From: Sphingomonas adhaesiva
Lineage (GTDB): Bacteria > Pseudomonadota > Alphaproteobacteria > Sphingomonadales > Sphingomonadaceae
Direction: 5' to 3'
NCBI RefSeq assembly: GCF_036946305.1
Contig: NZ_JAQIJJ010000005.1
Span: forward strand, 266,052-330,051
Length of the DNA stretch: 64,000 nt
A program made the translations under genes and the position numbers. Positions 1-64,000 of the stretch are shown one piece after another. The notes beneath the pieces are model-generated. The model worked only from the letters and a program-made list of their open reading frames with translations, did no database searches and was not told where the DNA came from. Position 1 is the stretch's first letter, and each line of letters opens with the position of its first letter.

Positions 1-1
1 G

Positions 2-1930
<1,929 letters not shown>

Positions 1931-1955
1931 GCGCAGGAAACATCATCGAAAACCG

Positions 1956-1990
1956 GAAGGGAGGGCCATCGTGCCCTCCCTTCTTCGTTC
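1956..1990 (+). terminator. intrinsic terminator after acnA
   Basis: 11-bp stem GAAGGGAGGGC / GCCCTCCCTTC (1956-1966, 1973-1983) with a 6-nt loop and a T-rich tail TTCGTT, 26 nt after the acnA stop. Confidence 0.6.
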
Positions 1991-2003
1991 CGGGGGGAGC
2001 ATC

Positions 2004-2300
2004 ATGAGCGACGAATACATCTACGACGAAGCGACCGGCGAATGGGTGGCCGCGGGCGACGTGGCGCCCGCACCCGCCACGTCGGCGGTCGAGGTCCGCG
2101 ACGCGGTCGGCAATCTGCTGGCGGACGGCGACAGCGTCACGCTGATCAAGGACCTGAAGGTCAAGGGCACCAGCCAGACGCTGAAGCGCGGCACGGTGGT
2201 GAAGTCGATCCGCCTGACCGGCGACGAACAGGAGATCGACTGCAAGTTCGACGGCATCAAGGGCCTCGTCCTGCGCGCCGAATTCGTCAGGAAGCGCTGA
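2004..2300 (+). CDS. PhnA-domain protein (C-terminal PhnA domain only, no N-terminal zinc ribbon)
   Basis: Reads DGDSVTLIKDLKVKGTSQTLKRGTVVKSIRLTGDEQEIDCKFDGIKGLVLRAEFVRKR. I prefer the ATG at 2004 (MSDEY) over the track start at 1971. Confidence 0.8.
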   Translation: MSDEYIYDEATGEWVAAGDVAPAPATSAVEVRDAVGNLLADGDSVTLIKDLKVKGTSQTLKRGTVVKSIRLTGDEQEIDCKFDGIKGLVLRAEFVRKR

Positions 2301-2333
2301 TCTCGCCTTTCCCCCGCACCCGCGCTACGTCGG

Positions 2334-2969
2334 GTGCAGGGGAGAGTGAGCGTGAAGAAACCGCAGACCGTCTCGCGGCTCAACGAACTGGGCCGGGTCC
2401 AACTGTCGAAGAGCTTCTACATGCGCGATTTCCTCTATTCGGAGATCGCCGCGCTGCACGGCCTGTCCAACATCCCCGACGACCCCGACCTGGCGATCGC
2501 CGCCGGCACGCGGCTGTGCGAGGATCTGCTGGAACCGTTGCAGGATGCGTTCGGACGCATCGCGATCCGCTCCGCCTTTCGCTCCGCGGAGGTCAACGCG
2601 CTCGGCAATGCCAAGGGGCACAATTGCGCATCGAACGAGCGCAACTTCGCGGGCCACATCTGGGACCGCCGCGATGCCGCCGGGCAGATGGGCGCGACCG
2701 CCTGCATCGTCGTCCCCAGCTTCGCGCAGGCCTTCACCGCACCCGACGACTGGAAGCGGATCGCCTGGTGGGTCCACGACCATCTGCCCTATTCGTCGAT
2801 GGAATTCTTTCCGGTTCGCTGGGCGTTCAACCTGCAATGGCACGAAAAGCCGCTGCGGATGATCTACAGCCACATCCCCGAGGCACGCGGCTACCTGACC
2901 AAGCCGGGGATGGAAGGCCACGACGCCGACCATCGCGATCTGTGGGAGGGGATCGTTCCGAATCCCTAG
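2334..2969 (+). CDS. conserved hypothetical protein, possibly Zn DD-peptidase (M15-like) fold
   Basis: Long ORF with high GC3. GGAGAG lies 5 nt before an alternative GTG at 2352. The fold guess rests only on weak resemblance (SFYMRDFLYSE ... LLEPLQDAFGRIAIRSAFRS). Confidence 0.6.
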   Translation: MQGRVSVKKPQTVSRLNELGRVQLSKSFYMRDFLYSEIAALHGLSNIPDDPDLAIAAGTRLCEDLLEPLQDAFGRIAIRSAFRSAEVNALGNAKGHNCASNERNFAGHIWDRRDAAGQMGATACIVVPSFAQAFTAPDDWKRIAWWVHDHLPYSSMEFFPVRWAFNLQWHEKPLRMIYSHIPEARGYLTKPGMEGHDADHRDLWEGIVPNP

Positions 2970-2975
2970 TTTCAC

Positions 2976-3057
2976 GTCACCCCGGCCTTGAGCCGGGGTC
3001 CCGCTTCTTCAGCAACGTCCTATCAACAGCGGGACCCCGGATCAAGTCCGGGGTGAC
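2976..3057. repeat. R1 family nested palindrome (GTCACCCCGG...CCGGGGTGAC)
   Basis: The ends GTCACCCCGGCCTTGAGCCGGGGTCCCGC and GCGGGACCCCGGATCAAGTCCGGGGTGAC are reverse complements. Related copies lie at 4528, 16268, 39660, 61980 and a solo hairpin at 26883. Confidence 0.8.
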
Positions 3058-4459
3058 GGGCGTCAGGCACCAAGCGCCTCCCCGCGCGCTTCCGCCCCCA
3101 GGCGAAATACACCGCCAGCCCCGCCGCATTCCACAGCACGAAATACCATTGCGTCTTCGACGGCAGGCTGAAGAACAGATACACGCACCCCAGCACCCCC
3201 ACCGTGCCCACCAGCGGCGCCAGCGGGGTGCGGAACGTCCGCTTCGCATCCGGCGCGCGGCGGCGCATCACCAGCATCGCCACGCACACCGCGACGAACG
3301 CCGCCAGCGTCCCGGCATTGGCCAGTGCCGCGATCGCGTCGATCGGCATCACGCCGGCGATCACCGCCACCAGCAAGGCGGTCAGCACCGTGATCCGGAC
3401 CGGCGTGCCGCGCCGCGATACCTTCGCCAGCGACGCCGGCAACAGACCGTCGCGCGCCATCACGAAGAAGATGCGGCTCTGTCCGAACAGGAACCCCAGC
3501 AGCACCGTGGGCAGCGCGATCACCGCGCTCGCCGCCAGGAAGGTCGCGAACCCCGGCCGCCCGATCCCGCGCAGGATCAGCGCCAGCGGTTCGGGCGAGT
3601 CGGCAAAGGCGGAGAAGCGCAACGCACCGACCGCGGCCACCGCCACGCCCATGTAGATGATGACGCACGCCACCATCGACCCCACGATCCCGATCGCGAG
3701 ATCGCGCCCCGGGTTCTTCGTCTCTTCCGCCGCGGTGGAGATCGCGTCGAAGCCGTAGAAAGCGAAGAAGATGATCGCCGCCGCCGCCATCACCCCGCGC
3801 TCGACGCCATCGGGCGACACCGACTTGCCGAACCCGAACGGCATGAACGGATCCAGATGGGCGCCATCGAAATGCGGCACCGCCACCGCGACGAACACCG
3901 CCAGCGCGACCAGCTTCACCACCACCAGCACGGCGTTGAGCGTCGCGCTCTCCTTCGTTCCCAGCGACAGCAGCCCCGCCACCACCGCGATGATGAACAC
4001 CGCGGGCACGTTGACCACGCCGCCCAGCTCCGGCCCCTGCGTCAGCGCTACCGGAAAGCCCCATGGCGTCAGCAGCGCGCTGGCATAGCCCGACCAGCCG
4101 ACCGCGACGGTAGAGACGACCAGCGAATATTCCAGGATCAGCGACCAGCCGATCACCCAGGCGATCACCTCCCCCAGCGCGACATAGCTATAGGTATAGG
4201 CGCTGCCCGAGGCGGGGATCATCGTCGCCATCTCAGCATAGGCGAGCGCGGCACAGGCGCAGATCGCGCCGGCGATGACGAACGACAGGATCACCGCCGG
4301 CCCGGCGCGGTCGGCGCCGACGCCGATCAGCGTCAGGATCCCGGTACCGACGATCGCGCCCACGCCCAGCGCGACCAGATGCGGCCACGACAAAGTGCGC
4401 GCCAGCACCGTGCCGGCCTGCTGCTCGACCGCGATCGGCTTCCTGCGAAACAGGCTCAT
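3023..4459 (-). CDS. amino acid permease, APC superfamily
   Basis: About 12 hydrophobic segments, with N-terminal LSWPHLVALGVGAIVGTGILTLIG and AGAICACAALAYAEMATMIPASGSAYTYSY. I prefer the ATG at 4459 (MSLFRRKP). The last ~11 codons are read out of repeat R1. Confidence 0.9.
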   Translation of the reverse strand: MSLFRRKPIAVEQQAGTVLARTLSWPHLVALGVGAIVGTGILTLIGVGADRAGPAVILSFVIAGAICACAALAYAEMATMIPASGSAYTYSYVALGEVIAWVIGWSLILEYSLVVSTVAVGWSGYASALLTPWGFPVALTQGPELGGVVNVPAVFIIAVVAGLLSLGTKESATLNAVLVVVKLVALAVFVAVAVPHFDGAHLDPFMPFGFGKSVSPDGVERGVMAAAAIIFFAFYGFDAISTAAEETKNPGRDLAIGIVGSMVACVIIYMGVAVAAVGALRFSAFADSPEPLALILRGIGRPGFATFLAASAVIALPTVLLGFLFGQSRIFFVMARDGLLPASLAKVSRRGTPVRITVLTALLVAVIAGVMPIDAIAALANAGTLAAFVAVCVAMLVMRRRAPDAKRTFRTPLAPLVGTVGVLGCVYLFFSLPSKTQWYFVLWNAAGLAVYFAWGRKRAGRRLVPDARHPGLDPGSRC

Positions 4460-4527
4460 CGTCCCCCTTCTTCTTATCGTGTCAGCGGATACGTGTAGGC
4501 GTAGTGTGAAGCGCGCGAAACCCACCC

Positions 4528-4621
4528 GTCATGCCGGGCCTGACCCGGCATCCAGAGTTCCGCGCACACTGAAGCCGATGCGTTCGCGGCACGATAGACC
4601 CCGGGTCAGGCCCGGGGTGAC
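4528..4621. repeat. R1 family nested palindrome
   Basis: GTCATGCCGGGCCTGACCCGGCAT ... CCCCGGGTCAGGCCCGGGGTGAC, the same architecture as 16268-16360. It overlaps the last 5 codons of lysR. Confidence 0.8.
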
Positions 4622-5475
4622 GCCCGCCGCAACGCCCCCACCAGCGCCTCCACCACCTGGCTGTCCGCCACCCGCCGCGCCGAATCCGCCACCGTCGCCA
4701 GCCCCACGACCCGTCGCCTTGCAAAGCCCTCCAGCGGCACCACCGCCACGCCATCGCCCGCGAAGCACGCCGGCATCACCGTAACCCCCAGCCCCGCCGC
4801 CACGAACGCCGCGGCGCGATCGTCGCTGGTGGTCCGCGCCGCCATGAACGGGCGCACGCCGCGGCTGGTGAAATGGCGGCTGACCTCGCTCAGCGCCTCG
4901 CAATGCCGCCGCACGATCATCGGCTCGGCCGCGATGCGCTCGGCCGCGACCTGCGCCTCGCCGGCCAGCGCGTGCCCCGCCGCCATCGCCACGCCATAGC
5001 CTTCCTCGAACAGCGCCGCGCCGCCCATGTCGGGCGCCACCACCGCATCGACGCGCCCGCGATCCAGCGCCGCCGCCAGCTCGCGATCGCGCCCCTCGAC
5101 CAGTTCCAGCCGCTCGCCCGGCGCCGCCGCCAGCGCCCGCGCCACCGCCGCGCGGATCAGCCGCGCGGGCAGCGTGGAGACGATCCCCACCCGCATCAGC
5201 CGCACGTTCGCGTCGGACAATCCGCCCTCCGCCCGCGCGAACTCCGCCTCGATCCGGCGCGCATGCCCCACCAGCCGGCTGCCCGCCGCGGTCAGTTCCA
5301 CCCGCCGGCTGGTGCGCATCAGCACCGGCTCGCCCAGCAGCCCCTCCAGCTTGGCGATCCCCGCCGACAGCGTCGGCTGCGTCACGCGGCACGCCGCGGC
5401 GGCACGCGTGAAGCTCCCCTGATCGACCACGGCGAGGAAATAGCGCAGCAGCGAGCGGTCAAGCATAGACGCCAT
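4606..5475 (-). CDS. LysR-family transcriptional regulator, divergent from ivd
   Basis: N-terminal [38 protein letters not shown], followed by a LysR substrate-binding region. Confidence 0.9.
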
Positions 5476-5479
5476 CTAT
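5465..5479. promoter_or_regulatory. candidate LysR box (ATAGA-N5-TCTAT)
   Basis: Perfect dyad ATAGACGCCATCTAT of the LysR T-N11-A type. It overlaps the lysR start codon in the lysR/ivd divergent region. Confidence 0.4.
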
Positions 5480-5534
5480 CGTTTGGCGCGCCTCCCGGCA
5501 ATTTTACTCGCAAGGCTCTTGAGCATAAACTCCC

Positions 5535-5629
5535 CGTCATTCCCGCGAAGGCGGGAGTCCATTGCCGCTGCCCGTCCGGCTCTTGCCGCGACCTGCGCGA
5601 ATGGATTCCCGCCTCCGCGGGAATGACGG
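5535..5629. repeat. R2 family palindromic element (CGTCATTCCCGCGAAGGCGGGA...)
   Basis: Left arm CCGTCATTCCCGCGAAGGCGGGAGTCCATTG. The reverse complement of the right arm is CCGTCATTCCCGCGGAGGCGGGAATCCATTC. Related copies at 20702 and 39500. Confidence 0.8.
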
Positions 5630-5649
5630 AGCAGGATGGAGAGAGACGC

Positions 5650-6804
5650 ATGCAGGGCCTCGATTTCGCGCTAGGCGAGACCGCGGAGATGATCCGCGAC
5701 ACCACGCGCCGCTTCGCCGACGACCGCATCGCGCCGCTCAGCCAGCGCATCGACGCCGACGACTGGTTCCCGCGCGACGAACTCTGGCCCGCGATGGGCG
5801 AACTCGGCCTTCATGGCATCACCGTCGACGAAGCCGACGGCGGCCTAGGCCTCGGCTATCTCGAACATGTCGTGGCGCAGGAGGAGGTCGCCCGCGCCTC
5901 CGCCTCGATCGGCCTCAGCTACGGCGCGCATTCCAACCTGTGCGTCAACCAGATCCGCCGCTGGGCCAATCCGGAGCAGAAGGCAAAATACCTGCCGAAG
6001 CTGATCAGCGGCGAACATGTCGGCAGCCTCGCCATGTCGGAGGCCTCCGCCGGCTCCGACGTCGTCTCGATGAAGCTGCGCGCGCAGCGGACGGACAGGG
6101 GCTATGTCCTCAACGGCACCAAATTCTGGATCACCAATGCGACGCATGCCGACGTGCTGGTCGTCTATGCCAAGACCGGCGAAGGCTCGCGCGGCATCAC
6201 CACCTTCCTGATCGAGAAGGACATGCCCGGCTTCTCGATCGGTCAGAAGATCGACAAGATGGGGATGCGCGGCAGTCCCACGGCGGAGCTGGTCTTCACC
6301 GATTGCGAGGTGCCCGCCGGAAACGTCATGGGGCCGGAGAATGGCGGCGTCGGCGTGCTGATGAGCGGGCTGGATTACGAGCGCACCGTGCTGGCGGGCA
6401 TTCAGCTCGGCATCATGCAGGCGTGCCTCGACACCGTCCTGCCCTATGTCCGCGAGCGGCAGCAGTTCGGCACGCCGATCGGGCATTTCCAGCTGATGCA
6501 GGCCAAGGTCGCCGACATGTACGTCGCGCTCAATTCCGCGCGTGCCTATGTCTATGCGGTGGCGCAGGCGTGCGACGCGGGCAAGACGACCCGCTTCGAC
6601 GCCGCCGGTGCGATCCTCTATGCCAGCGAGAACGCCTTCCGCGTCGCGGGCGACGCGGTGCAGGCGCTGGGCGGCGCCGGCTACACGAAGGACTGGCCGG
6701 TCGAACGCTATCTGCGCGACGCCAAGCTGCTCGACATCGGTGCGGGGACGAACGAGATCCGCCGCATGCTGATCGGCCGCGAACTGATCGGAGCCGTCGC
6801 ATGA
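5650..6804 (+). CDS. ivd: isovaleryl-CoA dehydrogenase
   Basis: Starts [30 protein letters not shown], with acyl-CoA dehydrogenase motifs and a C-terminal [23 protein letters not shown] ending. GGAGAGAG precedes the ATG. The track extension back to 4873 is antisense to lysR. Confidence 0.95.
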
Positions 6805-6815
6805 GCGCGCTGAAC

Positions 6816-6838
6816 ATCCTCCCCGGCACGGGGAGGAT
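6816..6838. repeat. solo hairpin ATCCTCCCCG-GCA-CGGGGAGGAT
   Basis: Perfect 10-bp stem. Its first 21 nt are identical to the outer hairpin of the element at 46777. It lies between the ivd stop (6804) and the mccB start (6842). Confidence 0.75.
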
Positions 6839-6841
6839 CTG

Positions 6842-8434
6842 ATGACCGGCCCCACCCTCCCCACCGCGCTGTCGCGCGACGACGCGACCTTCCGCGCCAA
6901 TGCCGACCACAACCGCGCGCTTGCCGACGAGCTGCGCGCCCGCGTCGCGCACGCCGCACGGGGCGGCAACGCCAGAAGCCGCGAGCGCCACGTCGCCCGC
7001 GGCAAGCTCCTGCCCCGCGACCGAGTCGAGCACCTGCTCGACCCCGGCACCGCGTTCCTCGAAATCGGCCAGCTGGTGGCGAACGGCCTCTACGACGACG
7101 AGGTGCCGGGCGCCGGCATGATCGCGGGCATCGGCACCGTCAGTGGCCGTCTGGTCATGATCGTGTGCAACGACGCGACCGTGAAGGGCGGCACCTATTA
7201 CCCGCTTACCGTCAAGAAGCATCTGCGCGCCCAGGAGATCGCGCAGGAGAACCGCCTGCCCTGCATCTATCTGGTCGATTCGGGCGGCGCCAACCTGCCG
7301 CACCAGGCGGAGGTCTTCCCCGACCGCGAGCATTTCGGCCGCATCTTCTTCAACCAGGCGAACATGTCCGCGCTGGGCATCCCGCAGATCGCGTGCGTCA
7401 TGGGCAGCTGCACCGCGGGCGGCGCCTATGTGCCGGCGATGTCGGACGAGACGGTGATCGTCCGCAACCAGGGCACGATCTTCCTCGCCGGCCCGCCGCT
7501 GGTGAAGGCCGCGACCGGCGAGATCATCTCCGCGGAGGAACTGGGCGGCGCGGAAACGCACGGTCGCCGCTCCGGCGTGGTCGACCATGTCGCCGAGAAT
7601 GACGAGCACGCGCTGTCGATCATCCGCGACATCGTCGCCACTTTGCCTCCGTCGACCGCCGCGCTGCCCGCCGGCGCCCCGCCGCTGTACCCCGCCGACG
7701 ATCTCTACGGCATCGTCCCGCAGGACGTCCGCGCGCCCTATGACGTCCACGAGGTGATCGCGCTACTGGTCGACGGCAGCACCTTCCACGAATTCAAGTC
7801 GCTCTACGGCGCATCCCTGGTGTGCGGTTTCGCCAACATCCACGGCCAGCCGGTCGCGATCCTCGCCAACAACGGCGTCCTGTTCAGCGAGAGCGCACAG
7901 AAAGGCGCGCACTTCATCGAACTGGCCTGCCAGCGGAAGGTCCCGCTGCTGTTCCTCCAGAACATCTCCGGCTTCATGGTCGGCGGCCGCTACGAGGCGG
8001 AGGGGATCGCCAAGCACGGCGCGAAGCTGGTGACCGCGGTCGCCACCGCGAGTGTGCCGAAAATCACGATCCTGATCGGCGGCAGCTTCGGCGCGGGCAA
8101 TTACGGCATGTGCGGCCGCGCGTATTCCCCGCGCTTCCTGTTCACCTGGCCCAATGCGCGGATCAGCGTGATGGGCGGCGAACAGGCCGCCAGCGTACTC
8201 GCCACCGTCCACCGCGACGCCGACACCTGGACCCCGGAGGAAGCCGACGCCTTCAAGGCTCCCGTCCGCGCCAAGTATGAGGAGGAGGGCAACCCCTATT
8301 ACGCCACCGCGCGGCTGTGGGACGACGGCGTCATCGACCCGGCGCAGACCCGCGACGTCCTCGGCCTCGCGCTACGCGTCTGCCACAACGCCCCCATCCC
8401 GGAGCGCGCCACCTTTGGCGTGTTCCGGATGTGA
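6842..8434 (+). CDS. mccB: methylcrotonoyl-CoA carboxylase beta (carboxyltransferase) subunit
   Basis: 530 aa of the carboxyltransferase family ([31 protein letters not shown]), positioned between ivd and mccA. Confidence 0.95.
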
Positions 8435-8445
8435 GGGAACCGACG

Positions 8446-8874
8446 CTATCGTTCCTCCCCGAGCTCGTCTCGGGGAGGGGGACCGCCCGGCGCAGCCGGG
8501 TGGTGGAGGGGCAGCCGCGACACGGCGAGTGCCAGCACCGCCGCGGCCGTTCTATCCGCATCTGCCAGCACGCGCGCCGCTGCGATGCGCACGGTCCTGA
8601 TACCCGCCGCGGCAAACCAGGCATCTCGCCGCGCGTCCCGATCCTGTCGATCGGCGTGTCCCTGCCCGTCGATCTCCATCGCGAGACGCGCGTCCAGACA
8701 GTAGAAGTCGAGCACGTAAGCGCCTGCCGGATGCTGTCGCCGAAACTTGCACCCGTTCGGCGCGCCACGCAGCCGCTGCCAAAGGAGCACCTCCGGCAGC
8801 GTCATGTCACGCCGCAAGCGTCGGGCACGCTTCACCCCGCCGCGGCGCGCCCGTGGCGCCACATCCCTCAGCAT
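8446..8874 (-). CDS. DUF559 endonuclease-domain protein (Vsr-like PD-(D/E)xK fold)
   Basis: Reads ARRLRRDMTLPEVLLWQRLR ... FRRQHPAGAYVLDFYCLDARLAMEIDGQGH ... RDAWFAAAGIRTVRI. I prefer the ATG at 8874. The last ~20 codons and the stop are read through the left repeat. Confidence 0.8.
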   Translation of the reverse strand: MLRDVAPRARRGGVKRARRLRRDMTLPEVLLWQRLRGAPNGCKFRRQHPAGAYVLDFYCLDARLAMEIDGQGHADRQDRDARRDAWFAAAGIRTVRIAAARVLADADRTAAAVLALAVSRLPLHHPAAPGGPPPRDELGEER

Positions 8875-8937
8875 CACGTCCACCCCTCCACCATGCTTCG
8901 CATGGTCCCCCTCCCCGAGACAAGCTCGGGGAGGAAC
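8451..8937. mobile_element. 487-bp element with ~60-bp modular terminal inverted repeats carrying a DUF559 gene
   Basis: 8451-8484 matches the reverse complement of 8937-8904 at 33/34 positions (GTTCCTCCCCGAGCT[C/T]GTCTCGGGGAGGGGGACC). Each end then has a variable short hairpin followed by GGTGGAGGGG. DUF559 is the only ORF inside. Mobility is inferred, not shown. Confidence 0.5.
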
Positions 8938-8948
8938 AGGAATCACCC

Positions 8949-10787
8949 ATGATCCACTCCCTCCTGATCGCCAACCGCGGCGAGATCGCCTGCCGCATCA
9001 TCCGCACCGCGCGCGCGATGGGTGTGCGCACGATCGCGGTCCATTCCGCGGCCGACGCACAGGCGCTCCACGTCCGCGAGGCGGACGAGGCGGTTGCGAT
9101 CGGCCCGGCCCCGGCGCGCGAGAGCTATCTCGTCCCCGAGCGCATCCTCGCCGCCGCGCGCGAGACGGGCGCGCAGGCGATCCACCCCGGCTACGGCTTC
9201 CTGAGCGAAAATGCCGACTTCGCGCAGGCCGTCATCGACGCCGGGCTGATCTGGGTCGGCCCCAACCCCGACAGCATCCGCGCGATGGGGCTGAAGGATG
9301 CCGCCAAGGCGCGCATGATCGCCGCCGGCGTCCCCGTCACGCCGGGCTATCTCGGCGAAGACCAGTCCACCGACCGCCTCGCCGCGGAGGCCGCGCAGAT
9401 CGGCTACCCCGTCCTCATCAAGGCGGTCGCGGGCGGCGGCGGCAAGGGGATGCGGCAGGTCGACGACGCCGCCGCCTTCGCCGACGCGCTCGCCTCGTGC
9501 CGGCGCGAGGCCGCCGCCGCGTTCGGCGACGATCGCGTCCTGATCGAGAAGTACATCCTCTCGCCGCGCCATATCGAGGTGCAGGTGTTCGGCGACCGCC
9601 ACGGCCAGGTCGTCCACCTCTTCGAGCGCGACTGCTCGCTCCAGCGCCGCCACCAGAAGGTGATCGAGGAGGCGCCCGCCCCCGGCATGGACGCCGCCAC
9701 CCGCGCCGCGGTGTGCGACGCCGCGGTCACGGCCGCGCGCGCGGTCGACTATGTCGGCGCGGGCACGATCGAGTTCATCGCCGACGCCAGCGAGGGACTG
9801 CGCGCCGACCGCATCTGGTTCATGGAGATGAACACCCGCCTTCAGGTCGAACATCCCGTGACCGAGGCGATCACCGGGCAGGATCTGGTCGAATGGCAGC
9901 TCCGCGTCGCCGCCGGCGAGCCGCTGCCCTGCACGCAGGACCAGCTCGCGATCCACGGCCATGCGATCGAGGCGCGGCTCTATGCCGAGGATCCCGCCAA
10001 GGGCTTCCTGCCCTCGATCGGCACGCTGGAGGCGTTCGACCTGGGGGATGACGTCCGCGTCGATACCGGCGTCGAGCAGGGCAGCATCATCTCGCCCTTC
10101 TACGATCCGATGATCGCCAAGCTGATCGCGCACGGCGACACCCGCGAGGAGGCGCGCGAGCGGCTCGCCGATGCGCTGGACGAGGCGATCGTCTGGCCGG
10201 TGCGCAGCAACGCGGGGTTTCTGGTCGAGGCGCTCGACCACCCCGATTTCGTCGCCGGTCGCGTCGACACCGGGCTGATCGCGCGCGAGGGCGAGGCGCT
10301 GATGCCGCCCGCGCAACCCAGCGAGGAAGCGCTCGCCGCCGCCGCCGCCGCGCTGGCAGGTCCGGCGTTCGCACCCGGCTTCCGGCTGAACGCGGCTCCG
10401 CGGCGCGAGGGCATGTTCCTGCTCGACGGCGCGCCGGTCGCAATCGATTTCGCCGATGTGCCCGCACCCGACGAACGCGAGGACACCGCGGTGCTGATCT
10501 CCGAAGGCGGCCAGACCTGGGCACTGGCGCCGTACCGCGCCGCGGGCGGCGCGGCCGGCGGCGCGGCGGACGGCGCGATCCTCGCGACCATGCCGGGCCG
10601 CGTCATCGCGGTCGAGGTCGCCGCGGGCGCGACCGTGACCCGCGGGCAGAAGCTGCTGACGCTGGAGGCGATGAAGATGGAACACAGCCTGACCGCGCCC
10701 TTCGACGGCACGCTGGCGGAACTGAACGTGGAAACCGGCGCGCAGGTGACGGAAGGCACGCTGCTGGCGAAGATCGCGGCGGAATAA
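8949..10787 (+). CDS. mccA: methylcrotonoyl-CoA carboxylase alpha (biotin carboxylase + BCCP) subunit
   Basis: Starts MIHSLLIANRGEIACRIIRTARAMG, has an ATP-grasp core and the C-terminal biotinylation motif LEAMKMEH. The track start at 8853 lies inside the repeat. Confidence 0.95.
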   Translation: MIHSLLIANRGEIACRIIRTARAMGVRTIAVHSAADAQALHVREADEAVAIGPAPARESYLVPERILAAARETGAQAIHPGYGFLSENADFAQAVIDAGLIWVGPNPDSIRAMGLKDAAKARMIAAGVPVTPGYLGEDQSTDRLAAEAAQIGYPVLIKAVAGGGGKGMRQVDDAAAFADALASCRREAAAAFGDDRVLIEKYILSPRHIEVQVFGDRHGQVVHLFERDCSLQRRHQKVIEEAPAPGMDAATRAAVCDAAVTAARAVDYVGAGTIEFIADASEGLRADRIWFMEMNTRLQVEHPVTEAITGQDLVEWQLRVAAGEPLPCTQDQLAIHGHAIEARLYAEDPAKGFLPSIGTLEAFDLGDDVRVDTGVEQGSIISPFYDPMIAKLIAHGDTREEARERLADALDEAIVWPVRSNAGFLVEALDHPDFVAGRVDTGLIAREGEALMPPAQPSEEALAAAAAALAGPAFAPGFRLNAAPRREGMFLLDGAPVAIDFADVPAPDEREDTAVLISEGGQTWALAPYRAAGGAAGGAADGAILATMPGRVIAVEVAAGATVTRGQKLLTLEAMKMEHSLTAPFDGTLAELNVETGAQVTEGTLLAKIAAE

Positions 10788-10789
10788 AA

Positions 10790-10896
10790 GCCCCTCCCCT
10801 TCAGGGGAGGGGTTGGGGTGGGGCAGTCACAAGCCACGGGCGCCGGTCTCGGTGAGACCTCCCCCACCCCCTACCCCTCCCCTGAAGGGGAGGGGC
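10790..10896. repeat. R3 family palindromic element (GCCCCTCCCCTTCAGGGGAGGGG...)
   Basis: Left arm GCCCCTCCCCTTCAGGGGAGGGGTTGGGGTGGGG. The reverse complement of the right arm is GCCCCTCCCCTTCAGGGGAGGGGTAGGGGGTGGGGG. Related copies at 63629 and a half copy at 48730. Confidence 0.8.
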
Positions 10897-10905
10897 AAAA
10901 ACAGA

Positions 10906-11355
10906 CTACGCCTCGCCCCCTTCCGCCTCCCCCACCCGCGCCACGCCCAGCCGCGGGATGTCGATCGCCGGGCAGCGATCCATCACCACCTTCAACCCCG
11001 CCGCCTCCGCGCGCGCCGCGGCGGCCTGGTCGATCACGCCCAATTGCATCCACACCGCCTTGGCGCCGATCGCGATCGCCGCGTCCACCACCTCGCCCAC
11101 CTTGTCCGAGCGGCGGAAGATATCGACCATGTCGATCGCATCGCCCAGCTGGTGCAGGTCGCGGAAGACGAACTCGCCATGGACATGCTCGCCGGTGATC
11201 TGCGGATTGACCGGGATCACGCGATAGCCATGCGCCTGCAACGTCGCCATCACGCCATAGGACGGCCGCTCGGGCCGGTCGGACGCGCCGACCATGGCGA
11301 TCGTGCGGGTTTCCTCCAGCAGCGCCTTGATATCGGCATCGGCGGTCAACGGCAT
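10906..11355 (-). CDS. CoA-binding domain protein (YccU-like)
   Basis: Reads TIAMVGASDRPERPSYGVMATLQAHGYRVIPVNP ... AKAVWMQLGV. I prefer the ATG at 11355 (MPLTAD). Confidence 0.85.
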   Translation of the reverse strand: MPLTADADIKALLEETRTIAMVGASDRPERPSYGVMATLQAHGYRVIPVNPQITGEHVHGEFVFRDLHQLGDAIDMVDIFRRSDKVGEVVDAAIAIGAKAVWMQLGVIDQAAAARAEAAGLKVVMDRCPAIDIPRLGVARVGEAEGGEA

Positions 11356-11403
11356 CGCGGCTCTCCTTTGAAAGGGTAACGCCGACACTCTCGCTGGGTT
11401 GCC

Positions 11404-11532
11404 GTCGCCCCTGCGCAGGCAGGGGCCTATCACTGTCGAGTAACTGAGACCTGCCGACACACGGGCGACGGCCATGTGTCAACGCCTCGCCAGGACGCCG
11501 CAGACATAGGCCCCTGCCTGCGCAGGGGCGAC
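11404..11532. repeat. R4 element: perfect 27-bp inverted repeat around a 75-bp core
   Basis: 11404-11430 (GTCGCCCCTGCGCAGGCAGGGGCCTAT) is the exact reverse complement of 11506-11532. Each arm also contains its own 7-bp hairpin, CCCCTGC/GCAGGGG. Confidence 0.85.
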
Positions 11533-11533
11533 A

Positions 11534-12478
11534 TCAATGCGAACCCAGCCAGTCCACCACCTGCGCCGCGATCGGCGCGAACACGCGGTCGTCCGCCCCC
11601 GCGGCCGGCGGCTGCCCCGCATCCGACGCCCGCCGGATCGCGATATCCAGCGGCACCCGCCCCAGGAACGCGATCCCCTCCTCGCGCGCCGCGGCCTCCG
11701 CGCCGCCGCGCCCGAACGGGTCGGACACCTCGCCGCAATGCGGGCAGGCATAGCCCGCCATATTCTCGACCAGCCCGATGATCGGCACGCCCGCCTTGCG
11801 GAACAGGTCGATCGCGCGTCGCGCGTCGATCAGCGCCAGGTCCTGCGGCGTCGACACGATCACCGCGCCCGCCGGGCGATGCTTCTGCACCATCGTCAGC
11901 TGGACGTCCCCGGTGCCGGGCGGCAGATCGACCACCAGCGTATCGGTAACGCCCCAGTCCGCCTCGACCAGCTGCCCCAGCGCGCCCGCGGTCATCGGCC
12001 CGCGCCACGCCAGCGCGCGCCCCGGCTCCACCAGCTGCCCCATCGACAACAGCGGCACGCCATAGGGCGTCGCCACCGGCAGCAGCACCTTGTCGCGCGC
12101 CTCGGGGCGGGTGCCCTCCACCGCCATCAGCCGCGGCTGCGACGGACCGTAGATATCGGCATCGACCAGCCCGGTACGCCGCCCGGCGCGCGCCAGCGCG
12201 ATGGCGAGATTGGCCGACAGCGTCGACTTGCCCACCCCGCCCTTCCCGCTGGCCACCGCGACGATGCGCCGCGCCGCGCGCTCCGCGGTGACGACGGTAC
12301 GCACCTCATAGCCCGGCACCGCCGCCGCCATCCGCACGCTCGCCTCCAGCGCGTCGCGCGCGGGCGCATCCAGCCCGCTGGCGTCGATCACCACGCCGAT
12401 CCGCCGCCCCTCGACCCGCACCGTCGCGCGCGTTCCCGCGACCGCGGAAACGGCCGCCTTCACTGCTACTTCGTCCAT
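11534..12478 (-). CDS. apbC: Mrp/ApbC/NBP35-family Fe-S cluster carrier ATPase
   Basis: Deviant Walker A SGKGGVGKST and the CPHC motif (YACPHCGE). Confidence 0.92.
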   Translation of the reverse strand: MDEVAVKAAVSAVAGTRATVRVEGRRIGVVIDASGLDAPARDALEASVRMAAAVPGYEVRTVVTAERAARRIVAVASGKGGVGKSTLSANLAIALARAGRRTGLVDADIYGPSQPRLMAVEGTRPEARDKVLLPVATPYGVPLLSMGQLVEPGRALAWRGPMTAGALGQLVEADWGVTDTLVVDLPPGTGDVQLTMVQKHRPAGAVIVSTPQDLALIDARRAIDLFRKAGVPIIGLVENMAGYACPHCGEVSDPFGRGGAEAAAREEGIAFLGRVPLDIAIRRASDAGQPPAAGADDRVFAPIAAQVVDWLGSH

Positions 12479-12551
12479 GGCAACGATCCGTTACGCGCGG
12501 CGAGGCGGCTTGCCACTGTTTTTCGCCACCGCGACACCTATAAAGACCCTC

Positions 12552-13691
12552 ATGACCATCCTGCGACGCTGGCTCCGGCGCCCGATCATCCTTGCCGCCG
12601 ACAATTCCAACGGCCCCTGGGGCGGCGGCAACGACGACAATGCCGGCCCGCGCAACCCGTGGTCGGTGCCGCCCGGCGGGCGTCGCCCGACGAACAAGCC
12701 GACCGCGCTCGACGATTTCCTGAAGAAGGCGCGCGGCGGTGGCGGCGGCTTCGGCGGGGGAGGCAACGGCGGCGGGCCGCAACTGCCGCTGGGCGCCAAC
12801 GCACGCGCGCTGTGGATGATCGGCGCGGCGCTGCTGGTCGGGCTGTGGGTGATCTTCACCTCGGTGCATCAGATCGGGCCGCAGCAGCGCGGCGTCGTCA
12901 CCTATCTCGGCCGCTATTCGGGCGAGCTGGAGCCGGGCATCCGCGTCACGCTGCCCGCCCCCTTCGTCAACGTGGTGAAGGTCGACGTGGAGCAGGTGCG
13001 CACCGACGAATTCCCGCAGGACGGGGGCGAGATGGTGCTGACCGGCGACCAGAATATCATCGACCTCGCCTATACGGTGCGCTGGCGCGTGTCGGATGCG
13101 CGCAATTACGTGTTCGAGATCAAGGATCCGCAACAGACCGTGCGCGCCACCGCGGAGAGCGCGATGCGCGCGGTGCTGGCGACGACGACCCTGACCGAGG
13201 CGATCGGCGCGGGCCGCACCACGATCGAGGCGCGCGTGGCGCAGATGATGCAGCAGATCCTCGACAGCTATCAGGCCGGCGTGCGCGTCCAGGGCGTGTC
13301 GATCAAGCAGGCGTCCGCGCCGTCGCAGCTGGCCGACGACTTCAACGCCGTCACCGCCGCGCAGCAGGAGGCGGTCGGCAACCTCAACAACGCGCGCAGC
13401 TATTCGCAGCAGGTGATCGCGCGCGCGCAGGGCGAGGCATCGGCGTTCGACCAGGTGTACGAACAATATCGCCTCGCGCCCGAGGTGACGCGTCGCCGCA
13501 TGTATTACGAGACGATGGAGGCCGTGCTGGCCAGGACCGACAAGACGATCGTGGAAACGCCGGGTGTGACGCCGTACTTGCCGCTGGATCGCGCCCGCCG
13601 GCTTCCGGAACCGGGCGCGCAGGAGGCCGCGCCGGCCGCCGCCCAGCCGCAATCCCAGTCTGCACCCCAGCAGCAGGGGGGGCAGCGCTGA
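12552..13691 (+). CDS. hflK: FtsH protease modulator HflK
   Basis: N-terminal GPWGGG tract, one TM segment and an SPFH/band-7 domain. I prefer the ATG at 12552 because the track start at 12477 overlaps the divergent mrp start codon. Confidence 0.88.
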   Translation: MTILRRWLRRPIILAADNSNGPWGGGNDDNAGPRNPWSVPPGGRRPTNKPTALDDFLKKARGGGGGFGGGGNGGGPQLPLGANARALWMIGAALLVGLWVIFTSVHQIGPQQRGVVTYLGRYSGELEPGIRVTLPAPFVNVVKVDVEQVRTDEFPQDGGEMVLTGDQNIIDLAYTVRWRVSDARNYVFEIKDPQQTVRATAESAMRAVLATTTLTEAIGAGRTTIEARVAQMMQQILDSYQAGVRVQGVSIKQASAPSQLADDFNAVTAAQQEAVGNLNNARSYSQQVIARAQGEASAFDQVYEQYRLAPEVTRRRMYYETMEAVLARTDKTIVETPGVTPYLPLDRARRLPEPGAQEAAPAAAQPQSQSAPQQQGGQR

Positions 13692-14566
13692 TGCCCGCCT
13701 GGTTGCGCAATCCCGTCGCCGCGGGCCTGCTCGCGCTCGCGCTCGTCATCATCGCCGCCGCGACCTTCGCGATTGTCCCGGAGACGCAGCAGGCGGTCGT
13801 GCTGCGGCTCAACAACCCGGTGCGACTGGTCAACCAGTGGCAGCCGGGGCAGGTCATCGGCCGCACCGGCGCGGGCGTGATCGCGCGCATCCCGTTCGTC
13901 GACAAGATCGTGTGGGTCGACAAGCGCGTGCTCGACGCCGATCTCGACAATACGCTGGTGCTCTCGACCGACCAGCTGCGGCTCAACGTCGACGCCTTCG
14001 CGCGCTTCCGCATCGTCGATCCGCTGAAGGCGGTGACCTCCACCGGCAGCACGTCGAACACCGAGGAGCGCGTCGCGGACCAGCTGCGCCCGCTGCTCGG
14101 CACCGCGCTGCGCAACGAACTGGGCAAGGTGCCCTTCTCGATCCTGCTCAGCCCCGAGCGCGGCCGCGTGATGGACGCGATCCAGGACTCGCTGCAGCGC
14201 TATGCGCGCCAGTACGGTGCGGAGATCGTCGACGTCCGCATCAAGCATGCCGACCTGCCGGAGGGCAGCCCGCTCGACAGCGCGCTCCAGCGGATGCGCA
14301 CCGCGCGGCAGCAGGAGGCGAACACGATTCGTGCCCAGGGCCAGAAGCAGGCGCAGATCGTCCGCGCCGAGGCGGATGCGCAGGCCGCGCGCATCTATGC
14401 CGATGCCTTCAGCAAGGATGCCGACTTCTACGACTTCTATCGCGCGATGCAGAGCTATCGGCATACCTTCGGCGCCGATGGCGGGCCGCGTCCGGAAGGC
14501 TCGACCAACATCATCATGAGCCCCAACAACGCCTATCTGCGCGAATTCAACGGCCGTGGGCGCTGA
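13691..14566 (+). CDS. hflC: FtsH protease modulator HflC
   Basis: Starts MPAWLRNPVAAGLLALALVII, followed by a band-7 domain. The ATG overlaps the hflK stop (TGATG). Only the last 291 codons of track ORF 11537..14566 are real. Confidence 0.92.
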   Translation: MPAWLRNPVAAGLLALALVIIAAATFAIVPETQQAVVLRLNNPVRLVNQWQPGQVIGRTGAGVIARIPFVDKIVWVDKRVLDADLDNTLVLSTDQLRLNVDAFARFRIVDPLKAVTSTGSTSNTEERVADQLRPLLGTALRNELGKVPFSILLSPERGRVMDAIQDSLQRYARQYGAEIVDVRIKHADLPEGSPLDSALQRMRTARQQEANTIRAQGQKQAQIVRAEADAQAARIYADAFSKDADFYDFYRAMQSYRHTFGADGGPRPEGSTNIIMSPNNAYLREFNGRGR

Positions 14567-14704
14567 CATCGCCAACATCGGCGGCCTTGGCCCGGCCCGG
14601 GACAGAAAGCCGTTGTCCCGCGTTCATATTCAATCGGCGTTCATCGCACGATCGACACTGTGCGACGCGTCGTTCCCCTTACATTGACGGGTGATTGAGA
14701 GGAC

Positions 14705-16246
14705 ATGAAGAAAGTGCGGTACGCCTACGCCCTCACCGGCGCCATCCTCCTCGGCGGCACCGCGGCGTCGCTGACGCTGCAGAACCCGGCCACCGCGCAG
14801 GTCGCTCAGAACGAGCCCGGCGCGATCAACGCCGCCGCGCCACGCGCCGGCGCCCCGATGAGCTTCGCCGACATGGTCGCGAAGCTCCAGCCCGCGGTCG
14901 TCAACATCTCCACCACGCAGAAGGTCACCGTCCAGCAGCAGGCGAACCCGTTCGCGGGCACGCCGTTCGGCGAGCTGTTCGGCCAGTTCGGCGGCGGTGG
15001 GGGCGGCAGCGGCGGTGCGCCCGTCACGCGCGAGGGCCAGTCGCTGGGTTCCGGCTTCCTGATCTCCGCCGACGGCTATGTCGTCACCAACAACCACGTC
15101 ATCGCCCCCGCCGCGCGCGGGGCGACCGTCGAATCGATCACCGTCACCTTGCAGGATCGCAAGGAATATAAGGCGAAGCTGATCGGGCGCGATCCCACCT
15201 CCGACCTGGCGGTGCTGAAGATCGAATCGGGCACGCCGCTGCCGTTCGTCCGGCTGGGTGATTCGACCAAAGCGCGCGTCGGCGACTGGGTCGTCGCGAT
15301 CGGCCAGCCGTTCGGGCTGGGCGGCACGGTGACCGCGGGCATCGTCTCGGCGGTGCATCGCGCTACCGGGAACGGTCCGTTCGACAGTTTCATCCAGACC
15401 GACGCCGCGATCAACCAGGGCAATTCGGGCGGCCCGATGTTCAACATGAACGGCGACGTGATCGGCATCAACAGCCAGATCTATTCGCAGTCGGGCGGCA
15501 ACATCGGCATCGGTTTCGCCATCCCTGCCAGCGAGGCGAAGCCGATCCTCGATACGCTGATGAAGGGCCAGAAGGTCCAGCGCGGCTATCTGGGCGTCGG
15601 CATCCAGCCGGTGAACGACGACATCGCCGCCGCGCTCGGCCTGCCCAAGAACCAGGGCGAGATCATCGGCCGGGTCGAGCCGGGCGGCCCGGGCGCGCGC
15701 GCCGGCCTGCGCGCGGGCGATGTGGTGACGCAGATCAACGGCGAGGCGGTGACGCCGGATCGCACCTTGTCCTACCTCGTCGCCAATGCGGCGCCGGGGT
15801 CGACGATCCGCATGAACGTCATCCGCGACGGCAAGCCGACGACGCTCACCGCCACCGTCGCGACCCGCCCGTCGGAGGATCAGCTCGCCTCGCTGACCGG
15901 TGCCGGGGACGACGACGATGCGATGCCCGACGATGGCGCGCAGGCGACCGCACCCAGCTCGATCGGCGTGACCGTCCAGCCGCTGACCCCGCAGATCGCA
16001 CGCCAGGTCGGCGTCGATTCGACGGTGCAGGGCGTGGTGGTCAGCGCAGTCGATCCGTCGAGCGATGCGGGTCAGAAGCTGAAGCGTGGCGACGTGATCT
16101 CCTCGATCAACTCGCAGCCGGTCCGCACCGCCGCCGATGTCGCGCGCATCGTCGCCGCGGCCAAGTCGGCGGGCCGCCCGCAGGTGCTGCTCAACATCAC
16201 CCGCCAGCGCACCAGCGGCGTCTTCATCCCGGTGAAGATCCGCTAG
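14705..16246 (+). CDS. degP: periplasmic serine endoprotease DegP/HtrA (Do family)
   Basis: Signal peptide, catalytic-serine motif GNSGGPMF and two PDZ-like regions. It sits downstream of hflKC. Confidence 0.93.
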   Translation: MKKVRYAYALTGAILLGGTAASLTLQNPATAQVAQNEPGAINAAAPRAGAPMSFADMVAKLQPAVVNISTTQKVTVQQQANPFAGTPFGELFGQFGGGGGGSGGAPVTREGQSLGSGFLISADGYVVTNNHVIAPAARGATVESITVTLQDRKEYKAKLIGRDPTSDLAVLKIESGTPLPFVRLGDSTKARVGDWVVAIGQPFGLGGTVTAGIVSAVHRATGNGPFDSFIQTDAAINQGNSGGPMFNMNGDVIGINSQIYSQSGGNIGIGFAIPASEAKPILDTLMKGQKVQRGYLGVGIQPVNDDIAAALGLPKNQGEIIGRVEPGGPGARAGLRAGDVVTQINGEAVTPDRTLSYLVANAAPGSTIRMNVIRDGKPTTLTATVATRPSEDQLASLTGAGDDDDAMPDDGAQATAPSSIGVTVQPLTPQIARQVGVDSTVQGVVVSAVDPSSDAGQKLKRGDVISSINSQPVRTAADVARIVAAAKSAGRPQVLLNITRQRTSGVFIPVKIR

Positions 16247-16267
16247 GCGGCTGCCCGCGCCCCCTCC

Positions 16268-16360
16268 GTCACCCCGGGCTTGTCCCGGGGTCCAGGGTTC
16301 CGCGCACCAATGCTGGCGAGGCTTGCGGAACCCTGGATGCCGGGACAAGCCCGGCATGAC
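16268..16360. repeat. R1 family nested palindrome
   Basis: GTCACCCCGGGCTTGTCCCGGGGTCCAGGGTTCCGCG ... CGCGGAACCCTGGATGCCGGGACAAGCCCGGCATGAC. Confidence 0.8.
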
Positions 16361-16427
16361 GACGTGGGTTCGGGATGACGTTGCCGATAAGTCAAGTTAA
16401 GCTCCCCCCAATCGTGGAGGAGCGGGC

Positions 16428-18092
16428 ATGAGCGACGACGGCATCTTCATCGGCGCAGGTCCCGGTGGCACGGCACCGCAGCATCTCAACCTGCGCCGCG
16501 CCAATCGCCACGGACTGATCGCGGGCGCGACCGGCACCGGCAAGACGGTGACGCTGCAAGGCGTGGTGGAGGGCTTCTCCGCCGCCGGCGTCGCCTGTTT
16601 CGTCGCCGATGTGAAGGGCGACCTCTCCGGCCTCGCGCTCGCCGGCTCGCCCGCCGCCAAGACCCATGCCGCCTTCGCCGCGCGCGCCGCGGACATCGGC
16701 GACACCGACTGGCATTATGCGGATACGCCGGTACAATTCTGGGACCTGTACGGCGAACAGGGCCATCCCGTCCGCACCACCGTCAGCGAGATGGGGCCGC
16801 TGCTGCTCGCCCGGCTGATGGGGCTGAACGAGGTGCAGGAGGGCGTGCTGACCATCGCCTTCCACGTCGCCGATGCCGAAGGGCTGTTGCTGATCGATCT
16901 CGACGATCTCCAGGCGATGCTGGCGCATTGCGCGGAGCGGGCCGAGGAGCTGACCACCAGCTACGGCAATGTGTCGAAGCAGTCGATCGGCGCGATCCAG
17001 CGCGCCTTGCTCCAGCTGCGCTCGCAGGGTGCGGCCAATTTCTTCGGCGAGCCGGCGCTGGAGCTGGACGATTTCCTCGGCACCGACGACCGCGGCCGTG
17101 GCATCGTCAACGTGCTGGCCGCGGACAAATTGATGGCCGCGCCCAAGCTCTACGCCACCTTCCTGCTGTGGCTGCTGTCGGAACTGTTCGAGCATCTGCC
17201 CGAGGTCGGCGACCCGGAGAAGCCGACGCTGTGCTTCTTCTTCGACGAAGCGCATCTGCTGTTCGACGATGCGCCGGACGCGCTGATGGAGAAGGTAGAG
17301 CAGGTCGTCCGCCTGATCCGCTCCAAGGGGGTGGGCGTCTATTTCATCACGCAGAACCCGATCGACATCCCCGACAAGGTCGCCGGCCAACTGGGCAACC
17401 GCATCCAGCACAAGCTGAACGCCTTCACCCCGCGCGACCAGAAAGCGGTGCGCGCCGCGGCGGAAACGTTTCGCGCCAACCCGGCGGTCGACGTCGCCAG
17501 CGCGATCACCGAGCTGAAGACGGGCGAGGCGCTGGTGTCGCTGCTTCAGCCCGATGGCGCGCCAGCGCCGGTCGAACGCACGCTGATCGCACCGCCTGCC
17601 AGCCGCGTTGGCCCGGTGACGCCCGACGAGCGCCGCGTGCTGATCCAGACCGACCGCATCGGCGCGAAATACGACACCGTCGTCGACCGCGAATCGGCGG
17701 AGGAGCTGCTCGCCGCCAAGACGCAGGAGGCCGCCGCCGCGCTCGCCGCCGCCCGCGCGAAGGACGATGCGGAGAAGGCGGCGGCGCTCGCCGCGAAGGA
17801 GCAGGCGAAGGCCGCGAAGGATGCCGAGCGCACGCACGTCGCCGCGCAACGCGACGCCGATCGCCAGGCGCGCGAGGACGAGCGCGCACGCCGCGCCGCC
17901 GAGCGCGAGGCGGCGAACAACCCGTGGAACAAGGCGCTCACCTCCGCCAGCCGCTCCGCCTCCTCCGCGATCGGGCGCAGCGTCGCGAACGAGGTGACCA
18001 AGGCGGTGCTGGGCTCCGGCCGCGGCAGGAGCGGCGGCGGGCTGCTGGGGCAGGTGATGCGCGGGGTGCTGGGCGGGCTGCTGCGGCGATAG
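16428..18092 (+). CDS. DUF853 / HerA-like NTPase (YjgR type)
   Basis: Walker [10 protein letters not shown] and Walker [11 protein letters not shown], with a low-complexity A/K/E/R-rich C-terminus. Confidence 0.88.
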
Positions 18093-18169
18093 CGCGCTAC
18101 CCTCTCCCCGGCCTTCGCCGAATCTATGCCGAAGATGACGACGGTAGCGCCACTTGCTAGGCCGCCCCG

Positions 18170-18685
18170 ATGCCGATCTTCACCGCCATCCCGCATGCCG
18201 ACATCGTCGCGCTCATCCGCACGCTTGCCGGCGCGCTCCGGGCCGACGACTGGATGCCGACGCATATCATCGGCATCGGTCGCGGCGGGCTGATCCCGGC
18301 GGTGTATCTCAGCCACGCGACGGGGTGGCCGATGCGGTCGGTCGACTATTCGTCGCAATCGGAGGAACTGGCCGCGGACGCCATCGCCAGGCTGGCCGCG
18401 CGCACCCGCGCCGGCGAGCGGCTGCTGTTCGTCGACGATATCAACGACAGCGGCCGCACGATCGGCCATCTGCGCGCGATGATGGCGCTTGAAGAGGCGC
18501 CGTCAGGGGCGGTGCGCTTCGCCACGCTGATCGACAATGTCCGCTCGCACCAGCGCGTCGACTATGCCGCGCGCACGATCGATCGCGACGTGACCAAGGA
18601 CTGGTTCGTCTTCCCCTGGGAGGCGATGGCCCCCGACAGCGCGATCGCGGCCGATGCGGCGGAGGTGCCGGACCGGATCACCTGA
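18170..18685 (+). CDS. phosphoribosyltransferase-family protein
   Basis: PRPP-binding loop LLFVDDINDSGRT. Confidence 0.8.
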   Translation: MPIFTAIPHADIVALIRTLAGALRADDWMPTHIIGIGRGGLIPAVYLSHATGWPMRSVDYSSQSEELAADAIARLAARTRAGERLLFVDDINDSGRTIGHLRAMMALEEAPSGAVRFATLIDNVRSHQRVDYAARTIDRDVTKDWFVFPWEAMAPDSAIAADAAEVPDRIT

Positions 18686-18725
18686 GGTTCAGCCGGGCAT
18701 GCCGGTCATGCACGCCATCCGCACG

Positions 18726-19682
18726 TCAGGGCTTGATCAGCCCGATCTCCACCAGCCGCTCGCGCAGATAACCGTTGGCGGTGATCGGCTGCGGATAGCG
18801 GTCGGGGTTCTCCGCGGTGACCGTCTGCGGCAGCGTCTCGATCAGGAAATCGGGTGCGGGGTGGAGGAAGAAGGGCATCGAATAGCGCGAATGCCCGCGC
18901 CGCTCAGGCGGCGGGTTGACGACGCGGTGGGTGGTCGACGGCAGGACGTGGTTGGTCAGCCGTTGCAGCATGTCCCCGACATTGACGACCATCGCGCCCT
19001 CCGGCGGCTTCACCGCCAGCCATTGCCCGGTCGCGCGGTCGAGCAGTTCCAGCCCAGCCTCCTCCGCCCCCAACAACAGCGTGATGAGGTTGATGTCCTC
19101 GTGCGCGCCCGCCCGCACGCCCTCCGCGTCCGCCGGGATCGGCGGATAGTGCAGCAGCCGCAGCACCGAATTGCCGTCCTTCACGGCATGATCGAACCAG
19201 TCGGGCGTCAGCCCCAGATGCCGTGCGATCGCGGACAGCAGCCGGTCGCCGGCGCGGTCGAACGCGGCGAACAGTTCGACGAACGTGTCCTTGAAGCCTT
19301 CCGGCCGTGCCGGCCAGATGTTGGCCGCCATCTCGTCGGCGAAGCGATGCCCCGCGGGCAGTTCGCGCCCGACGTGCCAGAATTCCTTGAGGTCGACGTG
19401 GCGCGCATCCTTCGCGATCTCAGTCTTGAACGGGGTGTAGCCGCGCGCACCGCCGCCCCCGGCGACGTGATAGCCGCGCTTCTCCGCCTCGGGCAGCGCG
19501 AACAGCGCCTCCGTCTCGCGCCAGGCGCGCGCGATCAGCGGCTGCGGCACGCCATGATCGGCGACGATCGCGAAGCCGAACCGTTCGAACGAGCCACCCA
19601 GCGCAGCGGCGAACGCATCGGGATCGCGATCCTGATCGGTCAGGCTCAGCGTCGGAACCTGGGCGGCGGGGGTGTCGAGCAT
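18726..19682 (-). CDS. 2OG-Fe(II) oxygenase (isopenicillin N synthase-like)
   Basis: About 318 aa, with AGAHEDINLITLL (HxD) and a distal H in LPSTTHRV. Confidence 0.85.
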   Translation of the reverse strand: MLDTPAAQVPTLSLTDQDRDPDAFAAALGGSFERFGFAIVADHGVPQPLIARAWRETEALFALPEAEKRGYHVAGGGGARGYTPFKTEIAKDARHVDLKEFWHVGRELPAGHRFADEMAANIWPARPEGFKDTFVELFAAFDRAGDRLLSAIARHLGLTPDWFDHAVKDGNSVLRLLHYPPIPADAEGVRAGAHEDINLITLLLGAEEAGLELLDRATGQWLAVKPPEGAMVVNVGDMLQRLTNHVLPSTTHRVVNPPPERRGHSRYSMPFFLHPAPDFLIETLPQTVTAENPDRYPQPITANGYLRERLVEIGLIKP

Positions 19683-19801
19683 CGTGCAATCCTGTCGAAT
19701 GTTCTCCGACAGATAGGCGTTTCGCGTGCGTCATGCTAGCGGGGCGGCGGAACCGCGCGCCGCGGTCTGCCGTTCCCCGCCCACCCAGCAGGAGGTTCAT
19801 C

Positions 19802-20143
19802 ATGGGCGGTCAGCATATCCATGGCCAGGGTTCCGGCGACGACGGCTATGACGAGGATGGCTATGACGAGAGCCAGCGTGCGGAGATCCTGGAGGCGACG
19901 CGCGACGGCCCCAGCGACGGCACGATCATCGTCGATCTCGATCCCGACGTCGGCGAGGACGACGATGCGGAGGACGAGGACGAACTGGACTTGACCGATG
20001 GCGAGGTCGGCCAGACCGACGGCAGCGTCGAGCAGGACGATTCCGACGTCGCGGAGGACGAGATGCAGGAGGATTTCGACGACGATGCGGTCGCGGAAGA
20101 CGGTGATCTGGACGATCGCGACGACGTGGCGCTGAAGCCCTAG
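19802..20143 (+). CDS. highly acidic hypothetical protein
   Basis: AGGAGG lies 6 nt before the ATG at 19802 and GC3 is high. The protein is D/E-rich (DLDPDVGEDDDAEDEDELDL...). Confidence 0.55.
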   Translation: MGGQHIHGQGSGDDGYDEDGYDESQRAEILEATRDGPSDGTIIVDLDPDVGEDDDAEDEDELDLTDGEVGQTDGSVEQDDSDVAEDEMQEDFDDDAVAEDGDLDDRDDVALKP

Positions 20144-20186
20144 CGCCGGCATTGACGCCGCGCTGCCCCACGCGCAGGTTGGCCGC

Positions 20187-20687
20187 ATGATCTGGGCGGC
20201 GATCCTGTTGCAGGCGGCCCCGGCCGCGCGGGCGCCGGAGCGGTTCTCGATCCTGGCGCCGGTCGCAGTTCAGCCCTGCACGCGCGGCAAGGCGCCGGAC
20301 GAGATCGTGGTGTGCGCCGATCCGCTGCCCGAACAGGCGCTTCCCCTGCCCAACGAGGCGGTGTCGCCGCGTCCTGTCCCGGTCAACCGCGCGAGGACCG
20401 GCACCGGTGCGCTGGCGGCGGAGGCGTCGCCTTGCGCCTCGCTGACCGGCGGCTGTCAGGTCGGCGTCGACGTGCTGGGCATGGGCACCGCGCTGATTCG
20501 CGGCGTGCAGAAGCTGGTGGCGCCCGGCAGCTGCTGCGAGGATCCGGGCGAGGGCACCAGCACGGGGCGGCTGATCGTGGATGCGGGCAAGGGTGCGGGG
20601 AAACTGTTCCGCCGCAAGCCCGACAAGAGCAATCGCATCCCGATCCCGCTCGACGACACGCCGCCGACGGGCCGAGTTCTACCCTAG
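20187..20687 (+). CDS. hypothetical protein, Cys-containing, probably exported
   Basis: Hydrophobic N-terminus MIWAAILLQAAPAARA. Coding status rests on length and GC3 only. Confidence 0.5.
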   Translation: MIWAAILLQAAPAARAPERFSILAPVAVQPCTRGKAPDEIVVCADPLPEQALPLPNEAVSPRPVPVNRARTGTGALAAEASPCASLTGGCQVGVDVLGMGTALIRGVQKLVAPGSCCEDPGEGTSTGRLIVDAGKGAGKLFRRKPDKSNRIPIPLDDTPPTGRVLP

Positions 20688-20701
20688 GCCGGATCGACAT
20701 T

Positions 20702-20845
20702 CAGCGCTTTCCTCCTCCGCTCCGTCATTCCCGCGAAGGCGGGAATCCATACACGCAGGTGATGCGGCTCAATCCGCCACGGCAGCGTCAATGGATCCCC
20801 GCCTTCGCGGGGATGACGAAGAGGGACGTGAACGACTCTCTCGCC
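20702..20845. repeat. R2 family element, long form (~145 bp)
   Basis: Near-identical over ~145 bp to 39500-39645 (CAGCGCTTT.CTCCT.CGC.CCGTCATTCCCGCG.AGGCGGGAATCCATAC...GGATCCCC.CCTTCGCGGGGATGACGAAG). Confidence 0.85.
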
Positions 20846-20886
20846 ACAAAAGCTGAATGTCGATCGACCCCAGCGCCGGAGCAGCG

Positions 20887-22173
20887 TCACGCCAGGATCG
20901 GCATCCACATCGGCTCGCCGATCACGCTCTGCGATCCGCGCAGCCGCTCCAGCGCCGCGGCCACGCAGCGTTCCGGTCCGTCGTGGGTGACGATCACGAC
21001 CAGCACATGGCCGTCCGCCTGCGCGCCGCGCTGGATCAGGCTCTCGATCGACACCCCCGCATCGCGCATCGCCGCGGCCAGTTCCGCCAGCACACCGACG
21101 CGGTCGGGCACCGCGAAGCGCAGATAGGCACGGCCGCGCCGCTCGCCGCCGTCCGCGCGGGTCGCCTGAGTCAGTGCGTCGGCGGGCATCGCATAAGGCG
21201 CACCGAATTCGCCGCGCGCGATATCGATCAGGTCGGCGACCACCGCGCTCGCGGTCGGCCCCTCGCCCGCGCCGGCGCCCTGGAACAGCAGCCGGCCGAC
21301 GAAATCGCCCTCCGCCACCACCGCATTGGTGGCACTGGTGACATGCGCCAGCGGATGCGCGGCGGGGACGAGATGCGCGCGGACGCGTTGCAGCAGCCCG
21401 TCCGCGCCCATTTCGCCCACGCCGATCAGGCGGATGCGATAGCCGAGCGCCGCCGCCTCCGCGATATCCGCCGCCAACACGTGCCGGATGCCAGCGATCG
21501 CGACCTCGCCGAACGCGGGCGCGGTGCCGAACGCGATGCTGGCGAGGATCGACAATTTGTGCGCCGCATCCACGCCGTCGATGTCGAACGACGGATCCGC
21601 CTCCGCGAAGCCCAGCGCCTGCGCCTCCGCCAGCACCTCCGCGAAGTCGCGGCCCTCCGCCTCCATCTTGGACAGGATGAAATTGCACGTTCCGTTCAGG
21701 ATGCCATAGACGCGCGCGATCACGTTCGCCGCCGCCCCGTCACGCAAGCCCTTGATGACCGGGATGCCGCCCGCGACCGCGGCCTCGAACTTCAGCGCGG
21801 CGCCGTTCGTCTCCGCCGCTCGCGCCAGTTCCAGCCCGTGGTGCGCCAGCAGCGCCTTGTTCGCGGTGACCAGCCCCTTGCCCGCGGCCAGCGTGCGCCG
21901 CGCCAGCGCCAGCGCCGGCCCGTCGGAGCCGCCGATCAGTTCCACCATCACATCGGCATCGACATCGGCCATTGCCGCAGTGTCGTCGATCCAGTCGAAG
22001 CGCGACAGATCGATGCCGCGATCCTTGGCGCGATCGCGTGCGGAAATCGCCACCACCTCGATCGGGCGTCCGGCGCGGCGGGCGATAAGATCACGATTGG
22101 CGTCCAGGACGCGGATCACGCCGCCCCCGACCGTCCCCAGTCCCGCCAATGCCACCCGCAACGCGTCCGCCAT
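20887..22173 (-). CDS. hom: homoserine dehydrogenase
   Basis: Reads LRVALAGLGTVGGGV, KFEAAVAGGIPVIK and GILNGTCNFILS, with a C-terminal ACT domain. I prefer the ATG at 22173, which has GGAGG 5 nt upstream; the track start at 22185 is a TTG. Confidence 0.93.
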   Translation of the reverse strand: MADALRVALAGLGTVGGGVIRVLDANRDLIARRAGRPIEVVAISARDRAKDRGIDLSRFDWIDDTAAMADVDADVMVELIGGSDGPALALARRTLAAGKGLVTANKALLAHHGLELARAAETNGAALKFEAAVAGGIPVIKGLRDGAAANVIARVYGILNGTCNFILSKMEAEGRDFAEVLAEAQALGFAEADPSFDIDGVDAAHKLSILASIAFGTAPAFGEVAIAGIRHVLAADIAEAAALGYRIRLIGVGEMGADGLLQRVRAHLVPAAHPLAHVTSATNAVVAEGDFVGRLLFQGAGAGEGPTASAVVADLIDIARGEFGAPYAMPADALTQATRADGGERRGRAYLRFAVPDRVGVLAELAAAMRDAGVSIESLIQRGAQADGHVLVVIVTHDGPERCVAAALERLRGSQSVIGEPMWMPILA

Positions 22174-22261
22174 GCCCGCCTCCAAGCCCAGGGCGTCCGC
22201 CTAGGCGGTTCGCGCCGGACTGTCGAGACGGCCCGATGTGAAACGATTGCAGCTTTTGCAA

Positions 22262-22378
22262 TTACGCAGCAAGCAGATTGCACTTGCACAAAAACGTGCT
22301 GCGATGCACAAGGACTGTGCCTTTCAGGCATCCTCTCCTAAAAACTTTTCGGCCGGGCCTTGCCCGGCCTTTTTTTTG
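22262..22378 (+). ncRNA. candidate small RNA or 5' leader/attenuator (5' end undefined)
   Basis: Lower-GC stretch with no credible ORF. It has hairpin TGCCT-TTC-AGGCA (22319-22331), then single-stranded CU-rich TCCTCTCCTAAAAAC, then a strong intrinsic terminator. No + strand CDS lies upstream. Confidence 0.35.
22351..22378 (+). terminator. strong intrinsic terminator (orphan)
   Basis: GGCCGGGC-CTTG-CCCGGCC followed by T8 (22370-22377). Confidence 0.75.
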
Positions 22379-22585
22379 GCCTCGCGCTAGGCTATTGCCT
22401 GTGGGCTCGCACCCGAAAACAGATCAGCGCGCAGGATGGGATGTCGCCGGTAGGACCGGCATTCGCGGCCAGACGGGGTGAGCGGCGCCGGACCCGCTCC
22501 CCCCGGTCCAGTCATCACGCTTTACAGTCTCCGCCGGTCGCGCCGGCCGCTTTCCGCCCGGCCGCAACTGTGCCACGCTGCCGGC

Positions 22586-24559
22586 ATGTCCCGTCCCGAT
22601 GCCACGCCGCCCGTGCCGTCCGCCTCCCCTGCCGAGCTGACACTGCGCGGCATCCTGCTGGGCGGCGCGATCACGTTGCTGTTCACCGCCGCCAACGTCT
22701 ATCTGGGGCTCAAGATCGGGCTGACCTTCGCCACTTCGATCCCCGCGGCGGTCATTTCCATGGCGGTGCTGCGCGCCTTTCGCGGCTCCTCGATCCTGGA
22801 AAACAACATCGTCCAGACGGTCGCGTCCGCGGCGGGCACGCTGGCGGCAATCATCTTCGTCCTGCCGGGCCTCGTCATGGTCGGCTATTGGCAGGGCTTC
22901 CCCTTCGTCACCACCGCCGCGATCACCGCGACCGGCGGCGTCTTGGGGGTGATGTTCTCGGTCCCGCTGCGCCGCGCGCTGGTGGTCGACACCGACCTCC
23001 CCTATCCCGAAGGCCGCGCCGCTGCCGAGGTGCTGAAGGTGGGCGAGGAAAGCCGCCACGGCGGCGCCGACAGCGCGCGCGGGATGCGCGCGATCGTCAC
23101 CAGCACGCTCGCCTCGGCCGGCTTCGCGATCCTGACGCAAACCCGGCTGGTCGCGGCGGAAGCCGCCACCTTCTTCCGCATCGGCGGCGGCGCGACCGGG
23201 GTGGTCGGTGGCCTGTCGTTCGCGCTGCTGGGTGCGGGGCACCTGATCGGCCTGTCGGCCGGGATGGCGATCCTGGCCGGCGTCGCGGTCGGCTGGTGGA
23301 TCGTGCTGCCGATTCTGACCGCCGCCTCGCCGCAGGCGGGCGATGTCGCGCAATGGGCCAATATTGTGTTCCGCAACGACGTGCGCTTCTTCGGCGCAGG
23401 CGTGATCGGGGTGGCGGCGATCTGGACGCTGCTGCGCATCGCCGGCCCGGTCGCGCGCGGGCTGCGCGCCTCGCTCGCCGGCAGCCGCCGCGCGCACGGC
23501 GAGGCGGTGGCGCTGGAGGAGCGCGACCTGCCCTTCCCGATCGTCGCGGGCGGCGCGCTGGCGATGCTGGTGCCGATCGCGATCCTGCTTCACCACGTCG
23601 TCGCGGGCGGGCCGCTGGCGGGTGCGGAGCTGCTGCTGATCGCGGCCAGCCTGCTGTTCGTGCTGGTCATCGGCCTCGTGATCGCGGCGGTGTGCGGCTA
23701 TATGGCCGGGCTGATCGGCGCGTCGAACTCGCCGGTGTCCGGAATCGGCATCCTGTCGGTGATCGCCGCCTCGCTGATGCTGGTCGGCTGGTTCGGGCGC
23801 CCCGCGGGCGATCCGGCGCAAACCTCGGCACTGGTCGCCTATGCGCTGATCGTCACCGGCATCGTCTTCGGCATCGCCACCATCTCCAACGACAACCTTC
23901 AGGACCTGAAGACCGGGCAGCTGGTCGGCGCGACGCCGTGGAAGCAGCAGGTGGCGCTCGTCATCGGTGTCGGCTTCGGCGCGCTGGTGGTGCCGCCGGT
24001 GATGCAATTGCTCTACACCTCCTTCGGCTTCGCCGGCATGCCGGGCGCGGGGCCGAACGCGCTGCCCGCACCGCAGGCGGCGCTGATCTCCGCGCTGGCG
24101 CAGGGCGTGCTGGGCGGCAACCTCAACTGGACGATGATCGGCTGGGGTGCCGCGGTCGGCGTGCTGGCGATCGTGGTGGACGAGGCGCTGGGGCGCGCCG
24201 GGCGGATGCGGCTGCCCCCGCTGGGCGTGGGGCTGGGCATCTACCTGCCGATGGCGGCGACGCTGACCGTCGTGGCGGGATCGGTCATCGGCCATGTCTA
24301 TGACCGCTGGGCGGACCGCCGCACCGACGTGGAGGGAGCGAAGCGGCTGGGCGTGCTGACCGCGACGGGCATGATCGTGGGCGAAAGCCTGTGGAACGTC
24401 ATCTTCGCCGGCATCGTCTATGAGGCGGGGACCGATGCGCCGCTCGCGCTGGTGGCCGGTGACGGCACGCCCGCGCTGCTGCTGGGCGTCGCGGTCTTCG
24501 CGGGCATCGCCGCGCTGCTCTATGCGCAGGCACGCCGACTGGCCGGAACGCGCGCCTGA
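22586..24559 (+). CDS. OPT-family oligopeptide transporter
   Basis: About 16 TM segments. N-terminal ELTLRGILLGGAITLLFTAANVYLGLKIGLTFATSIPAAV is typical of the OPT superfamily. I prefer the ATG at 22586. Confidence 0.9.
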   Translation: MSRPDATPPVPSASPAELTLRGILLGGAITLLFTAANVYLGLKIGLTFATSIPAAVISMAVLRAFRGSSILENNIVQTVASAAGTLAAIIFVLPGLVMVGYWQGFPFVTTAAITATGGVLGVMFSVPLRRALVVDTDLPYPEGRAAAEVLKVGEESRHGGADSARGMRAIVTSTLASAGFAILTQTRLVAAEAATFFRIGGGATGVVGGLSFALLGAGHLIGLSAGMAILAGVAVGWWIVLPILTAASPQAGDVAQWANIVFRNDVRFFGAGVIGVAAIWTLLRIAGPVARGLRASLAGSRRAHGEAVALEERDLPFPIVAGGALAMLVPIAILLHHVVAGGPLAGAELLLIAASLLFVLVIGLVIAAVCGYMAGLIGASNSPVSGIGILSVIAASLMLVGWFGRPAGDPAQTSALVAYALIVTGIVFGIATISNDNLQDLKTGQLVGATPWKQQVALVIGVGFGALVVPPVMQLLYTSFGFAGMPGAGPNALPAPQAALISALAQGVLGGNLNWTMIGWGAAVGVLAIVVDEALGRAGRMRLPPLGVGLGIYLPMAATLTVVAGSVIGHVYDRWADRRTDVEGAKRLGVLTATGMIVGESLWNVIFAGIVYEAGTDAPLALVAGDGTPALLLGVAVFAGIAALLYAQARRLAGTRA

Positions 24560-24658
24560 ACGGTCGATAACGGGCGCATTCAGAACGCGCTCAGCCGCCA
24601 GCTTCTACGTCACTCCCATCGCGATCCTGTTGGCGGATCGCGTCGTGGGAGCGAGAAG

Positions 24659-25084
24659 ATGCTGAAGAAGGTCTCGATCGGTCTGGGTTCGGTCGCTCTG
24701 GCGACGGCGGCACTGGCCCCGGTGGCAGCGCAGGCGCAGGATTATTATTACGGCGACCGCCACGATGCGCGCGCCTATGACGACGATGGCTATCGCGACC
24801 ACGACCGCGCCTATCGCGAGGCGTATCGCGACGGCTGGAACCGCGCCCCCCGCTATGCCGAATACGACCGCCGCGGCGACGACCGCGACGCGCGCTATCG
24901 CTATCGCCGCTGCCAGGACGGCACCGTCGGCACTTTGGTCGGCGCGCTCGCGGGCGGTCTGCTGGGGCGGACGATCGACCGCCGCGGCGATCGCACGTTG
25001 GGCACGGTGATCGGCGCCGGCGCCGGCGCGCTGGCCGGCAATGCGGTCGCCCGCGCCGACAATCCGCGCGGCTGCAGCCGCTGA
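24659..25084 (+). CDS. glycine-zipper 2TM (17-kDa surface antigen-like) exported protein
   Basis: Signal peptide ending AAQAQ, a D/R/Y-rich spacer and the C-terminal glycine zipper GTLVGALAGGLLG...GTVIGAGAGALAG. Confidence 0.8.
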   Translation: MLKKVSIGLGSVALATAALAPVAAQAQDYYYGDRHDARAYDDDGYRDHDRAYREAYRDGWNRAPRYAEYDRRGDDRDARYRYRRCQDGTVGTLVGALAGGLLGRTIDRRGDRTLGTVIGAGAGALAGNAVARADNPRGCSR

Positions 25085-25105
25085 CACGCGACCGGGGACG
25101 CGCCG

Positions 25106-26131
25106 CTACGGCAGCAGCAGCGACGCGTCCCCATAGGAATAGAAGCGATATTCGCGCTCGATCGCATGCGCGTAGGCCGCCTGCATCGCGTCCAGCCCCA
25201 TCAGCGCCGATACCAGCATGAACAGCGTCGAGCGCGGCAAATGGAAGTTGGTCATCAGGCCGTCGATGCCGCGAAAGCGATAGCCGGGCGTGATGAAGAT
25301 CGCGGTGTCGCCATCGAACGGGCGCACCACCTGATCCTCGCCGGTCGCACTCTCGATCAGCCGTAACGAGGTCGTGCCGACCGCGATCACCCGCCCGCCC
25401 GCGGCACGCGTAGCGTTCAGGCGGTCGGCGGTCGCTCCATCGATACGGCCCCATTCGGCATGCATGCGGTGGTCCGCGGTGTCCTGCGCCTTGACCGGCA
25501 GGAAGGTGCCCGCGCCGACGTGCAGCGTCAGCGTCGTATGGCCGATCCCCGCCGCCTCCAGCGCCGCGATCAACGCGGGCGTGAAATGGAGTGCGGCGGT
25601 GGGCGCCGCGACCGCGCCGGGTTCGCTGGCGAACATCGTCTGGTAATCATCGGCATCCCGCGCGTCGGTAGCGCGCTTTCCCGCGATATAGGGCGGCAGC
25701 GGCATCCGGCCGGCGCGCTCCAGCAGCCATTCGACCGGCTCATCGCCCGCGAAATCGAGCGCCCAGCTGCCGTCCTCGCCGCGATCCGCCGCTATTCCGA
25801 TTACATCGGCGCCAAAATCGATCGAATCGCCGTCGCGTAGCCGTCGCGCGTTGCGGACGAACGCACGCCAGCGGCGTGGCCCTTCGCGCTTGTGCAGCGT
25901 CGCGCCGATCCGCGCATCGCCGCGCGTTCCCTCCAGCTGCGCGGGGATGACGCGCGTGTCGTTGAACACCAGCAGATCGCCCGCCCGCAACTGCGCCGGC
26001 AGGTCCGACACCTGCCGGTCAGCGAGGCCGTCCGGCGTCACCACCAGCATTCGCGCCGCGTCGCGCGGCGACGCGGGGCGCAGCGCGATCCGCTCCGCCG
26101 GCAGGGCGAAGTCGAAAAGGTCGACGTCCAT
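25106..26131 (-). CDS. queA: S-adenosylmethionine:tRNA ribosyltransferase-isomerase
   Basis: Starts [24 protein letters not shown] and contains MPLPPYI and [10 protein letters not shown]. Confidence 0.95.
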
Positions 26132-26136
26132 CGGCG

Positions 26137-26805
26137 TCAGCGCTTCGGCGCGCGCTTCCGGGCGGGTGCGGGCGCCTTCGTCCCCGGCAGCGTGGGCAGC
26201 GTCGCGGGTGCCAGCGTGGGCGGCGGCGCGGGCGCGAAAGCGGGCGGATTGTCGCTCGCGATATAGGCGTGGACGATCCGTGTCGGGTTCGCGGGCGGTT
26301 CGCCGCGCTGGATCGCGTCCACCACCGGCATCCCCGACATCACGCGACCGAAGACGGTATATTTGCGATCGAGCTGGAGACGCGGCTGGAAGACGATGTA
26401 GAACTGGCTGTTCGCGCTGTCCTCCTTCTCCGCCCGCGCCGCCGCGACCGCGCCGCGGACATGGGGCAGGTAGTTGAACTCGGCCGGCAGGTCGGGAAGC
26501 GTGCTGCCCCCGCTGCCGTCGCCGCGCGGATCGCCGCCCTGCGCCATGAAGCCGTCGATCACGCGATGGAACACCAGCCCGTCGTAGAAATGCTGGCGGG
26601 TCAGCGTCTTGATGCGCTCCACCATCTTGGGCGCGACATCGGGACGCAGCAGGATCTCGACCCGTCCACCGCTCGACAGGTCGAGCAGCCAGACATTGTC
26701 CTTATCGATCGCGGCGGGCGCGGGCGTCGGCGCGGCCTGCTGCGCCAGCGAGGGGGTGGCAACGAAGGCCGCGACGATGGCGGCAAGCAAGGCGAAGGGA
26801 CGCAT
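26137..26805 (-). CDS. peptidyl-prolyl cis-trans isomerase (cyclophilin type), exported
   Basis: Contains [15 protein letters not shown], a signal peptide [21 protein letters not shown] and a Pro/Ala-rich C-terminal tail. I prefer the ATG at 26805. Confidence 0.9.
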
Positions 26806-26882
26806 CGGGACTTTCGCGGCAGGAGCGTGGAACCGGGCGTTCCTAGAGCAAATCGGGGCTTGCGCCAAACTGAATGGAGGCG

Positions 26883-26910
26883 GTCACCCCGGACGTGATC
26901 CGGGGGTGAC
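26883..26910. repeat. solo R1-type hairpin
   Basis: GTCACCCCGGACGTGATCCGGGGGTGAC. Confidence 0.5.
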
Positions 26911-26945
26911 GGAATGTGCGTGGCACCGCGGCACGGCGTTCGTCG

Positions 26946-27458
26946 TCAATCGCCGCGCCGTCCGATCTTCTCCACCCGCGCCACCACATCGTCGCGCACC
27001 GCAGGGCTGACGAATTTCGCGATCTCGCCGCCGAAGATCGCGATCTCCTTCACCAGTTTCGATGCGATCGGCTGCAGGCTGACGTCCGCCATCAGGAAGA
27101 CCGTCTCGATGCGGTCGTTCAGCTGCTGGTTCATCCCCGCCATCTGATATTCATACTCGAAATCGGCGACCGCGCGCAGCCCGCGGACGATGACGCTGGC
27201 GCCCTCGCGCTCGGCGAAGTTCATCAGCAGCGAATCGAACGAGACGACATGGATCTCGCCACCGATCGTCTCCACCTCGCGCCGCACCATCGCCATACGC
27301 TCGTCGAGCGAGAACATCGGCGACTTGCTGGCGTTGGTCGTGACGCCGACGACCAGCCGGTCGACCAGCTTCGCCCCGCGGCGGATGATGTCCATATGCC
27401 CCAGCGTGACGGGGTCGAACGTGCCGGGATAGACGCCGATGCGGGTCCTGGTGGTCAT
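26946..27458 (-). CDS. coaD: phosphopantetheine adenylyltransferase
   Basis: Contains GVYPGTFDPVTLGHMDII. Confidence 0.95.
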   Translation of the reverse strand: MTTRTRIGVYPGTFDPVTLGHMDIIRRGAKLVDRLVVGVTTNASKSPMFSLDERMAMVRREVETIGGEIHVVSFDSLLMNFAEREGASVIVRGLRAVADFEYEYQMAGMNQQLNDRIETVFLMADVSLQPIASKLVKEIAIFGGEIAKFVSPAVRDDVVARVEKIGRRGD

Positions 27459-27476
27459 GCCGTGGTCATCCCCTTC

Positions 27477-28385
27477 TCAACCGCGCCGGTCGGTGACGAA
27501 CTGCGCGATCGCGCGCAGCAGATCGGCCTCCGGGCCATAGGTGCGCAGGTGGTCGATCGCCTGATCGACCAGCATCTGCGACTGCTGGCGCGCCCGCTCG
27601 ACGCCCAGCAGCGAGACGAACGTCTCCTTGCCCTGCTCGCCGTCCTTGCGCAGCTTCTTGCCCGCCAGCGCCTCGTCGCCCTCGACATCCAGCAGGTCGT
27701 CGACGATCTGGAACGCCAGCCCTAGATCGTGCGCATAGCCGCGCAGGTGACGCCGCCCGTCGGGCGGTACGCGCCCCAGGATCGCACCCGCCTCCACCGC
27801 GGCGCCGATCAGCGCGCCGGTTTTCATCTGCTGCAAGCGGGTGACGGTGCCGAGGTCGAACTTCGCGCCGTCCGCGGCCAGGTCCATCGCCTGTCCGCCC
27901 GCCATGCCGGACGGGCCGGACGCGCGCGCCAGATCGGCGATCAGCTCGGCGCGCACGAACGGGTCGGCGTGGGTCGCGGGATCGGCCAGCACCTCGAACG
28001 CCAGCGCATGGAGGCAGTCGCCCGCCAGGATCGCGGTCGCCTCGTCGAATGCCTTGTGGACGGTGGCCTTGCCGTGGCGCAGGTCGTCGTCGTCCATCGC
28101 GGGCAAATCGTCATGGATCAGCGAATAGACGTGGATCGCCTCCAGCGCGGTCGCCACCCGCCCCGCGGCATCGCGCGACACGTCGAACAGCCGCGCCGTG
28201 GCGAAGACCAGCAACGGGCGCAGCCGCTTGCCGCCACCAATCGCGGCATGGCGCATCGCGCGGTACAGCGGTGCGCGCGCATCGTCGGGCACCTTCAGCA
28301 GCGCGTCGAAGCGGCGGTCCATCTCCGCCGCGACTTCCTTCAGCGCGGCCTTCAACGCGGGACTGGCGGCGGCGGTGATGCTCAT
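27477..28385 (-). CDS. ispA: polyprenyl (farnesyl/geranylgeranyl) diphosphate synthase
   Basis: First Asp-rich motif LIHDDLPAMDDDDLRHG and second motif FQIVDDLLD. The start overlaps the xseB stop (ATGA). Confidence 0.9.
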   Translation of the reverse strand: MSITAAASPALKAALKEVAAEMDRRFDALLKVPDDARAPLYRAMRHAAIGGGKRLRPLLVFATARLFDVSRDAAGRVATALEAIHVYSLIHDDLPAMDDDDLRHGKATVHKAFDEATAILAGDCLHALAFEVLADPATHADPFVRAELIADLARASGPSGMAGGQAMDLAADGAKFDLGTVTRLQQMKTGALIGAAVEAGAILGRVPPDGRRHLRGYAHDLGLAFQIVDDLLDVEGDEALAGKKLRKDGEQGKETFVSLLGVERARQQSQMLVDQAIDHLRTYGPEADLLRAIAQFVTDRRG

Positions 28386-28621
28386 CCGGCGGCGAACGGC
28401 TGGACGCCCGCGGGCTTTCCGTCCGGTCCCAGCCGGATCGCCTCGATCCGCGCCTGCGCCGCGTCGAGCCGCTCGGCACAGCGCTGACGCAGCAGGCTGC
28501 CGCGTTCGTAGAGCCGGATCGCCTCCTCCAGCGGGGTATCGCCCGATTCCAGCCGGCCGACGATCGTCTCCAGCTCGCGCAGACCGGCTTCGAACGACAG
28601 CTCTTCGAGATCCTGCTCCAT
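28382..28621 (-). CDS. xseB: exodeoxyribonuclease VII small subunit
   Basis: 79 aa, FEAGLRELETIVGRLESGDTPLEEAIRLYERG. Only the last 80 codons of track ORF 28382..29122 are used. Confidence 0.9.
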   Translation of the reverse strand: MEQDLEELSFEAGLRELETIVGRLESGDTPLEEAIRLYERGSLLRQRCAERLDAAQARIEAIRLGPDGKPAGVQPFAAG

Positions 28622-28668
28622 CCCCGCGCTATGCGACGCGGGTCGGGGCCGGTCAAGGATGGGGCAGG

Positions 28669-30369
28669 TCAGGGAAGCGCGTGGCCCGCTTCCTGTTGCA
28701 CCTGCGCGATCAGGTCCTTGCGGCTGAGCTTCCCGATCATCGTCTTGGGCAACGCATCGCGCACCACCACCGCATCGACCCTTTCGTGCTTGCCCAGTTG
28801 CGGGTTCAACCAGTCGCGGATCGCGACGCCGTCCTCCTCCGCCTCCACGCCCAGGCTGACATAGGCCCGCGGCACCTCGCCGCGATACGGGTCGGGCATG
28901 CCGATCACCAGCGCCTCGCGCACCGCGGGATGGTGGTAGAGGATCGCCTCGATCTGGCTGGGGAAGACCTTGAACCCGCCGACCGCGATCATGTCCTTCA
29001 ACCGGTCGACGATCGCGACATAGCCGTCGGCATCGATCGTCCCGACGTCGCCGGTGCGCAGCCAGCGCTGCCCGTCGGCATCGGTGACGAAGGTGGTGGC
29101 GTCCGCATCGGGGCGGTTCCAATATCCCGCCATCACCTGCGGCCCGGCGGCGACGATCTCGCCGGGTTCGCCGGCCGGCGCGTCGCGGGTGGCGTCCTCC
29201 TTGTCGACCAGCCGCAGCCGGGTGGCGGGCAGCGGCTGACCTATCGTCCCCGGCTTCTGCAGGCCCTCATAGGGATTGGTCGTCAGCACCCCGCTCGATT
29301 CGGACAGGCCATAGCCCTCGACCAGCGTCGACGCGGTCGCCGCCTCCCACCGCTCCTTCAGTTCCGCCGCCAGCGGCGCCCCGCCCGAGATGCAGGTGCG
29401 CAGCGACGTCAGGTCGGTGGTGGCCAGCGCCGGGTGATCCAGCAGCGCCCGGTACATCGTCGGCACGCCCGGCAACGCGGTCGGGCGCGTGCGCGCGATC
29501 GTCGCCAGCGCCTGCCCGGCGTCGAAGCGCGGCAGCAGCACGATCTCGCCCCCCGTCACGATCGTGCGGTTCATCACGCAGGTATTGGCGAAGACATGGA
29601 ACAGCGGCAGCACGCCCAGAATGCGGTCGGTCGCATCGGGATGCGGATCCAGCCACGCCACCTGCCGCGCGTTGGCGGCGACATTGGCCTGGGTCAACAT
29701 CGCACCCTTGGGCACGCCGGTCGTCCCGCCGGTATATTGCAGCAGCGCGACGTCGCGCAGCGGGTCGATCGCGGCGCACGGCAGGTCGCCGGCATTGTCG
29801 ATCAGCGCGGAAAAGGCGGTGACGCGGGCATCGGCCGGGCGGGCTGCCGTCTCCGCCCGCTTGAACAGGCGGTAGAGCAGCGACTTGGCCGGCGGCAAGG
29901 CACCCGCGACCGAGCCGACGACGACGCGCTCCAGCCCGCTCTTCTCCAGCACCGCCAGCGCATTGGGCAGCAGCTGCTTCGCCGACAGCGTGATCAGCAC
30001 CCGCGTGCCCGAATCCTCGACCTGGTGGCACAGCTCGTCGACGGTATAGAGCGGCGAGAAATTGACCACCGTCGCGCCCAGCCACAAGGCGCCAAAATAG
30101 GCAGCGAGGTAATGCGGCACGTTGGGCAGGAACAATCCGATCCGGTCCCCCTTGCCATAGCCCATCCGCGCCAGCCCGGTCGCGACGCGGCGCGCACCGT
30201 CCCCCAGCTCCGCATAATCGTAGCGTCGCCCCATGAACTCGATCGCGGGACGGGTCGCGAAACGGCGGGTCGATTCGTCGAACAGCTCCGCCATCGACCG
30301 CGGCGCAAGCGCCCGGTCCCAGGGAACCGGATGGCGATAGGCCTCGCGCCAGTCATGCTCGTGCGTCAT
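28669..30369 (-). CDS. long-chain fatty acid-CoA ligase (AMP-dependent synthetase)
   Basis: AMP-binding motif LQYTGGTTGVPKGAML, plus GYGLSE and TGDVG...DRLKDMI. I prefer the ATG at 30369. Confidence 0.9.
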   Translation of the reverse strand: MTHEHDWREAYRHPVPWDRALAPRSMAELFDESTRRFATRPAIEFMGRRYDYAELGDGARRVATGLARMGYGKGDRIGLFLPNVPHYLAAYFGALWLGATVVNFSPLYTVDELCHQVEDSGTRVLITLSAKQLLPNALAVLEKSGLERVVVGSVAGALPPAKSLLYRLFKRAETAARPADARVTAFSALIDNAGDLPCAAIDPLRDVALLQYTGGTTGVPKGAMLTQANVAANARQVAWLDPHPDATDRILGVLPLFHVFANTCVMNRTIVTGGEIVLLPRFDAGQALATIARTRPTALPGVPTMYRALLDHPALATTDLTSLRTCISGGAPLAAELKERWEAATASTLVEGYGLSESSGVLTTNPYEGLQKPGTIGQPLPATRLRLVDKEDATRDAPAGEPGEIVAAGPQVMAGYWNRPDADATTFVTDADGQRWLRTGDVGTIDADGYVAIVDRLKDMIAVGGFKVFPSQIEAILYHHPAVREALVIGMPDPYRGEVPRAYVSLGVEAEEDGVAIRDWLNPQLGKHERVDAVVVRDALPKTMIGKLSRKDLIAQVQQEAGHALP

Positions 30370-30408
30370 TGACACGGCTGTAAGCAAGCGCCGCGCACGC
30401 GGCAAGCG

Positions 30409-30630
30409 CTACCGGATGAGGCGGTCCGCGACATCGGCCAGCAGCGCGGCGGCGGTGGCGAGCGGCGGGGTAAGCACCGCCTCCACGCGCGGCGCACGGT
30501 CGAGATCGAACGACAGCGACAGCGTGCCGATCACCGGCCGGTCGCGCAGGTCGGACATCGCCAGCATGCTCAACGCCAGCAGCGCGAGCGCAAGGCGGCG
30601 GCGACGAAGTTCCGGCGGCGTCGGCGTCAT
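30409..30630 (-). CDS. small hypothetical protein (73 aa)
   Basis: Very high GC3 in this frame and an N-terminal RRRR-hydrophobic segment (LALALLALSMLAM). I recognise no homology. The + strand ORF 30416..30637 is its shadow. Confidence 0.35.
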   Translation of the reverse strand: MTPTPPELRRRRLALALLALSMLAMSDLRDRPVIGTLSLSFDLDRAPRVEAVLTPPLATAAALLADVADRLIR

Positions 30631-30695
30631 GGCGTGATGTCCCGGCGTGGTTTCCGCCTCGCCTTACGCCAAAGCGGCTCGACACAACAGGGGAT

Positions 30696-32360
30696 TCACG
30701 CCGCCTGCGCCCAACGGGCACGGTCGCGTCCCGCGTTTTTCGCAACGTACAGCGCCCGATCGGCCTCGCGATACAGCCGCGTCCAGTCGCTCTCGTCCTC
30801 CAGATAACCGATGCTGCTGCCCAGCGAGGCGGTGACGCGCAGGTCGAAAGGCATACGCGTGCCGCGGATCGCATCCAGCAGCCGGTCGGGCAGGATCGTG
30901 GTCTGCGATGGCGAGATGACCGCGAACTCCTCGCCGCCCAGCCGCGCGACCAGCGCGTCGGGCGGTGCCGCGGCCTGGAGCGTGCGGGCGAAGTTGCGCA
31001 GCACCTCGTCCCCGCCGTCGTGCCCAAGCGCATCGTTGACCTGGCGGAAATGGTCGATGTCGACCAGGATCAGCAAGCGCGGCGCCATGCTGCCGCTCGC
31101 CAGCACCTCGCGGAGCAGCGCGCGCCGGTTGAGCAATCCGGTCAGCGGGTCGCAATCCGCCAGCCGCAGCGCCAGCGACTCCTTCTCGCGCGCCGCGTCG
31201 CGCTCCTGCGAGATCAGCTTGATGCGCCACGCGATCACCATCGCGCTCGTCACCGCTTCCATCACCATCGCGATCAGCGTGGAATTGTCGACCCAGAAGC
31301 TCCAGCCGATCAACCCCAACGCCTGCCCGATCCTGAGTCCCGCGACCATGACGGGCACGCCCCAGGCGAGCGCAAAGGTGCGAACATACGGCAGGCGTGC
31401 GCGCCACGCGCCCCATATGACGGGCACCGTCAGCGAAAGCCCGGCGGCGAAGCCGAACGTCACCAGCCGATCCAGGATCACCGAATGCCATGGCATGAGC
31501 AGTGCGTAGGTCGCCGAGATCGCCAGCAGATAGGCCATCACCGCATCGGCGACATAGCGCATCCGCCGCGACAGGACGGGAAGGCCGAAGAACGACCGCG
31601 CGAAGGCGATCGCCAAGAAGAGCGTCGTCGCCAGCAGCATCATGTTGAGCAGCAGCCGCTGGTTGTTGTCCATCCGCAGCAGCGGGCCGAGCACGCCCGA
31701 CGTGCTGAGGCCATAGACCATCAGGCACGCCACCATCGCGCAATAGGGCGGCTGGAAGCGCTGGCGCAGCGAGCGCCACAGCGCCAGGTTGGAGATGAGC
31801 AGCGATGCGCACACGCCCGCGAAAGCGGCATAGAGCGCGGCGAGCCCGACCTCGTGCCGCTGCGATTGCGCCGGTGTGGCCAGGTTCGGGCTGAGCAGGA
31901 TGCCGCGCGTGTTGGCTGCTCCCCGGATCTGCCACAGCAATCGCACCGGACGCGCGGCATGCGCGGGAATCGCCACCTCGAACACCGCGCCCAGCTTCAG
32001 GTGGCGCCAGGCGTCGCGATGGTCGAAGGCCACCCGGCGGATCGCGCCATCGGCATATAGAACATGGATCGTGGCCGATTGCTGGTACAGGCTGACCGAG
32101 CGGACCAGCGTCGCCTGCGTCGCCGGCAGCGGCTGCGACAGGACCCAGAAATCGCCCGCGCCCCAGCGCCGCTGCTTCGTGGTGCAATCGAATCCATCGG
32201 GGTGCGCCAGCATGGCGGCGGCGCTTTCGCCGGCGTGTGCCGCGCGGATGCAGGTGGCCAGCGGCATGCCAGCGTTCGCCTGCGCCACGGGCGCCATCAT
32301 CACGAACGCGAGCAACGCCCCCAGCGCCGTCACCAGTCGTGCCGCCATACCCCGAACCAT
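30696..32360 (-). CDS. diguanylate cyclase with 7TM-DISM-type sensor
   Basis: Exported N-terminal domain, 7 TM segments and a C-terminal GGDEF domain (RLGGEEFAV). Confidence 0.9.
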   Translation of the reverse strand: MVRGMAARLVTALGALLAFVMMAPVAQANAGMPLATCIRAAHAGESAAAMLAHPDGFDCTTKQRRWGAGDFWVLSQPLPATQATLVRSVSLYQQSATIHVLYADGAIRRVAFDHRDAWRHLKLGAVFEVAIPAHAARPVRLLWQIRGAANTRGILLSPNLATPAQSQRHEVGLAALYAAFAGVCASLLISNLALWRSLRQRFQPPYCAMVACLMVYGLSTSGVLGPLLRMDNNQRLLLNMMLLATTLFLAIAFARSFFGLPVLSRRMRYVADAVMAYLLAISATYALLMPWHSVILDRLVTFGFAAGLSLTVPVIWGAWRARLPYVRTFALAWGVPVMVAGLRIGQALGLIGWSFWVDNSTLIAMVMEAVTSAMVIAWRIKLISQERDAAREKESLALRLADCDPLTGLLNRRALLREVLASGSMAPRLLILVDIDHFRQVNDALGHDGGDEVLRNFARTLQAAAPPDALVARLGGEEFAVISPSQTTILPDRLLDAIRGTRMPFDLRVTASLGSSIGYLEDESDWTRLYREADRALYVAKNAGRDRARWAQAA

Positions 32361-32505
32361 GACCCGCTGTAGCCCGGCTCCGCAAAGAGAGGGTTAACAC
32401 AAGCAACACCGTCGGCGCTTTGTGCGGTCGTCGATCCCCGCCGCACAAGGAAACGGGCCGGGTGTCGCCACCCGGCCCGTCGCTCCTGTCACGCGATGGC
32501 GTGCG

Positions 32506-34830
32506 TCAGCCGGCCTCGACCGGCGCGGCCTTGCCGCCCTTCTTCTTGCCCGGCTTCTTCGGCGCGGCCGGCTCGATCGCGAAGGCGAGCGCGCCGTCCT
32601 TCATCTTCACCGTCACCTCGCCGCCATGGACCAGCTTGCCGAACAGCAGTTCCTCGGCGAGCGGCTGCTTGATCTTCTCCTGGATCAGCCGGCCCATCGG
32701 GCGCGCACCGTAGAGCTTGTCATAGCCCTTCTCGGTCAGCCACGCCTTCGATTCGTCGTCCAGCTTGATGTGGACGTCGCGGTCGGCGAGTTGCAGCTCC
32801 AGCTGGAGGATGAACTTGTCGACCACACGCGCGACGACCTCCGGCGGCAGATAGCCGAACGGCACGATCGCATCGAGGCGGTTGCGGAACTCCGGCGAGA
32901 ACATCTTCTGCACCGCCTGCTCGTCCTCACCCTCGCGGGTCAGCGCGCCGAAGCCGATCGTCTCGCGCGCCATGTCGGCGGCGCCCGCATTGGTCGTCAT
33001 GATCAGGATGACGTTGCGGAAATCGACCGTCTTGCCGTGCTGGTCGGTCAGACGCCCATTGTCCATCACCTGCAACAGGATGTTGAACAGGTCCGGGTGC
33101 GCCTTCTCGATCTCGTCCAGCAGCAGCACGCAATGCGGGTTCTGGTCGACCGCATCGGTCAGCAGGCCGCCCTGGTCGAACCCGACATAGCCCGGGGGGG
33201 CACCGATCAGCCGGCTGACCGAGTGGCGCTCCATATATTCGGACATGTCGAACCGCTGGAGCGGGATGCCCAGAATCGTCGACAGCTGCTTGGCGACCTC
33301 CGTCTTGCCGACGCCGGTGGGGCCGGTGAACAGATAGTTGCCGATCGGCTTCTCCGGCTCGCGCAATCCGGCGCGCGCCAGCTTGATCGCCGACGCCAGC
33401 TTCTCGATCGCCGCATTCTGCCCGAAGACGACACGCTTCAGGTCGGTTTCCAGCGTTTCCAGCTGCTTCTTGTCGTCGGTCGACACGCTTTTCGGCGGGA
33501 TGCGCGCCATGGTCGCGATGACCTGCTCGATCTCCTTGGTGGTGATCGTCTTCTTGCGCTTGCTGGGCGCCACCAGCATCTGCATCGCGCCCACTTCGTC
33601 GATCACGTCGATCGCCTTGTCGGGCAGCTTGCGGTCGTTGATGTAGCGCGCACTGAGCTCCACCGCCGACTTGATCGCGTCGGGCGTGTACTTGACCGAG
33701 TGATGCTCCTCGAACGCGGAACGCAGGCCGGCCAGGATCTTGATCGTATCCTCGATCGACGGCTCGTTGACGTCGATCTTCTGGAACCGGCGCAACAGCG
33801 CACGATCCTTCTCGAAATGGTTGCGGAATTCCTTGTACGTGGTCGAGCCGATGCAGCGGATCGTGCCCCCCGACAGCGCGGGCTTGAGCAGGTTGGATGC
33901 GTCCATAGCACCACCGCTGGTGGCACCCGCACCGATCACGGTATGGATCTCGTCGATGAAGAGCACCGCATGCGGCAGCTTCTCCAGCTCGTTGACCACT
34001 GCCTTCAGCCGCTCCTCGAAATCGCCGCGATAGCGCGTGCCGGCGAGCAGCGCGCCCATGTCGAGCGAATAGATCACCGCGGGCTTCAGCACGTCGGGCA
34101 CGTCGCCCTCGACGATCTTGCGCGCCAGCCCCTCGGCGATCGCGGTCTTGCCGACACCGGGATCGCCCACGTAAAGCGGGTTGTTCTTGGAGCGGCGGCA
34201 CAGGATCTGGACGGTACGGTCCACCTCCGCCATGCGCCCGATCAGCGGGTCGACCTTGCCGACCTTCGCCTTCTCGTTGAGGTCGACGGTGAACTGCTTC
34301 AGCGCGCTCTCGCCCTTCTTGCCGTCCGTCGGCTTCTCCTTCTTCTCCTCCTCGGCCGCCCCCTTGACCGCGGGCGCCTCCGATGCGGCCGCGCCCTTGC
34401 CGACGCCGTGGCTGATGAAGCTCACCGCATCCAGCCGGCTCATGTCCTGCTGCTGGAGGAAATAGACCGCATAGCTCTCGCGCTCGCTGAACAGCGCGAC
34501 CAGCACGTTGGCGCCGGTCACCTCGTCGCGGCCGGACGACTGGACGTGCAGGATCGCGCGCTGGACCACGCGCTGGAACCCGCTGGTGGGCGAGGGATCG
34601 GTCGCGGCATCGACCTTCAGTGCGCCCAGTTCCGTATCGAGATAATGCGCGACCGTGGTGCGCAGGTCGCCCAGCTCCACCCCGCACGCCGACATCACCT
34701 GGCTGGCATGTTCGTCGTCGATCAGCGCAAGCAGCAGATGTTCGAGCGTGGCATATTCGTGACGGCGCGAGGACGCAGCCTCCAGCGCCTTGTGCAGCGT
34801 GGTCTCCAGAGCGCTGGCGAATGACGGCAT
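32506..34830 (-). CDS. clpA: ATP-dependent Clp protease ATP-binding subunit ClpA
   Basis: Clp N-domain and two AAA+ modules (GDPGVGKTAIAEGLA; GPTGVGKTEVAKQL). Confidence 0.97.
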   Translation of the reverse strand: MPSFASALETTLHKALEAASSRRHEYATLEHLLLALIDDEHASQVMSACGVELGDLRTTVAHYLDTELGALKVDAATDPSPTSGFQRVVQRAILHVQSSGRDEVTGANVLVALFSERESYAVYFLQQQDMSRLDAVSFISHGVGKGAAASEAPAVKGAAEEEKKEKPTDGKKGESALKQFTVDLNEKAKVGKVDPLIGRMAEVDRTVQILCRRSKNNPLYVGDPGVGKTAIAEGLARKIVEGDVPDVLKPAVIYSLDMGALLAGTRYRGDFEERLKAVVNELEKLPHAVLFIDEIHTVIGAGATSGGAMDASNLLKPALSGGTIRCIGSTTYKEFRNHFEKDRALLRRFQKIDVNEPSIEDTIKILAGLRSAFEEHHSVKYTPDAIKSAVELSARYINDRKLPDKAIDVIDEVGAMQMLVAPSKRKKTITTKEIEQVIATMARIPPKSVSTDDKKQLETLETDLKRVVFGQNAAIEKLASAIKLARAGLREPEKPIGNYLFTGPTGVGKTEVAKQLSTILGIPLQRFDMSEYMERHSVSRLIGAPPGYVGFDQGGLLTDAVDQNPHCVLLLDEIEKAHPDLFNILLQVMDNGRLTDQHGKTVDFRNVILIMTTNAGAADMARETIGFGALTREGEDEQAVQKMFSPEFRNRLDAIVPFGYLPPEVVARVVDKFILQLELQLADRDVHIKLDDESKAWLTEKGYDKLYGARPMGRLIQEKIKQPLAEELLFGKLVHGGEVTVKMKDGALAFAIEPAAPKKPGKKKGGKAAPVEAG

Positions 34831-34965
34831 GGGACGTTTACTCCTGGCGGCACGCGTGTCGACACGCGGCCTTTGACCCTATGTCGGGACGGCGGGGCCG
34901 CGCATCAAGCGGGGCGGCGCGAGCCGGCAGGTGGCGTGGAAGGCACCTGTCAGGCACGCCGGCGC

Positions 34966-35163
34966 TCACCGCTTGAATAGCGCGTCGGCGCTTGCGCGAT
35001 GGTTAACGGCGCCTTCGATCTTGGCACGACTGCGGGCAATCTCGCCCTCCAGCGCTGCGATCCGCGCCTCCAGTTCGGCGACCGAGAGCCGATCGAGATC
35101 CTCGCGCAGCAGCGCGGGCAGCGGATCGTCGGGGCGTGGCCCCAGGATATCGTCCAGGTCCAT
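34966..35163 (-). CDS. DUF1192 domain protein
   Basis: 65 aa, LDRLSVAELEARIAALEGEIARSRAKIE. I use the ATG at 35163 inside track ORF 34966..35697. Confidence 0.75.
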   Translation of the reverse strand: MDLDDILGPRPDDPLPALLREDLDRLSVAELEARIAALEGEIARSRAKIEGAVNHRASADALFKR

Positions 35164-35238
35164 GGGCCGCAGCGTTGACCGCCGGGCGAGCGAAGTCAAT
35201 AAGGCCCGCGAACGCCGCTGCGACGAGGTTTCCTGCGT

Positions 35239-36240
35239 ATGACCGACCGCCCTTCGACGATGCTGGCGATCGATCCCGAAGCGCCCGGCGGACCGGAGGT
35301 GCTGGTGCCCGCCGAGCGCCCGGTGCCCGCGCCGGCCGCGGGCGAGGTGCTGGTCCGCGTCGCCGCCGCGGGGGTCAATCGTCCCGACGTGCTCCAGCGG
35401 CTGGGCGGCTACCCGCCGCCGCCGGGTGCGCCCTCCACGCTGGGGCTGGAGTTTGCGGGCGAGGTCGTGGCGCTGGGCGACGACGTCGACGCCGCGCTGC
35501 TGGGGCAGAAGGTATGCGCGCTGGTCGCGGGCGGCGCCTATGCCGAATATGCGGTCGCGCCCGCCGGCCAGTGCCTGCCGGTCCCGGACGCACTGTCGAT
35601 GGTCGAGGCGGCGGCGCTGCCCGAGACGCTGTACACCGTCTGGACCAACCTGTTCGAGCGCGCCTTCGCGGTCGAGGGCGACACGGTGCTGGTCCATGGC
35701 GGCACCAGCGGCATCGGCACGACCGCGATCACGCTAGCCAATCTGTTCGGGCTGGAGATCATCGTCACCGTCGGATCGGACGAGAAGGCGGCGGCGGCGC
35801 TGCGGTTGGGCGCGGATCATGCGATCAACTATCGCACCGAGGATTTCGTCGAGCGGGTGAAGGAGATCACCGGCGGCAAGGGTTGCGCCGCGGTGCTCGA
35901 CATGGTCGGCGGCGATTACGTGCCCCGCAACCTGAAGTGCCTGGCCGAGGACGGCCGACATGTCTCGATCGCGGTACAGGGCGGCGCCACCGCGACGATC
36001 CCGATCTTCGACATCATGCGCCGCCGCCTGACGCTGACCGGCTCCACGCTGCGCGCGCGCGATGCAGGCTTCAAGACGCTGGTGACGGACGAGATCGCGC
36101 GCACCGTCTGGCCGCATGCCGCGTCGGGCAAGCTGAAGCCGGTGATCGACCGCACCTTCCCGCTGGCGCAGGCCGCGGACGCCCACCGCCGGATGGAGGC
36201 GGGCGACCATGTGGGGAAGATCGTGCTGACGATGGCTTGA
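35239..36240 (+). CDS. qor: NAD(P)H:quinone oxidoreductase (MDR superfamily)
   Basis: Contains GVNRPDVLQRLGGYPPPPGAP and VLVHGGTSGIGTTAI. Confidence 0.9.
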   Translation: MTDRPSTMLAIDPEAPGGPEVLVPAERPVPAPAAGEVLVRVAAAGVNRPDVLQRLGGYPPPPGAPSTLGLEFAGEVVALGDDVDAALLGQKVCALVAGGAYAEYAVAPAGQCLPVPDALSMVEAAALPETLYTVWTNLFERAFAVEGDTVLVHGGTSGIGTTAITLANLFGLEIIVTVGSDEKAAAALRLGADHAINYRTEDFVERVKEITGGKGCAAVLDMVGGDYVPRNLKCLAEDGRHVSIAVQGGATATIPIFDIMRRRLTLTGSTLRARDAGFKTLVTDEIARTVWPHAASGKLKPVIDRTFPLAQAADAHRRMEAGDHVGKIVLTMA

Positions 36241-36254
36241 ACCGACCGTTCGCC

Positions 36255-36336
36255 CTGAGGAGAGGCTGAGCTTGTCGAAGCCTCGTCTCGAAGGGTGCTT
36301 CGAGACGGCACTTCGACCGGCTCAGTGCCTCCTCAG
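36255..36336. repeat. R5 nested palindrome
   Basis: Outer arms CTGAGGAGAGGCTGAGC / GCTCAGTGCCTCCTCAG. Inner arms GTCGAAG..CGTCTCGAAG-GGTG-CTTCGAGACG..CTTCGAC. Confidence 0.65.
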
Positions 36337-36350
36337 CACGAACGGGAAAA

Positions 36351-36614
36351 TCAATTGCTGTCGCTGTCTTCCTTCGTCGCGACCAGCACGACCGCGGTCA
36401 GCGCGGCCAGGATGCCGATGCTGATGAGCGTGGTGCCGGGCACCGAGGCACCGATCTTGCTCGACTTCGCCGACGGCGCGGCGGCGCGCGACGACTTGGC
36501 GACCGACAGCGACGCGGCCGGATTGGCGGCCGGCGCGGCGGCGGCGGCGGTGGACAGGACCAGCATCGCGGTGCCCGCGGCGGCGGCGATCGACTTCGTG
36601 AAACGCTGCATCAT
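36351..36614 (-). CDS. small exported/membrane-anchored protein (87 aa)
   Basis: GGGAG Shine-Dalgarno and high GC3. It has a signal peptide, an Ala/Ser-rich middle and a C-terminal hydrophobic helix with an acidic tail (KEDSDSN). Confidence 0.55.
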   Translation of the reverse strand: MMQRFTKSIAAAAGTAMLVLSTAAAAAPAANPAASLSVAKSSRAAAPSAKSSKIGASVPGTTLISIGILAALTAVVLVATKEDSDSN

Positions 36615-36719
36615 CGTAACTCCCTGAGACGTCCGCCCTGTGCGACGGATCGATCGCGCGCGTAAAGCAGCGCGATGTTGCAGCCTCGCGACACGATGAC
36701 GATCCCGCGCGAAGCGTGA

Positions 36720-36781
36720 CCGTCATGCCACAGCCATTCCCGCGACCCGAAACCGTCACGGCCCGGTGATGCCGGTGTCAC
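36720..36781 (+). promoter_or_regulatory. candidate Pho box array
   Basis: Heptamers CCGTCAT (36720), CCGTCAC (36753), CGGTGAT (36764) and GTGTCAC (36775) are spaced at multiples of 11 bp. The array ends 38 nt before the plcP ATG. Confidence 0.3.
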
Positions 36782-36818
36782 ACGAGGCAGGCATAGCGCC
36801 GCATCGAGGGAGGGCGTC

Positions 36819-37706
36819 ATGCGATCCAGCTTCGAACCAACCGTCGGCACCCATCTGGCCGAAGTCACCGACCTGTTCGATTTCGCGGAATCGCGGCCCC
36901 ACCGCCCCGAGGTCGCCACCGGCGAGCGCCAGCGCTATCGCACGATCTGGATCAGCGACGTCCATCTGGGCACGCGGGGTTGCAACGCCGACCTGCTAAT
37001 CGACTTCCTGGATCACGTCGACAGCCGCACCATGTACCTCGTCGGCGACATCATCGACGGCTGGCAGCTGAAGAAGCGCTTCTTCTGGCCCGCCGCGCAC
37101 AACGACGTCATCTGGCGGCTGATGAAGCGCGCGCGCCGCGGCACGAAGATGGTCTATATCCCCGGCAACCACGACGAGATGTTCCGCCAGTTCGCGGGTC
37201 TCGACTTCGGCGGGATCCAGATCCGGCGCAAGGCGATCCACGAAACCGCCGACGGGCGCCGCCTGCTGGTGCTCCACGGCGACGAATTCGACGCGATCAC
37301 GCTGTCGCACCGCTGGCTCGCGCATGTCGGCGACGCCGCCTACAACCTGCTGATGGCGCTCAACCGCTGGGTCAGCGCAATCCGGCGGCGCTTCGGCATG
37401 CCCTATTGGTCGCTCAGCAAGCACGCCAAGGCGAAGGTGAAGAACGCGGTCGCCTTCATCTCCCGCTTCGAGGAAATCGTCGCCGAGGCGGCGGGTGCCC
37501 GCGGGGTCGATGGCGTGGTGTGCGGGCATATCCACACCGCCGAGATCCGCGAGATCGCCGGCGTCGACTATTACAACGACGGCGACTGGGTCGAAGGCTG
37601 CACCGCGCTGGTCGAGCATTTCGACGGGCGGATGGAGATCATCCACTGGGCCGATGAGATCGCGAAGCGCGAGGCGCCGGCGGCCACCCCGGCGCTGGCC
37701 GCGTGA
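36819..37706 (+). CDS. plcP: LpxH-like metallophosphoesterase, probable phospholipase C PlcP
   Basis: Metallophosphoesterase motifs WISDVHLG, VGDIIDGW and GNHDE. GAGGGAGGG lies before the ATG. It overlaps the downstream GT4 gene. Confidence 0.75.
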   Translation: MRSSFEPTVGTHLAEVTDLFDFAESRPHRPEVATGERQRYRTIWISDVHLGTRGCNADLLIDFLDHVDSRTMYLVGDIIDGWQLKKRFFWPAAHNDVIWRLMKRARRGTKMVYIPGNHDEMFRQFAGLDFGGIQIRRKAIHETADGRRLLVLHGDEFDAITLSHRWLAHVGDAAYNLLMALNRWVSAIRRRFGMPYWSLSKHAKAKVKNAVAFISRFEEIVAEAAGARGVDGVVCGHIHTAEIREIAGVDYYNDGDWVEGCTALVEHFDGRMEIIHWADEIAKREAPAATPALAA

Positions 37707-38728
37707 TGCGCGTCGCGATCGTCACCGACGCCTGGGCACCGCAGGTCAACGGCGTCGTCCGCACGCTGGAATCGGTCATCGCGGAGCTGCGCCGCGGCGG
37801 GCACGAGGTGCTGGTGGTGTCGCCCGCGGGCGTGCGCTCGCTCCCCTGCCCTACCTATCCCGAGATCCGGCTGGCGCTGATGACCCCCGCCGCGGTGGGC
37901 CGGCGCATCGCCGCGTTCGGCGCGGAGGCGATCCATATCGCCACCGAGGGGCCGCTGGGGCTGGCCGCGCGGCGCTGGTGCCTGTCGCGCGGCTTGCCCT
38001 TCACCACCGCCTATCACACGCAATTCCCCGATTATGTCGCGGCGCGGACCGGCGCGGATCCGGAATGGATCTGGCGCTACGTCCGTTGGTTCCATGCGCC
38101 TGCCGCGGCGATCCTGGCCTCCACCCCGACGATCGAGCGCACGCTGAACGCGCATGGCCTGCCCCGCGTGCGGCGCTGGGGCCGCGGCGTGGCGCGCGAG
38201 TTCGTGCCCCATGGCGCGCGCGACGCCCGCATGGCGGCGCTGCCCGGCCCCGTCCTGCTCCACGTCGGGCGCGTCGCGGTGGAAAAGAACATCGCCGCCT
38301 TCCTGGCCGCCGATGTGCCGGGGAGGAAGGTGGTGGTGGGCGACGGCCCGGCGCGCGCGGCGCTGGAGCGGCAATACCCGCACGCGATCTTCCTGGGCGC
38401 GCTGTTCGGCGACGACCTGGCCGCCGCCTATCGTGCGGCGGACGTGCTGGTCTTCCCCAGCCGTACCGACACGTTCGGGCTGGTGATGATCGAGGCGCTG
38501 GCGTGCGGTACGCCGGTCGCGGCCTATCCGGTCGCGGGGCCGATCGACGTGCTGACCGCGGGCACGGGGGTGATGGATGCGGACCTGTCCCGTGCCATCA
38601 CCGGCGCGCTGGCACTGGACCGCGCCGATTGCGCCGCCGCGGGCGCGCGCTTCACCTGGGCGGCGAGCGCGCGCCAGTTCCTCGACGCGCTTCATCCGAT
38701 CGACAGCGTACACGCCATCGCCGCGTGA
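37706..38728 (+). CDS. agt: GT4-family glycosyltransferase, probable diacylglycerol glycosyltransferase Agt
   Basis: Starts MRVAIVTDAWAPQVNGVVRT, with the C-terminal EX7E-type region FPSRTDTFGLVMIEALACGTPV. The start overlaps the plcP stop (TGATG). Confidence 0.75.
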   Translation: MRVAIVTDAWAPQVNGVVRTLESVIAELRRGGHEVLVVSPAGVRSLPCPTYPEIRLALMTPAAVGRRIAAFGAEAIHIATEGPLGLAARRWCLSRGLPFTTAYHTQFPDYVAARTGADPEWIWRYVRWFHAPAAAILASTPTIERTLNAHGLPRVRRWGRGVAREFVPHGARDARMAALPGPVLLHVGRVAVEKNIAAFLAADVPGRKVVVGDGPARAALERQYPHAIFLGALFGDDLAAAYRAADVLVFPSRTDTFGLVMIEALACGTPVAAYPVAGPIDVLTAGTGVMDADLSRAITGALALDRADCAAAGARFTWAASARQFLDALHPIDSVHAIAA

Positions 38729-38818
38729 CTTGCCCTGACGGGCGCCAGGCACTAAGTCGGTCGGCGATAGCGGCCGCTCCGGGAAGGGGCGGCCCTTTGC
38801 ATTTATGGAGTTCCCCGC

Positions 38819-39493
38819 ATGAACCAGCCGCTCATGCCCCATGCCACCGCCTCCTGGCTGGTCGACAATACCGCGCTTTCCTTCGAGCAGATCGCCGATT
38901 TCTGCGGGCTGCACATCCTGGAGGTGCAGGCGATCGCCGACGATACCGCCGCCACCAAGCTGACCGGGCGCGACCCCGTCCGCGCGCACGAGGTGACGCA
39001 GGAGGAGATCGACAAGGCGCAGGCCAATCCCGATTACCGCATGAAGATGACCAAGGGGCCGGAGCAGGTGCGCCGGACCAAGGGGCCGCGCTACACGCCG
39101 GTCAGCAAGCGGCAGGACAAGCCCGACGGCATCGCGTGGATCATCCGCAACCACCCGGAGATCTCGGATGGCGCGATCGGCAATCTGATCGGCACCACGC
39201 GCACCACGATCGCGGCGATCCGCGACCGCAGCCACTGGAACATCGGCAACATCACGCCGAAGGATCCGGTGACGCTGGGCCTGACGACGCAGCGCGAACT
39301 GGACGCCGCGGTGGCCAAGGCCGCGAAGGCGGCGGGCATCGAGCAGCAGCAGACCGACACGCGGCTGGACGGCGACCGCGAGGCGCTGATCGCGTCGCTG
39401 CGCGCACAGCGCGACCAGGCGGCGCGCGATGCGGAGAATGGCGTGGAGGGCGAGACGCAGCGCCCGGCGTTCGAGGATCCGTTCCGCCGCTGA
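38819..39493 (+). CDS. DUF1013 protein (TrcR-like cell-cycle regulator family)
   Basis: Reads MPHATASWLVDNTALSFEQIADFCGLHILEVQAIADD ... IGTTRTTIAAIRDRSHWN. Confidence 0.85.
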   Translation: MNQPLMPHATASWLVDNTALSFEQIADFCGLHILEVQAIADDTAATKLTGRDPVRAHEVTQEEIDKAQANPDYRMKMTKGPEQVRRTKGPRYTPVSKRQDKPDGIAWIIRNHPEISDGAIGNLIGTTRTTIAAIRDRSHWNIGNITPKDPVTLGLTTQRELDAAVAKAAKAAGIEQQQTDTRLDGDREALIASLRAQRDQAARDAENGVEGETQRPAFEDPFRR

Positions 39494-39499
39494 GGTTGG

Positions 39500-39645
39500 C
39501 AGCGCTTTACTCCTGCGCCCCGTCATTCCCGCGCAGGCGGGAATCCATACGCGCAGGTGGTGCGGCTCGATCCGCCACGGCAGCGGCAATGGATCCCCGA
39601 CTTCGCGGGGATGACGAAGGGAGGGCGTGAACGGCCCTAGCATCA
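39500..39645. repeat. R2 family element, long form
   Basis: Near-identical to 20702-20845. The core palindrome is 39521-39616. Confidence 0.85.
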
Positions 39646-39659
39646 TCGCCAAGCCCCTC

Positions 39660-39740
39660 GTCACTCCGGCCTTGAGCCGGGGTCCCGCTTCTTCCGCGAC
39701 GTCGATGAAAAGCGGGACCCCGGGTCAAGCCCGGGGTGAC
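39660..39740. repeat. R1 family nested palindrome
   Basis: GTCACTCCGGCCTTGAGCCGGGGTCCCGCTTCTTC ... AGCGGGACCCCGGGTCAAGCCCGGGGTGAC. Very close to copy 2976-3057. Confidence 0.85.
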
Positions 39741-39809
39741 GAAGAGCGCTAAGCCGCTCGCTTCATTTACCGCGTGACGTGTGCCCCCGTCACGCGCTAC
39801 GCCGTTGCC

Positions 39810-40898
39810 ATGGCAACGCATTACCAGCGCGCGCTCATCGGTGACGAAGGGCTGACCCCGACCAGCAGCGAAGGGCTCACTTTCCCCTTCGGCGACCGCG
39901 CGCCGCAGCCGGGCGAGCTGTTGACGATCGCGCCGGGCATTCGCTGGTGGCGCGTGCCGATGAGCGGGCCGCTGAAGCACGTCAACGGCCTGATCCTCGA
40001 CGATGGCGCGGACGAACTGCTCGCGATCGACACCGGCACCGCCTCGCCGCGGTCGACCGAGGCGTGGCGCACGATTTTGGAGGGGCCGCTGGCGGGGAAG
40101 CGCGTGACGCGCATTCTGGGCACCCACATGCACCCCGATCATATCGGGCTGGCGGGATGGCTGTCGCGGCGGTCCGACGATGCGCCGATCCTGATGACGC
40201 GCACCGAATGGCTGATGGCGCGGATGCTGTCCGCCGATGCACGGCCGGAGGTGCCCGAGGAGCAGGTCGCCTTCTGGCGCGGTGCGGGCTGGGATGCGGA
40301 GCAGGTCGCGACCGCGTCGAAGGGCGGCTTCTCCAATTTCGCGAAGATGATCGCGCGGCTGCCGCTGGGCTATGTCCGCATCCGTGATGGCGAGGTGCTG
40401 CGCATCGGCGGTGCCGACTGGCGCGTGGTGGTGGGCAGCGGGCATTCGCCCGAGCACGCCTGCCTGCTGGACGAGGAACGCCGCATCCTGATCGCGGGCG
40501 ATCAGGTGCTGCCGCGGATCAGCTCCAACATTTCGCTCCACGCCAATGAGCCGGGTGCGGACCCGCTGGGCGACTGGCTCGCCTCGATCGAGCGGTTCCG
40601 CGAACTGCCCGACGACCTGCTGGTGCTGCCGGGCCACGGCGATCCCTTCTATGGCCTGCACGCCCGGCTCGATGCGCTGGAGCGCGAGCATCGCGACCGG
40701 CTGGACGCGCTGGTCGCGCACATGACCGAGCCGCGCCGCGCGGTCGATTGCTTCGGCCAGCTGTTCCGCCGCCCGATCGGCCCCGACGTGATCGCGATGG
40801 CGACGGGCGAGGCGCTGGCGCACCTGCGCCATCTGGAGGTCACGGGCCGCGCCCGCCGCGAGGTGCGCGACGGCATATGGTGGTATTCGCGCGCGTAA
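39810..40898 (+). CDS. MBL-fold metallo-hydrolase
   Basis: HxHxDH motif THMHPDHIG. An alternative start lies at 39774. Confidence 0.85.
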   Translation: MATHYQRALIGDEGLTPTSSEGLTFPFGDRAPQPGELLTIAPGIRWWRVPMSGPLKHVNGLILDDGADELLAIDTGTASPRSTEAWRTILEGPLAGKRVTRILGTHMHPDHIGLAGWLSRRSDDAPILMTRTEWLMARMLSADARPEVPEEQVAFWRGAGWDAEQVATASKGGFSNFAKMIARLPLGYVRIRDGEVLRIGGADWRVVVGSGHSPEHACLLDEERRILIAGDQVLPRISSNISLHANEPGADPLGDWLASIERFRELPDDLLVLPGHGDPFYGLHARLDALEREHRDRLDALVAHMTEPRRAVDCFGQLFRRPIGPDVIAMATGEALAHLRHLEVTGRARREVRDGIWWYSRA

Positions 40899-40917
40899 AG
40901 GCCCACATGGGATACGC

Positions 40918-41688
40918 ATGATGTACCCCCGCCGCCGCCAGCAGCAGATCATCCGCGTCGTCGACCTGGAAACCACCGGCTCCGCCCCGCCCGCCCATGC
41001 CGTGTGCGAGGTCGGCTGGCAGGACGTGGCACTGGGCGAGGACGGCCGCTGGGAGCTGTATGGCGAGGGCGGCAACATCCTGGTCAACCCCGGCCGCCCG
41101 ATGCCACCGATCACCCAGGCGATCCACCATATCCGCGACGAGGACGTCGCCGATGCGCCCTGGTGGCACGATATCGCGCGGCAGGTGCTGGACCCCTATC
41201 CGCGCCGCGTGGCGCTCGCGGCGCACCGCGCCGCGTTCGAGGAGCAGTTCTGCACCCCGGCGCTGACGCATGGCGCGGACTGGATCTGCACCTGGAAATG
41301 CGCGCTGCGGCTGTGGCCCGACAGCCCCAGCTTCTCCAATCAGGTGCTGCGCTACTGGCGCAAGCCCGCCGGGATGGAGCATGAGCGCGGGCTGCCCGCG
41401 CATCGCGCCTTTCCCGACGCCTATGTCACCGCGCATCACCTGCGCGACCAGCTCAACGAGGCGTCGGTGGCGCAGCTGATCCAATGGTCGAAGGAGCCGG
41501 GGCTGCTGCCACGCGTCCGCTACGGCCCCGATCGCGGCAAGGAATGGCGCGAGATCGAGGAGGAGAGCCTGGTCAAGTTCCTGACCGACCGCGACCCCGA
41601 CATCCGCTTCACCGCCGAGACCGAAATGGCGCGGCGTCGCGGCGGCGGGCACGTCGGGCGCATGAACCCGCAGGAATTGCTGCTGTAG
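40918..41688 (+). CDS. exoX: exodeoxyribonuclease X-like DEDD exonuclease
   Basis: Reads IRVVDLETTG, WICTWKCALRLWPDSPSFSNQVL and HRAFPDAYVTAHHL, with a C-terminal YGPDRGKEW region matching my recollection of E. coli ExoX. Confidence 0.8.
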   Translation: MMYPRRRQQQIIRVVDLETTGSAPPAHAVCEVGWQDVALGEDGRWELYGEGGNILVNPGRPMPPITQAIHHIRDEDVADAPWWHDIARQVLDPYPRRVALAAHRAAFEEQFCTPALTHGADWICTWKCALRLWPDSPSFSNQVLRYWRKPAGMEHERGLPAHRAFPDAYVTAHHLRDQLNEASVAQLIQWSKEPGLLPRVRYGPDRGKEWREIEEESLVKFLTDRDPDIRFTAETEMARRRGGGHVGRMNPQELLL

Positions 41689-41776
41689 TTTGAGGGTTAC
41701 AGGGTAGCCGTCGCTAACCCGCTTTACGAAAGTAACGCTGGCGCAACGGCACCCCCCACGATACGCCCCGTCCGAT

Positions 41777-43288
41777 ATGGCCGGCGATGGGCGCAACGAC
41801 GACAGTATCGGACGCAGGCTGACCGGCTTCATGGTGGTGGGCTTTCTGGCGCTGCTCGCCGTCGGCATCGCGGCATGGTGGACGACCAGTCGCGGGCAGA
41901 CCCATATCCGCTGGCTGGCACACAGCTACGAGGTGCAGAACGCGATCCTCGACGCGCGCCAGACGATCGAGCGCGGCGAGACGTCGCGCCGCGGCTACCT
42001 GCTGGCACCGGCGCAGCGCGATTTCCTCGCCATCTACCGCAACAGCGCGCATGCCGTGCCCGCGCGGCTGAAGCACCTGCGGCGGCTGGTCCGCGACAAT
42101 CCGGAGCAGAGCGCGCTCTACGCCCGCCTGCTGATGCAGATGCAGGCGCTGGCGGTGATCCGCGAACGCTCGCTCGACCTGATCGCGACCGGGCGGGTCG
42201 CGGAGGCGCGTGCCGCGTTCGACACCGAACATTCGGCGCTGCCGATGGCCATGATCCGCGACACGCTGGACCAGATGAGCGCGGCGGAGCAACGGCTGCT
42301 GGCGATCCGCGAGCGCGACGTGATCGACAGCGAGCGGATGTTCTACGCGGTGCTGGTGCTGTCGGGCGTGCTGCTGCTGATCGTCGCGATCACCTCGTTG
42401 CTGACGATCCTGGGCTATACCCGCGACCTGTCGCGATCGCGCGACGCGCTCGCCACGCTCAACGCGCATCTGGAGGAGATGGTGACCGAGCGCACCGCCG
42501 ACCTGACGCGCGCGAACGAGGAGATCCAGCGCTTCGCCTATATCGTCAGCCACGACCTGCGCTCGCCTCTGGTCAATGTGATGGGGTTCACCGCCGAACT
42601 GGAGACTGCCGCCACGCCGCTGCGCGCGCTGGTCGATCGCGTCGCCGCGGAGGCGCCCGCGCTGGCGGACGAGGCGGCGACGCTCGCCGCGCGCGAGGAC
42701 CTGCCCGAGGCGATCGGCTTCATCCGCTCCTCGACGCAGCGGATGGACCGGCTGATCAACGCGATCCTCCAGCTGTCGCGCCACGGCCGCCGCACGCTGG
42801 CGCCCGAGCGGCTCGACGTCGCGGCGATGGTCGACCAGATCGGCGAGACGCTGGCGCATCGCCTGACGGAGGCGGATGCGGTGCTGGAGGTGTCCGGACG
42901 GCTGCCGACGGTGGTCAGCGACCGCTTCTCGGTCGAGCAGATCCTGTCCAACCTCATCGAGAATGCGGTCAAGTATCTGCGCCCCGGCGTTCCCGGCCGC
43001 ATCACGGTCCGCGGCCGGCATGAAGGCGCGCGGATCATCTACGAGATCGCCGACAACGGCCGCGGCATCGCCGCCGCCGATCATGCGCGCGTGTTCGACC
43101 TGTTCCGCCGCTCCGGCGCGCAGGACCGCCCCGGCGAAGGGATCGGGCTGGCGACCGTGCGCGCACTCGTCTTCCGGCTCGGCGGGCTGATCGACCTCAC
43201 CTCCACGCTGGGCGAGGGCACCACCTTTCGCCTGTCGCTCCCCCTCGCCCTCGCCCCCCACGACAAGATTCAGGACAAGCCCCAGTGA
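41777..43288 (+). CDS. sensor histidine kinase with CHASE3 periplasmic domain
   Basis: TM-CHASE3-TM, then H-box FAYIVSHDLRSPL and an HATPase_c domain (DNGRGI, GEGIGLA). Confidence 0.9.
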   Translation: MAGDGRNDDSIGRRLTGFMVVGFLALLAVGIAAWWTTSRGQTHIRWLAHSYEVQNAILDARQTIERGETSRRGYLLAPAQRDFLAIYRNSAHAVPARLKHLRRLVRDNPEQSALYARLLMQMQALAVIRERSLDLIATGRVAEARAAFDTEHSALPMAMIRDTLDQMSAAEQRLLAIRERDVIDSERMFYAVLVLSGVLLLIVAITSLLTILGYTRDLSRSRDALATLNAHLEEMVTERTADLTRANEEIQRFAYIVSHDLRSPLVNVMGFTAELETAATPLRALVDRVAAEAPALADEAATLAAREDLPEAIGFIRSSTQRMDRLINAILQLSRHGRRTLAPERLDVAAMVDQIGETLAHRLTEADAVLEVSGRLPTVVSDRFSVEQILSNLIENAVKYLRPGVPGRITVRGRHEGARIIYEIADNGRGIAAADHARVFDLFRRSGAQDRPGEGIGLATVRALVFRLGGLIDLTSTLGEGTTFRLSLPLALAPHDKIQDKPQ

Positions 43289-43728
43289 ACACGCAGCAAT
43301 CCGTCAACATCATCATGATCGAGGATGACGAGGGCCACGCCCGGCTGATCGAGAAGAACATCCGTCGCGCCGGGATCATGAACGACATCCGTCACTTCAC
43401 CGACGGCACCAGCGCGCTCGACTATATCTTCAACGACGAAGGCGGGCCGGCGCGCAACGGCCCGGCGCTGATCCTGCTCGACCTCAACCTGCCGGACATG
43501 AGCGGCACCGACATTCTGGCGCGGATCAAGGGCGGCGACGGTGCGGTCAAGCGCACCCCCGTCGTGGTGCTGACCACCACCGACGACGCACGCGAGATCC
43601 AGCGTTGCTATGACCTGGGCGCCAACGTCTATATCACCAAGCCGGTGAACTATGAGAATTTCGCCACCGCGATCCGTCAGCTGGGGCTGTTCCTGTCGGT
43701 GATCCAGGTGCCGGACATCGAGGGATGA
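43285..43728 (+). CDS. single-domain response regulator
   Basis: Receiver domain ([28 protein letters not shown]). The GTG start overlaps the kinase stop (GTGA). Confidence 0.92.
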
Positions 43729-44780
43729 CGCCCGGCGCTGCGCCCCACGTCCTCTATATCGACGACGACGCCGGCATCCGGCGGCTGGTGACGCGCGCGC
43801 TGGAGCGGCGCGGCTATGCGGTCACCACCGCGGAGGGCGGCGAGGCGGGCGTAGCAGCGGCAGCGGCGGCGCGGTTCGATCTGGTCGCGGTCGACCATTA
43901 CATGCCCGGAATCGACGGGCTGGAGACGATGGCACGGCTGGCGCAGCTGCCGGAGCCGCCGGCGATCGTCTATGTCACCGGATCGGAGGAGAGCCGCGTC
44001 GCGGTCGCGGCGCTGCGCGCGGGCGCGGCGGATTATGTCGTGAAGACGCCGGGCGAGGATTTCTTCGACCTGCTCGACGCGACCTTCCGCCAGGTCCTGA
44101 CGCGCACCGACCTGTCGACCGCCAAGTCGCGCGCGGAGGCCGACCTGCGCGCCAGCAACGCGCGGCTGGAGGCGCTGCTGGCGGAGGTGAACCACCGCGT
44201 CGCCAACTCGCTCCAGATCGTCTCGGCGATGGTGCGGATGCAGGCGGGCGCGGTGGCCGATCCGGCGGCGCGCGCCGCGCTGGAGGATACCGAGCGCCGC
44301 ATCGCCGCGATCGCGCACGTCCATCGTCGCCTGTACAGCGGCGACGACGTCGAGCATGTCGACATGCGCGATTATCTGGCGCAGTTGATCCGCGAGCTGG
44401 CCGCCACTTGGTCGACCGCGGATCGCCCGCGCGAGCTGACGCTGGAGGCGACGCCGCTCAACCTGCCGACCGATCGCGCAGTGTCGCTGGGCGTGATCGT
44501 CACCGAACTGGTCAGCAACGCGTGCAAATATGCCTATCCCGACGGGCACGGGCAGGTGCGCATCACGCTGACGCGGGCGGACGACGACCGTTTCCGCCTG
44601 ACGGTGGAGGACGACGGCGTCGGCATCGGCGACGCGCCGCCCAAGGGGACCGGAGTCGGCACGCGCCTGATCCGTGCGATGGCGCAGAGTCTGGATACGG
44701 TAGTGGAATACGACCCCACGCATGCGGGGACGCGCGCGATCCTGTCCGCGGCGGTGCGGGGATCGGCAGCGCGGGGGTAG
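43725..44780 (+). CDS. hybrid REC + HisKA_2 (HWE-like) histidine kinase
   Basis: N-terminal receiver ([20 protein letters not shown]), an HisKA_2 H-box [13 protein letters not shown] and an HATPase domain. The ATG overlaps the upstream stop (ATGA). Confidence 0.9.
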
Positions 44781-44857
44781 TGCTCCTGCGCACGCAGGAA
44801 CCCAGGGTTACACGCGTTGGCGTTCGTGGCCCTGGGCTCCTGCGTTCGCAGGAGCAC
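44780..44857. repeat. R6 nested palindrome filling a convergent intergenic spacer
   Basis: Left arm GTGCTCCTGCGCACGCAGGAACCCAGGG. The reverse complement of the right arm is GTGCTCCTGCGAACGCAGGAGCCCAGGG. Confidence 0.75.
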
Positions 44858-44862
44858 GGGAG

Positions 44863-46773
44863 CTATTCCTCCTCGCGCGCCAGCAGCCAGGCGACGATGC
44901 GATCCGCAGCCGCCTCGGCATCCTCGGCGGCGGTATCGACGCGGATCTCCGGGGTTTCCGGCGCCTCATAGGGGCTGTCGATGCCGGTGAAGTTGGCGAG
45001 CTTGCCCGAGCGTGCCTTGGCGTAGAGGCCCTTCACGTCGCGTGCCTCCGCCGCGGCCAGCGTGGTGTCGACATGGACCTCCACGAATTCGCCGCCCGCC
45101 AGCATCTGGCGCACCATGTCGCGTTCGGCGCGGAACGGGGAGATGAAGGCGGTCAGCACGATCAGCCCCGCATCGGTCATCAGCCGCGCGACCTCCCCGA
45201 TGCGGCGGATGTTCTCCACCCGGTCGGCGTCGGTGAAGCCCAGGTCGCGGTTGAGGCCGTGGCGCACATTGTCGCCGTCGAGCAGGAAGGTGTGGCGGTT
45301 CATCCGCACCAGCTTTTTCTCGACCAGATTGGCGATGGTCGACTTGCCCGCGCCCGACAGGCCAGTGAACCAGACCACCGCAGGGCGCTGATTCTTCAGG
45401 TCGGCGCGCTTCTCGCGGGTGATGTCGAGGTGCTGGCGGTGGACGTTGGCGGCGCGGCGCAGCGCGAAGCGGATCATGCCGGCGGCGACGGTGGCGTTGG
45501 TCGCCTTGTCGATCAGGATGAATCCGCCCAGCTCGCGGCTGTCGGCATAAGGCGCGAACACCAAGGGCCGGTCGAGCGCGAGCGTGACGACGCCGATCGC
45601 GTTCAACTCCAGCGTGCGCGCGGCGGTTTCCTCCAACGTGTTGACGTTGACCTGATATTTGGGCGTGCGCAGCGTCGCCGAGGCGCTCTGCGTGCCCAGT
45701 TGCAGCGCGTAGGAGCGGCCCGGCAACATCGGCTCGTCCGCCATCCAGACCAAGGTCGCTTCGAACTGGTCGGCGACCTCGGGCGGGTCGTCGGCGGCGG
45801 CGATCATGTCGCCGCGCGAGCAATCGACCTCGTCCGCCAGCGTCAGCGTGACCGACTGGCCCGCCTGCGCCTCCGCAAGGTCGCCGCCGAGCGCGACGAT
45901 GCGCGCCACATGGGTGGTGCGCCCGGAGGGGACGATGCGGACGGGATCGCCCGGCTTCACCACGCCGCTGGCGATCGTGCCCGCGAAGCCGCGGAAGTCG
46001 AGGTCGGGGCGATTGACCCATTGTACCGGCAGGCGGAAGGGACCGCGGGCGTCGCGGTCGGCGTCGACGGGGACGTTGTCGAGATGCTCGATCAGCGTCG
46101 GGCCGCGATACCAGGGCATCGCCTCCGACCGGATGTTGGCGATGTTATCGCCCGCAAGCCCGGAAACGGGGATCGCGGTGAAATTCGTGATGCCGATCTC
46201 GCTCGCAAAGGCGCGATAGGTCAGTTTGATGCGCTCGAATGTTTGCGCATCATAGCCCACAAGGTCCATCTTGTTGACGGCCAGCACGATGTTGCGGATG
46301 CCGATGAGGTGGGCGAGGTACGAATGGCGCCGCGTCTGCGTCAGCACGCCCTTGCGCGCATCGACCAGGATCACGGCGAGGTCGGCGGTCGATGCGCCGG
46401 TCACCATGTTGCGGGTATATTGTTCGTGGCCGGGGGTGTCGGCGACGATGAACTTGCGCTTCTCCGTCGCGAAGAAGCGATAGGCGACGTCGATCGTGAT
46501 CCCCTGCTCACGCTCCGCGGCGAGGCCGTCGACCAGCAGCGCGAAATCGATGTTCTGGCCCTGCGTGCCGACGCGCCTGCTGTCGACCTCGAGCGAGGCG
46601 AGCTGGTCCTCGAAGATCTGCTTCGAATCGTAGAGCAGGCGGCCGATCAGGGTGGACTTGCCGTCGTCGACCGAGCCGCAGGTGATGAAGCGCAGCAGCG
46701 ACTTCGCCTCGTGCTGCGCGAGATAGGCGGCGATGTCGTCGCGGATGAGCGCATCGGGCTGGTAGGTGGTCAT
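44863..46773 (-). CDS. cysNC: bifunctional sulfate adenylyltransferase subunit 1 / adenylylsulfate kinase
   Basis: GTPase G1 motif [15 protein letters not shown] and C-terminal APS-kinase P-loop [13 protein letters not shown] prefer the ATG at 46773; the track start at 46776 is a TTG. Confidence 0.95.
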
Positions 46774-46776
46774 CAA

Positions 46777-46910
46777 ATCCTCCCCGGCACGGGGAGGGGG
46801 ACCAGCCGCAGGCTGGTGGAGGGGGGCTTCCGCAGGCGAAGCGCGTCGTGGCGCTCCCCCTCCACCACCGCGCTACGCGCGGCGGTCCCCCTCCCCGTCC
46901 CGGGGAGGAT
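46777..46910. repeat. 134-bp cargo-less palindromic element with the same end architecture as the DUF559 element
   Basis: Left end ATCCTCCCCGGCACGGGGAGGGGGACC-AGCCGCAGGCT-GGTGGAGGGG. The reverse complement of the right end is ATCCTCCCCGGGACGGGGAGGGGGACC-GCCGCGCGTAGCGCGGT-GGTGGAGGGGG. It fills the cysD-cysN spacer. Confidence 0.8.
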
Positions 46911-46924
46911 TGCATATGTCCCCA

Positions 46925-47817
46925 TCAAAAATACCCCTGCTGCTTCTTCTGCTCCATGCTGGCGCCGGCGTCCTTGTCGATCGCGCGGCCCTGGCGTTCG
47001 CTGGTGGTGGTCAGCAGCATCTCGCGGATCACGTCGTTGAGCGTCGCCGCGTCGCTCTCCACCGCGCCGGTCAGCGGGTAGCAGCCGAGCGTGCGGAAGC
47101 GGATCGAGCGGTCGACCGGCACCTCGCCGGGTGCCAGCCGGAAGCGATCGTCATCGACCATCAGGATCAGGCCGTCGCGCTCGACCGTGGGGCGCGGTGC
47201 CGCGAAATAGAGCGGAACGATCTCGATCCCCTCGCGCGCGATATATTGCCACACGTCCAGCTCGGTCCAGTTGCTGATCGGGAAGACGCGCATGCTCTCC
47301 CCCTTTGCGTGGCGCGCATTGTAGAGGTGCCACAGTTCGGGGCGCTGCGCCTTGGGATCCCAGCGGTGGGTCGCGGTGCGGAAGGAGAATATGCGCTCCT
47401 TGGCGCGGCTCTTCTCCTCGTCGCGGCGTGCGCCGCCGAACGCGGCGTCGAAGCCGTGGAGGTCGAGCGCCTGCTTCAGCCCCTCCGTCTTCCACAGATC
47501 GGTGTGGAGCGCGCCATGGTCGAAGGGATTGATCCCCTGCGCCAGCGCATCGGGGTTGCGGTGGACCAGCAATTCCATACTCGCATCGCGCGCGGCTTTG
47601 TCGCGCAGCTCGTACATGGCGCGGAATTTCCACGTCGTATCGACATGCAGCAGCGGAAACGGCGGCGGCGCGGGGTAGAAGGCCTTGCGCGCGAGGTGCA
47701 GCATGACGGCCGAATCCTTGCCGACCGAATAGAGCATCACCGGCTTGTCGGCGACCGCGGCGACCTCGCGAAGAATATGGATGCTCTCCGCCTCAAGCCG
47801 GTCGAGATGGGTCAGCG

Positions 47818-47821
<4 letters not shown>
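46925..47821 (-). CDS. cysD: sulfate adenylyltransferase subunit 2
   Basis: Reads [18 protein letters not shown] and [16 protein letters not shown]. Confidence 0.96.
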
Positions 47822-48633
<812 letters not shown>

Positions 48634-48729
48634 GGGAGGGGTATGTGGCGTGGCGACGGGGGTGTCGCCAGCAAGTTTGGCGTGTGGGGGGGAAAGTGGG
48701 GGTTGGTGCGGGGGGTACGGGGAGGTTGC

Positions 48730-48785
48730 TCTCGGTGAGACACCGACCCCTCACCCCGACCCTCTCCCCGGAGGGGAGAGGGAGC
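48730..48785. repeat. half copy of R3-like element
   Basis: CTCGGTGAGACACCGACCCCTCACCCCGACCCTCTCCCCGGAGGGGAGAGGGAG resembles the right half of 10790-10896. The left half is degenerate. Confidence 0.4.
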
Positions 48786-48797
48786 TTGTCCCGCTCC

Positions 48798-50153
48798 CTA
48801 CGCCGCGGCCGCCTTGCGCTCCGGGGTGAACTCCACCTCCAGCCGCTTGATCGCATGGACGAAATTGTTCGGCGCGATGTCCATGTCGCCGGACCAGCGG
48901 ATGTCGGGGAAGCGCGTGAAGATCTGGCGATAGGCTTCCTCCAGCTGCAATTGCGCGGTCATGCGACCGATGCAGATGTGCGGGCCGTGGCCGAAGGCGA
49001 TGTTCTTCTCCGCATTGGCGCGGCGGATGTCGAAGCGCTCGGGGTCGGGGAACATCGCGGGGTCGCGGTTGGCGGCGCCGTAATACATGATGACCTTCTC
49101 GCCTTGCGCGATCTTCTGGTCGTGGACCTCGACGTCGGCGGTCGCGGTGCGGCGCATGTAGATCACCGGCGATACCATGCGCGTGATCTCGTGCACCGCA
49201 TTGGTCAGCAGGCCGGCATCATCCTGCAACAGCGCCTTCTGCTCCGGATTCTCGGTGAACAGCTTCATCGCGCCGCTGAGCGAGTTGCGGGTGGTGTCGT
49301 TGCCGGCGAAGACGATCAGCAGCCACGCGCCGTCGAGATATTCGCCGGGCAGCTTCTCGCCCTCCACCTCGGCATTGGCGATCGCGCTCATCAGGTCCGC
49401 CTGCGGATCCATGCGGCGTTTCGCCAGCATGTCGCGGCCATATTCGAACATCTCGGCGACGTTCTTGTTGAACAGTTCGATGAAGGCGGCGATCTGCGGA
49501 TTGGGTTCGGACAGGCCGGCGAGCTGGTCGATCTGCTCCATCGCGATCTGCTGCGCCATCTCCAGGAAGTGGATCCAGTTGATGAAGCGCTCGCGGTCCT
49601 CGATCGGGACGCCCAGCATCTCGCAGAGCGTGAAGATCGGCAGGCGCTGCGCGAACTTTTCGACGAAGTCGCATTTGCCGAGCGGGGCCATCGTGTCGAG
49701 CAGGCGCGTCACCTCCGCGGAGACGCGGTCGCGCAGGCCGCGCATATAGGTGGCGGTGAAATAGGGCATATGCTCCTTGCGGAGCTGACGGTGCGGGCGG
49801 CCGTCGAGGTTGATCATCGAGTTGGTGGAGGCGGAGAAGAGCGTCGGGTGGCGCGTCTCCTGCGGCCCGAGCGCCATCAGGATGCCGCCGGTCTCGGACG
49901 AGAAAGTTTCGGGATCGCCGTTGACGCGCTTCACGTCCTCATAGCCGGTCAGTGCCCAGAAGCCGGTGCCGCCGCGCGGCTCCGGGTGCCACATGACGGG
50001 TGCCTGTTCGCGCATCGCGGCGAAATCGGCCCAGGGCTGGCCGCGGGTGAAGCCCTTGATATCGATGAGGTCGACGCCGGGCAGCGTCGGATAGGTCTGG
50101 CCGAACGAAGGGCCGGCGCGGCCCTCGACGATATGGTCGCTGACGAGGCGCAT
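48798..50153 (-). CDS. cytochrome P450
   Basis: Heme-binding loop FGHGPHICIG, I-helix AGNDTT and ExxR. Confidence 0.93.
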   Translation of the reverse strand: MRLVSDHIVEGRAGPSFGQTYPTLPGVDLIDIKGFTRGQPWADFAAMREQAPVMWHPEPRGGTGFWALTGYEDVKRVNGDPETFSSETGGILMALGPQETRHPTLFSASTNSMINLDGRPHRQLRKEHMPYFTATYMRGLRDRVSAEVTRLLDTMAPLGKCDFVEKFAQRLPIFTLCEMLGVPIEDRERFINWIHFLEMAQQIAMEQIDQLAGLSEPNPQIAAFIELFNKNVAEMFEYGRDMLAKRRMDPQADLMSAIANAEVEGEKLPGEYLDGAWLLIVFAGNDTTRNSLSGAMKLFTENPEQKALLQDDAGLLTNAVHEITRMVSPVIYMRRTATADVEVHDQKIAQGEKVIMYYGAANRDPAMFPDPERFDIRRANAEKNIAFGHGPHICIGRMTAQLQLEEAYRQIFTRFPDIRWSGDMDIAPNNFVHAIKRLEVEFTPERKAAAA

Positions 50154-51235
50154 CAGTGGGACTCCTGCGGCGTGACGAGAATTTTACAATGCTGGTCGGG
50201 GTCGGCGAGCGCGGCGAAGGCGCCCGCGACGCCGTCGAGCGGGACGGTGCCGGTGATCGCCGGCGCGACGTCGATCCGCGCATCGGCGATGTGGCGTAGC
50301 GTGGCGGCGAATTCGTCGGGGGTGTAGCCCAGCACGAACTTCAGTTCGATCGCCTTGTTGATGCACAGGAACGGCTCGATCGTGTCGCTCTGCATGCAGA
50401 CGCCGGCGACCAGGATCTGGGTGCCGTTGGGCACCGCCTCCACCAGCGACTGGATGACGCCGGGGACGCCGACGCATTCGAACACGATCGCGCGCTTGCC
50501 CGCCTGTCCCGACATGGCCAGCACCGAGCGTTCGGCGCGGCTGACGGGGACGCCATAGGAGGCCCAGCGCGCGTGCGGATTTTCGCGGGCCGGATCGATG
50601 ACCACGTCGGCGCCGAACGCCTCGGCGATGCGGCGGCGGGCGGGGGAAAAATCGGAGGCGATGACGGGGCCGAGCCCGCGCGCCTTGAGCGCGGCGATGA
50701 CCGCGAGGCCGACCGGGCCGCAGCCGACGACGAGGTTGACGGTATCGGGGCCGGCGTCGGATTCGGCGACGGCGTGCTCGCCGACCGCGAACGGCTCGGT
50801 CATCGCCGCCTGCGCATCCGACAGCCCGCCGGGCACCTCGATGAGCAGCGGCTCGGCAAGCAGCATCGTCTCCGCGAAGCCGCCGGGGAAACGGTTGGAA
50901 TAGCCGACCGTCTCCATGCCGCTCGCGGTCGGCATGACGGGGAGCGAGACGACGCGCGTGCCGGGCTTCAGCCGGCGGTCGGTGCCGGGGCCATGATCGA
51001 GGATCTCGGCGCAGAATTCATGGCCGAAGACGATATCGGCCGCGGGGTCGATCAGCCCCGGCTCGCCGCTGCGCTTGCCGAGTTCGACCATGGCATCCAA
51101 GCCATGGACCGCGTGCAGGTCCGACCCGCAGATGCCGCAGCACAATGTCCTGACGACCACCTGTCCGGCGGACGGCACCGGATCGGCGATCGTGTCGACC
51201 ACCAAGGCGGGGCCGCGCCGGACGACGGCCTTCAC
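50153..51235 (-). CDS. zinc-dependent alcohol dehydrogenase (MDR family)
   Basis: Contains CGICGSDLH and Rossmann motif VVGCGPVGL. The GTG start at 51235 overlaps the LLM stop (GTGA), and the stop overlaps the P450 ATG. Confidence 0.88.
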   Translation of the reverse strand: MKAVVRRGPALVVDTIADPVPSAGQVVVRTLCCGICGSDLHAVHGLDAMVELGKRSGEPGLIDPAADIVFGHEFCAEILDHGPGTDRRLKPGTRVVSLPVMPTASGMETVGYSNRFPGGFAETMLLAEPLLIEVPGGLSDAQAAMTEPFAVGEHAVAESDAGPDTVNLVVGCGPVGLAVIAALKARGLGPVIASDFSPARRRIAEAFGADVVIDPARENPHARWASYGVPVSRAERSVLAMSGQAGKRAIVFECVGVPGVIQSLVEAVPNGTQILVAGVCMQSDTIEPFLCINKAIELKFVLGYTPDEFAATLRHIADARIDVAPAITGTVPLDGVAGAFAALADPDQHCKILVTPQESH

Positions 51236-52446
51236 TCCGCGGCCTCGGGTTTCTTGTCGAGGCCCATGGCGGCGAGGATCTCGGGCCGGATGTTGTCGCT
51301 GCCCTTGGCGGCGACATGCTGCGCGACGCGTGCGCCGACCGCGGCCTGCGCCTCGCCGATGAAGCGCGGGCGGTTGTCCGCGGCCCAGCGCAGCGAGGCG
51401 TCGCGGTTGGCGTTCGAATCCTGGAACGTCGGCATGACGTGGCGCGCGATCAGCTCGTAGCTTTTCTTCTTCGCGTCCCATTCGGCCCAGTTGGTGTCGA
51501 GCGTCAAATAGGCGCCGAAGCCGCCCGACTGTTCCTGCAACCGCGCGATCTGCGCGACCGCATCTTCCGGCGTGCCGACCACCGCCATGCCGCTGTCGAC
51601 CAGCGAATCGACCGGATCGCTGCCGTCGTTCGGCGCGAGCGGGAGCGCGGCGACCTCGCGGAAATAGTAGAGCCACTGCTCGATGCCGTAGCGGACCTGC
51701 GCGCGCGCCTCCTCACGCGTGGCGGCGACGTGCATCGGGCCGACGAGGCGCCAGCCGTCGCGGTTCATGATGCGCCCGGCCTCCTTCGCCTGCGCCTCCG
51801 CGATCGCCCAGTTGCTGGCGAGCGCGTTGAAGCCGCCGGCCTGGGTCGCGCCGATCGACAACATGCCGACGCCGTGGCGCCCCGCCGCCTGTGCCCCGGT
51901 GGGCGACACCTGGCTCGCCACCGCGATCTCGACCGAGGGGCGGGTATAGGGACGCATCTGGAGCCGCGCCTCGTTGAGGGTGAACCAGTCGGTCTCCTTG
52001 GTCACCACCTCGCCGCGGAGCAGCGGGACCAGCACGTCGAGCGCCTCGTCCATGCGGTCGCGCTGCTTCGCCACCGGGATGCCCATCATGAACGCGTCGG
52101 AGGGGAGCGCGCCCGGGCCGACGCCGAACATCACGCGGCCGCGGGTGACATGGTCGAGCTGGTTGATGCGGTCCGCCAGCATCAGCGGATGGTGGTACGG
52201 CAGCGAGGAGACGCCGGTGCCGAGCCGGATGTGCCTGGTCCGCTCCGCGACGGTGGCGATGAACAGTTCGGGGCTGGCGATCAGTTCGTAGCCGGCGGAA
52301 TGATGCTCGCCGATCCACGCCTCGTCATAGCCGAGCTTGTCCATATGGACGACGAGATCGAGATCGCGCTCGATCGCCTGCGTGGGGTTCTCCCCCAGCG
52401 GGTGGAAGGGCGCGATGAACGCCCCGAAGCGCAGCCGGTCGGCCAT
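51232..52446 (-). CDS. LLM-class (luciferase-like) flavin-dependent monooxygenase
   Basis: Reads FGAFIAPFHPLGENPTQAIERDLDLVVHMDKLGYDEAWIGEHHS. GAGGAGAG precedes the ATG. Confidence 0.9.
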   Translation of the reverse strand: MADRLRFGAFIAPFHPLGENPTQAIERDLDLVVHMDKLGYDEAWIGEHHSAGYELIASPELFIATVAERTRHIRLGTGVSSLPYHHPLMLADRINQLDHVTRGRVMFGVGPGALPSDAFMMGIPVAKQRDRMDEALDVLVPLLRGEVVTKETDWFTLNEARLQMRPYTRPSVEIAVASQVSPTGAQAAGRHGVGMLSIGATQAGGFNALASNWAIAEAQAKEAGRIMNRDGWRLVGPMHVAATREEARAQVRYGIEQWLYYFREVAALPLAPNDGSDPVDSLVDSGMAVVGTPEDAVAQIARLQEQSGGFGAYLTLDTNWAEWDAKKKSYELIARHVMPTFQDSNANRDASLRWAADNRPRFIGEAQAAVGARVAQHVAAKGSDNIRPEILAAMGLDKKPEAAE

Positions 52447-52519
52447 GCCACTCTCCTCAGCATAAGTTTTGTTCTGGAACCGAAGCTATGTCGATCGGTT
52501 GGGAGAGTCCAAGGAAAAG

Positions 52520-52948
52520 TTACCCGCGGCGGCGATCCTTGGGGCGGAAGGATCCGCGCGCGAGCCAGACGCCCGCCGCCAGCAGCGCGAGCGGCGCCAG
52601 CCACAGCGCGATCGTGGCGCGGCCCAGCGGCGGATCGTAGCTGACGTAATCGCCGTAGCGCTGGATCAACCAGTCGCGCACCTGCACCGGGGTGTCGCCC
52701 GCGGCGATGCGCTGACGCACCAACGCGCGCATCTCGCCCGCCATATCGGCATCCGAATCGGCGATCGACTGGCCCTGACACACGAGGCAGCGCAGCGTCT
52801 CCATCAGCGCGCGTGCCTGCTTCTCCTGCGCGGGGTCGCGCAGCTGGGTGTAGGCGAGCGCGGCATTGGGGGTCTGGGCGGTGACGGGGGTGGCGAGCGC
52901 GAGGAGTGCCAGCCCGGCAGCACGCCACATCCGCGCCGCCACCCTCAT
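52520..52948 (-). CDS. ccmH: cytochrome c maturation protein CcmH
   Basis: Signal peptide and LRCLVCQGQS (CxxC). The ATG overlaps the ccmG stop. Confidence 0.9.
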   Translation of the reverse strand: MRVAARMWRAAGLALLALATPVTAQTPNAALAYTQLRDPAQEKQARALMETLRCLVCQGQSIADSDADMAGEMRALVRQRIAAGDTPVQVRDWLIQRYGDYVSYDPPLGRATIALWLAPLALLAAGVWLARGSFRPKDRRRG

Positions 52949-53472
52949 TTCGCCTCCGCCAGGGCTTGGAGCAGTTCGGGAACGTCGTCGGCGCGGATGT
53001 CGCCGACGTGCTGCTTCACGATGATGCCGCGGCCGTCGACCACGAACGTCTCCGGCACCCCCGACGAGCCGAGCGCGAGCTGCACCCGGCTGTGGGGGTC
53101 GCTGCCGATGCGGGCATAGGGATCGCCGTTGCGGCGCAGGAAGGCGGTGACGGCGTCGGGCGTGTCCTTGATCGCGACCGCATCGATCGGCACGCCCGCG
53201 GCCTTGAGCGCCATCAGCTGCGGCGCCTCCGCGATGCACGGCACGCACCAGCTGGCGAAGACGTTGAGGAGGCGGGGCTTGCCCTGACGGAAGTCGGCGC
53301 TCGCCACGCCGGGCTTGCCCGGGATCATCGCGGGCAGGACGAAATCGGGCACCGGCTTGCCCACCATCGCCGACCAGATGGTGCGATCGGCGGGCTTGTA
53401 CAGGCCCCAGGCGATCACCCCCGCGACCATGACGAAGACCAGCAGCGGCGCCCAGATCAGCCAGCGCTTCAT
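52945..53472 (-). CDS. ccmG: thiol:disulfide interchange protein CcmG/DsbE
   Basis: TM anchor, thioredoxin motif WCVPC and GVPETF. The ATG overlaps the ccmF stop. Confidence 0.92.
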   Translation of the reverse strand: MKRWLIWAPLLVFVMVAGVIAWGLYKPADRTIWSAMVGKPVPDFVLPAMIPGKPGVASADFRQGKPRLLNVFASWCVPCIAEAPQLMALKAAGVPIDAVAIKDTPDAVTAFLRRNGDPYARIGSDPHSRVQLALGSSGVPETFVVDGRGIIVKQHVGDIRADDVPELLQALAEAK

Positions 53473-55397
53473 GCGTACTGCTCCTGCCGGCGGCCGAGGC
53501 GGAAGCGGCGCCACTGGTGGCCCACCAGCGACAGCATGCCGCCGATCGCGATCAGCGCGCCGCCGGCCCAGATCAGTGTCACGAACGGCTTCCACCACAA
53601 TCGCAACTGCCAGCGCCCGTCGTCACCCAGCGTGCCGAGCACGGTGTAGAGCTGGCCGTCCCAGCGGGTCGCGATCGCGCTTTCGTTGGTGGTGGTCACC
53701 GGATCGGTGAAATAGCGGACCTGCGGGCGCAGCACGAAGGGGGTGGCGTCCTCTCCACGCGTCACCTCCAACCGGCCCTCCAGCGCGGACCAGTTCTGCC
53801 CGATCACGGGGCGGACACCGACGAGGCGGACGGTGAAGTCGCCGACGCGCGCGGGCTGCGCGACGCCGACCGCGACCAGCGTCTCCTGCGTATAGGCGGT
53901 GCTGATCGCCATCCCGGCCAGCGACACCGCGATGCCGAGGTGCGCGACGACCATGCCCCACAGGTGCAGCGGCGCGCGGCGCAGGTTGCGCTTCGCCAGC
54001 GGGGCGACGCTGGCGACCGCGAGACCGGCGGAAAGCGCCACGCCCGCGAGCGGCAGCATTCCGATCGGCCCGCCCAGCACGAACACGCCCGCGCCCGCGA
54101 ACAAGGCGGCGGCAAGCGGCGCGAAGAGGCGGCCCAGCACCTCGTTCGCATCGTCGCGCCGCCACCGCATCAGCGGCCCCGCCGCCATGATCGCCACCAG
54201 GATCAGCGCGATCGGCCCCGTCGTCGCGTCGAAGAAGGGCGGGCCGACCGACAGCTGCGTCCCCATCGCGCCGGCCACGATCGGGTAGAAGGTGCCGATC
54301 AGCACGATGCCGAGGATGACGGTGAGCAGCAGGTTGTTGGCGACCAGCGACCCTTCGCGGCTGACGGGTTCGAACAATTTGCCCTGCCGCACCGTGCCGA
54401 TCCGCGCGCCGAACAGCGCCAGCGCGCCACCGATGTACAGCACCAGCAGCGCGAGGATGAACGACCCGCGCGTGGGATCGACCGCAAAGGCATGGACGCT
54501 GGTGAGGATGCCCGAACGGACCAGGAAGGTGCCGATCATGCTCATCGAGAAGGCGACCACCGCCAGCATCACCGTCCAGGCGCGCAACCCGTCGCGCGTC
54601 GCGAGCACGGTGACCGAGTGGAGCAGCGCGGTGGCAGCGAGCCACGGCATCAGCGAGGCATTCTCGACCGGATCCCAGAACCACCAGCCGCCCCAGCCGA
54701 GCTCGTAATAGGCCCAGTAGGAGCCGGCGGTGATGCCCAGCGTCAGGAACACCCAGGCGCCGAGCACCCACGGTCGCATCGCACGCGCGAAGGCGGGACC
54801 GACGTCGCGCGTCACCAGCGCGCCGACCGCGAAGGAGAAGGCGACGCTCAGGCCGACATAGCCGGCGTAGAGCGTCGGCGGGTGGAAGGCGAGGCCGGGA
54901 TCCTGCAACAGCGGGTTGAGCCCGGCGCCGTCCGCGGGCGCGGGCGAGAGCCGCGCGAAGGGATTGGAGGCGAACAGCAGGAACGCGAAGAAGCCGAGCG
55001 CGATCACCGCCTGTGCGCCCAGCGTGGCGACGAGCGTGCGCTCCGACAGGCGATGCTCGAACCGCGCCACCGCGGCCCCCGCGACGCCGAGGATGGTGAC
55101 CCACAGCAGCATCGAGCCTTCGTGGTTCCCCCAAGCGCCGGCGAATTTGTAGAGCCAGGGCTTCTGCGAATGGCTGTTGGCGGCAACCAGCGCGACCGAC
55201 ATGTCGGAGGCGAGGAAGGCGGCGATCAGCGCGCCCATCGCGATGGCGGTGAGGACGCCCTGCACGATCGCGACCGCGCGGATCGCGGCGGCGGCGGCGT
55301 CGTGGTTGCGGCGGAGCGAGAGCGTGGCGAGCAGCACCTGCAACGCCGCGAGCGCCGCGGCGAACCAGAGCGCGGCGAGGCCGGTTTCGGCGGTCAT
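53469..55397 (-). CDS. ccmF: heme lyase CcmF
   Basis: WWD motif WGGWWFWDPVEN and multiple TM segments. I prefer the ATG at 55397 (MTAETGLAALWF). Confidence 0.95.
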   Translation of the reverse strand: MTAETGLAALWFAAALAALQVLLATLSLRRNHDAAAAAIRAVAIVQGVLTAIAMGALIAAFLASDMSVALVAANSHSQKPWLYKFAGAWGNHEGSMLLWVTILGVAGAAVARFEHRLSERTLVATLGAQAVIALGFFAFLLFASNPFARLSPAPADGAGLNPLLQDPGLAFHPPTLYAGYVGLSVAFSFAVGALVTRDVGPAFARAMRPWVLGAWVFLTLGITAGSYWAYYELGWGGWWFWDPVENASLMPWLAATALLHSVTVLATRDGLRAWTVMLAVVAFSMSMIGTFLVRSGILTSVHAFAVDPTRGSFILALLVLYIGGALALFGARIGTVRQGKLFEPVSREGSLVANNLLLTVILGIVLIGTFYPIVAGAMGTQLSVGPPFFDATTGPIALILVAIMAAGPLMRWRRDDANEVLGRLFAPLAAALFAGAGVFVLGGPIGMLPLAGVALSAGLAVASVAPLAKRNLRRAPLHLWGMVVAHLGIAVSLAGMAISTAYTQETLVAVGVAQPARVGDFTVRLVGVRPVIGQNWSALEGRLEVTRGEDATPFVLRPQVRYFTDPVTTTNESAIATRWDGQLYTVLGTLGDDGRWQLRLWWKPFVTLIWAGGALIAIGGMLSLVGHQWRRFRLGRRQEQYA

Positions 55398-55483
55398 GCG
55401 GGGCGGGGCGGGGTGGTCACGCGGGATGCTGTAGCGGCGCCAGGGAGTGGCGGAAAGAGCATCGCCTCGGTCGACCAGCCTTA

Positions 55484-56626
55484 TCAAACCTTGAGGATAT
55501 CGAGGAGGGGATCAAAGGCGTATAGCGCAGCGCGGCGTCCAGCTGCCGGCTCGATCGTGCGCAGCAATCCGTCCTCCAGCAGCCGTCGCGACAGGATGCG
55601 AGCGGACGACGCGGGAATACCGGACCGCTCCACGAAACGATCGTTGCGAAAGACCGGATGAGCGAACACGAAATCAAGCACACGGTCGTGATATTGCGAG
55701 TTCAATACGCCACGAAAACGTTCTCGCAGGCCACCATATAACGACAGGATCATGTCCGCCGTCTGCGTATTCACCGTTGCCTGTGCATACATGGCACGAA
55801 GGAAGAATATGCTCCAACCCGACCAATCCCCCGCGGCGGACACATCCCGCATTCGTTCGATATATTCCTCCTTGTGTCGTTCGAAATAACCGGACACAAA
55901 GAAATTTGGCTGACTGATGATCCCCAGCTTCCATAACATCAGCGTAATCAGCATTCGACCGATCCGGCCGTTACCGTCTTCGAACGGGTGTAACGCTTCG
56001 AACTCGACATGGGTCATGGCCGTGCGCAGGAGCGGACGCATCATGTCACCGTTCATGAAGTGAACAAGCCGTTCCATCGCGGGCGCAAGCTGCTCCGGCG
56101 CAATGGGAATATAGTAAATCTTCCCCTTGCGATCGTCACCGATATAATTCTGCTCGACCTTATAAGCACCGGGACGTTTACGCGCTCCGCGTCCGAACGA
56201 CAGCAATTGCTGGTGCGCCGCCTTTATCAAATGTTCGCTCAAGGGAGCGCCCTCGGAGATAGCCTGCTGTGCGTCACGCAATACCCGAGAATACAGATAC
56301 GTCTCAACGTCATCGTTTCGGGCTTCACGATAGCTCGTGTCAGCGCCCGCATCCTCGTCTGCTTCCAGGCGGTACAGATCTTCGATGGTCGAGATCGTTC
56401 CCTCCATCCGCGACGAACTGACCGCATCCTGGCGGCGCAATGGCGCGAGAAACAGCTCGCTGTTCACCATGCTCGCCATTTTCGCATCATATCGCGCCAA
56501 CGAGGCCGCTGCGTCCTCCAGCGGTCCCAAAATCGCCTCGTAGTCGAGTTTTGCGGGCGGAAACTCGCCCATGTGATACGATACGGCCCCCGTCAGGTCG
56601 AAGCGATTGACGCTCATTTCATGCAT
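55484..56626 (-). CDS. fic: Fic-family protein (class II, internal inhibitory helix)
   Basis: Fic motif HPFEDGNGRIGR, an N-terminal [S/T]xxxE[G/N] match SSRMEG and a C-terminal wHTH-like tail. A/T-ending codons are clearly enriched. An alternative ATG lies at 56617. Confidence 0.92.
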   Translation of the reverse strand: MHEMSVNRFDLTGAVSYHMGEFPPAKLDYEAILGPLEDAAASLARYDAKMASMVNSELFLAPLRRQDAVSSSRMEGTISTIEDLYRLEADEDAGADTSYREARNDDVETYLYSRVLRDAQQAISEGAPLSEHLIKAAHQQLLSFGRGARKRPGAYKVEQNYIGDDRKGKIYYIPIAPEQLAPAMERLVHFMNGDMMRPLLRTAMTHVEFEALHPFEDGNGRIGRMLITLMLWKLGIISQPNFFVSGYFERHKEEYIERMRDVSAAGDWSGWSIFFLRAMYAQATVNTQTADMILSLYGGLRERFRGVLNSQYHDRVLDFVFAHPVFRNDRFVERSGIPASSARILSRRLLEDGLLRTIEPAAGRRAALYAFDPLLDILKV

Positions 56627-56654
56627 CTCATTGTCATCAACGTTGATTGACTAC

Positions 56655-56683
56655 CAAATACTGGTGACAACAAAATTTGACAA
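56655..56683 (-). promoter_or_regulatory. candidate sigma-70 promoter of fic
   Basis: The minus strand reads TTGTCA (56683-56678), a 17-nt spacer, then TATTTG (56660-56655), about 30 nt upstream of the fic ATG. It overlaps an inverted repeat. Confidence 0.4.
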
Positions 56684-56787
56684 CAGGATTGCCACTTGTT
56701 TGATTGGCAAATTCCGTTGTCGCCAGTATCTGATCGCCTACGACGTTTGCCGACAGGATCATTCCCCAAACTATCATCAATCAGCGA

Positions 56788-58083
56788 TCAGGGACGCTCA
56801 TATGCCTTCGGCAACGCCCCCTCCACCGGCACCAGATAGCGGTCGCGCAGCAGGCGCTGGCGCGAGTCCATCGGTTGCGGCTGGCCGTCGATCCACACCG
56901 CCTCCGGGGCGCTCGACAGTTCCAGCGGGTCGCCGTCCCACAGCACCACGTCGGCACGCCGACCCGCGCGCAGTGAGCCGATCTCGCCGTCCATGCCGAT
57001 CGCCGCGGCGGGGCCGCTGGTGATCGCGGCGAACGCCTGGCCCCAGTCGAGCCCGGTCGCGCCCGGCACGCGCGTGATGGCGACCAGATTGCCCGCGAAC
57101 TGGCGCAGGACATGGTCGCCCGATTGCGTGCCGCCGCCCGTCAGCGCCACCTGCACCCCCGCGGCGCGCATCCGGCCGACGTTGGATTCGGTCGCGGCGA
57201 GGCTTTCGAACGCGATCGGCAGATCGGCGAGCGCATCGGCGATCACCGGCACGCGCGCGGCGGCGATCTCGCGCGCGACCAGCCAGCCTTCGTTGGCGCC
57301 GACCAGCACCAGCCGGAGGCGCGGATAGTCGCGCTTCAGCGCCAGCACGTTGCGGATGTCGCTGGCGCGCTGGACATGGACCAGCAGCGGCACCGCCCCG
57401 TCGAGCACGCGCAGCAGCGCCTGCGCGTCGTTGCGCTTCACCAGCGCCTCGCGCGTGCGGCCGTCGAACGCCGCCGGATTGCGGCGATAGTCCTGCGCCT
57501 GTTCGAACGAATCGCGCAGCAGCGCATAGGCGGCGGAGCGGCTGCCCCCCGCCAGCCGGCCGCCATCCTCGCCCAGCTCGACATATTGGAAGGCGCGCGG
57601 GCGCGTCACCGCATCGGCATCGGCGCCGAGATCGATCACCGCCCCCTGCCCGGCGAAGATCGACCCGCCCGCGGACGGCGCGACGATCGCGCGCGTCACC
57701 CCGCCCAGCCGCTCGTCAGCGACCTTCACGCTGGCGGGATTGACCGCGTCCGAGACGTCGATCGACGCCTTGTAGGGCGAGTTGCGCGCGCCGACGTCGT
57801 TGCTTTCCGACACGCCATCGGCATCGATCAGCGACAGGTCGCTCATCGCCGAGACGATCCCGGCGGAGACCCATTTGCCGGTCGCGTCGATCACCTGCGC
57901 ACCGGCGGGCACCGCCACGCCGCGCCCGGCAGCGACGATGCGACCGCCCGAGATGACGACGGTGCCGCGCTCGACCGGCGCGCTGCCGTCGCCGATCGCG
58001 ACGGTGCCGTTGGTGATCGCGATGGTTTGCGCCATCGCGGGGGTGGCGAGCATGGTCGCCAAGAGGAGGAGCGCGCGCGTCAC
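56788..58083 (-). CDS. exported amidohydrolase-family protein
   Basis: Signal peptide MTRALLLLATMLATPAMA and amidohydrolase fold. The GTG start overlaps the upstream stop (GTGA). Confidence 0.85.
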   Translation of the reverse strand: MTRALLLLATMLATPAMAQTIAITNGTVAIGDGSAPVERGTVVISGGRIVAAGRGVAVPAGAQVIDATGKWVSAGIVSAMSDLSLIDADGVSESNDVGARNSPYKASIDVSDAVNPASVKVADERLGGVTRAIVAPSAGGSIFAGQGAVIDLGADADAVTRPRAFQYVELGEDGGRLAGGSRSAAYALLRDSFEQAQDYRRNPAAFDGRTREALVKRNDAQALLRVLDGAVPLLVHVQRASDIRNVLALKRDYPRLRLVLVGANEGWLVAREIAAARVPVIADALADLPIAFESLAATESNVGRMRAAGVQVALTGGGTQSGDHVLRQFAGNLVAITRVPGATGLDWGQAFAAITSGPAAAIGMDGEIGSLRAGRRADVVLWDGDPLELSSAPEAVWIDGQPQPMDSRQRLLRDRYLVPVEGALPKAYERP

Positions 58084-59501
58084 TTGACGTCTCCCATGCC
58101 CGGCTGGCCCAGTTCGAAATCGCTCACCGGGCGGCGGCGCGGATCGGTCGCGTCATAGAGGAGCGCGCCGTCGACCCACACCTTCTCCGGCCGGGTATAG
58201 ACGCTGAACGGATCGCCGTTCCACAGCACCGCATCGGCCATCTTGCCGGGCTTCAGGCTGCCGGTCTGGCGATCGATGCCGAGCGCCCGGGCCGGCGCGA
58301 TCGACAGCCAGGTCCAGGCGTGTTCCGGCGTCACCGGCATGCCCGCATGGCGCGCCGAGGCCATGACCTTGGCCACTTCCTGGTTCAGCCGCTGGATCCC
58401 GTTGGCGTCGTCGGAATGGATCATCGCGCAGGCGCCGGCGCGGTCGAGGATAGCGAGATTCTCGCCGATCCCGTCGAAGCTCTCCATCTTGAACCCGTAC
58501 CAGTCGGCCCAGACCGCGGCGCAGGTGCCGTTGGCCTTCAACAGGTCGGCGATCTTGTACGCCTCCACCGCATGGTGGAAGGCGGTGACCTTGTAGCCGA
58601 ACTCCTTCGCCATATCGAGGACGATGGCCATTTCATCGGCGCGGTAGCAATGGTTCTGGACCAGGATCTCGCCCGACAGCACGCCGCGCAGCGTGTCCAT
58701 CGCGATGTCGCGGTCGGGCGGATCGCCGCCCTCCTTCTCGTACTTGTCCCATTTGCGCTTGTACGCCGCGGCGCGCGCCCAGGTCTGGCGATCGACCGCG
58801 ACATTGCCCATCCGCGTCGACGGCTTCTGGTTCTTCGTCCCATAGACGCGCTTGGGATTCTCGCCGCACGCCATCTTCAGGCCATAAGGCGCGCCGGGAA
58901 ACTTCATCGCCTGCATGGTGCGGGCATAGACGTTCTTCACCACCACCGATCGCCCGCCCATGAGGTTGGCCGAGCCGGGCAGGATCTGGAGCGTGGTGAC
59001 GCCGCCGTTGGCGAGCGCGCGGGAGAAGCCGGGGTCCTGCGGCCAGACGCTGTGCTCGGCCCAGACGTCCGCGGTGACCGGCGCGGTCGCCTCGTTGCCG
59101 TCGGAATGCGCCTGCACCCCGGGGCTGGGATAGTCGCCGAGATGGCTGTGGATGTCGACGATGCCGGGCGTCAGATACTTGCCCTGTCCGTCGATCACCT
59201 GCGCACCCGCCGGCGCGTCGAGCGCCTGTCCGACCGCGACGACCTTGCCGTCGGCGAACAGCACCGCACCGTCGTCGATCCGTGCGCCCTCGCCATCGAA
59301 GACGGTGACGTGGCGCACCAGCGTCGGCACGCCGGGATAGGCATGATAGGTCGACGGGAACGGGTCGCGCGCATAGGGCACCGGCGGTGCCTTCGCGGCG
59401 GCGGTCTTCGGCCGTTCCTTGTCGCCCGCGCAGCCCGCCAGCGGCACGGCAGCGATCGTCAGCGCGAGGAACCCTCGCACCATCCTTTTGCGAACCCTCA
59501 T
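58080..59501 (-). CDS. amidohydrolase-family lipoprotein
   Basis: Lipobox LAGC, metal-binding GIVDIHSHLG and a distal D in MIHSDD. I prefer the ATG at 59501 (MRVRKRM). Confidence 0.88.
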   Translation of the reverse strand: MRVRKRMVRGFLALTIAAVPLAGCAGDKERPKTAAAKAPPVPYARDPFPSTYHAYPGVPTLVRHVTVFDGEGARIDDGAVLFADGKVVAVGQALDAPAGAQVIDGQGKYLTPGIVDIHSHLGDYPSPGVQAHSDGNEATAPVTADVWAEHSVWPQDPGFSRALANGGVTTLQILPGSANLMGGRSVVVKNVYARTMQAMKFPGAPYGLKMACGENPKRVYGTKNQKPSTRMGNVAVDRQTWARAAAYKRKWDKYEKEGGDPPDRDIAMDTLRGVLSGEILVQNHCYRADEMAIVLDMAKEFGYKVTAFHHAVEAYKIADLLKANGTCAAVWADWYGFKMESFDGIGENLAILDRAGACAMIHSDDANGIQRLNQEVAKVMASARHAGMPVTPEHAWTWLSIAPARALGIDRQTGSLKPGKMADAVLWNGDPFSVYTRPEKVWVDGALLYDATDPRRRPVSDFELGQPGMGDVK

Positions 59502-59557
59502 CTTTTTTTCTCTTTGCTCCCTGATGCGGCCATCATGCAGGGCGGCATCGGGGGCGG

Positions 59558-60385
59558 TCAAGCGACGAACAGCAGCTGCGCGCTGGCCACCGGCTCCCCC
59601 GCGATCGCCAGCGTGGCGGACAGTCGCGCGGTGCGCCGCCCGATCGCGTCGACCGTCGCGGTCGCGCGCGCCCCCGTGTCGCGCGCCGCGCGCAGATAGC
59701 GTATCGCGATGCTCGCCAGCCGCAGGTCGTCGCGCCCCAGCGTGGCGATGCGCTGCTGCCCCGCGCGCGCCAGCGCCGCCGCGACGGCGCCGCCGTGGAG
59801 CGCGGGCAGCCCGGTCCAGCCGATCGCCGCCCACACCTGCGGCGCCAGCGTCGCCTCATCCTCGCCCGCGCCGGCCAGCCCGATCATCGTCTGGAACGGC
59901 CCGGTCGCGACGACCGCGCGCTCGACATGCTCCGCCGTGCCGCTGCCGCCGGGCGGTTGCCCCATCGAGAACCACGCGCTGCCGGTCGCCACCGTGACGC
60001 CCGCGGCGTCGCGCACCTCGGCCTGCACCAGCCGCGCCGCACCGCCCGCGGGACCGACCGCGCGCGCGACGCCGGTGAGGTCGCCCGCCCCCGGCAGCGC
60101 CGCGAATCCGATCGCAAGGTCGATCGTCGCCATCGTCGTGGCCTCGCCGCCCTCCGCCATCAGGGGAGCGCTGGCGAGCTGGTCGATGAAGGGCAGCAGC
60201 GCCAGCGGATCGATCGTCTCCTCGCCCGCGCGCATCACCGCCGCCGTGGCGGGCAGGATCGCGTGGACCGCGGCGCCATCGCCCTCCCCCTCGACGACCC
60301 GCATCCCGATCGCACCGGCCATCGGTACACGGGCGAAACGATCGGTGAGCAGCGGCAGCGCGGACTTGGGCATATCTTGCGACAT
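59558..60385 (-). CDS. tandem hotdog-fold (PaaI-like thioesterase) protein
   Basis: Two repeats of a PaaI-like pattern (GAIGMRVVEGEGDGAAV ... TIDLAIGF; GLPALHGGAVAA ... IAIRYL). The function call is weak. I prefer the ATG at 60385. Confidence 0.6.
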   Translation of the reverse strand: MSQDMPKSALPLLTDRFARVPMAGAIGMRVVEGEGDGAAVHAILPATAAVMRAGEETIDPLALLPFIDQLASAPLMAEGGEATTMATIDLAIGFAALPGAGDLTGVARAVGPAGGAARLVQAEVRDAAGVTVATGSAWFSMGQPPGGSGTAEHVERAVVATGPFQTMIGLAGAGEDEATLAPQVWAAIGWTGLPALHGGAVAAALARAGQQRIATLGRDDLRLASIAIRYLRAARDTGARATATVDAIGRRTARLSATLAIAGEPVASAQLLFVA

Positions 60386-60552
60386 CCGATTCCGCGCCGA
60401 TCGCGTCAAGCCGCGATCGCGGCTCCTATTGGCGGGAACAATGTTCCGGCGCGGCGACAACAATAAACGTCGATCAGCATTATTGCCGAACGGCGTTGAC
60501 CCCTATCGTGGCGCTGACTAGAGGCCGGACATTCTCTTGCAGGAGCAGAACC

Positions 60553-61071
60553 ATGTCCGAAGATTCGACCGGCACGAACGCGGTGGAGCTTGCCACCGAA
60601 CTGACCATCGCGTGGCTGGCCAATCCCAACACCCGCGCCTCGGGTGAGGACGTGCCGGCATTTCTGCGCACGATGCACGATGCGGTGACCAACCTGTCGT
60701 CGACGACTTCCCCCGCCCCGGTCGAGGAAGCGGCGACCGAATACTCGCCCGCCGTGTCGGTGCGCAAATCGCTTGCGTCGAAGGATCATCTGATCTCGCT
60801 GATCGATGGCAAGCCGTACAAGACGCTGCGCCGTCATCTGGCCGGTCATGGCCTGACCCCGGACGATTATCGCGCGCGCTATGGTCTGAAGTCCGACTAT
60901 CCAATGGTCGCCGAAAGCTATTCGCAGGCGCGCCGCGACATGGCGAAGAAGATCGGCCTGGGTCGCAAGCCGGGCCAGCGCCGTGGCGGCGGCGAGAGCG
61001 CCGCGGCGGAAACCCCGGCCGCCGCACCCGCCCCGCGCGGTCGCCGCAAGGCGGCGCCGGCCGAGGCATAA
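60553..61071 (+). CDS. mucR: MucR/Ros-family transcriptional regulator with both zinc-ligand Cys replaced
   Basis: Reads LISLIDGKPYKTLRRHLAGHGLTPDDYRARYGLKSDYPMVAESYSQARRDMAKKIGLG. AGGAG precedes the ATG at 60553. Confidence 0.9.
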   Translation: MSEDSTGTNAVELATELTIAWLANPNTRASGEDVPAFLRTMHDAVTNLSSTTSPAPVEEAATEYSPAVSVRKSLASKDHLISLIDGKPYKTLRRHLAGHGLTPDDYRARYGLKSDYPMVAESYSQARRDMAKKIGLGRKPGQRRGGGESAAAETPAAAPAPRGRRKAAPAEA

Positions 61072-61100
61072 GGAGAAGGACCGCGGCGTCGGGCGGCACC

Positions 61101-61946
61101 ATGTCGGGCGGCGGGGCAATCACGACCCCGATGCGCGACGCGATGGCCGCCCGGCTGCGCGGGCTGGTGGGCAGCGGCGAGGTGGACCTCGCGCGCGCGC
61201 CGGGCGATCCGGGGCTGATCCCGGCCACCTCGCCCGCCTGGGCGGTGCACGGCGATTTCGCCGCGATGATGATCGGCGGCATCTCCGCCCTGCTGCTCCA
61301 GATGCTGCACCCCGGCGCGCTCGCCGGGGTGTGGGACCATAGCGATTTCCGCAACGACCGGCTGCGGCGGCTGCGCCGTACCGCGCAGTTCATCGCGGTC
61401 ACGACCTTCGGCGCGACCGACGCCGCGGAGACCGCCATCGCGCATGTCCGCGCGATCCACGATCGCGTCCACGGGACGCGGCCCGACGGCACACGTTATG
61501 ACGCCAACGACCCCGCGCTGCTGACCTGGGTGCATGTCGCGGAGGTCGACAGCTTCCTGCGCGCCTATCTGCGCTATCGCGACGCGACGCTGGGTGCGGC
61601 GGAGCAGGACCGTTACCTGGCCGATGTCGCGATCGTCGCCGAGCGGCTGGGCGCGCGCGACGTGCCGCGATCCCGCGCCGAGGTGACGGCCTATCTCGCG
61701 CAGGTCCGCCCGCTGCTGCGCGGCGACCATCGCGTGCGCGCGGTGGCCGATGCGCTGCTGGCGCCGGGCGAGGATGCGGCGCAGGCGGCCGGGCTGTCGC
61801 TGGCGAGCGCCGCCGCGGTCGACCTGCTGCCGGACTGGGCCGCGGCGATGCACGACCGCCGTCCCCCGGCGCTGGCGCGGCCGGCGATCCGCGCGGGGGC
61901 AGGCGGCATGAGCCGGTTGGTGCGCTGGGCGTTGCGGCGAGGATGA
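61101..61946 (+). CDS. MpaB/DUF2236-family oxygenase
   Basis: Reads SPAWAVHGDFAAMMIGGISALLLQMLHPGALAGVWDHSDF ... RLRRTAQFI ... VRAIHDRVHG. Confidence 0.85.
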   Translation: MSGGGAITTPMRDAMAARLRGLVGSGEVDLARAPGDPGLIPATSPAWAVHGDFAAMMIGGISALLLQMLHPGALAGVWDHSDFRNDRLRRLRRTAQFIAVTTFGATDAAETAIAHVRAIHDRVHGTRPDGTRYDANDPALLTWVHVAEVDSFLRAYLRYRDATLGAAEQDRYLADVAIVAERLGARDVPRSRAEVTAYLAQVRPLLRGDHRVRAVADALLAPGEDAAQAAGLSLASAAAVDLLPDWAAAMHDRRPPALARPAIRAGAGGMSRLVRWALRRG

Positions 61947-61979
61947 CGGGGGGAGGTACGCCCTGCCCCTCCCATGTCG

Positions 61980-62064
61980 TCACGCCGGGCTTGACCCGGG
62001 GTCCATCTGTCCGCGAGCGCAGCGCGTGTGGGAAGATGGATGCCGGGTCAGGCCCGGCATGACG
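61980..62064. repeat. R1 family nested palindrome
   Basis: GTCACGCCGGGCTTGACCCGGGGTCCATCT ... AGATGGATGCCGGGTCAGGCCCGGCATGAC. Confidence 0.8.
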
Positions 62065-62170
62065 GAGGGGCCGCTTACAGGCCGCGCGCCCCGCACCATC
62101 CGTCCCGTTTCGCCTTGCAACTCAATCGCGGCCACCGCATGATCCGCGGCAAAGAGCAACGGAGAGCGTG

Positions 62171-63595
62171 ATGCAGAGCTACCTCAAGCAATATATCGAT
62201 GGCGCCTGGGTGGAGAGCGAGGGCGGACGCCCCTATCAGGTGATCGATCCCGCGACCGAGCAGCCCTGTACCGAGATCACCCTGGGCACCGCCGCCGACG
62301 TCGACAAGGCGGTCGCCGCCGCGCGGCGCGCGTTCGAGACGTGGTCGCAGACCTCGATCGACGAGCGCAAGGCGCTGCTGACCGCGATCATCGGCGAATA
62401 TAAGAAGCGCATCCCCGATCTGGCGACGTCGATGGCGCAGGAGATGGGCGCGCCGCTGGGCCTCGCGATGGCGGCGCAGGCGCCGACCGGCCTCGCGCAT
62501 TTCGCGACGACGCTGAAGGCGCTCGACACGTTCACCTTCGAGGAGACGGTCGGCAAGGCGAAGGTGGTGCACGAGCCGCTGGGCGTGGTCGCCATGATCA
62601 CGCCGTGGAACTGGCCGCTCAACCAGATCTGCGCGAAGGTCGCGCCGGCGCTGGCGGCGGGCGACACGATGATCCTGAAGCCGTCGGAGGAAGCGCCCGG
62701 CTGCGCTGCGATCCTGGCCGAGATCCTCGACGCGGCGGGGGTGCCGGCGGGCGTGTTCAACCTGGTCAACGGCGACGGGCCGGGCGTGGGCGCGGCGCTC
62801 AGCGCCCACAAGAGCGTCGACATGGTGAGCTTCACCGGCTCCACCCGCGCCGGGATCGCGGTGGCGCAGGCCGCCGCCGCGACCGTCAAGCGCGTGCATC
62901 AGGAACTGGGCGGCAAGGCGGCCAATCTGGTGCTGGAGGGCGCGGATCTGGCACAGGTCCTGCCGCCGACGGTCGCGGGCGTGCTGGCCAATTCCGGGCA
63001 GAGCTGCATCGCGCCGACGCGGCTGCTGGTCCATTCCTCGCAAGTCGCCGACGCGACCGCGATCGTGAAGTCGATGATGGAGCAGACCAAGGTCGGCAAC
63101 CCGCTGGAGGAAGGCCAGCATATCGGCCCCGTCGTCAACAAGGCACAGTATGAGAAGATCCAGGGCCTGATCCAGTCCGCGATCGACGAAGGCGCGACGC
63201 TGGTGACCGGCGGCCCGGGGCGGCCGGACGGGCGCAACTCCGGCTTCTTCATCCAGCCGACGCTGTTCACCGACGTGACGCCGGACATGCGCATCGCGCG
63301 CGAGGAGACGTTCGGCCCGGTGGCGACGATCACCAGCTACGACGATCTGTCGGACGGCGTGCGGATCGCCAACGACACCGAATACGGGCTGTCGGCGACC
63401 GTCTCCGGCGATCCGGCGAAGGCGGCGGAGGTCGCGGGCAAGCTGCGCGCCGGGCTGGTGACGATCAACAGCTGGTCGCCCGACATCGCGGCGCCGTTCG
63501 GCGGGTACAAACAATCGGGCAACGGGCGCGAGAACGGCAAGTACGGGCTGGCGGACTTCATGGAGGTGAAGACCGTGGTGGGGGCGCCGGCTTAA
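62171..63595 (+). CDS. NAD(P)-dependent aldehyde dehydrogenase
   Basis: Contains VHQELGGKA and catalytic Cys in GQSCIAPTRLLV. The ATG at 62171 follows GGAGAG; the track start at 62168 is a GTG. Confidence 0.93.
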   Translation: MQSYLKQYIDGAWVESEGGRPYQVIDPATEQPCTEITLGTAADVDKAVAAARRAFETWSQTSIDERKALLTAIIGEYKKRIPDLATSMAQEMGAPLGLAMAAQAPTGLAHFATTLKALDTFTFEETVGKAKVVHEPLGVVAMITPWNWPLNQICAKVAPALAAGDTMILKPSEEAPGCAAILAEILDAAGVPAGVFNLVNGDGPGVGAALSAHKSVDMVSFTGSTRAGIAVAQAAAATVKRVHQELGGKAANLVLEGADLAQVLPPTVAGVLANSGQSCIAPTRLLVHSSQVADATAIVKSMMEQTKVGNPLEEGQHIGPVVNKAQYEKIQGLIQSAIDEGATLVTGGPGRPDGRNSGFFIQPTLFTDVTPDMRIAREETFGPVATITSYDDLSDGVRIANDTEYGLSATVSGDPAKAAEVAGKLRAGLVTINSWSPDIAAPFGGYKQSGNGRENGKYGLADFMEVKTVVGAPA

Positions 63596-63628
63596 GCGTC
63601 TTTGGGGCTAAGCGAATGAAGGAACTCT

Positions 63629-63727
63629 GCCCCTCCCCTTCAGGGGAGGGGTCAGGGGTGGGGGGAGCCTCGCAGAGAGTGACGCCTTTGACTGCCCCAC
63701 CCCAACCCCTCCCCTAAAGGGGAGGGG
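63629..63727. repeat. R3 family palindromic element
   Basis: GCCCCTCCCCTTCAGGGGAGGGGTCAGGGGTGGGGG ... CCCCACCCCAACCCCTCCCCTAAAGGGGAGGGGC. Confidence 0.8.
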
Positions 63728-63741
63728 CTTTTGTTTGTTAT

Positions 63742-63763
63742 TCCCCTCCCCTTCAGGGAGGGG
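63742..63763. repeat. extra solo R3 hairpin
   Basis: CCCCTCCCCTTCAGGGAGGGGC, 15 nt after the full element. Confidence 0.6.
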
Positions 63764-63808
63764 CTTCTAGTGGCGGGGCCGGGTCTCACCGAAACCGCCT
63801 CTTCACCT

Positions 63809-64000
63809 CACATCGCGTTCAGCATTTCGATGTGATGCTCGACCACCGGCGCGATGCCGGCGGCGACCGTCTTGAGCGGGGCGGCGGTGCCGTTGTCGGC
63901 ATAGCCGCGGTGGAGCGCCAGCGCCTTCTGGTGCGCCGTCTTCTGCTGCGTGACATAGGCCGTGTCGCGCGCGGTGCCGGTCTGCGCGCGCAGGTCCGCG
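63809..64000 (-). CDS. DUF4142-like protein, C-terminal fragment (5' end outside window)
   Basis: My own minus-strand translation reads ...TAYVTQQKTAHQKALALHRGYADNGTAAPLKTVAAGIAPVVEHHIEMLNAM, with the stop at 63809-63811. It is not in the ORF track because no start lies inside the window. Confidence 0.55.

Follow-up and report, generated by a model that had tools for sequence, protein, structure and literature searches.

A YcjD-like DUF559 gene enclosed by BoxC/PIT-type repeats in the mccB-mccA spacer of Sphingomonas adhaesiva: a candidate selfish nuclease cassette

The locus

The stretch of DNA analysed here (the window) covers 64 000 nt of the Sphingomonas adhaesiva genome and includes a leucine catabolism operon. 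A single element, at 8446-8948, makes up the spacer between its mccB gene (6842-8434, plus strand; methylcrotonyl-CoA carboxylase carboxyltransferase subunit, Pfam Carboxyl_trans, E 1e-153), which forms the upstream flank of the insertion, and its mccA gene (8949-10787, plus strand; biotin carboxylase/BCCP subunit, Pfam CPSase_L_D2, Biotin_carb_N/C and Biotin_lipoyl), which forms the downstream one. The element contains a minus-strand ORF of 142 codons (8446-8874; ATG at 8874-8872, stop TAG at 8448-8446) for a DUF559 nuclease. Its left end (8451-8514, read on the plus strand) and its right end (8875-8937, read on the minus strand) carry the same BoxC-type triplex motif, i.e. Y block, hairpin 1, R block, hairpin 2 and mirror block, and include inverted repeat arms of 34 nt (8451-8484 and 8904-8937), matched at 33 of 34 positions (97% complementary). 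An earlier note on this DNA had described such a 33/34 inverted repeat, with a hairpin and then a conserved block at each end, and a DUF559 ORF of 142 codons between mccB and mccA; the arms, the folding, the positions of the block GGTGGAGGGG (8502-8511, with its complement at 8883-8892), the Pfam match and the flanking genes all bear this out.

Neither a sigma-70-like promoter nor an intrinsic terminator or terminator-like T-run was found in the 8300-9100 region. The Rfam 15 covariance models gave no match over the repeats, their sole match in the window being suhB/mmgR (22312-22384), and PADLOC returned a weak DpdF match only.

Structure of the repeat ends and their place in the gene

Each end folds into two hairpins, with energies of -19 to -24 kcal/mol and z-scores of -3.9 to -6.1. 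Hairpin 1 occupies 8454-8478 in the left end and 8910-8934 in the right end; hairpin 2, which is variable, is found at 8482-8504 (GCA loop) and at 8890-8906 (GAA loop, GCGAAGC), respectively. The left end shows a pyrimidine block, CCTCCCC (8454-8460), its purine partner, GGGGAGG (8472-8478), and a mirror third block, GGAGGGG (8505-8511), the complement of which, CCCCTCC, is at 8883-8889 in the right end. This pyrimidine/purine/mirror-purine succession is present with 0 mismatches in both ends and in a gene-less doublet described below, and the string CCTCCCC-N11-GGGGAGG occurs 2 times in the window for 0.03 expected.

The ends thus share the three-block layout of the BoxC/PIT/TMECO repeats, a class of intrastrand-triplex elements from E. 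coli and further bacteria (Holder et al. 2015, PMC4666352) in which T may replace A in the mirror block; this class, like the three-block motif itself, had escaped the earlier note. They are likewise intergenic, repeated and highly conserved, and their inverted pairs often join two subtypes, the A+B hybrids matching the E. coli description. Unlike the known repeats, they have a mini-hairpin of 17-23 nt with a GNA loop between blocks 2 and 3, a longer first loop, and they enclose a gene. Loop 1 measures 5-11 nt and loop 2, which contains the extra hairpin, 20-26 nt, where short loops (∼3-5 nt) define the motif; because of these long loops and of the extra hairpin, the element is best described as a variant. 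Canonical copies with short loops are present elsewhere in the window. The folding computed for the ends concerned hairpins only, and formation of a triplex by the single strand is predicted from the block pattern.

Comparison within the Sphingomonadales showed that hairpin 2 is paired in 98% of the cells, with changes on both sides of the stem in 43 cells versus 9.2±2.4 after shuffling (0/500), and gave a covariation score of 0.266 versus at most 0.056 in slid controls. More than 60 distinct perfect stems were found for the mini-hairpin, with GNA loops retained.

The repeats are part of the working anatomy of the gene: its GGAGG ribosome-binding site and its final 22 codons are both provided by them. 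Between the GGTGGAGGGG sequence, a likely Shine-Dalgarno, and the ATG there are 8 nt, a spacing conserved in 24/26 species; the start codon is therefore beyond this block, whereas the earlier note had placed it 5 nt within the right repeat. At the other extremity, the reading frame runs through the left repeat for codons 121-142, so that the tail RLPLHHPAAPGGPPPRDELGEE is encoded on the minus strand of this repeat. The earlier assignment of the last ∼20 codons and of the stop to this repeat stands for the codons, but the TAG falls outside the 34-nt arm, by 2 nt. No other part of the protein is as conserved across the family as this tail. It shows zero synonymous changes, versus a pS of 0.60 in the core, and its conservation at the three codon positions (0.94/0.96/0.95) lacks the periodicity seen in the core (0.80/0.83/0.57); moreover, the frame in which this repeat is read differs in other family members. 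The repeats are, then, conserved as DNA and not as codons.

The DUF559 protein

The ORF matches Pfam DUF559 (PF04480) with an E-value of 2.4e-27 and 95.4 bits (cut-off 20.6) over profile positions 5-105 of 109. MTES_1575 and DUF2726 are its only other Pfam matches, among which there is no transposase domain, Y1 (HUH) included. A protein 100% identical to it is annotated in Sphingomonas adhaesiva. The AF2 model (pLDDT 74) has an alpha/beta core and leaves the tail unstructured, and Foldseek related it to 3hrl (E 4.5e-5, TM-score of 0.80 normalised to the target), to 3r3p and, weakly, to 1cw0 (E 0.65). Profile similarity to I-Bth0305I (3r3p) was also detected (E 7.5e-5). Identity to YcjD amounts to 36% and the invariant residues are held in common; R21, E28, D56, F57, E67, D69, G70, H73, D80, R83 and R96 do not vary from E. 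coli to Deinococcus. The predicted product is accordingly classed as a YcjD-like nuclease of the Vsr-fold PD-(D/E)xK type. With NCBIfam PRK09767, the YcjD equivalog model, the score is 65.2 bits for a cut-off of 218, so the protein is a relative of YcjD and not an equivalog. E. coli YcjD, NGO0050 of N. gonorrhoeae (3HRL), Vsr and Caulobacter VsrA belong to the same protein family. The protein differs from Vsr in that it does not match PF03852, the Vsr family, and lacks a cytosine methyltransferase partner at its locus, the neighbours being mccB and mccA instead of a C5-cytosine methyltransferase gene.

With an omega of 0.12, the gene is under purifying selection. This value and the invariance of catalytic-type residues from E. 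coli to Deinococcus exclude a decayed pseudogene. The GC3 of the ORF core is 0.77, versus 0.92 in mccA and mccB, in agreement with the greater share of A/T-ending codons counted previously.

A preferred insertion site in the Sphingomonadales

A survey of 80 Sphingomonadales species (81 loci, the window included), in which a strict pattern was applied to both ends, revealed the 5′ end in 71 loci, the 3′ end in 72 and both in 67 of the 81. The mccB-mccA junction is the site of a DUF559 cassette in 62 of the 80 species, and the inner length between the ends is constant, at 377±3 or 350 nt. In metagenomic relatives the same junction is either filled, empty or, in one case, occupied by a decayed half element; the empty junctions, found in 16 of these relatives, measure 2-14 nt. 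A clean gene-less doublet was not seen in any of 80 metagenomic mccB-mccA junctions, hence the cassette did not arrive there by simple homing into a doublet already resident. By these comparisons, the unit is an insertion into a spacer otherwise 2-14 nt long. No target-site duplication was evident when filled and empty junctions were compared or in the outer flanks of the 80 loci. The inverted repeat extends to about TCAAT...ATTGA, which means that the TGA stop of many relatives is part of the repeat.

The earlier note had set out how its proposal might fail: DUF559 genes not systematically bracketed by the repeats, repeats present at the junction without the gene, or a decayed gene. Bracketing was found in 67/81 loci and again in 8/9 loci of a fresh cross-phylum sample, the relatives offered no clean case of the second situation, and the third is dealt with above; together these results support the view of gene and repeats as one insertable unit.

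Cassettes were also found at glyQ|glyS, pntAA|pntAB, trpG|trpD, parE|parC and in the hpa and paa operons (the window itself has no glyQS or pntA junction), with several sites and subfamilies per order and, at some loci, two cassettes within 8 kb. A third subfamily is represented by P0132, from Sphingomicrobium; P0002 is not a paralogue but the orthologue from a second S. adhaesiva assembly. Among plasmids, tblastn, truncated by its low-complexity filter, gave at least 19 records.

At mccB-mccA, 41 cassettes are antisense and 15 sense to the operon. The predominance of antisense cassettes, together with the lack of a sigma-70-like promoter, was counted against the cassette reading developed below.

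Turnover of cassettes at a fixed site

The dS of the DUF559 core is 1.20, versus 0.35 for mccB and 0.29 for mccA, and yet the repeats remain 95-97% identical. Such a high core dS between near-identical repeats suggests that cassettes have probably been exchanged at a fixed site; local hypermutation could in principle produce the same figure without replacement. In two Blastomonas genomes with the cassette at this site, the MccB proteins differ by 2.6% and the DUF559 proteins by 45%, so that, going by their sequences, near-identical hosts hold different cassette lineages at the same junction. The co-phylogeny of DUF559 and MccB is weak (Mantel r 0.146).

The presence of both orientations at one junction raises the possibility of an invertible, phase-variable cassette, in which recombination between the inverted repeats would reverse the gene's orientation with respect to the operon promoter and so switch expression of the nuclease; DUF559 is in addition 14-fold enriched among predicted programmed-inversion targets in a published listing. 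We regard this as very improbable. Orientation follows the cassette lineage, no DUF559 pair less than 29% divergent differing in it, which led us to reject frequent inversion, and there is no linked recombinase gene.

On the whole, cassette exchange or homing fits the evidence better than cut-and-paste does. The related fold, the profile similarity and the small stand-alone ORF recall the Vsr-like (EDxHD) homing endonucleases such as I-Bth0305I, and the presence or absence of the gene at a precise site among relatives and an allele turnover faster than that of host genes are likewise as in homing endonuclease genes. The difference is that the DUF559 gene is outside any intron or intein and is bracketed by structured inverted repeats which are also found alone.

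Gene-less copies

A convergent gene-less doublet of 130 nt with a 32-nt spacer lies at 46777-46910, in the cysD-cysN junction on the minus strand (-67 kcal/mol, z -10); no locus retrieved had a DUF559-filled cysD-cysN junction. A solo hairpin, CCTCCCCGGCACGGGGAGG, is present between ivd and mccB (6818-6836, plus strand), its GGAGG 5 nt ahead of the mccB ATG. The earlier note had taken the first for an element with the same ends as the nuclease unit and the second for its outer hairpin. Both are real, but their hairpin 1 is the short variant CCTCCCCG-GNA-CGGGGAGG, unlike the long one which flanks the gene. Directly past the mccA stop, at 10791-10895, there is a canonical BoxC/PIT-like triplex doublet (CCCCTCCCC / GGGGAGGGG / GGGGTGGGG), which belongs to the same repeat superfamily as the ends of the nuclease element and has no gene; a second canonical doublet is at 63630-63727.

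About 640 kb of flanks contained 82 further half-elements, mostly as convergent pairs, A+B combinations included, with 24 gene-less doublets versus 3 containing a gene. Element sizes are bimodal, the inner sequence being of 16-50 or of 350-380 nt, and the gene-less doublets occupy other tight gene junctions. Bimodal sizes and terminal inverted repeats common to gene-containing and gene-less elements are also features of pairs of MITEs and autonomous ISs, the model put forward in the earlier note. What is left of it is one insertable unit with gene-less counterparts. Derivation of the doublets by internal deletion is not evident, their spacers being short palindromes without clear gene remnants; there is no recognisable transposase and, since target-site duplication is lacking and DUF559 is not known to act as one, a classical MITE or transposon mechanism is without support.

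The excess of gene-less doublets is what would be expected of a domesticated partnership of the REPIN-RAYT kind, in which a resident, vertically inherited and non-mobile host gene has a product that copies or maintains the doublets in trans, the repeats next to it marking its origin or regulating it. REPIN-RAYT systems, made up of REP doublets and a REP-associated tyrosine transposase, likewise associate one small nuclease-type gene, flanked by inverted hairpin repeats, with many gene-less inverted doublets, and persist for long, largely within a lineage. The maintenance of the mccB-mccA position in 62/80 Sphingomonadales species, the purifying selection, an orientation stable inside close clades and, in E. 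coli, the single ycjD for 23 BoxC copies would all agree with it. We nevertheless consider it unlikely: MccB co-phylogeny is weak (r 0.146), closely related hosts have unrelated cassettes and dS reaches 3.5-4 times the flank value; moreover, empty junctions are common, sites and subfamilies are multiple within an order, with two cassettes within 8 kb at some loci, and Deinococcus species differ in the hpa-operon junction used. The two systems also differ in the enzyme, a Vsr-fold PD-(D/E)xK protein instead of a Y1 HUH transposase, in the position of the DUF559 gene, which lies within the doublet and whose reading frame enters it, and in the turnover of several paralogous cassettes at one site.

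Recurrence of the pairing across phyla

Short DUF559 genes flanked by such motifs were found in E. coli (ycjD), Deinococcus, cyanobacteria, Photobacterium and Neisseria. The triplex-motif finder was written after the E. coli and Azospirillum examples had been seen, and the cross-phylum samples are small, with sites shared by L182 and L184 and by L185 and L186. With these limits, motif enrichment at the gene was 18-fold in the first sample and 19-fold in the fresh one, where 8 of 9 loci were positive (3.15/kb within the gene ±60 nt versus 0.165/kb more than 1 kb away), and the motifs are arranged symmetrically about the gene. At the Hyella and Picosynechococcus loci the motif is absent. In Deinococcus, whose species carry the cassette at differing hpa-operon junctions, no other copies of the flanking motifs occur in 20-50 kb. 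In E. coli, the C-terminus of ycjD runs into a degenerate BoxC, and TMECO no. 9 is 168 nt away. E. coli, with its 23 BoxC copies for one ycjD, whose own flank is degenerate, was counted against the cassette reading. Taken as a whole, the sequences surveyed indicate that the pairing of gene and repeat recurs across phyla. No link of DUF559 or ycjD to BoxC-type repeats was found in the literature searched, including that on MITEs and Sphingomonas.

One could object that gene and repeats do nothing more than share an intergenic niche, the gene coding for a common Vsr-like nuclease, active in repair or in structure processing, and lying among REP-like hairpins that act as ribosome-binding, terminator or insulator modules. 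The DUF559 domain of Caulobacter VsrA, which has a functional tie to a cytosine methyltransferase, and a cassette found directly upstream of a DNA methyltransferase gene could be understood in this way, as could the Shine-Dalgarno sequences that the ends give to neighbouring genes and the occurrence of such repeats alone. This explanation seems improbable to us in view of the 18-19-fold enrichment and the symmetrical layout, of the isolated Deinococcus motifs, of ORFs which enter the repeat in several frames and of cassettes that turn over at a fixed site; in addition, the S. adhaesiva locus has neither a C5-methyltransferase neighbour nor a terminator-like T-run.

A possible mechanism and its consequences

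The reading we favour, with a confidence somewhat above even, is that 8446-8948 is a selfish nuclease cassette, in which a YcjD-like DUF559 gene is centred in a convergent pair of BoxC/PIT-type repeats that serve as its working ends. The nuclease would recognise or cut the structured repeats, whether folded as hairpin, cruciform or triplex, possibly in single-stranded form, and recombinational repair over the ∼60 bp of repeat homology would then copy or swap the cassette. The process would thus be homing or gene conversion and not cut-and-paste, and the part given here to the nuclease in mobility is one we infer. Gene-less doublets may be targets of the nuclease, or else passengers on which it acts in trans. 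Insertion between co-transcribed genes might be tolerated because the repeat ends carry a Shine-Dalgarno for the downstream gene.

More tentatively, as a possibility to which we give less than even weight, YcjD-like DUF559 nucleases could be the cognate enzymes of BoxC/PIT/TMECO repeats across bacteria and form with them a distinct class of mobile elements, in which folded DNA (a hairpin or triplex, perhaps single-stranded) is recognised by a Vsr-fold nuclease and which spread by nuclease-triggered recombination into junctions of co-transcribed genes. Known since the early 1990s, these repeats are conserved in many bacteria and raise local genetic variation; the 2015 survey found no mobility functions near them (PMC4666352). 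DUF559 would be a candidate partner for a repeat family which has been for 30 years without an assigned enzyme, origin or spreading mechanism. Conversely, DUF559 is a very large family (31 024 cluster representatives in our profile search) without function, and YcjD and NGO0050 are likewise without an assigned one. With the two paired, a single purified protein of 14 kDa and a handful of oligonucleotides would suffice to test both. If true, there would be, beside REP/RAYT, a second and mechanistically different repeat family with a dedicated nuclease.

The same pairing would explain the small 'endonuclease' ORFs wedged into operons between genes for subunits, as at mccB|mccA, glyQ|glyS, pntAA|pntAB, trpG|trpD and parE|parC. 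It would also explain the odd proline/glycine-rich tails of annotated proteins and spurious fused ORFs.

Anatomy of the element between mccB and mccA

The insert of ∼500 bp that separates mccB (6842-8434, upstream) from mccA (8949-10787, downstream; both assigned by Pfam) contains a single ORF, of 142 codons on the minus strand (8446-8874), whose product is a DUF559 protein (Pfam, E 2.4e-27) 100% identical to an annotated S. adhaesiva protein. As the earlier note had read from the sequence, this ORF is bracketed by 34-nt inverted ends (8451-8484 versus 8904-8937, 33/34 complementary), and the contrast in codon usage which it had described also holds, GC3 being 0.77 in the ORF versus 0.92 in the flanking genes. 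Each end contains two hairpins (folding z-scores of -3.9 to -6.1); the pattern of the first, CCTCCCC-N11-GGGGAGG, is present twice in the window versus 0.03 expected.

Bracketing of DUF559 genes by inverted repeats, proposed in the earlier note as the mark of a mobile element, proved systematic. Eighty loci were fetched, one per species, all from Sphingomonadales or close relatives; of the 81 loci including the window, 71 have a copy of the repeat 5′ to the start codon under a strict pattern, 72 have one at the ORF's 3′ end, and 67 have both. The spacing between inner blocks is constant within a subfamily, 377±3 nt for one and 350 nt for another. The sequence GGTGGAGGGG is located 8 nt 5′ of the ATG in 24 of 26 species and probably serves as the Shine-Dalgarno of the DUF559 ORF. 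At the other extremity, the left repeat encodes the C-terminal tail, RLPLHHPAAPGGPPPRDELGEE, which is the best-conserved part of the protein in an alignment of 22 homologues and is unstructured in the AF2 prediction. The frequency of the majority base at codon positions 1, 2 and 3 is 0.80, 0.83 and 0.57 in the core, and 0.94, 0.96 and 0.95 in the tail; between the window and a second S. adhaesiva assembly (L164) the tail is without synonymous change and the core has a pS of 0.60. Elsewhere in the family, this repeat is translated in another frame (e.g. ...PSTALRAVPLP...). The repeat is conserved as DNA and not as protein.

The ends are a variant of the BoxC class

On the G-rich strand, each end reads, 5′ to 3′, CCTCCCC - loop - GGGGAGG - GGGACC - (short stem, GNA loop, stem) - GGT - GGAGGGG, block 3 being an exact mirror of block 2. 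The same three-block layout is that of the E. coli BoxC repeats, later re-described as PIT elements and TMECO intrastrand-triplex motifs; the 23 copies of E. coli K-12 are intergenic without exception and form inverted pairs at five sites, where two subtypes are always combined (PMC4666352). Canonical short-loop triplex motifs (CCCCTCCCC / GGGGAGGGG / GGGGTGGGG) are also present in the window, as convergent doublets directly 3′ of the mccA stop (10791-10895) and at 63630-63727, and as a single copy at 48747-48782. Because of the common layout and of these canonical copies, we class the ends, on sequence grounds, as a variant of this known type of repeat, differing from the canonical copies by a mini-hairpin added in the second loop. 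When translated, the canonical motifs of the window give ‘PLKGRG’-type peptides, known from spurious ORFs.

The mini-hairpin covaries: 98% of cells are paired, changes on both sides are seen in 43 cells versus 9.2±2.4 in shuffles (0/500), and the covariation score is 0.266 versus at most 0.056 with slid partners. More than 60 distinct perfect stems exist among 225 copies, and the loop on the G-rich strand is always GAA, GCA or GTA. GNA triloops of the d(GCGAAGC) type form unusually stable DNA mini-hairpins, which hints at a single-stranded DNA form of the repeats.

Insertion and turnover at a fixed site

The cassette occupies the mccB-mccA junction in 62 of the 80 genome loci; where a full-length MccB match was available, it is antisense to the operon in 41 cases and sense in 15. 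We also inspected 80 metagenomic mccB 3′ ends for junction content: 16 are empty, with 2-14 nt from stop to next start, about six carry a DUF559 cassette, one a decayed half-repeat, and several unrelated small ORFs. Insertion of small genes at this junction is general: the unrelated ORFs, present in other lineages (L082, L088, L089, L104, L106, L107 and L120), include a ∼160-aa signal-peptide protein. The comparison of filled with empty junctions suggested in the earlier note revealed no evident target-site duplication. That note had also envisaged repeats accumulating there independently of the gene; among the 80 metagenomic junctions no clean gene-less doublet was seen, only the decayed half-repeat. 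This argues against simple homing into resident doublets, and the cassette seems to arrive together with its own repeats.

Distances between DUF559 proteins are barely correlated with those between MccB proteins (Mantel r 0.146; 28 of 2000 permutations as high). In a Blastomonas pair whose MccB differs by 2.6%, the DUF559 proteins differ by 45%, and the two cassettes, at the same junction and in the same direction, have different hairpin-1 types. Between the window and L164, nucleotide identity is 91.6% for ivd, 91.1% for mccB (dS 0.35, omega 0.07), 91.9% for mccA (dS 0.29, omega 0.09), 95.3% for the left repeat and 96.8% for the right repeat, versus 73.9% for the DUF559 core, with a dS of 1.20 and an omega of 0.12. 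These values indicate that the protein is functional and under purifying selection, not the product of a decaying pseudogene as the earlier note had considered, and that its alleles diverged long before the hosts did. Cassette replacement by recombination inside the conserved repeats is the simplest reading of these comparisons; a local hypermutation giving rise to the divergent core is a possible alternative. An inversion switch could also be imagined, given the two orientations, and one study counts DUF559, without comment, among families enriched for predicted inversions. However, orientation tracks cassette lineage, since no DUF559 pair less than 29% divergent differs in orientation, and this disfavours frequent switching.

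Gene-less doublets and other junctions

About 640 kb of flanks contained 82 further half-elements, mostly in convergent pairs: 24 pairs have spacers of 16-50 nt, and another three, with spacers of 353-377 nt, contain further DUF559 genes; there are no intermediate sizes. The gene-less doublet at the cysD-cysN junction (46777-46910) and the solo hairpin 5′ of mccB (6818-6836), both pointed out in the earlier note, are real; the note's description as a whole requires small corrections. In both, an outer GGAGG precedes an ATG by 5 nt, that of mccB for the solo hairpin (6818-6841) and that of cysN for the doublet (46774-46779, minus strand), so that repeat ends can supply the Shine-Dalgarno of the downstream gene, putatively held in an anti-SD/SD hairpin. 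An ordinary Vsr-like enzyme amid regulatory hairpins is one rival explanation. Further cassettes reside in glyQ|glyS and pntAA|pntAB (the latter annotated on a plasmid), and in some lineages the ORF overlaps the stop and start codons of its neighbours. In L166 (2501-4351), a cassette is directly upstream of a gene for a 436-aa N6_N4 DNA methyltransferase.

Association across phyla

From E. coli to Deinococcus, R21, E28, D56, F57, E67, D69, G70, H73, D80, R83 and R96 are invariant, and by this criterion the proteins are one family. The type DUF559 gene, E. coli ycjD, ends in ...RRSPSP* and runs into a degenerate BoxC; BoxC/TMECO no. 9 comes after a DUF559 3′-end remnant, both within 168 nt of ycjD. 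This partial duplicate (...ETVLENIRQGLNRP..., K-12 1351299-1351406, L167 2800-2907) looks like the relic of an earlier cassette. In four Deinococcus species inverted triplex motifs, the only ones in 20-50 kb, bracket the gene; three of the species have both copies intact, and in Deinococcus sp. NW-56 one copy has decayed. These cassettes are inside hpa (L173, L179, L180) or paa (L178, paaD|paaZ) catabolic operons, at a junction that differs by species; their motifs are divergent, with the hairpin adjoining the gene, rather than convergent. The distance from motif to gene is 40 nt in Photobacterium, 45 nt in Synechocystis and 205 nt in N. gonorrhoeae; the Pseudanabaena gene is flanked by motifs, the Azospirillum gene has a doublet directly upstream, and no triplex motif was found at a Picosynechococcus locus. 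Cyanobacterial DUF559 ORFs with flanking triplex doublets (L177 8849-13714; L168, L169; L181 2301-2678) are in or beside BREX/DUF1156 genes and between cas4 and cas6; the Pseudanabaena annotation merges all into one 4.9-kb ‘DUF559’ CDS.

Because the motif finder had been written after these first cases, we drew a fresh sample of nine proteins from a profile search, picked by taxon and record size before their DNA was seen. A full motif overlaps the ORF or is at most 12 nt away in 8/9, usually as a convergent pair whose 3′ copy overlaps the ORF end; only the ninth, a Hyella contig of 34% GC, is without a full motif there. Motif density is 3.15/kb in the gene ±60 nt versus 0.165/kb beyond 1 kb, a 19-fold enrichment (18-fold in the first sample) with a Poisson P of 8e-14, although motifs are not independent. 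Placement tests, which are conservative when loci are short, gave Fisher P values of 1.8e-4 (fresh sample) and 1.2e-4 (five first-sample lineages). The contexts are again junctions of co-transcribed genes: trpG|trpD, parE|parC and cas4|cas6. Other junctions of the trp operons that hold a cassette in trpG|trpD contain small PDDEXK_3 (PF13366) nuclease genes (L185 11443-11814; L186 5976-6332 and 8494-8886), possibly nuclease cassettes of a second family that occupies operon junctions.

Possible mechanism

The finding is a nuclease gene nested in, and dedicated to, a family of repeats. The predicted model of the protein matches NGO0050 (3hrl; TM-score 0.80, normalised to the target), and both fold and sequence profile match the catalytic domain of the homing endonuclease I-Bth0305I (E 7.5e-5). 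These nearest characterised relatives support a homing-type role; strand transfer itself is not an expected activity of a stand-alone PD-(D/E)xK nuclease. The substrate of the nuclease would be the structured repeats; the cassette would then be copied or swapped by recombinational repair through repeat homology, with gene-less doublets as possible targets or passengers. A domesticated partnership of the REPIN-RAYT kind is a rival to this homing-type scheme. In the literature searched we found no description linking the DUF559/ycjD family to BoxC/PIT/TMECO-type repeats, and there is a real chance that the gene-repeat unit is a distinct class of element.

Two other features of the window may be mentioned. 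A third palindromic doublet family is found upstream of ivd (5534-5568 / 5595-5629; 35-nt arms, 89% complementary), with cores, ATTCCC-N8-GGGA(G/A)T, that resemble Neisseria dRS3-type repeats. The Rfam suhB/mmgR small RNA (RF00519) is matched at 22312-22384 on the plus strand, with 51.2 bits versus a gathering score of 41.
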